Shown in pieces: positions 1-64,000 of a stretch of DNA of 64,000 nucleotides. The stretch comes from Saccostrea cucullata (lineage: Eukaryota): contig NW_026937967.1 in NCBI RefSeq assembly GCF_032062105.1, positions 372,001-436,000 on the forward strand. Reading direction: 5' to 3'. The notes below the pieces were generated by a model that saw nothing but the letters and a program-made list of their open reading frames with translations, ran no database searches and was not told the origin of the DNA. The stretch's first letter is position 1, and each line of letters begins with the position of its first letter. The translations under genes and the position numbers were made by a program.

Positions 1-25359: not shown

Positions 25360-27598
25360 TTTATGAAAACCACGACTCAAAGAAGAAAGACGCTGAAATG
25401 CCACTGTGATAAGAAGAAGTTCTAGATCTTGCTCTCAAGGTTTAGATGAGCAATCATTTACGAGAACCAACTTAATTCTAAACACAGTTTATTTATTTAT
25501 GCTTCAGTTCATGTTATTAGGATCAGAATATTGCACGCCCTCTTTATTTTTTAATACACTGAACTAATTAATTGATGCATTACTGTATATATGTAGGTTT
25601 GAAAAATAATAATTTTCGTGACGGTTATAGATACGCGTCAGAAATCGAAACTTGGAAGAAGGGGCACCAGATTACAAATATTTACAGCGGAAATACAGAA
25701 AAAATAACAATAAAAGTTTTCTTGATAAGCTTTAATAATTCCGGAATATTATGTCCCATAAAGATCAAATATACATGTAACGAGGAGATAAAATACTGGC
25801 AAGATTTTTTTAAAATCTGATAATTATACGTATACACACTTATTATTTTTCTTGTAATTGTGTATATCTATCTAGTTATAAAATTTAAAGTATCAATAAC
25901 ACACTTTTAATCTTCTAAGATAAGTAGCCCTTTGTCATGACCCTTAGTATTATACAATGTTTTCATTTAAACTTACCTCTATATGCCAGTAATTACATTG
26001 TACGTACAAGGGAAAATAAAAAAGAAAAGAAAAGAAAGAACTAAATTATAAATTTATTTTAAACAACAAATACATAATTATAACAACATTCAATTTGATG
26101 ATAATCCTTCAGTTTCAAGTGATGTGGAATATGTTAACTTATTAATTATCTGCTTCCCATGATTAATACTAACCATAAACCATTATATTACTTCCTTGAG
26201 AATCAATGAACTATGCTGTATATATTCGCTATAGTTCCATTAAAACAACAACTACTTCATATACAGATAAATGAAGAAAAATAAATGAAATTTACGAATA
26301 TTACCATAATTATGTCAAAAATGTACACCTATACTTTGTTTTCAATAAATCTGCAATATTGAGAAAAATTAATCTATTTTTACACATTTTCAAGACTTAA
26401 TATATTCACCATTCTCTGATGGATATCAAACAGAAAAGTTGTTTATAAAAAACGAAATTTTTAGCAAAGTGTAAAAAAAAAAAAAAAGATACTTCTTGAA
26501 TTTTTTCATCTTGTTACATTGTTATGAAAAAAAATTCTGGTTTAAAATTAGAATTTTATTCTGAATGATAAACTGTTACACATAATTATTTAGCAAAGAT
26601 AACATGTAAAGTGTAATAAATGACCCAGCTGTGTTAATATAATGTCAGCATATGTAGCATTACCTATTATCATTATTTCTATTTAGTATCAATATGTCTA
26701 AAACCATTTTTGATTAAAGCTTTAAGATTTTTCAAAATTAAATGTCCTTATATAGGAACACACTCTGCAATTCCCAAAAGCATCGATTAACTAAATACAT
26801 GAAAATATCTCCAAAATGAGTAAATGAGGTATCTACTTGTCAAACAACTTTGGCTTTGCACTTCTTTTCAAAAATATAAGTAGTTCGTAATCTTTTATAC
26901 ACTTTAATCTTTTTTAAACTTCAAAGAAACCAGTTTAAAATGTGCCATGTCATCGATACATATAAATCAAATTTTAGATTATTCAATTACATTTAATCAT
27001 TAAAACACGTAAAAATTAAACATATAATTTTCTAAAAATATCAATATGTAAAGAATGCTGTTTCCTTAAAAATATATATCAAAATATAGAAATATATCGT
27101 TATCTGCAATCTAACAAACATAAAAATCTAACAGTAACATTCTTCAAAACGACTTTAATAAACTTGTACCTCAGCAACCTGTCACAAAGCTATTTTTTTC
27201 AAACATTCTATCAAAATACAAACCTTTAACAACATATCTACCAAATCAACTTTCATAGTCCCCCTCTTTACTTCAGTAGAGCTCTCATAATTTACATGTA
27301 TCAGAACTTGAAAAAAATTCACAACATCCATTGAATAATGACGTATTACTAAATTATTATGACACATTCTTCATAAATATTTTTTTCAAAAACGCAACAT
27401 GTAAATTATGCTTTGTTTTTTTCCATATTTGCAGATAAATACTGCTTTAAAAAAGCTGTTGACTTCAATATGAAGGATATTCAAAATTACAAATGTTTCC
27501 TAGTGGCCTATGATCGCTATTAAAGGCACGTTGTGATCTTGAATAATTCTAATCTACTGAGGTCATTTAATTTTTTTTAATTCTTGGTATCTTTAGTA

Positions 27599-30500
27599 TT
27601 ATATATCATTTTGCTCCTGGGATCCATTTTCTGTGACGCTTCGTTGTAAAACATCCTCTCCATTAACAAAAACTTTCTGAATATTTCTGCTATCACCTAA
27701 AATACATACAGTTATATATGTAAGATGGGTGTAAATTTGATACAAAGTTATAAATAATACAAACGTTAGTTTAATTAATTATTAATTAAATAATAATTCT
27801 TTGTCAAATCATTTCATTTGAGATTAAATGTTAATTAAGAACATTGCATCCAATGCAGTGAGCATTTTTTTTTTTACAAATCACTTGAAATAAAAAAGTT
27901 TGAAAATTGCATAGCTTAGTTTTTGAGAGTGGATTTTTATTCTAAATGGTAACTAAATGCTTCTTTTGATGAAATCTTTCTTTAACATTTTTAAAATAAA
28001 AAAATCATTACCAAGGTAAATGAATTTCTGCACCAGGTCTTCTAGAGAATCCTCCTCAAATATATCAACCTGTGAACCAGGACAGTCAAGCTTTATCAAC
28101 AGGGCATCAAATTCCTTCCCCACTTCAAAGTTTCCACACAGGTGATCGACGGCTAAAGCTAAAAATATAAAGCAGATGTATTTGTGAAACTAGAAACTAT
28201 CAATCTTGATAATTGCCATTAAACATTGCATATTAAGGTTCATAAACCCTCTGCTCACTCATATAAAATGTTTCTTTAACTTTTCTGATTTTCCAAAGGA
28301 AATGTATATGCTAAATAAAATACAAACAATTGTAGGATGGCTTTCCGGGCAAAATTTGACAAAAAAGGCACTTCAACTTGACAAATTTATGAAGGAATAA
28401 AAGACATTTGTATCATTAAGAGTTATCCCACTTATTAGAGTATCAATGTACCTGAAAAGAAAATGCAGTTTACAAATGAACTGAATGATCATTTTCATTT
28501 ATCTACATGTACTGAAACCATCTAATTTTAATGTGTATCTCTTTGACAATGAAAGGTCATCTACATTTATTTTTACATACAAAAGGAAATGCATTAATAT
28601 AAATTGAATGAAAACACTGAATGACCGTGAGCACTGTGGCTCAGAATTGGTTTATACTTGAAAAGCTGAAATGTAGTCCCATGAAACCTATTCTTGAGAA
28701 GAAGATTTTTAAAGAACCTATACATTTTAATGTGCCATTTTATCTCATGATTTGACAAATTGAATCTACAAAAGGCTTCCATAATTATATAAATATGATC
28801 AATTATTCTTTGTTATTTAGTTTTTTAAAGAACTATATATTTCTATGTAAAACTTTGGTCGGCCACATAGTTTATGTAACATTCACAATTATGGCTTTGC
28901 TATGGAGAAGAAATAAAAATTGTAAAATCGGCCAAGTCATGATTTGAACAAACAACACTGTCATAAAAGAAATATGGCTTTGTTATTCTTGAGAAGAAGA
29001 AGAATCTATATAGTTTTAAATGAAAAAAAAATTATTTAATATTTTAAAAAATACAATGTCACCCACTACTGGGGGTCATGATTTGTAGGATGCTTCCATA
29101 TAAATATGATCAATTAGTTTGCTATTCTTGAGAAGAAGATTTTTAAAGAATTTTCCTATATATTTCTATGTAAAACTTTGGTCAGCCATTTTGGCGCCGC
29201 CCTACCCCTGGGGGTCATGATTTGAACAAATTTGAATCTACACTACCTGAGGATGCTTCCATATAAATATGATCAATTATGGCTTTGTTATTCTTGAGAA
29301 GAAGATTTTTAAAGAACATATATTTCTTTAAAAGTACATGTATGAGAAAAACTACCTGAGGATGAAAAATGGCACAGTGGCAATCCACAACCTTGTGACC
29401 TATTTACCCTAATTACACAGTAATGATCACTGAAAATGAGCATATTAAGACATTTACTAGTATTACAAATAGCATAATTGTAAACCTTGTACACATTAAC
29501 CCTGAAAATCATAAAGACATTTATTACAAATAGCTTAATAGTAAAGTACACAGACCCTATCTGCTTATATTGTATTCCATTGATGAGTACTAAAAGGTCA
29601 AACAAGTTTATTAACTTCAGACCCCATGCTTCATGTGTATTTAATTATTTATGCTCACGAATTTGAACTTGGGCTGCAGCAGTCAACTAAGTATTTGACT
29701 TCATTATGTACATTATTTAAATCTGGTTTACATGTAAAATCAATGGCGACATGTGTAATGTACTGATACCTTGGCTACCACCATATGTTGCCATCATAAA
29801 GGCTTCCCTGTGGGTGATGGGTTTGTGGGTGGGGTCTTTGATTGCCCACATGTTGGAGGTATGTATCGCTGTCCTCATGGCATCAAGCATGGAGGGGCTG
29901 TACCCTCCAGACACATCTAAAAGAAAGAAAGAAATATTTTGATGACAGGAACATCTTGTTAACTCTGTTCCCAAAATGTGCATTTTTTAATATTTGGCAA
30001 GTTAAACAAAATATATTAAGTGAATCCTCTGGCTACTGAAACAGTGTTCAATTTTTGTATATGATGGAATGCATAAGTGTCGCTTCCTATGTTCTTTTTA
30101 AATTCCAAAAAATTAAACTCATCAAACTGTATTTGTCAATCAAACATATTAAACATATTTAAGATATATAATAAAAGAAATCAGGTTCAGATTCAAAATA
30201 ACGTAAAAATATTCTTATTTAGTAGTCTTAACTTGGGCAAAAGCCCCTATAAATGCAATGAACTGCAACAAATACATTGTATAAATCACATGTGTTTGTT
30301 GCAGTGGATTATTATGTTCTAGTATCTTACCTGTGCCCAGTCCTACTTTTATACCTTCTGAAAGACATTGGCGTGCATTAAAAATTCCACTTCGTATACT
30401 ACAACAAGGACATTAACACTCTGTACTTATAAACATGGTAAAGTATGTACAGTCATGTACTTGTACAAAACAAAAAAACTTAGAATTATCTGGCATTGTA

Positions 30501-32412
30501 ATCTTTTGTACACTCACGATAAGTTGGAGTTGGGACAGTGTGATATAGATGCACCTTTCTCCTTAATCTTCTTCCTCTCTTTTTCAGACAAGTAAATTCC
30601 ATGACCTAGTACAGTCTGGATAAAACAAAAGTTATTTAATCTTCAGCTTGCAAAAATTAACATTAGCTAGTATTCAAGGCAACTTGCACTGGAACCTATA
30701 CAGAGAGAGGGAGAGAGAGAAAATCGTACATGCAATGCCATGTACCTTGCCATGGATGAGTCCCGCTTTGTCATACACATCCAGATAGTCCTCACAGTCT
30801 GGGAACATTTTACCTACTGATTCACACTCATCCTTTGTTTCCGATATATGCGTCTGTTAAAAAAAAACAACAACATTAATTGTAAATTCTTGATTTTGTT
30901 CCCAGCTTTTCTGTAAGTGACACACTGTGTTACTTACTTGCACATGTAAGTCCTTTTCGATGGCCAGAAGTCCTAAGGCATCCATTAACTGTGGACTGCA
31001 GCAGATTGCAAACCTGGGTGTAATAATTGGCAATACTCTTGCATACTGCAAAATATATGCGTGAAGTTTATTCTTGATGCAGGTAAAAACGTATCATTAA
31101 ATCAGTAAAATGATGCCCCCATTGTTAACTTACAACTTAAAGGATGCATTATTTTTTTATACCCCCCGCTTGAAAAGCGGGAGGGTATTTAGTAATCGTT
31201 AATTCCGTCCGTCTGTGCGTCTGTCCGTCCGTCCGTCTGTTACGCTTTGGGGTACCCTTCTCTTATCCGCAACTCCTCTCATACCAATGAAGGAAATTTA
31301 ATGAAACTTTCACAGAATCTTTATTACATATTGCCATTGTGCACCTCCTATTTTACTTTTTGATCTGACATATATTTTGAATTTTCCAGAGCAAACCATG
31401 GATACTGCCATTATATTCATATGGGAGGCGGGGGGTATTATTTAGTGAGCTCATTGCTCACAGTACGCTCATTGCTCACAGTACCTCTAGTACTCAATTT
31501 CATTAAGCAATGCATCCATTTCCATGTAATTACACAAGAATATCTGCTATATAGAATTGTAGAAGCTGTTAAAGAACAATTATTTTTGTAGTTTATAAAA
31601 CAAAACTTTGTGTAATATCAACCCCACTATACTTTATGTATAAAATGCAATGGTTAATTGCCTCAAACATATGCAATGTTATTTATCTGATACAAATGAC
31701 AAGGTTGTACATATCTACATCTACATTTAAGGAATCACTGTCTAGTTAGGAGGGTGTGTCAGGGCATCAACAATACATGTAGTGGGAAACATGGGATAAT
31801 TTGCATAACTGGCGAAGCCCGTTATGCTTAAATTATCCCATGTTTCCCACTATTGTTGATGTCCTTGACATACTCTCCTAACTAGACAGTGATTCCTTAT
31901 ATTTCCACTTCATTGTGAAATAAAATTGTAGATTTAGACTTTAAAAATGTAGATAATTAGATTTAAATCACATGATGACTTCCATGCCAATTTCAATATT
32001 CCTCGCCAACCGACGTCAAACACAAAGGCAGCCGCACGAGATTTACATGCATATTTGGCCTCTTAGCGTCAGACACAGAGACAGATGCGCACGAGAATTG
32101 CATGCGTATTAGGCCTCCTTACATGTAGCTCCCGATCTATCGACCTGCCTAATTTACATTCCGGCAGAATTATCAAGAAATAAACTACCCCTAACTTTCA
32201 AAGAGTTATCACAGAGAAAAAAATTAGAAATGGAAATATGTATGTATAAATACCAACTATGTTTACCTTTTTCTGGAGAACGTTATCAACAAATCTGAAA
32301 TTGATAAACAGTCATGATATGATCAGTTCAAAAGACGCATTAATATATCCAGACATTGTGGGTAAGAATTGCATTTTAATCTCAAATACCCCGGTATTTT
32401 AATGTCAATCAC

Positions 32413-32449
<37 letters not shown>

Positions 32450-35400
32450 TTGGGTGAGACAATATACATATAGACAGATGAAATCATACTTCCGAGTTTC
32501 TGAAATAGATTTGTCCACAGATTCTTCAATGTAGTAGTCTGGTGAATTAGTATTCATGTTTACTTTCCCAACAAGTGCCCGCTGACCGTTCTTCTCTGAA
32601 GAAGAAAAATTAAGAACTATACATCGAAGTATTATTTTTAGAAAAAAATCTTTGATTTTTCGCATGTACAAATAAAATGTTAGTCAAACATGTATTTTTA
32701 TTCTTTTCCCTAGTACTTGAAAACGTTATTGATAAATGATGAATTGTACCTATGATGTCGCACAACGTCAGACAAGCCTCAGAGTGTATAGTTCCGTAAT
32801 AACTTGCCGTTGTTGTACCATTCTCCAAGGTTCGTCTCTGTCAAAATATAATGTATGTACTGTGTTATATAAAAAATTAACATTTTATTAAGGTATTAAA
32901 ACAAAATGGAGAAGTGCATGTAAAAATAATTTGTATAACAATACAACGCTGTTAAACACATATATTTCAAATGACAGGTAGGAAAGACAATAAAGCTATT
33001 AATATGAAAGTGTTGCCGTGTCAGACGTTGTTAATTCTTCAAATCCTGAACTAACAGAATGTACGTATAATTTCCTTCATATCGTCAAAACAAAATTTTG
33101 ATTCGTTGATTGTCAAAAGCAAAACGACGACCTGGAGATATTTCAGTCAAGTCTCATTGTCGGTGTTTTTTTTTTCTAAATGAAAAAACGTTACAAAAAA
33201 AGTCATTTGAAGAAATAAAATTAGAAATTTTGAACAATCATCAAATACATGTAGTGTTATTCCATATATAAACGTGTATGCCTCCAAAATGCTGTAATAA
33301 TAGCATTCTTATCCATCATTATTCCCTCGATCTCTGTCTGATGAGGAATCATTTTTATTCGCGGGAATTAATTTTCATGAATTGCATATAAAATGTTAAG
33401 GATTGTGGGCTTACAATTTAGTGAACCAGGTTCCGTTGTGAATTATAAAACCTACCTAAAAATGAATAAATGTTTTTCAAAGTCGCTAATTTATGGATTG
33501 TGGAAATGTGAGATACGTCCCCTCATCCCCCACCCCCGTGTGGGGGGATACAGTGATTTGCAATACATTTTCGTTTAAAATGAAAGTATAAATCTATAAT
33601 TTGCACAAAACAACATCTTTATGAGAAAGAGAACGTGACGTTCAAAAACTACAGTACTCTCGACGCGGAGGTTTATGCGGTCAAATCTGAAATTTCGACA
33701 GGGTAAAATTCATCATTGTTAACGAACAAACCCAATGGACATTGTTTGATATCATAAAGTTAGGGTAGGTTGGTACAAATGAATTATTCTAATCAGTAAT
33801 AATGCAAGCCATTATTAATTCTACATGGACTTATCCAATGTAATTCATTTTTCATCTATGACCGGACGTCCTTGTTATCAAGTGAACAAAACTGGTGCAT
33901 TATAATATCGTAGGGCATTTCCCGCTCTCGATGTCTACACAAAGCATGAAATGTCAGGATTATAGGTGCTTAATTTTGTTTAAAAGTATGATTAAATCTA
34001 CAAAGAAATTCAAATATCTATAATGTACATATACATTCAGGTAATATTACGCAAAGAAGTCGGGAATAAAATAAAATATTTAATAGACTTCAACATACGA
34101 AGAATTTACAATCCTTACCACAACTCTGTTGTATGCAGTTTTTGCAAATTCAGGCTCCTGAAATTTGGCCTCTGTGGGGAAGGTATAGGTAGTCAGCCAT
34201 TCTAGGAGTCCCCTGTCCAATCCTTTCCCGGCGTTTGGGTACTGCGGGGCATGTATATGAGTGTCTATCATCCCGGGCATAAGAAATCCACTGTTTTAAA
34301 GGAATATTATATTTTTTGAAAATTAATTTTCAAAGTTGGGTTCCAACCAACCCTTTTCGGGAGGGTGTGTGTGAATATATAAATTTGTCATTTTTTAGAT
34401 CAAGGTGAAAAAGTAACGGAGGATTTAGCTTTTGCATTGGCTTAAATCTTTTATGAGACGTTTTACTTAGATATTTTATTACATGTAGTTTCTTTTTGTT
34501 CAAAACATTTTTTTTAATTTATCTTATCAGAAGATATGCTTGTTGCCGCCCTCCACACAACCGATAATTTTTTTTTACTAAACATACAACATTATCAAAC
34601 ATATGTTTACTAAATAAACATATCTAATCTTCATTTCAGTGAAATCCAAAAAAAAAAAAAAAAAAAAATGCCAACTTTATACTTAACACAAAGCAAACCC
34701 TAATATATATGTACCAAAATTAAGTTACAACATGCATGAATGCATGAAACATGTTTCGGATTGTTGAAAATCACAAACATGATAAAGGTATGCTGCAAAA
34801 TTAAAATTTGTCGTTTTCCTTTCGTGTTGCATGCCTTCAGAAACAGGGAGTGTGTCAAATGTATGTTGTGGTGCAATCAAACATTTATATACATGTAATC
34901 AATAATTATGTAATAATGGTTCATAGGCTTTGGCGCAAAGGTTAAAAATTACGTACTTTTTACCAATTTTTATAACTTCGTGTTCCTTTTCGTTAACTTT
35001 CTGTTGAAATTTCTCCAATTCTTCAATAAACACAATCTACCAAAAGCAACAGATCATTAGTAAAGTAAGGTAGGCTATACCAATTTTTTTTTTTATTTAA
35101 AAAAGAAGACATCTTGAAAATAGACGACTACGTACTGGTACAATATGTAGATTATTACTAAAAATCCAAATACATGTAGTAAATAACTAACAAGCTTACT
35201 TCAATTTCTTGATGCATTTTTAAATTATATTATAAAGTCTTTTAAATTAAAATATTTTCAATGGTACATACGCTCTTTTTTTAATAGATTTAATTAAATT
35301 TAACTATGATTTTAGGGGCGGGGGTACTTTTAATCAAAATTATATATCTACATTATCGTACTCTCTTTAGACAAGTAGAGAAATGGACATTGTCCACTTC

Positions 35401-35760
35401 TTTAAATGTATCGCATATCAATTTTAACTCCGACATTGCATTTTACTACATGAGAAAAGGTCAACGAACCACTTGATCTTTTCAACCCCATTCATGAACA
35501 CTTTAAATAGAATGACCCAGTCTTACATTTGTACACATAACTCACCTATCCTTTGAACAACTGTCACATTGTAACAATCCACACAAAAATATTAAAACAT
35601 CGAATGGACTTTAAAACATATGTAAAAGCCCACAATCAGATAATTTTTAATGGCTCACCTTTCCTTCTTTCACTCCGATGGCATGCTTTTGAAGTATTTT
35701 CATGTAGTCTTTCCTCGTAGAATGAACTATCATACCGCAATAAACCTGCGTTTTTGCCAT
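27599..35760 (-). CDS. GDA: Guanine deaminase, 449 aa, 13 exons (35760-35659, 35036-34957, 34290-34119, 32837-32750, 32595-32490, 32294-32267, 31045-30938, 30853-30746, 30615-30518, 30398-30331, 29916-29770, 28158-28012, 27696-27599)
   Basis: Amidohydrolase motifs PGMIDTHIHAPQY, GTTTASYYGTIH, ITPRFAICCS, HVQTHISE, HCPNSN, GLGTDVSGGYSPSML, GNFEVGKEFDA and YLGDSRNI. All exons join in frame (1350 nt). Confidence 0.96.
28660..29370 (-). repeat. Degenerate ~160-170 bp tandem units of HINE/satellite type in a GDA intron (similar tract at ~58540-58960)
   Basis: Recurring ttcttgagaagaagatttttaaag, tcatgatttgaacaaa and gcttccatataaatatgatcaatta motifs. Confidence 0.7.
31152..31492 (+). mobile_element. 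Near-complete HINE/DINE-like element
   Basis: Sub-terminal inverted repeats ataccccccgc / gcggggggtat, a 5' stem ccgcttgaaaagcgg, a (gtcc)n microsatellite and a 3' hairpin gtgagctcattgctcac. Confidence 0.8.
31728..31900. repeat. ~170-bp near-perfect palindrome with a ggcgaagcc apex
   Basis: taaggaatcactgtctagttaggag.. pairs with ..ctcctaactagacagtgattcctta along its whole length. Confidence 0.9.
32412..32448. repeat. (GA)n microsatellite
   Basis: Direct reading. Confidence 0.95.
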
Positions 35761-36048
35761 GTCGATGGCTGTCAATGCAGTCTCTTTCTATGGTGACTTG
35801 TACACGGTAAAACAAGGTGCTAATTCACTCGCCTTCTTGCCAACCAAGTCATTCCACATGGTGCAACAAGTTTATGTTTACACCTGAGAGTTACCTCCCC
35901 ATTTATTGATTGGAGTGGCGGATCATAAATGGGCGTAATATTAATTTATACAAGCGCTTCAGGATGAACATGAACAATATCCCATGATTTTTCAAGTAAT
36001 ATTTATATGATACATATTATTTTTTGTATGTTTTATATTCTATAAATA

Positions 36049-37146
36049 CGAGGGCTGTTCGGGAATTACATGTATATTGAGACACGATGTACAATTACAT
36101 GTATGCTTTCTAATGAACGTCTTTCGGTGAAAATTTGCATAACATTTGACAAACATTTAGAATTCATTAAAGCAAGCAATGATTTACAAATATTTAATAT
36201 CTTCTCTTCAGTGGTATAAAAATATGTCAATGGTAGGGGTACCCGGCGCAGTCACGAATTCAGGTATTGAAAATAATTATGTAATTACCAACATTCTAAC
36301 CCATGCACGATGGCCCCATAATAAGAGCGAAAATAATTAAATTTATGTATATAATTACAGATTTCAATTCTACTTTGACTTCATGTTGTGCAAGTTTGTT
36401 TGAATTCTGATCAAAATTATGGAGATCATTAAAGAAATGAGGCGAGGTAAAGAAATCTAATAACGACGACTGAATGAAGTCAAGGCGGATCGAGCAGCGA
36501 GAGACATAAAATTTTGTGTAGCGCTATGTAGAACTCTTTACTAAACTGACCAACCTGCTAAAACAATAAAAACAAGTACAAAACATGTTTACGGGATTGT
36601 TATTTCATTTATTTATATTTTTCTGACCAATGATTCAATCAGAGTAAAATCAAACGCTCCGGACGCCCATCAATTTTTTTACGGTAACGGAATTAATAAC
36701 GTTGACCTGCGCTGCATAAATTTGGCGCTTTATGATGTTAAATCATCAGGTATATATATGACACTAGAACATGTCATACTGGTGTAGCAACAGTACACAT
36801 TGTTTAAAGAATCGTTTAAGATAAGAGACAGTCTGATTTTTGTAATGTTATGTATGGTAATAATTAAAGAAAGATCAGAGTCAACGCTTCCCGATCATAT
36901 CGTTTTACATGGGAAATCATCGGCTGACGTGACGTACTAGTAAATTGACGTAGCGATGCTGCTCCAGGTCAATAGACATCTGCATGTTCATAATTTCACC
37001 AGAACTTATCTAATTATCCTATAAATTAGAAATTTTGCATAATTGTTTTATTCGTTCTTTATTAAATGTTGATGAATTTTCCTGAATTTATCTCTGCCCT
37101 TTATGGAGTTAAAGTAAATGTCTCAATAATTTTCGAACAGCCCCCG
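36049..37146. mobile_element. Degenerate Tc1/mariner-type element
   Basis: Ends ta-cgagggctgttcg..tattgagac and gtctcaataattttcgaacagcccccg. A possible remnant of a transposase N-terminus (..IKFCV..) lies near 36480-36530; there is no intact ORF. Confidence 0.7.
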
Positions 37147-39164
37147 TTATCCCTGTTTTATATTCACTTTAATCCAGCATAATGGTGTATTTGTCAAACT
37201 GAATTTGAATCACAGTTTGTAGAGTTGGATAAATACACCATATACTGGATTAAATATGAATATTTAAAAATAACTGTAAGATATTTTCATTTATATTATT
37301 ATCATATCTTTAATATTCTAAAAGATCAATTTTTATTAATTCGTTGTAAACATACTTTTTACAATGAATGGAAATTAGTGTACTTATTTTTAAAAATCGA
37401 GTATTGGAATCAAATAGATTTAAACAGATATATATAGATACGTACTATACATGTAATAATAGCTAGGTCGCTGGTGGTGAATTATAGAAAATTTAATTCT
37501 AAAAAATTACACCCGAACAATCTGAGGCCTAATACTTAAATGAATAACATATACATGTACATAAGAAAATATAAGAATGAGCAATGAGCACGGGTGTCAT
37601 TAAGAATTTTTACTCATCTTATTCCGTACATTCTTTTTAATACATGAATACACTACATCAATCTCCTATGCAGAGTTGTCGTTCGTTCCTCTCTCAGTGA
37701 GCCGGTGGTAGAGAGTGACACTACATGTACATGGGGATCAAGACCACGGTCCTAATGTCCAACGACTACAAAGTAAATGAGCCGTGGGTTAGATGTAAAG
37801 ATCGAAAGGGATTTGACCTCCTCATGGACATGATAGATAAAATCAAACATGTATACATTGAATATAGTGAATTAAAGAGGGGAGGGATTGTCCCATTCCC
37901 CATCTTTCAAATTTGCATTTATAAATATTTCATATGTACATATATTTTACTTAATGTGTATGTATGTGAAACGTAAAATAAAATTCAAATCTAATGGGAA
38001 TTTACTTTTTGATATAATTTTGATAAAACACATCATATATCCATTGTATATCTAATAGTCGTTCATGATGCTAAATATGGAACTGTTAACAAATGAAATA
38101 TGTTTTCATATTTATATTTCCACATCACAAAAGAAATGAATCGCTCATTGGATAACACTTCATCCTTGGGGTTCAACAAGTCAATATATTTCGAAACCAG
38201 TCTTACAACACCCAAAAGTCATCATCTTCTGAAAATGTTACAAAATTGTATAGAAATAATGATGAGATGATAGTGTTAATAATGTAGTTATGTAAATATA
38301 AATAAATTATCGACATTATCACTCACGAGAACACCTACGCAGAGTGGTGTTTAGAGCCCTTCGAAGTTGTTATATGTATAATAATAATTTGCTGTCAATA
38401 ATGGTAAATTATTTTTATGCTGGGATTTTGCAATATCTATTGTCTTATTTATTCTTGTGAACTCCTTCCGTTTAGCCTAAAAAGGAGAAAAAATGCTTAT
38501 AAGTTCTGGCATATCAAGTAAGCCGTCTTTAATCTTTTTAAAAATATGATGAGCGAAATTTTCTTTATACACATATTCTTATATTAATCGTCGGAGTGCC
38601 TGTTGAAGTTGGAATCATACCAGTTGCGAGAACATTCCTTTTGGATGAAATTGGCCATGTACTACGTGTACATATTCCGGGTATTGGTCTAATATGTTGG
38701 ACCTTAAAAAGAGGTTTTAAAAAATCATAAGTACATGTATATAAATTTTTAACCCACTGGTGTAATTCAATCCGAATAATATTGAGCAATCTTTCACAGA
38801 ACTTGGATGCAAATTTTTTTAATTCCAAAGAATTTCAAAAATTATTTAACACTTTTCATTATTCTAAACTATTCAATAAAAATATTATTATTTAATTATA
38901 TTAGACAATACTCTGAACAATTTTAGCTACACCAATCAAAAGTTAAGGTGAGTTTTTGCTGATCACCTAGTATATTCCTAGTCTGTCTGTTTGACATCCG
39001 TCAATTCAACTTTTAATTAAAGAACCACACGGATAATTCTACTCAAACCTGCATACCCTAGGTAAAACCAAATTTTTATCAGGAAACATTTTCCAGTCCG
39101 AAGTTTCAATACTTCATGTACAAAAGGAATCTAATATAGATGGTCTCTCAAATTTGAAATCATA

Positions 39165-39433
39165 CACTGTAAAAAAAAAATAACTAGTTAATGTTACGAA
39201 GAAAACTAGTAGATTCATTGTCCATATAATCACTACCTTAATAGTAGTTTTACCAGATATTGGTACATTTACTAGATAAGATTAGTAAATTTAGAATTGA
39301 TGAGTAACTTTCACTAGGTATCTAAGTATCTATACGACCCCCGCTCCACAACTCACTAAACTGAAAGTTTACTAATCACGACCAAAGCTTTACGAAACAC
39401 ACTAGTTAAATTCACTAGGTTTTTCTTTCAGTG
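39165..39433. mobile_element. MITE with CACTG..CAGTG ends flanked by TA
   Basis: ta-cactgtaaaaaa..aactagt and actagg..ttttctttcagtg-ta; internal actag/ttact repeats. Confidence 0.55.
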
Positions 39434-41022
39434 TATAATAGATTTAAATATTACAATTCCAGAGGCCTGACCTGAAACTTTTAATAGTCTGATATTTTGC
39501 TCAGGATGGTAAGTATCTCTCATACATCTTTTCTCTTGAGAACGTTTATCCATGTTATACATGTTAATTCTTTCAAATGCTATAAAAAGTGTACAACACA
39601 GTACCATTGCTAACAATTGACGAAGTATAAAATCTTAAATGTAATTTATTTCAAACATTAGCGGATGCGGACAGGTACACAAAAGAAGACAGTTTATCAG
39701 AGTTTTGCACATGTCTGTTTGACTTATTGAACTTTTTGGATGACACTTTATCATACCATTAATCGAGTCATTATCCCACGATGTAAATGGGGTATGTTTG
39801 TTGAGTAATGATATTTATCAATTAAAGATTCCTATCGAAATTTTTTTTTTCCGTCTTAAAAAATGACAAGATAAAAATATCATGACATTACTGCTCACAC
39901 ATACCGAAAGCTTTATTATTACATTTTTAATAAATATACGCACAACATGCTGATAAAAAATTTGATAAAATTAATATTACTCCCTCGTTTACGTACGCAC
40001 TGATACGACAACCCAGAGAAAGGCGAATATTTTAAAATATTCGGATTTGATTGAAGGATAAGAAAATGTGAATATCCTTTCTGAAACTCCGAAACTAATT
40101 TATACTGTAAAAATCTTGCTAATTATTGATTTTAAAAATTTAATTTAGACATTTTGAAATAACATTGCAAATGATTGAAAAAAATAATTATTTGACGACA
40201 ATTTCTTCAAAAGATAATAAAGGAATGGCTACAGATGTTCAAAACGATCTTTTTTAACACTTTATACAACCATTCAAAAATAACTGGATTTTTTTTACAT
40301 CATAAACAACTGTTTAAATTTAAAAAAGAATAATTATATTTTTAAAAGATCTCCAGTGACAATCTTTTGAGACCAAATTTTCCAACAGTCCATTGGAATA
40401 CCTATGGGAATAATTGTGCTCCATTATTAATATTATTTTACTGTATTTCACTCATATTGACTTTTGATGCCATGGTATAAAGTAAGTGTAAACATTGTAA
40501 AGTTTGAGTTTAACCTACTGTTAGACCTTTTTGTGATTGTCAATGTACATTTAAAATGAAAAGTTAAAGGTAGTTTTAAATTTGTTAAAAACAACCGTTG
40601 AAATATGCGTAGAGATTTGAAACAACTTTAAGAACTTGGAAGAAACCAACAGTTCAGATAATCACTCCAATGAGATGATTTGCATACACTCGAATGTTTC
40701 AAATACGACAAGAAAACACGCTCAACGATTCCGTTTCATTAAGACATTTTATCAATCAAATGTAATGCATCACAAACAAGTTGCTCATGTGTGCATCCAA
40801 GAATCAATAATTTGAGTAGAATTAAACGGGTTCCGCATAGTCCATTCCCTGTAATTATCATAAAAGGACATTTACAAGTAGTAATTGGCATGATTATTAA
40901 AATAAAATTCCATTGACCTGGCTTGTTTCAAGGATTGACATTCTAAATAATTTCTAGAATCGATTTAGCTAAAATTTGGCAAAGTTTAAAGCATGGAGTC
41001 GATCCGATTTGATAGCTGAGTA

Positions 41023-41235
41023 CTGTAAAACCATATATTTTCGAGGGGTCAAATTTTCGTGGTTCAAGGAAAATATATTGGTTCATGCATGGGGATTTGA
41101 TTTCGTGATTAAAGAATTGTTCAGTAATAACATATGTGAAAAATTGCATTTCATGGTCAACACAAATTCATGGATCACTTCATACCTTGAAAACAACGAA
41201 AATTAAACCTCCAAGAAAATACAGTAAACTCACAG
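41023..41235. mobile_element. TA-CTGT..ACAG-TA MITE
   Basis: tactgtaaaacc..ttttcg and cgaaaattaaac..cacagta. Confidence 0.55.
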
Positions 41236-41627
41236 TACTTGAAAAATTTTCTTATTCCCAAATAGACGAAAGAAAAATACTGGCAAATCTGGTTATATTT
41301 GTACGTTTCTAATATTTTATTTTATTCCTTCAAAAATTCCATTTGACTTTAACCATGAAATTAAAATAACTGTCTTTTTATTTTCAATAATCATTTACAA
41401 TAGTTCTAGTGTAAATGAGCAAGAGAGTAAGATAAGATAGTGATTTCCAAGTAACAAATGTTGATGTTAAAACAGAAATATTTAATCAAAAGACAAAGAA
41501 AGATCTTAATAACTTTAAGAAGAAAGTATTTAAATCAAGCATTTAATGATGGTCAAACCAGGTTTAATCTATATGATAGGCATTTACAATCAGGGGTATT
41601 TTATTCTAAAAAATATTTCCATTTTAG

Positions 41628-44600
41628 TGAGGCCATTCAAAGTTTTAGAGCATGACCAAGATCGTGTATATAAATTAGAGGTTTGTAAATTTTATCCACC
41701 GAAACTTTTTCGGATGATAAGAATGTCTCAAAATAGAGAGTAATGATGTCTCAATACATGTATCTGCGACAACTTATATTTTGCTTGTACCTCATTTTTG
41801 GAACAGGATTATCAGCGGTAGGAATATTATAATAATGTTATCTTCTGATATTCACAAAAACTTTATTCATGTATCAGTATTAATATAAATAAAAATCAAT
41901 ACAATGTTTATTTGCAATCCTCCTATCATATAAATACAATTATTTCTTTAATTTCTAAGTACATTTTTAAAAATAAAATTCAAAATAGATATGAATATTT
42001 ATTATTCTATTTTATGAAAATCTTATGCTTACGTGTATATATTCGACAATATTTTGTCTTCATGCAAATAAGACTCATATAATTTAATCAGGTCATGAAT
42101 ATGAATATTAATTTTTCTTGTTAATTTCAGTTTCATGTCGATAAGAAAACAACAAAGTTTCCAATTCGAATCCTATCAGCGTCTACGGAGGCGTGGTGGG
42201 ATGACACATGGTATGAAGTGGAATTTGAAACCACGACGGAACACAAGACTAAGGTTGTCTGGTTCTTGCATCATATGGATAAAAAAATTCCGATAGTTTG
42301 TGAGTATGTTTTTTAAATGTAGTTTGAATCCTTACTTAATTTCTACCAATGCCTATTGGAGACAAGAACAATAATTATTCTTGATTGCTGCCTATTTAAA
42401 ATTAGCTGTCTATATTTATGCTTGTAATGCATGATTTCTTTTCCGGTCAAAATTCTACTCCAAAAAAGCTCCTTTTTGAATAATTGGTGTTAAGGATGAC
42501 GCGTTTACTAAGGTTTCAGAAGTCAAAAATTGTTCTAAATGGATGAAATAACAGTTTTAACCCAAAATCAATTTAAGAATTTAATATCTTATTTTTTAAG
42601 AAAATACACAGGAACAAAAGTCAACGAATGTATGGTGGCGCAGAGGAAATTCGGACTAAATTTCTAATTTTTCATTTTTGTCAAAATAAATTATTTCGTA
42701 CATTATCAATTACAATGTAAAAGTTAAATGTATTTCAAAACATCAGTTTGCAGATAATATGTGTATTAAAGCTCATGAATTATTTCAAATAATTGAATGC
42801 TATGAAATAAATAAATTCAAAAATATGAACAAATACCATTTCAGACAATATATCTCAATACTTCTGATCGTTGACCTCATATAATATTAATACCATTAGA
42901 AAAAGTAACTTGATGCTATAAATAATTTAGTGTTCTTATCATTCAGATTTTTATAATATTCTATCAAAAATGGAGAAAAGTAAATTATGACAGAGGAAAT
43001 TCGGACTGTAATAATTAATAAGTTTATCACCCAAACTCTAATCACTTATTTATATGAAGCAACGCTGTTCCGTTCCTATAATATTTCATTAGTTAAAGAG
43101 TTTTGTTGTTTGTAATATTTTGTGTGTAAAGGAAAAACCCGTCATAGTGTTTAAAATTGAATTATTTCCCCAGAAATACTGAGGGGCCACTAGATGAAAA
43201 GGAGGTCATTGACCTACTTATTTGAAATGAAAATTTAACAAAGGAATCACAGGCGTACAATGTGCAATAGGTTTGTTTTTTGTTCTTATCAGTAGAATTT
43301 TTTGTCATCTGAGTAAATGTATACCTTAATTGTTACAAATGTGCATGCTAGATGGTATGTGCATTTACCAGACCTGCTTTCATTATGTATCTACATTTTT
43401 TGGACGTCGACCAAGTAAAGAATCTGAAGTCCGTCCATTTCTAATTAATTACTTGTCTTTCCTGACAACTTAGGTGTATTATGCATCTTGGGATGTACCC
43501 AGTCTGACACACTACCGGTATGCTTTGTAAAAGTATTGTGCTTTCTCTAAACAGGTGGTTCAGATCTTACATATTTTGCAGTCATTACTTTCAGATGCAG
43601 TCAAAAGACCAATGTAAAAGAAAAGTAATCAAAACACTAAAGATTCCAAATTGTGTTGAATGTCTCTTTAATATGATATGAAAACAAGTATGCTACATGT
43701 ATAAAATGTTTTTATTTTCAGTTGGTGATCCCTCATTTTCCTCCTCCTTGTCCTATCAATGGCCTTACAAAAACCGACGTGTTGCCAGACTAAGGTCCAG
43801 AAAAGAAATGAGCACTCTTACCGAAACGATCCTAGAATTTGCAGTTACTCATCACCAGTCGACTGTAACTATTACTTTTGATGGTCTCAAGAATTTAAAT
43901 GCCACGACCACTCAAACTTTTGATGATTTTGAGGTATCTTCATTTTCATCTTTTATTTGTGCGTTTGTTTGTCTAGATCTTTGCACCAATTCGCCAATAT
44001 GCATGTCTGTCACAAAATACCTACACTTTTGTTACAACGCTTTCACATTTCATATATACATGTATATGAGCATAATCATCATCCCAAGTCATGGGTTTAT
44101 GATCATTACATATCGCAAGACGTTTCCGAATATATGTTGAATTGAATTTCATGAACTGAAGACTGTACTTGTCAGAGACTGTTACCTTGGCTGTAAGATT
44201 TTTACTTTTCACAAATTTTCATTTTTAGAAATTTACATTATCTGTGAGAAGATTTTTTCCCCCCATATTTACTATGATTTAGATCTTGTGACTTAATGTA
44301 TATTTGGATTTTTCTTAAGCCTTAATTTTGGCTGAGCATTTGCATAAGACTTTTAGAATATATATTTCTAATACGAGGTATAAGTTATTGACAAAACAAG
44401 TAGATGAAACAAGACTATCATCAATTTCCTTTTAAGTCACCTCGTAAGTTCTATGTTCGATATAATGACCTTGACAGCAAATGGAATTTATCATTAAGTC
44501 AACCCTCACTGGCGTTTTTCAAACTAGTCATTACCGGTATATACAAACTGAATTATCGACGGATTTTTCCGTCATTTTCCTATCCTGATATTACGTTTTA

Positions 44601-46388
44601 TGTATATGATAGACCATTTTATTGCACATTATCCAATAGAAATCCCAAAATGAAGGGCAAAAATTAAAGAATGTACTTTTATTGTTTTATGAATTCCTAA
44701 TAATGTTTCAGTAAATCATATCTTTATCATTTATACATTTTGTAAAACATAAACAAGAAACAGCATGAAATGACTGATAAAATAATATTTGTTGTAATCA
44801 AAAAGAATTTCCAACGCATGTTAATGCTCATTAAACAAAAGGAATGTTTTTATTCAGTGAAATTTAAGCCTTTCTTCAAAGGAAATTATATGTATGTATA
44901 TATAAAGTGAAGGTATTTAAATTTTCGTATTTTTTCAGTTTGACATTTCTGTGGTAAACTCAACCCAAACAAACGATACGACAAACATTAAGTTTGAAGC
45001 ATCGTATGAGGTATCAGGGAGTTCAAAGAATGTAAATGATAAATTAGTGTTGTAAGTGGGTATTATTAATATCAAATACTGTATGTTGTGTCTTTAAGTA
45101 AACAAACCAGTATATGTACATTGTAATTATAGTCTAAAAAAATGAATCTTTACGTTTCACACAAAGTAAATAGATGTTTGCTACAAAGAAAAAATTGTTT
45201 TTTAAATTAAACTCACTTTTATATTTTTAATTGGCCCATATAAAATAGATAATTAAAAAAAATCCCAGTGAACATATATTTTTAATATTTAATTTTCTTC
45301 AATAGTCTTCAATAATTAATAATACAGAATACTATTGAACACAAGTATATCATATTTAACATAACTTCTTTAAATACATGTAGATATACATATATCATAA
45401 CTTTTGCAAAAAAGAATAAAATTCTAAAAATTTAAATGTTCTTGAGCTGTCCACATGTAAACTATAAACTGTTACTTACCTGTAGGTCCAGATACATTGT
45501 GGAGGAAATCGACAACATTACAGGTCAGACTGGTGTAAAATTTTCAAGCAACGTCAGGAAAGTGCAGGACGATATACCGACTACATATTCCTTGGAATAC
45601 AACGACAACGCCCTCTTTCTTGATATAACAGAAATAAACATAGCTTTCGGTTGGTACTCTCGGTTTGAAATTTTGAAAAAAAAATGTTTAAAAACTAAGA
45701 AACCTACTGTAAAGAAATTTGAAGCCCCTCTTCTTCTTTATTTGATCAATAACCTATGTCGTTTTGTACTTATTTGTTTGATAATACAATTTGGAAGAAA
45801 ATTCTCAGAGCTAATTTGCAGAAGCTATGTTAATCTTTGTTGTCCAGCTCAATTTCACATAATCATTTTCTTTAAAAAACCAGCCCTCTGTCAGTTATCC
45901 TATATTACAGAATAAAAGTTCCATATCTAATTTAGTCACATGAAAGAAAAGGACAATTTTATTACTCTTAAAATAATACAAGTTCTATCGTTCTTGAGTG
46001 TCGTTTGAATTTTCACATAAATTTTATAATATTTATGTTTTACTTTATTAAAATAGAATCTGATGCTGTGATTAAGAAAATGGTTTTGCGATCTGAGTAC
46101 CATTTCTGGGAAGGGGATCCTCGACCGCCATTGAATGGTATAGGTCTGTTTGAGGAATATGATATTACCACTCACGATAAAAAGGCCATCAAAATCGTTC
46201 ACTGTGATGGTATTGGTGACGTCAACATTAGAATAGGTCTTCGTGGAAAGACTGGCGTTGCAGACATACCACCTGGACAGATTCCGGAAGTCCAGATTAA
46301 TTACGGGTACTTCCGGGAGGCGTTCGCCTTACTGAGGTATTACTCAGGAAAACTGGAGGACTATGAAGCCTATTGTTATCTTCAATAG
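41628..46388 (+). CDS. Uncharacterised multi-exon protein, probably secreted (exons 41628-41680, 42131-42299, 43722-43933, 44939-45051, 45486-45649, 46057-46388; possible upstream exon ending at 38680)
   Basis: Six exons with AG/GT boundaries and mutually compatible phases give an open frame ending YEAYCYLQ*. It has several N-glycosylation sequons (NAT, NST, NDT, NIT) and no family motif I recognise. The start codon is unresolved. Confidence 0.7.
42494..43325. mobile_element. Possible TTAA-flanked (Kolobok-like) non-autonomous element
   Basis: ttaa-gg..tttact and agtaaa..cc-ttaa; internal direct repeat cagaggaaattcggact at 42641 and 42991. The TIR match is weak. Confidence 0.35.
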
Positions 46389-47348
46389 GCCACAGATATT
46401 TACAATATAACATAACGAAATATATTCAAAATCTGATAATGCTTGTGTATGTATCATGGGTCCATTAAAAGTGACAAACAAATACTATGTACAACAATAG
46501 TATCAATTTCAAATTGCATTAATCTGTTGAAGAAAATTGTATAGGAGATTTAGAAAAAATATTACTGAACACAAATATGGATTACCTGGTTTTTTTAACG
46601 CCACTATTGCAAATTTCTTGTCATTTATTTAGTCATTTTTTTGGTTAAACAATGTTTGAGAAAATTTTCATCATTTGATCCAATATTTTTAGGGGAAGTT
46701 GAATAAATGATCTTTGTTACAAAAATAAGTTGTTCTGGTTTTTGCTTTGATTGCAAATGATCTAAGATATATTGGGGATCAAAACTGGTTGTTCCATGTT
46801 GACGAATAAACAAAATATTTCATTTATTGGGAAAACATGGAATGAAATCGAGGTTATTTAGTAACTGAAATATATTTGGGTGACATTAACATGGATTACA
46901 TTGATAGATAAGGAACAGCCTCAGGTATATGTATTGTTAATATCCTGTTTCATATATATAAAAGAAATAATTATACTTTATATTGGGCTTTTAAATTTAA
47001 ATTCCTCAGTGATGGTAAGTACTTTATTCTTTTAAATCGTTCAAGGGGTGTAAAAGTAATATTATTTAATACTGCAAAGCTGTAGTTTGACAAGGAAATA
47101 ACTTTTATGGGAGCAGCAGGAACCAATAATCCACTTTTTAGAGTGAACAATTATCGTTTGTTAAATGTCTTCCTAAGCAAAAGGCTTCAATAAGGAAATG
47201 ATTTTTTAAAAAAAATAAAATTAAATTAAAAAAAAAACTGGTTATTTAGAGCGTGTCCTTTTAAAATTCATATAGTATATAATTTCAAACATTAGCATTT
47301 TTCTCCAAATGCTTTCAATGCCTGCAGGGATTCATTGTAACAGTCAAA

Positions 47349-48940
47349 ATGATCTCTTGTACAAGGCATTTTGTAATGAAGTGTGTCAGTCTTTTTATTA
47401 CCTTGGACTCTTTGATTGTTAAAGTTGAGACTCAAATTATTGTTCAAAACGGTAAGCTATATTTAAGTTATAATTTGGATATTTTATATTTTGGAATGAA
47501 AGAGAATAATTATTCTCGTAGCTATTTTAGTATATACCAATATTAAATGTTCATCCTAGAACAGCAAAATTAAAACGTTCACAAAACACAACTGCAATCA
47601 TTTGAGATTAGGTATCCCAATAGATGTATGAAATCTTTGCTATACATTAATGCATATTTATGTAAAGATACACATATCTTAAGTCTAAAACATCATTTTG
47701 ATAATTTATTTAATCAGGATAGTTTTACACCCATACAGTATACAGATAATGTTTAATACCTTTATGAACAATTTTCCTTAACAGTACGGTTCTATTTTAG
47801 TGGCCGCTAATTTACCAAGTAAGGTTTATCTGCCTGAAAACATGGAAAAGGGCTACACTGTATTCACTGTTAAAGAAAATATAAATCCGATAGACCCAGA
47901 CAATATACTTACTGTAACTCAATTTTATCCAGCGGCAACCAAATCTGTTTTCCAATACAACGTAACAAGTAAGTTAGACGTATTTCATTATTCTTTTGTT
48001 TATAATCATAAATGTTCTTTTGATCGCTCTATTCGTAAAAAAAGTTTCTTTGTGTTTATTTCGTCCAGTTCATGATCTATTTTTGTCGTTTAAGCAGCTA
48101 AAAAAACTTGTTTTTTTCTCTTAGTCTTTGGATTAATTCATCCTCAAATTTATTTTTACTGTCATTTTAAATCATATAATATATCATATAAACGGAATTT
48201 TTAAAAAAGTATAAAAAGTTATTCATGTATATGTAGCAATGTAAAAAGGTCGAGTACATGTACTTTATAAATAATTTTTCTTATACATTTTAAAACATAA
48301 AATTAAAAACATGTATCAGTGTTGTAGGTAAAGAAGTTTCTGTGATTAATGGGAGTTTGCTGAATTTCGAGAGTCTCAACAAGTCCTACCTGATTCTTTT
48401 CCAAGAAAGAAATGATCCTTCCAAAGTATACCCATTATTGATAGAAATAATTGACGTACCCGAACCCTCAGATTTCAAGCTGGAAAAGACAACAGATAAT
48501 GGCTGCTGTAATGACGTCAGAAGATTGTTGTGGATGGTGCCCGTTTCCTCTGCATTAGAGTTTATCTTGATAATGCTTGGAATCACAATTTTATTTTGCT
48601 GGTAGGTCGAAGATACAGTACAATAAGTATCTTTATTTTCATGTACTATTAATTACAATTTCCCAAAGGGCAAGAACACTTAATAAAAAGTTGACTTTTT
48701 CAAATTCTTAAGTCAACTTTATATTTGTAAATAATTAGAAAATGTATATACTAGAATACCATTAGTTATATTTATTTACCGTAAAGTGGTTATTTTAGTA
48801 TTTATATCTTCCACCTTTGAAAATGAATGATATTAACGAACACAATATTTATAAAAGCATATAATACATTATTTATTTATTTTATTTACAGTGTACCAAA
48901 GAAAGGAAAACAAACAATAGTAAAACCATTTGGAAAGTAA
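47349..48940 (+). CDS. Single-cadherin-domain type-I membrane protein, copy 1, 197 aa (exons 47349-47451, 47801-47968, 48328-48601, 48892-48940)
   Basis: Cadherin-like hallmarks VYLPEN..G.TVF, LNFES..SY and IEIIDVPEP, followed by GCCNDVRR, a TM helix LLWMVPVSSALEFILIMLGITILFCC and the tail VPKKGKQTIVKPFGK*. Exon sizes (103/168/274/49) are identical to copy 2. Confidence 0.85.
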
Positions 48941-51900
48941 GGAGAATGTGAAGACATACCATGTCCACTTTTTTTCTGAATTATCCGGAATCAAAGCATA
49001 TTTTGTAAATTTTGATAAATATTTTTATTACATATATAATGCTTTCGTTGTTTTCAATGATATAAAATCGTTTGTGCTAAGTTTGCATAAGAATCCATGA
49101 AGTAATATAATAATCTGTTGTATATTTGTGTCATACAAACTTCTGAGTGGAAGTCCGACAGGGATTCATGCATCATACATGATATAGCGATAGTTCAAGG
49201 TCAAACGTCACTGTAACGTTATAGACTAGTACGCTGAAGTCTAATGTAAGAAAGTATTACTAGTATTTAAAATGGTTAGACTCTGTGCATGTCGAAAGGA
49301 ATCATGGACTAGCACTACTAAATTGACGTACCATTCATAATGGTCTAGCCATATTAAACTATATATTGTAAAATCATATATTTCCACGGGGAAAGTTTTC
49401 CAGATTTGAGAAAATATTCTTGATTTGTAGGTATTTGATTTCGAAATGAGTATTGAGTAGTAATGCGTGTTAAATTTTACATTTCATGGTTTCATCTCTC
49501 CATACTTCATAAATAACGAATATTATTCCCAACGCACATTTGTGATTTCACATTATGCGTTTTAACACTATGCTGTTAGCATATAACTTACAATACATTT
49601 AGAATCTATAAGTCTGCTAGAACACAAAAAGAGTGTGGGACCCATGATTCATTTGGCCTTGTTCTCGAAGGACTTGTTACAACTTTTTGTCAAAATTTTG
49701 TTCAGAATAAATCTCAAACAAATTCCCACATATTTTAAAATTATTCCTTGGTTTCAATTTTTAAATCAACAAAAAACTTTCAAAAAAGTAAACAGCAACA
49801 GAGCGACATCTTTTATATCTGCATCCCCGATTCAGTTAAAACTTAAAAGATAAGGGATTCACATCTGAAGTTAGGTCATATATGCACTTGCCCTGTCGTC
49901 CAGTTTTTTAAATTATTATTATATTAAAGTTATTATATAGTGAAATATGTTAAATTAAAATACTGTAACAACAACTTATTTTCAATAGTCAATTGTTCAT
50001 AAGCGAGTCAAAAATTTAACAAATTGTTGATATCACACTATATAGAGCCTATAATCTTATTGAATAACTATAAACGCGCGAACTTTTCGCGAGCATATCG
50101 TCTCGCGTTATTACGCGAAAATGAAATAAATAAAAAAAAAAAAGGATTTACAAAAAACGGGGCTTATCTCAATGTCAAAAATTAAAATAACAAATACCAT
50201 TTCAACTCATTTAATAAAGATTGTATTGAGCCACTCAATAACATATCGTCTGCATGTATACTTTATCTTTCTTTGATAAACATACCAAGCATTTTTTTTA
50301 CACTAGAAAAATGCAAGATGCAAATGACGAAACTATACTGAATCAAAATAAAGTCAAAAAAATTTAGAAAATTGAGAAAACTCTATTCTTGAGTATATTC
50401 ATTTTCTTGTTGCAGCTTTTAAATACTGTATAATTGTTTGAATTGGTCGCATATCTGTAAACCTGTGAAACAGTTGTGCATTTTACTGGTTTTCCTCAAG
50501 GAATAAAATGACTTTAGGTTAATAGCATAATCAATTTTATCTTGAAAATAACTTTATGCAGTAAACAACCAACCACGAAACGCATGCGTTTGAGAAATAA
50601 ATAAAAACAATTTAAAAACCTACATCATGTTCATACATAGCTGCGCCATTTCTCGGTTTTCTCTAATATTAAAAAATCCTTAAGATCACAGCAAAACTTG
50701 ACTTTTTCCTCTTAGCTATAAACAGTAAGGGGTATTCTATTACAAATCAAAAGCTAAACTATAAAAAAATAATTTTTAAATGCATCAACCTATCTCTAAA
50801 TCAATTTAGACATTTAATGTTAAGCAATAAATATTTGGAAAATTTTACTGAGTATATGCCACTAGGTTATTTGCCGGGTATTTATATCTTCTTTCTGTTT
50901 GACACACAAAAAAAATAAATTTAACATATTAATTATTTCCCTGCCCATCGCTGTTTTTTTTTAGAAAGAATACAGAACCACACCTGAATTCTGCTGTAAA
51001 TATGTCATTTTTATGAGACAAAGGTAACACAGTCATGAACATTTTGAGACTCCGTGTGTATCTACACTTTGTACTTATCTCTCAAAACTTAAATGACAAT
51101 AGTTCAAAAACAACTTTACCATCCGGTGAAGAATAAAGAGGCAACAAACAAAAGACCAAAATCCAACTATATTAGAATTTATTGAGCATCTGCTACATAT
51201 ACCTGAGTACAAATGTATGTCTTGACAAGTGGTCGGAAGAAGGTTTAACGTGAAACGGGTCTAAAGAGCTAAATCTTTAGTCTTTCTTTTCATTTGTTTC
51301 ACGTATGGATACCGAGTTTTCAATGATTCTATGTATCGATGTCATTCACAAATACGTTTCATTTTTAATCAATTAATATAAATAAACCATCATATTATTA
51401 TTATTAAATTTGGTAGAAATATTTCATTAATTAAAATCATCCCAAAAATATGATGATGTACATATTTATTTCAAAGTCGTTGAAAGTAAAAAAAAAAAAA
51501 AGTATAAATAGTTTGGCATTAAAATTTCATTCAGCTATTAAAGATATTTACCTTTTTAAGATATCTATAGTCAAGATTAACGGTGTTTTGTTTTTTTTGT
51601 TTGTTTTTTTTTTTTTGTTTTTTTTTTTGTTTTTTTTTTTGTAGATTTGGCTATTGCAGCTTGACATGAGTGCTGTCGAAATCGTTCTTACAATTCTTTT
51701 TCCGCTCTTATTTTCAGTTTGATCCACGTATCTTTAGCTTACTAAACAAACGTTTTATGAAATCTTACTTTTTCGTAATTTTTATAAATTGTTTATTTTG
51801 AGCTGTTCATTTATTTTTTTAGTATTTGTTTTCATATATTATGATCTCTTTATTTAAAATATTTTTTTGTTCGTGTAGGTCTTGATTACGAATTCACTAA

Positions 51901-52419
51901 AAATAAGTGTCGAGGAAAAACATCATAATGATATCTGTATGTTCTTATTAAAACATATACATGTAAGAAGTATTTTTTGACTTCTTATTGGAAGTTTAGA
52001 GAAATCACCGATTGGTGATCGAATACGTTATTAAACACATATTTTTATATTTTCACAAATGGTACCACCAGGTATATAAATTACAAGACGGTACCAGTTG
52101 TTTACAAACATTTATTGTGCAGTTTAAATTGTTATTTGTTAAATTAAAAGACAGATAAAATATTTTTAAGGACAGATGAACATTAGTAGATGTAGATTTA
52201 AAAAAATTCTTTTGCGTAGCTGCAAATTATCAAAACTGCGTCTATAATTTTTAACTAATCACATTTAAAAGGAAAACATAAGTTCGTTAAAAAGTGTTTT
52301 AATAGTAAAATAAACATAGGGAAATCAACACCTTTATTACAAACCAAATAACGCAAATAAAAAGATGCATGCATTCAGGCATATATGCATATTAACTATA
52401 TTAATATTGAAACATATAG

Positions 52420-52625
52420 AGATGATAAAAAGTATTCAAGATCAAAAGTCCATATAACAATACAATATAGGAGTAGAAGAAAGACGGACCTCCAAAACAT
52501 CAGACGTGGGATCAGGTGCTGTGGAGGAATGCGTATCCCCTGTCGACCGGTCACGCCCACTATATGCTCCTTGTCATGATCGTGAAATAACGGGAAAATC
52601 CGTAAACAATTCAGTGTATAAATAA
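52420..52625 (-). mobile_element. Penelope-like 3' tail fragment
   Basis: cggacctccaaaacatcagacgtgggatcaggtgc..atcccctgtcgaccggtcacgccc. Confidence 0.8.
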
Positions 52626-53318
52626 CAATCTTATTCGTGGTCAGATTACAATATTTTGAAAACGTTATTTAATTTAATTCAAATTTATATCTATTTTGAA
52701 TTCCAAATTTCAATATTTACATTTGCAAATGTTTTCCTTTATATAACACTACTGAAAGCAAGCGTATTAATAACTGTATAAATACAGGTACGGGGTCAAG
52801 AGGTCATAGATGTGCGTATGGATAAACGTTCGATGTAATTTCTCAGTGACGTCATAAAGGGTCGACGCGCGTTCAGTAAAACTCAAAAAATGATACCTTA
52901 TTTCTTCAATATAACCAATAAACACGTATAATATGTATAATACTCAATTTTCACAAAGGTATTAGGTCTTAGATCAAATTTTCGAATTATTTTTAAGTTG
53001 AAATAAAAAAAAAATTAAGCACTGTATTAAAGGGTTACGACAAGGAAGTCATTTAAAGTATTTAATTTAATAAAGCAATAAAAATAAATTAAATTGAAAT
53101 CTTTAAAAGAATCAGGTTACAAGCATTTTCAGATCTGGTTGAAGTTTTTGTACTTAAAATGAACATCAACGAGGAAATTGATTTTAATGTGTCTAAAATC
53201 CATTTTATAATCAGATTTTTTGTCAATTTATTAAGAAGTTTATACTATATAAGTAGAGCCATAGTGTGCAACATCTTATAATTTTTCAAAGAGAGTAGAA
53301 GGTCCCATTGCAGTAAAA

Positions 53319-56193
53319 ATGATAAGTATTTTTAAAGAGTATTCTTTTGTAAAACGCATGACTATTTCCTTCGTTATGACATATCTTGTAGCAGCAATCG
53401 GTGCACAAATTTCTGGTACAGGTTTGTATATTTATTTGTTTGTCAGTAAATATATTTAATTTAACATTGTTCTAGAATATAATAATGTTGTGAATTCTGA
53501 AATATATTTAAAAGAAATACAAGTATTTAATACATTTCGTGTTCACTCGTATACGATAGCATATTCAAATATACTGTAAATGTATTATATTTAGGGTGTA
53601 CATGTACGATATTTGGCGGAAATTGATTTTGGAATAAGTTAGCGTAGATTTGATTTAGCGCATTTCTCCATATTCTTTATGTGTATATGTGCAAAACAAT
53701 TAGCTTTGTATTTAATATAGCAGTTGCTGCGTTCCGCCATAGCCGCTTAATAGAATACACTGCCAAACGTAATACGTTTACAGTATTAAACGATATTCAA
53801 GTTAATTAATATATGTTATGGTAAGAAGGGTAAATATTAAATGTTGGTGAGAAAAAGAAAACAAATATTAAGTCACTACCATAATATATATGTAGAAATT
53901 ATGTATAAAATTTGATTTTTTTTTAAAATTAATAATACGTTTATTCCTTATTTTCTAGACCCACCTAATTTACCACACAAAGTATTCTTACCTGAGAACT
54001 CGGAAACGGGACAAGTTGTGTACAAAATTAACGACATAATTGATTCTGAGAACCCGAGGAATAAACTTCAAGAATATGAATTTTACCCAGCAGATACCAG
54101 AAATATTTTCAAATACAACATTACAAGTAAGCACAATGCAACGAATAATTAATATGATAAATAAACATATATATTTATAATAATGCTTTAGCACTGTAAG
54201 GACGTCACTGGTTCAGATTTTTTTCTTAGCTATACAAGAACCCTATTTTCGATTCATGTGATGTTTTTTAGGCCTCTTTATTCTCATTTCTACGATATTA
54301 ACAGCCGTGTAGAAACTTCAAGAGAACTGTTCAACAATATATTCGAGGAGTGGTGTAAAAGCAGATTTTGATACTAGAAACTTCAATAGGACTTTTGGGA
54401 CATTTGAAATCACAATCATAGAAACTTTTCAAATTTATATACAACTATTCACTACGATGAATTAAAGTGAAGCGTGCCTGACATCATTCACAGCTGCTTT
54501 TTCATCAAAAATGAAACTCATAAATTTTCTTACCTTGTCATTGGTCATTTGCAAATTTAATTTGTTAAAAAGCATTCTGATAGTACACAAAACTACTATG
54601 AAGTTGAATTTATAAAGATTTTCGACATTCTGATAGACAATATCTATGTGTTTTAGGAGACCAGGTCTTCCAACAATCTACTGAAATTCCCATGGGTACG
54701 AATTAGGCTCCGTTTATAGCAGATCTATTTTTGTATCCGTATCAAGCTTAATTTCTTCAAATCTTTCACATGAGAAAAAGAGAACACTTGCAGTGACATT
54801 TGACACGACATTTAGATATATCTATGATATATCATATTGCAAATTAACAATGATTAATTCCATTCTTATGTCGATACGATATATCCCGGTGAACTTTAAA
54901 CAAAAGATATTCAGAGACTGATACATCTGTTTCATATTTAGATATATTTTCTCTAGAAAGAGACGTCAATGCTACTCCAACATCAATACTTAATGATAAC
55001 CGTGATTTTGAATAGTCAACTTCCTTATCTTATGCAGTAATTGCAATATACTATCATCACCTGCATACGGGACTTTCATCTCTCAGTTGAGCATACTCTA
55101 CGTATTAACAATTTCTAAAGCAAAATAATTCTTTGATAAACAAATTTCTGATACGAAAATATCAGTAGTCTCGTTTGAAGTCAAAGTTTCGTAAATTATA
55201 TGGTAGTTACAATGATCTTGTCAGTGAATACAATTTATCATTAAGTTATAGTCTGACTGACGTGTTTCATACACTGAATTGTTCTTTTTTTTCGCTGTTT
55301 CTCGATTATGAACAGGAGCACACAGCGGATTTGACCGGTTGGCAGGCAGTAATTACTCCTCTCCGACACCTGGTGCAACATCTGATGTTTTGGAGGTCCA
55401 TATAGCTTGGCTTCGATTTTTTTTATTGTTATAATGGCTTTTTGAAATTGAATGATGTACGTTATCTCCATATACCAGGTATTTCATCAAATATAGTATG
55501 TTACTGTCCCCTGTAGTTTTATGTAAGTTTGAACCGTTTAATCACCCGTCTTGTTCTTCCGTATATCAACCCCTTTAATGCACTTAGATTATAGATTCTT
55601 TTCATTTTGGCTTATTCACCTATTGAATAGTATGAAGAAGACTTATACCTATAACAATAATAATTTACAAATATTTATAGCTAAAGAAGTCTCCGTGATA
55701 AATGGAAGTTTGCTGAAATCTGAAGGTCTTCATAAGTCATACCTGATTCTTTTCCGAGAAATATACAATCATTCCAAAGTCTATCCTTTAGTGATAGAAA
55801 TACTCGATGTAACTGAAGCAACAGATTTCAAACAGGGAATGTCCATATATAATGGTTGTTGTGATGACGTCAGAAGATTGTTCTGGATTGTGCCTGTTTC
55901 TTCTGCATTGGAATTTATCTTGTTAATTCTTGGATTCATAATATTACTAACCTGGTATGTTTAATGAGAAATCAGAATTTTTCTTAATTGAAACAATAAA
56001 AATCTTCTTTATAGCGTTGTTATTGATTGATTTAATAGTTTAATTTATAAATTTAGTAATTTATACATTTATTTATTTTTTACCTTTCATTTTTATTGAT
56101 ATTTTAATTATATATTTATTTATTAATTTACTTACTTTTTGTAGTGTCCTGCAGAAAGGAAAACAGAAGATGATAACACCTCTTGAGAAATAA
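53319..56193 (+). CDS. Single-cadherin-domain type-I membrane protein, copy 2, 197 aa (exons 53319-53421, 53959-54126, 55681-55954, 56145-56193)
   Basis: Paralogue of copy 1: MIS.. leader, NLPHKVFLPENSETGQVV, KEVSVINGSLL, GCCDDVRR, TM LFWIVPVSSALEFILLILGFIILLTC and tail VLQKGKQKMITPLEK*. Same exon sizes and phases. Confidence 0.85.
53574..53783. mobile_element. TA-CTGTA..TACAG-TA MITE in intron 1 of cadherin-like copy 2
   Basis: tactgtaaatgtatta / taatacgtttacagta. Confidence 0.7.
54180..55480 (+). mobile_element. Longest degenerate Penelope-like copy, in intron 2 of cadherin-like copy 2
   Basis: Remnants FSNLYTTIH (DFSTLYTTI-type), IPMGTN.AP.IADLFLY, FRYIYD and SSPAYG..ISQL, plus the shared 3' tail. 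Confidence 0.85.
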
Positions 56194-56824
56194 GATGTGT
56201 ACATACATCATGTGTATATTGTGAGTTCTTTGAATGAAGACGAAAACTATTTACAATTTCGATACTTCATCTGTTTCATGTGTCCATGTATTTTTCTCAA
56301 TCCAGGATTTGAGATTAGTTTTATCAGATTGCGCTATTCTTTGTGAATAATATTATCTATAGTAGATACATGCACGTACATGTAGCGGAGGTTAGTTTAG
56401 ATAGTCCACTGTTTTTCAAAAGTCTTCAATCTATTTTTTTTAAAGCAATTTGATTTATAAAATTTTGAATATATTTCAAAATGTTTAAATCATAATATTT
56501 TCAGATTATTTGGCACGAACGAATGAGTAACTCTGGGATATGATAAGTAGCATAACTTGGAATAATTTTTTGTCATATATTATTTAATGGGATCTGAACA
56601 TTTTTCTGAAAATATATTCCCCATGCATTGTGCAAAACAAAAAATGTAAATGTAATGCAATTATAATACAAATTAATCACGTAGTTAAACATAAAGAAAT
56701 ATGTTATATTATAAGAATAGTGCATATAGGTATCTATAGAGTCTGACATATTTTCAGAATTGTACCTTATTGAATGAAAGTAATAAGAAATGAGTATATG
56801 TTTAACTGTTAAAACATGTCATTA

Positions 56825-57017
56825 CTGTATACAGGATTATTTTCGCCCCGTGTTATTTTCGCCCTTTCACATCTGAAAACAAGTTTGCCCCGTTTTAAAT
56901 TCGCCCCAAAAGATTTTTCTTTAAGATATTATACAGTTTACTTTGAATTCGCCCCGTTTAAAATTCGCCCACGCCAGACTAGGACGAACGGGGCGGCGAA
57001 AATTTCACTGTATACAG
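56825..57017. mobile_element. TA-CTGTA MITE with internal ttcgccc repeats
   Basis: tactgtatacagg..ttttcgcc / ggcgaaaatttcactgtatacagta. Confidence 0.8.
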
Positions 57018-57811
57018 TATTTATTCAAAAGTTTCTATATTCACTTTCTTTAACTTGAGACAGCTGATTAAGCAATGATAAATCTCTTATTTTCTCTTCA
57101 TCAGATATGTTGATTATATATTTACATGTATTTCAAATGACTAAAAAAAAATAGTGTTTTTATTTCAAACATGTGAATTATTTTGAGCAAATACAACATT
57201 TTAAATATTTCCATCGCTCTCCTTTTTTACACAAAATCACCATTTGTATTTTCTTTTTCTTAAAATTTTAGAATTTTATAGGAAAAAAGATGTTTTTTAA
57301 AAGGTTATCACCCTTTCAACTGCTTTCATTGAACGTCTTTAAACATGTAATTCGTTAGAAGGGATCTTAAACCAGCGTTACATTTATATAAAATAAATTA
57401 GAAAAGCTATCGGAATTTTATTGATTTTTATCGCCTAACCGATAACCACATGCTCGACGACATTTGGAAAGAGGACCCAACAGTAGGTAAAACTTTGATA
57501 TAGAAAGATATAAGGTATTGGGCATATGCATAAAACGCTTTGAAAACAACTTAAAATGATCCGAAAGCTCTCGGAATGGACTACTCAAAAATTATATTAG
57601 ACAAAGCTTTAGGAGAGTCAGACAGTCAGAAGGTGGCTTGAGAAGTTTTATGTATTAGCAATAAAGAAGTTAAAGGAAAGTTCACAATAAAAGTATGACA
57701 AAAAAAAGGCAAGTACAGGCAAGTATCCTAGATTCTGGGTGTCGTAAATCTGAACGAAGGCTGAGACAACCGGTTCTAATTTATCTGTAGGATCCTAGGC
57801 ATTGTAAGAAG

Positions 57812-58402
57812 GATATGGAGATAACGAACAGTATTCAATATCAAATTCCATAAAACAATACAAAATAATAGCAGACCAAACACGGACCTCTGAAACATCA
57901 GAGATGGGATCAGGTGCCATGGAGGAGTGAGCATCCCTTGCTGACCGGTCACACCCTGCCGTATGCTCCTTGTCATGATCGGGAAAAACGGAAAAATCCG
58001 TCGTCAATTCAGTTTTCAAATAATGGACAAACAATTAGTATGAAAAACGTCAGCCAGCATTTGACTCAATGATAAATTGTATTTGCTGACAAGGTCATTG
58101 CATTGACCATAGAACTTACGAAATGATGATTTTAAACAAGACAGCTGATATTCTTGTCTCATCAACTTACTTGTCAATAATTTACCTCGTTTTAGAAATT
58201 GTTCATACGTAGAGCATGCTCTTTAGTATCAAATCAACTGAGATATATACACACCGTATGCAGGTGCTGAAGGTATGTTGCTGCATAAATAAGGGAATTT
58301 GACGATAGAAAAGTTAAAGTCATCACGTTTATCATATAGCTTGGTTGTTAGATTACCATGAACGTCTTTTTCAAGTAAAATATCCAAGTATGAAACAGAA
58401 GT
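57812..58402 (-). mobile_element. 5'-truncated Penelope-like copy
   Basis: Reverse-complement match to 1205-1760 across ~590 bp. Confidence 0.88.
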
Positions 58403-59435
58403 AGTGCCTTAACCAGTCCCTATCTTTAGAAAACGAGAAAATAATAATTGATTTTAGTACTGTGTGATTTATCGTCAGATGGAGCTGTCTTAATTATTCA
58501 TTTCATTAGCTCAGACAGAGTACATGTAGGAGGTATACCTATGTAAAGTTACCTTGTAAGAACTTGATCATACGTTTTACATAGGAAATATCTTTAAAAA
58601 TATTTTCTTGTGTAACTTAACCATTATAAGTCATGTAATACAGAAGCTTCCGTAGGTACATGTGTATTGTAGAATAAAATGTGTTTAAATTATGACCCCC
58701 AGGGACTTTTGGACACAATAGAGGATCATAGTTGTACATAAGAATATATACGAATCCTATGAATAAAATATTCTGCTTAAGAACAGCAAAGCCATGATTA
58801 ATCATGTTATTAAAGAAACATTCTATGGTATAGTAAATTCAAATTTGTTTAAATTCAGGTTTGACAGGGTGGGGTCACAATTAATTATCAGAATTATACA
58901 AAGAAATGTATGAGAGGGAAATATTTAAAATTCATTCTACTCAAGAACTATTGACATAAGTATCCTGGGATACATACATTTAGTTTTGTACTCTTTCCCC
59001 TGGTAAACTTTTCATTCCTGAATTGATTTCTGCTATTTCAATGCCAATGAGCTTAGGTCTCTTGTAAGAGTAATTCTTCTTTGTCCTTAGTGTTTTCAAG
59101 CTATGGTTACAGGTATAAATAACAACGACGTATATTCTTGATAATATAGTATTTTCAAGATCAGAGTACAAATTCTTAAATACAGTGCATCTTTCCGTAA
59201 CATTGGGCATACGAAGGGTTTCCTCAATAAAAGAAATTTTGGGATATGGGTTTTAAAATTAATAATTGCAGCCATAAACATTGTTAGGTACCTTTTTTAT
59301 CGTTTGTCCAATTTACACGTTTATTGAAGGTAAATATTTGTTATACTTGAATAAAGTATAATCCAACTCATCATCCAAGGTTAGGTACATTATTCCGTAT
59401 TCTGCTTCAAGAAACTAGACAGAGCCTTTCCTCTT

Positions 59436-59712
59436 GGAGTCAAAATGCTGACTGACGTTTTTCAAAACCAATTGTTAGACCATTTTACACTGTGACACAA
59501 ATTGTCGATAGACCGGATTTTCCCGTCAATTTCCGATCATGACAAAGAACACACAGCGCGCGGTTATGACCGGTCGGCAGGGGATGCTCACTACTCCATG
59601 ACAACTGATCCCACCTCTGATGTTTTGCATGTCTATGTTTACTCCGCTTCAATTGCATTGCTTTCGTGGATTTTTGAGCTTGAATACTGTATGTTATCTC
59701 CATATATTTCAT
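59436..59712 (+). mobile_element. Penelope-like 3' fragment
   Basis: gagtcaaaatgctgactgacg..tgaccggtcggcaggggatgctcac..ctgatcccacctctgatgtttt. Confidence 0.82.
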
Positions 59713-61000
59713 TGTAATTATCACATAAAAAATGGAGGGGGGGGGGGAGTATTTAACAATTACCAATGAAATCATTCCATTGCCAACCCTAATTTTTCGT
59801 CATTTTCACTGAACCACTTATTGTCATTCACTTCAAATACTGGTATGTGTTCAAGCTTTTTTTAACCAAGACGAGACAAAAATGACATCAGTTCAGAAAA
59901 ATCTCAGCAGGGGTATATTGTTATACATAAATAATCATGTCGCACTTGTATTGCCTGATCAGTGAAACATTAAAATTACCTATTTGTTGCATAATTAAAG
60001 AGACGGTTTCCACTCCTTATCTGAACTCTCAATTACTTAGCAATAAAAGTACAACATGAGATCAGATAAAGTTCAGAGGGCCTTCACAAAACACGAAAAT
60101 AGCATGTAACTAATCATTTCTCCTTGCTTTCACCTTTCATTTTGAATACTCGATATAAAAAGGAACAAGTAACAATTTTTTAACCTTTTTTCTACTTTAT
60201 GAATTAAAAAAAATTACATCCAATGAAGTAAAATTTCTTTAAGAATAAAGTTTTATTTCAAAGTTATTATCATTTACCAAAAAAATTTTATTAGATAACT
60301 TTAAAGCACTGCCCTTTAGCATTTTTTCTACACTTCCATGTGTAAATATATGACACTGCATACTATATACATGATATTAGTAACCGACAAAAGTCGTTAC
60401 ATGCATATTGCATTGTCATTCATTTCTCGGGAAAACACGTATAGAAGAAAACATTTTAGATGCTCCATTATGATCGTGTTCATTTAAAGCACCAGTTTGA
60501 TTATAAATACCATTTTTAAAAGTTATTATTATTTATCATATCATTTTAACAAAATATTTTACTTGAAATTGATATATGTGATTGTTATTTAATTTTGAGG
60601 AAACTTAAGTATTTAGAAAAATTATTTAAGATGCTTAATTCTGAAAATAAAAATTTAAAGCACTATATTTTAGCTTTATTAAACATGCAAATTTTTTAAA
60701 AGGACACTTTGCATAAATATTTATTGCTTAGAAACAACTAATCATGACTTGCAAGTTTCCGATGATTCCAATAATTGTCTTTGATACTCATACATCAAAA
60801 AGTATGTACTTTAATTTCCACAAAAAGAGTCTTTAGTGTGAAAGATGCATGGACTTTACAGCTAAATTTGCACGTTTAATGTTCCAATCAAGCACAGTAA
60901 TTGAAGTAATAACAGTAAAAAATCTACATATATATCATGAAATGCAGGTACACTTATAAGTCCGAGAGATGTAGGAGAAGAAACTGATTTTTACCCGAAT

Positions 61001-61589
61001 ATGTATTCAAGATATATCTCGGAGAATTCATTTGTGATTGGAATATTTTTAATTTTAACATATGCTGTTGGTAAGTTTATTATCAATCAATAGTAAAAAT
61101 CAGCGGTAAACAGTATTTTTGTTTTTCCAACTCTGTAAGTGATGTTGAGAAACTAAACAGACTGAATTTTGTTATTCTGGACAAAATAATAATTTCGTGA
61201 GGTGAATTTCAAACAAAAGTGACAGCTTTTAATGTTAACAATGTTTTATATGGAATTTAAACAGGCCCAATATCGTGTACTTCTGATTGTTGTGATGATG
61301 TCAGAACTATAATATGGCTAACTCCAGTTTGCTCTCTATTGGAACTTTTTGCCATGCTGATTTGTTGTGTCATTATAATAATTTGGTACGTATTTTTTGA
61401 AATAATATCTTAAATATATTTAAATATAAAATTTACCTCTTTAGTGGAATGAAGCAAATATTTTATCATGGATTAGGTAAAAAAAAAAAGAGTGTTGTAT
61501 TACATAAATTTGTTGATTTACTTATTTTTTTCAGCTTTGGCAAAAAATTTAATCGAACAGCAATCAATGCTTCAACCTCCGAGAAATGA
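61001..61589 (+). CDS. 81-aa membrane microprotein, paralogue lacking the cadherin ectodomain (exons 61001-61070, 61265-61385, 61535-61589)
   Basis: MYSRYISENSFVIGIFLILTYAV/GPISCTSDCCDDVRTIIWLTPVCSLLELFAMLICCVIIII/CFGKKFNRTAINASTSEK*. It has the same CCxDVR-W-P-E TM motif and the same phase-2 intron inside the post-TM Cys codon as copies 1 and 2. Splice sites are canonical. Confidence 0.8.
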
Positions 61590-63185
61590 CAACTACAAAG
61601 TGTTTACTTAGAATCAGATTTTATCTATTAACATTTCTTATTCGAAGGATGAATGCATTCAATAGACGTCAGTCACATATTAAATGACTGAAAGAGTTTG
61701 TTTGGAATATGTTTGGAAGCTGTATTTTTTCTGTCACAAGTAGAAGCAGGGCTTTCTAAATATTTGCATTTTTAAAAAAAAATACATGCCTAGTTCAATC
61801 TTTTTTGTTACACCTTGAAAAATGTCATCTTTTACATTTTCAAAACTTTCTAACGCCATAGATTTGAATTAATATGTACATGTTAAAACTTGTATGATAC
61901 ATGTAAAAAACTTAAATTATATTGTATTTTAATGGATGGAGACCAAAAACATTTGGAAAACATTAATCTTTTGTCTTTCAAGTCCTAACTAAATCTCTAT
62001 ATCTGGGACAATTTTCATTCGTAGTACTTCAGTTATAAATTTCTGGCAATTTTCAACATTTGCAACTGGGTGCACTTTCTAATTCTACTGAAAAGTGATT
62101 TTATAATGAGAAATTAAATAATTCTCGCAGATATTTGTCACACGAGTTGGTTTACAGTGCATCTATCAAACTAGGATGTGTATATACAAGCACACACTTA
62201 AATATTTTGACCAATATCATATCTTTGTTTTATTTTTTAAACTTAATTCAACAAATACTGGTGCTTGGAATTAAAACTTTAACTTTCATCTATTTCTAGA
62301 TGTTCCGCAGTGTATGTCAATACTGAAAATGTAAAACCTCGTACATTTTTTGATGTAGCAAGATCACAATATAGCCATTAACCGTAGATGTATTTTGTAT
62401 TATTATTATTTAGATCATTTGTTGTGGAATAAAAAAGTGTTTGAAGTGTTAATGTTGTGCATGAATAATTCTTTAGCAGTAAAGAACATATCATAAGCAG
62501 TAACTAAAATGGATTACATATGATGTAAGCGACTAAATTGATATCATATAAGATCGTAACTATAACCATTAAGACTAAATCTTATTATTATCACAGAGTT
62601 AGTAAAATACAAATTCATTGGACATTTTATCGCTTCCTAATTGACATGTACTCAATAAACCAACCTATCCAGTCAATGGCGGATCCAAATGATAGCTATT
62701 TATCAACAGTTATAAAATCGAATGAGTGTTCTGTCTTGAAACTTATGAAACGTATTTACGAGAGTGAACCTACATGTTTTTCAAAACATTAAAAACGACT
62801 TGGCAGAGGCTGTTTAAATGCTTTTATTTCTAAGATTTGATGGGTGATAACCTTATTTTCTCGTTATGAAAGCACCCACTTTTGGTTTAACGGTATATAT
62901 AAAAAATAAATAAATTTTGAGCTTGACTCTCCTTATTTGTATTTTCAATTAATTCGTTCAATATAATGTATCGATAAAAGACCTGAAATACGTATTTATC
63001 CGGATGCATAAAGTTTTTATCCGTTGTTTAATGGAAAATAAACGAGGTGCACAAGAATTTTAACGGTTTGATTATTGATGTTGTCGTAAATTATATAAGT
63101 ATACATGCATGTTTTCAATATTACATTTAAAATGCTCCATCTCTTTTAAACTCATATTTGAGAGAGAAGGGGTAAGATAACAAAT

Positions 63186-63255
63186 ATGTATTTTTGTTTT
63201 TCTATGGCAATTTTAATATCCTTTGGAATATTATTTCTTTCAACGTCAGGGAATG
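63186..63255 (+). CDS. Probable signal-peptide exon of a further family member (rest beyond the window)
   Basis: MYFCFSMAILISFGILFLSTSGN followed by a phase-1 GTAAGT donor. It is 70 nt, the same size and phase as exon 1 of the 61001 gene, and also starts with MY. Confidence 0.55.
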
Positions 63256-63619
63256 GTAAGTTACCTTTATATGGTTGTAAAATTTGCAATGAACTCACAT
63301 TACAAAAGAAATATACAAAAAAATATGACACGCACAGCTTTCCAAATTTAGGTTAACGAGTTTTTTTTTCTCATCTGAAAGTAAAAGGGAAATAAAAAGT
63401 TTCAAAAAATATAAGATTTTTTAAAAATTAAAATCGCATTTCATGGATTTAAAAGAAAAGGCAATTATTGTATGATATCGATAAATTTGTTTGTTTTTGC
63501 GTTTACTTGCTTGATTTACAGTTAACTAAAAATTGAAATTAATGGACTTTTTATATCATTTACAATGCAATAAATGAATAACGAACATTTGTCCCAAATG
63601 TCAATTTAAACGATACACA

Positions 63620-63870
63620 TTAGGAGCACAGAAAATACGGACCTCTTTGACAACATCAAAGGTGAGGTGGGATCAGATTTCAAAGAGAGGTAAACATCCC
63701 CTGTTGACTAGTCACATTCTGTTTACTACTTTATATGATTGAGCAAACGTAGAAATACGTACACAAGGCCTTTTTAGAACGAAAAATTGTCAGTCAGCAT
63801 TTGACTTAAAAAAATGAAATATTGAATGTGCTGAAAAAGTCATAGCATCAATTATAGAACCTATGATGCC
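63620..63870 (-). mobile_element. Decayed Penelope-like 3' fragment
   Basis: acggacctc..ggtgggatcag..catcccctgttgactagtcac..gtcagtcagcatttgact. Confidence 0.7.
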
Positions 63871-64000
63871 TTAAATGAAATAAAATGAAATTTAATAAAG
63901 TTTTTGTTTATATTGTTTCATCATTTTTTTCAATATTTTAAATTATTTTAGAATACATTTTAAATATTCAAATTAAGTAGATCATTTCTTGAGTGTCGAA

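Follow-up and report, generated by a model that had tools for sequence, protein, structure and literature searches.

How does a gene that lacks an ectodomain come to stand in a row of one-domain cadherin-like genes, and what might its product do? The window (the whole 64,000-nucleotide stretch of Saccostrea cucullata DNA that was analysed) contains four tandem spliced genes, A, B, C and D, on the same strand (Table 1). The products of A, B and D (197, 184 and 214 aa) each have one degenerate EC domain, and the 81-aa product of gene C has none. Genes A, B and C are complete in the window, with canonical GT-AG at all junctions and open frames, in agreement with the first-pass annotation, which had described three intact spliced genes. 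Gene D starts in the window and extends beyond its end. Its first exon, which the annotation had set down as a likely fourth first exon, begins a complete single-EC gene whose motif is CCDHYR and not CCxDVR. The gene B model is identical with RefSeq LOC134249187. Gene A is represented by LOC134249172, a 112-aa model with the last two exons alone; because exon 1 encodes a weak signal peptide and is missing from that model, the 5' end of gene A is the least certain.

Table 1. Exons of the four tandem genes, in window positions
Feature	Position	Strand	Remark
Gene A exon 1, probable signal peptide (weak)	47349..47451	+	not in RefSeq model
Gene A exon 2, EC first half (NLP...PEN), 168 nt, phase 1-1	47801..47968	+	
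Gene A exon 3, EC second half, stalk CC, TM helix with Glu	48328..48601	+	
Gene A exon 4, juxtamembrane Cys (split codon), 15-aa basic tail, stop	48892..48940	+	
Gene B exon 1, signal peptide	53358..53421	+	as in RefSeq LOC134249187
Gene B exon 2, EC first half	53959..54126	+	as in RefSeq LOC134249187
Gene B exon 3, EC second half, stalk CC, TM helix	55681..55954	+	as in RefSeq LOC134249187
Gene B exon 4, Cys, basic tail, stop	56145..56193	+	as in RefSeq LOC134249187
Gene C exon 1, signal peptide, 70 nt	61001..61070	+	length and frame same in S. echinata
Gene C exon 2, short stalk (three Cys), TM helix with Cys-x3-Glu, without EC	61265..61385	+	
Gene C exon 3, Cys, 17-aa basic tail without Tyr, stop, 55 nt	61535..61589	+	
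Gene D exon 1, signal peptide	63186..63255	+	S. echinata orthologue LOC133195618
Gene D exons 2-4, beyond window end	window-equivalent 67669-67836, 68375-68726, 68950-69004 (contig C20104, offset 372000)	+	

The tandem order on one strand would also be expected if a single long cadherin of the conventional kind used the segments as alternative exons. This is extremely improbable, since each gene comes with a separate signal exon, TM exon and stop, and distinct single-EC RefSeq genes are present in S. cucullata, S. echinata, O. edulis and two Crassostrea species. No further family copies were found in the S. cucullata genome beyond the cluster, and the copy count is a lower bound. Homologue searches found relatives of the A-D family in oysters only, and a metagenome search for related loci gave no match. 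In the literature searched, no paper names these loci or such a family; it is a small oyster gene cluster undescribed there.

The first description had given one EC domain to genes A and B and none to C, and fold comparison of predicted models bears this out. Neither the exons nor full-length database proteins reached the PF00028 gathering score, and the A-type genes resemble Pcdha7 weakly in sequence (E 9e-4). The model of an O. edulis protein best matched protocadherin-19 EC3-4 (Z 11.8, rmsd 2.6, 99 residues; Foldseek E 8e-7), the gene B model gave Z 10.1 with rmsd 2.6 across 95 residues, and the best 50 fold matches were all cadherins. As judged from these two predicted models, the A-type ectodomain is an EC fold, to which C does not belong. 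Non-classical cadherins (PF00028; protocadherin-19, cadherin-23) would thus have the same beta-sandwich (Z 10-12), and they have PE and LDFE-like motifs, a signal peptide and a single TM helix in common with the oyster family. The oyster genes differ from them in having one or zero EC domains, a degenerate DxNDN linker and tails of 10-17 residues, which hold no catenin-binding domain. When at least two consecutive EC repeats are taken as the threshold for a cadherin (PMC10734073), A, B, D and all relatives, with one EC, and C, with zero, fall below it. The inter-repeat calcium site consists of xEx, DxE and DxNDN together with DxD and xDx of the next repeat, and it depends on that second repeat (PMC5120219). 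In all one-EC genes the PEN and LDFE-like motifs are kept, DxNDN has become DVxE and the next repeat is absent. Because a lone EC domain cannot form the three-calcium inter-repeat site, A, B and D would not be classical calcium-dependent adhesion cadherins.

What all members have in common is the membrane module, which is also retained in orthologues. The pattern CC-x-DVR-x3-W occurs in the window at exactly three sites (48504, 55857 and 61288) and in none of 100 shuffles, and a phase-2 intron interrupts the last Cys codon of A, B and C, as first noted. The motif is therefore shared by all three complete genes of the window, as claimed, but it is not invariant among 16 relatives: the first Cys is conserved in 14, the second Cys in 13, the Glu in 14 and the Arg in nine. 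W, P and E are conserved in the TM region. One face of the helix carries, counted from the Trp, Cys at W+5, Glu at +9, Ala at +12, Cys, Ser or Gly at +16, Ile at +19 and Cys at +23; small and polar residues do not recur along the helix with significant periodicity (p 0.08). A, B and D are without the Cys at W+5, and therefore a disulphide at this position cannot link them to C. No solved chain in the PDB matched the module at E ≤ 10, and no match was found in the Atlas, where language-model scores were weak (≤0.78).

The first-pass annotation had compared this module with adaptors of the DAP12, FcR-gamma and CD3-zeta type. Like these proteins and DAP10, gene C has a minimal Cys-containing ectodomain and a single helix with Cys-x3-Glu (Cys W+5, Glu W+9), that is, a short Cys ectodomain and an acidic TM residue. 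Unlike them, it has no ITAM or YxxM and no DxxxT/S, its acid is Glu and not Asp, its ancestry lies with the cadherins, and no homology was detected. If C were a true DAP12/FcR-gamma signalling adaptor with A, B and D as the matching receptors, its overall size and acidic TM residue would fit, but the putative receptors should bear Lys or Arg in the membrane; they carry the same Glu as C. Assembly of adaptors with receptors follows a 2:1 acid-to-base rule (bioRxiv 10.1101/2020.12.22.424036), and no basic TM residue is found in the family. Tyr is absent from every complete tail, and some Crassostrea copies have lost both the Cys and the Glu. The adaptor system as proposed is thus not upheld, and we regard it as very improbable.

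The module seems to have a plainer origin. A 3-EC cadherin gene lies 35 kb downstream in the same locus, and the module aligns with its C-terminal end. Its EC1 matches the family EC profile (22.4 bits) and its EC2 hits PF00028 (E 3e-6). The mid-EC1 phase-1 intron and the register of W, P and Cys are common to this gene and the family, and it likewise has a phase-2 intron 24 codons past the Trp and a last exon of 55 nt. Its TM segment and tail score 12 bits, a value reached by 19 of 2000 segment shuffles; the DxNDN-like linker reads DEND, and both the stalk CC and the intramembrane Glu are absent. The shared EC1, register, intron positions and last exon length suggest that the module was inherited as the C-terminal end of a cadherin. 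Another multi-EC cadherin, on contig C21028, also has its EC domains split into half-EC exons, but the TM module is missing from it.

Since one 3-EC gene, three 1-EC genes and one 0-EC gene lie side by side, the exon structure of this locus allows one to trace how a cadherin would have shrunk to a membrane microprotein. Deletion of EC2-EC3 would have left the second EC1 half fused with the stalk and TM exon, and later deletions would have taken out EC1, with recruitment of a splice acceptor in old stalk sequence. This order of losses is probable in our judgement. The fuller proposal, that a multi-repeat cadherin gave rise to the family by losing EC domains in steps (3 to 1 to 0) and that the stub assembles in the membrane, stands at about an even chance. 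No relics of EC exons were found in the first introns of the stubs.

A second ectodomain-less copy is present in Crassostrea angulata and groups with the local one-EC paralogues. A single origin of the stubs was rejected by the AU test (p 0.0005 and 0.0004) on an unrooted tree from a short alignment (141-201 nt). Ectodomain loss apparently occurred twice, as far as such a tree can tell, and gene conversion could imitate a separate origin. Both stubs retain CC and Cys-x3-Glu. The C. angulata stub may be in decay, because its constraint is weak (dN/dS 0.4-0.6) and its last exon is shifted by one base.

Such signs of decay would be expected if the locus were birth-and-death debris, with the one-EC genes as lineage-specific truncations of weak function and the stubs as truncated duplicates without a distinct one. 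In one C. angulata copy, splicing as in its paralogue produces a stop where exons 1 and 2 join, the stub in that species has a frameshifted tail and is weakly constrained, and certain copies no longer have the Cys and Glu. Gene C in S. echinata argues against this. It is intact and syntenic, and exon number, frame and length are kept at dS ~0.5, with no indel in the three exons vs 19 gap openings in the two introns. The module of C has 9-10 synonymous vs 3 non-synonymous changes (dN/dS 0.06-0.08, p ≤ 1e-4); its constraint does not differ significantly from that of the D module (p 0.08). A/B and D are constrained too, with dN/dS of 0.38-0.41. By these comparative measures gene C is a real gene, because it is intact and syntenic in S. 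echinata and its module is under purifying selection. The debris reading is unlikely for C and improbable for the family. The results also support the earlier view that the membrane module is the conserved unit, and the strong conservation of the C anchor in rock oysters suggests a role of its own. An 81-aa product is thus under strong selection though it is, like that of D, absent among the database proteins matched, and a similar stub seemingly arose apart in Crassostrea.

What could this role be? We propose, with rather less than even confidence, that the family forms side-by-side covalent membrane oligomers through the stalk Cys and one helix face, with C as stub subunit. The one-EC proteins and C would be type I membrane proteins in covalent dimers or small oligomers, with contacts made by the stalk cysteines and the face from Cys W+5 to Cys +23, and the EC domain would serve as surface binding head. 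C, which keeps the assembly face and has neither head nor signalling motif, might co-assemble with its one-EC paralogues and tune valency, folding or surface delivery. If the stub does assemble with receptors, this would be invertebrate membrane-helix receptor assembly with a traceable origin; as it stands, the locus is a neat lineage-specific family in a farmed animal group.

In the zeta-zeta dimer a disulphide lies one turn above the acid pair (PMC13107469), and the Cys-x3-Glu helix face kept by both stubs resembles this design, which speaks for the oligomers proposed above. C could also be pictured as a zeta/FcR-gamma-like disulphide homodimer that binds an unrelated basic-TM receptor through its Glu pair, with ITAM-free coupling. 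The tiny Cys-rich ectodomain and, in both stubs, the Cys one helical turn over the acid are consistent with this. There are Fc receptors that need no basic residue for their assembly (PMC13107469). We nevertheless think it quite unlikely: the tail has no Tyr motif, no Thr or Ser follows four residues past the acid, the cluster contains no basic-TM partner, and Cys-x3-Glu must predate head loss because it is present in one-EC relatives. A broader version, in which a cadherin anchor became a modular assembly unit, its disulphide-plus-acid face converged on the zeta/FcR-gamma dimer, and the twice-arisen stubs joined one-domain cadherins or unrelated receptors in mixed receptor complexes, is similarly doubtful.

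The helix of the oyster proteins can also be likened to that of basigin and neuroplastin, which has a conserved polar TM residue; the basigin TM carries Glu. Both groups have a small beta-sandwich ectodomain and a short tail. A, B, C and D might then serve an unrelated multi-pass protein (a pump, channel or transporter) as its ancillary subunits, the way basigin and neuroplastin serve PMCA, with the Pro/Glu helix docking the client and C acting headless, needing no pairing with its paralogues. Pumps do have Ig proteins with a single TM pass as obligatory subunits (PMC6127144). A single small ectodomain, one helix with W, P and E, a tail without signalling motif, and strong constraint of C limited to the membrane segment are in agreement with such a role. 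We hold it to be unlikely, as the fold is cadherin and not Ig with no sequence similarity to basigin or neuroplastin, the module has no match as noted above, and the fast duplication, turnover and oyster restriction of the family fit a housekeeping chaperone poorly.

Covalent oligomers with a stub subunit, our preferred reading, have a parallel elsewhere. Some microproteins are truncated paralogues that keep the oligomerisation domain alone and have lost the binding domain. Gene C is likewise a headless small duplicate beside full-length relatives, and differs from those microproteins in that the retained segment is a membrane helix.

Scripted modelling of window positions 46000-64000 gave three complete genes, each with an open frame and canonical splice sites. 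A (197 aa) and B (184 aa) carry a single cadherin domain (EC), and C (81 aa) is a stub that has no ectodomain. The CC-x-DVR-x3-W pattern of their shared module, a stalk Cys pair followed by a transmembrane (TM) helix with Trp, Pro and Glu, was found 3 times in the window and 0 times in 100 shuffles. These results confirm the three intact same-strand spliced genes with a common motif described in the first-pass annotation. The likely fourth first exon noted there begins D, a complete 214-aa one-EC gene whose remaining exons lie 4-5 kb beyond the window end. Exons 3-4 of A are a RefSeq protein of Saccostrea cucullata, and the model of B is letter-identical to another. Spliced models were queried exon by exon or via database proteins by id, and genome-wide searches (1.17 Gb, including contig C20104, to which the window belongs) found no additional family copies.

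Gene C is a real gene. Its S. echinata orthologue is identical to it in exon lengths (70, 121 and 55), frame and length of 81 residues, with 0 indels in exons and 19 gap openings in the two introns. From the Cys pair to the TM helix we counted 9-10 synonymous vs 3 non-synonymous changes (dN/dS 0.06-0.08, p ≤ 1e-4). The signal peptide, unlike the module, varies freely. The expectation that the module is kept in orthologues holds for C. D and the A/B pair are likewise constrained (dN/dS about 0.4), and the stronger constraint on C's module than on D's was not significant (p = 0.08).

Pfam gave no match for the family ectodomain. AlphaFold models were obtained for an Ostrea edulis relative and for B (mean pLDDT 71), and all top 50 fold matches of both predicted models are cadherin EC repeats. 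Both best matches had an rmsd of 2.6, at Z 11.8 over 99 residues for the O. edulis model and at Z 10.1 over 95 residues for B, which supports the cadherin-like domain first read from the sequence. The ectodomain retains PE and LDFE-like motifs, and the DxNDN linker has become DVxE. The three-calcium site of cadherins is built from residues of two adjacent EC repeats (PMC5120219), so from this established structure a lone EC is expected to be unable to form it. Several relatives (proteins P0003, P0006, P0012, P0016 and P0017) have a furin-like basic site, RRKR or a close variant, in the loop that joins their last two EC strands; A, B and D lack it.

Named full-length relatives came from oysters only (S. 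echinata, O. edulis, Crassostrea angulata and C. gigas), and further contig fragments show a layout identical to that of the family genes. The other matches of an exhaustive profile search were only long multi-repeat proteins aligned to the EC half. The family is a real, oyster-restricted variant of the cadherin kind, apparently undescribed so far; its 81-aa stub is under constraint and probably has a parallel in a second genus. Membership in the classical cadherins was rejected. The gene order in S. echinata is B, C, D, and all three genera have the last exon of an unrelated neighbour gene next to the cluster. In C. gigas, the old model K1QP73 joins this neighbour to a mini-cadherin and is probably an annotation artefact. 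C. angulata LOC128192763 is a possible pseudogene: when its first two exons are joined in the manner of its paralogue, a stop arises at the junction, and its RefSeq model begins downstream, without a signal peptide.

The second stub lies in C. angulata, where a one-EC gene precedes it by 6 kb. With the local one-EC paralogue it shares 78% identity over the promoter and signal exon, and the AG of its acceptor falls opposite coding bases of the paralogue's stalk. Trees (141 and 201 columns, all rows included) placed it with Crassostrea paralogues and C beside D and the O. edulis gene; forcing both stubs together was rejected (p-AU 0.0005 and 0.0004). The two stubs probably arose in parallel, with gene conversion, the weak constraint on the C. 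angulata stub (dN/dS 0.4-0.6) and a last exon shifted by one base against those of its relatives, which shortens the tail, as caveats.

A 3-EC cadherin further along the contig points to the origin of the module. Its EC1 scored 22.4 bits against the family profile and is interrupted by the phase-1 intron seen in the family. At its membrane end, Cys, Trp, Pro and Cys line up with those of the family, a phase-2 intron lies 24 codons past the Trp, and the last exon is 55 nt long, as in C, D and the O. edulis gene. The membrane end alone has modest sequence support (19/2000 shuffles scored as high), and the case for kinship of the module is carried by the intron match. This cadherin lacks the Glu, has a single Cys in the stalk and keeps its linker intact as DEND; its signal exon was not found. 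In the simplest history, whose direction we infer, a 3-EC ancestor would have lost EC2-EC3, after which the module would have gained the second stalk Cys and the Glu. Another multi-EC cadherin shows the same half-EC exon pattern and a different TM end.

Locations of the cluster's relatives, neighbours and other features (L, genomic locus; G000, source genome assembly)
Feature	Location	Strand	Remarks
Intact C orthologue, S. echinata	L019:7987-8619		absent from the gene calls
Unannotated ectodomain-less gene, C. angulata	L020:22592-23777		three exons (signal, TM, tail), 83 aa
LOC128192763, C. angulata	L021:9381-11702
3-EC cadherin	L009:223-2373 = G000:C20104:474223-476373	+	about 35 kb beyond D, same strand
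Multi-EC cadherin	L032-L033, G000:C21028:443600-451300	+
Neighbour gene exons	window 42125-46388	+	no Pfam match
Last exon of neighbour gene, O. edulis	L018:22179-22571
Last exon of neighbour gene, C. angulata	L021:21207-21527
TRIM-type protein, 503-aa ORF	window 18414-19925	+	RING, B-box, filamin-repeat matches
Long coiled-coil protein, large exons	window 2913-4055, 12955-15051	-	no significant family match
Dispersed repeat family	window 942-1770, 9427-9753, 44364-44580, 52408-52625, 54661-55474, 57808-58403, 59437-59721	both	67-81% identity
Palindromic (self-complementary) stretches	window 4197-4827, 31725-31902
Two pairs of similar short exons	L010, G000:C20104 about 485000-490800	+

Counting from the conserved Trp (W), the helix has Cys at W+5 in 11 of 16 sequences, Glu at +9 in 14, Ala at +12 in 8, and Cys/Ser/Gly at +16 and Ile at +19 in all 16; Cys is at W+23 in all complete models. 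This 4-3-4-3-4 spacing suggests one packing face, with a periodicity test that was not significant (p = 0.08). The zeta chain dimerises via a disulphide that sits one turn above a pair of acidic residues (PMC13107469), and both stubs keep such a Cys-x3-Glu arrangement. Tyrosine is absent from every family tail and a basic TM residue from every member, so membership among ITAM adaptors or their receptors was ruled out, and a signalling adaptor of the DAP12, FcR-gamma or CD3-zeta type was not supported. By analogy with neuroplastin, an ancillary subunit of a pump or transporter (PMC6127144), the family might serve in such a role; we regard this main rival as rather improbable. We favour, at about even chances, covalent oligomers in the membrane, in which C would be a subunit without a head and would tune its paralogues.

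Copies of the dispersed repeat, probably a non-autonomous transposon, occur within and between the cluster genes. The paired short exons of L010 look like tandem FAM167-type genes, which we take to be a candidate assignment.
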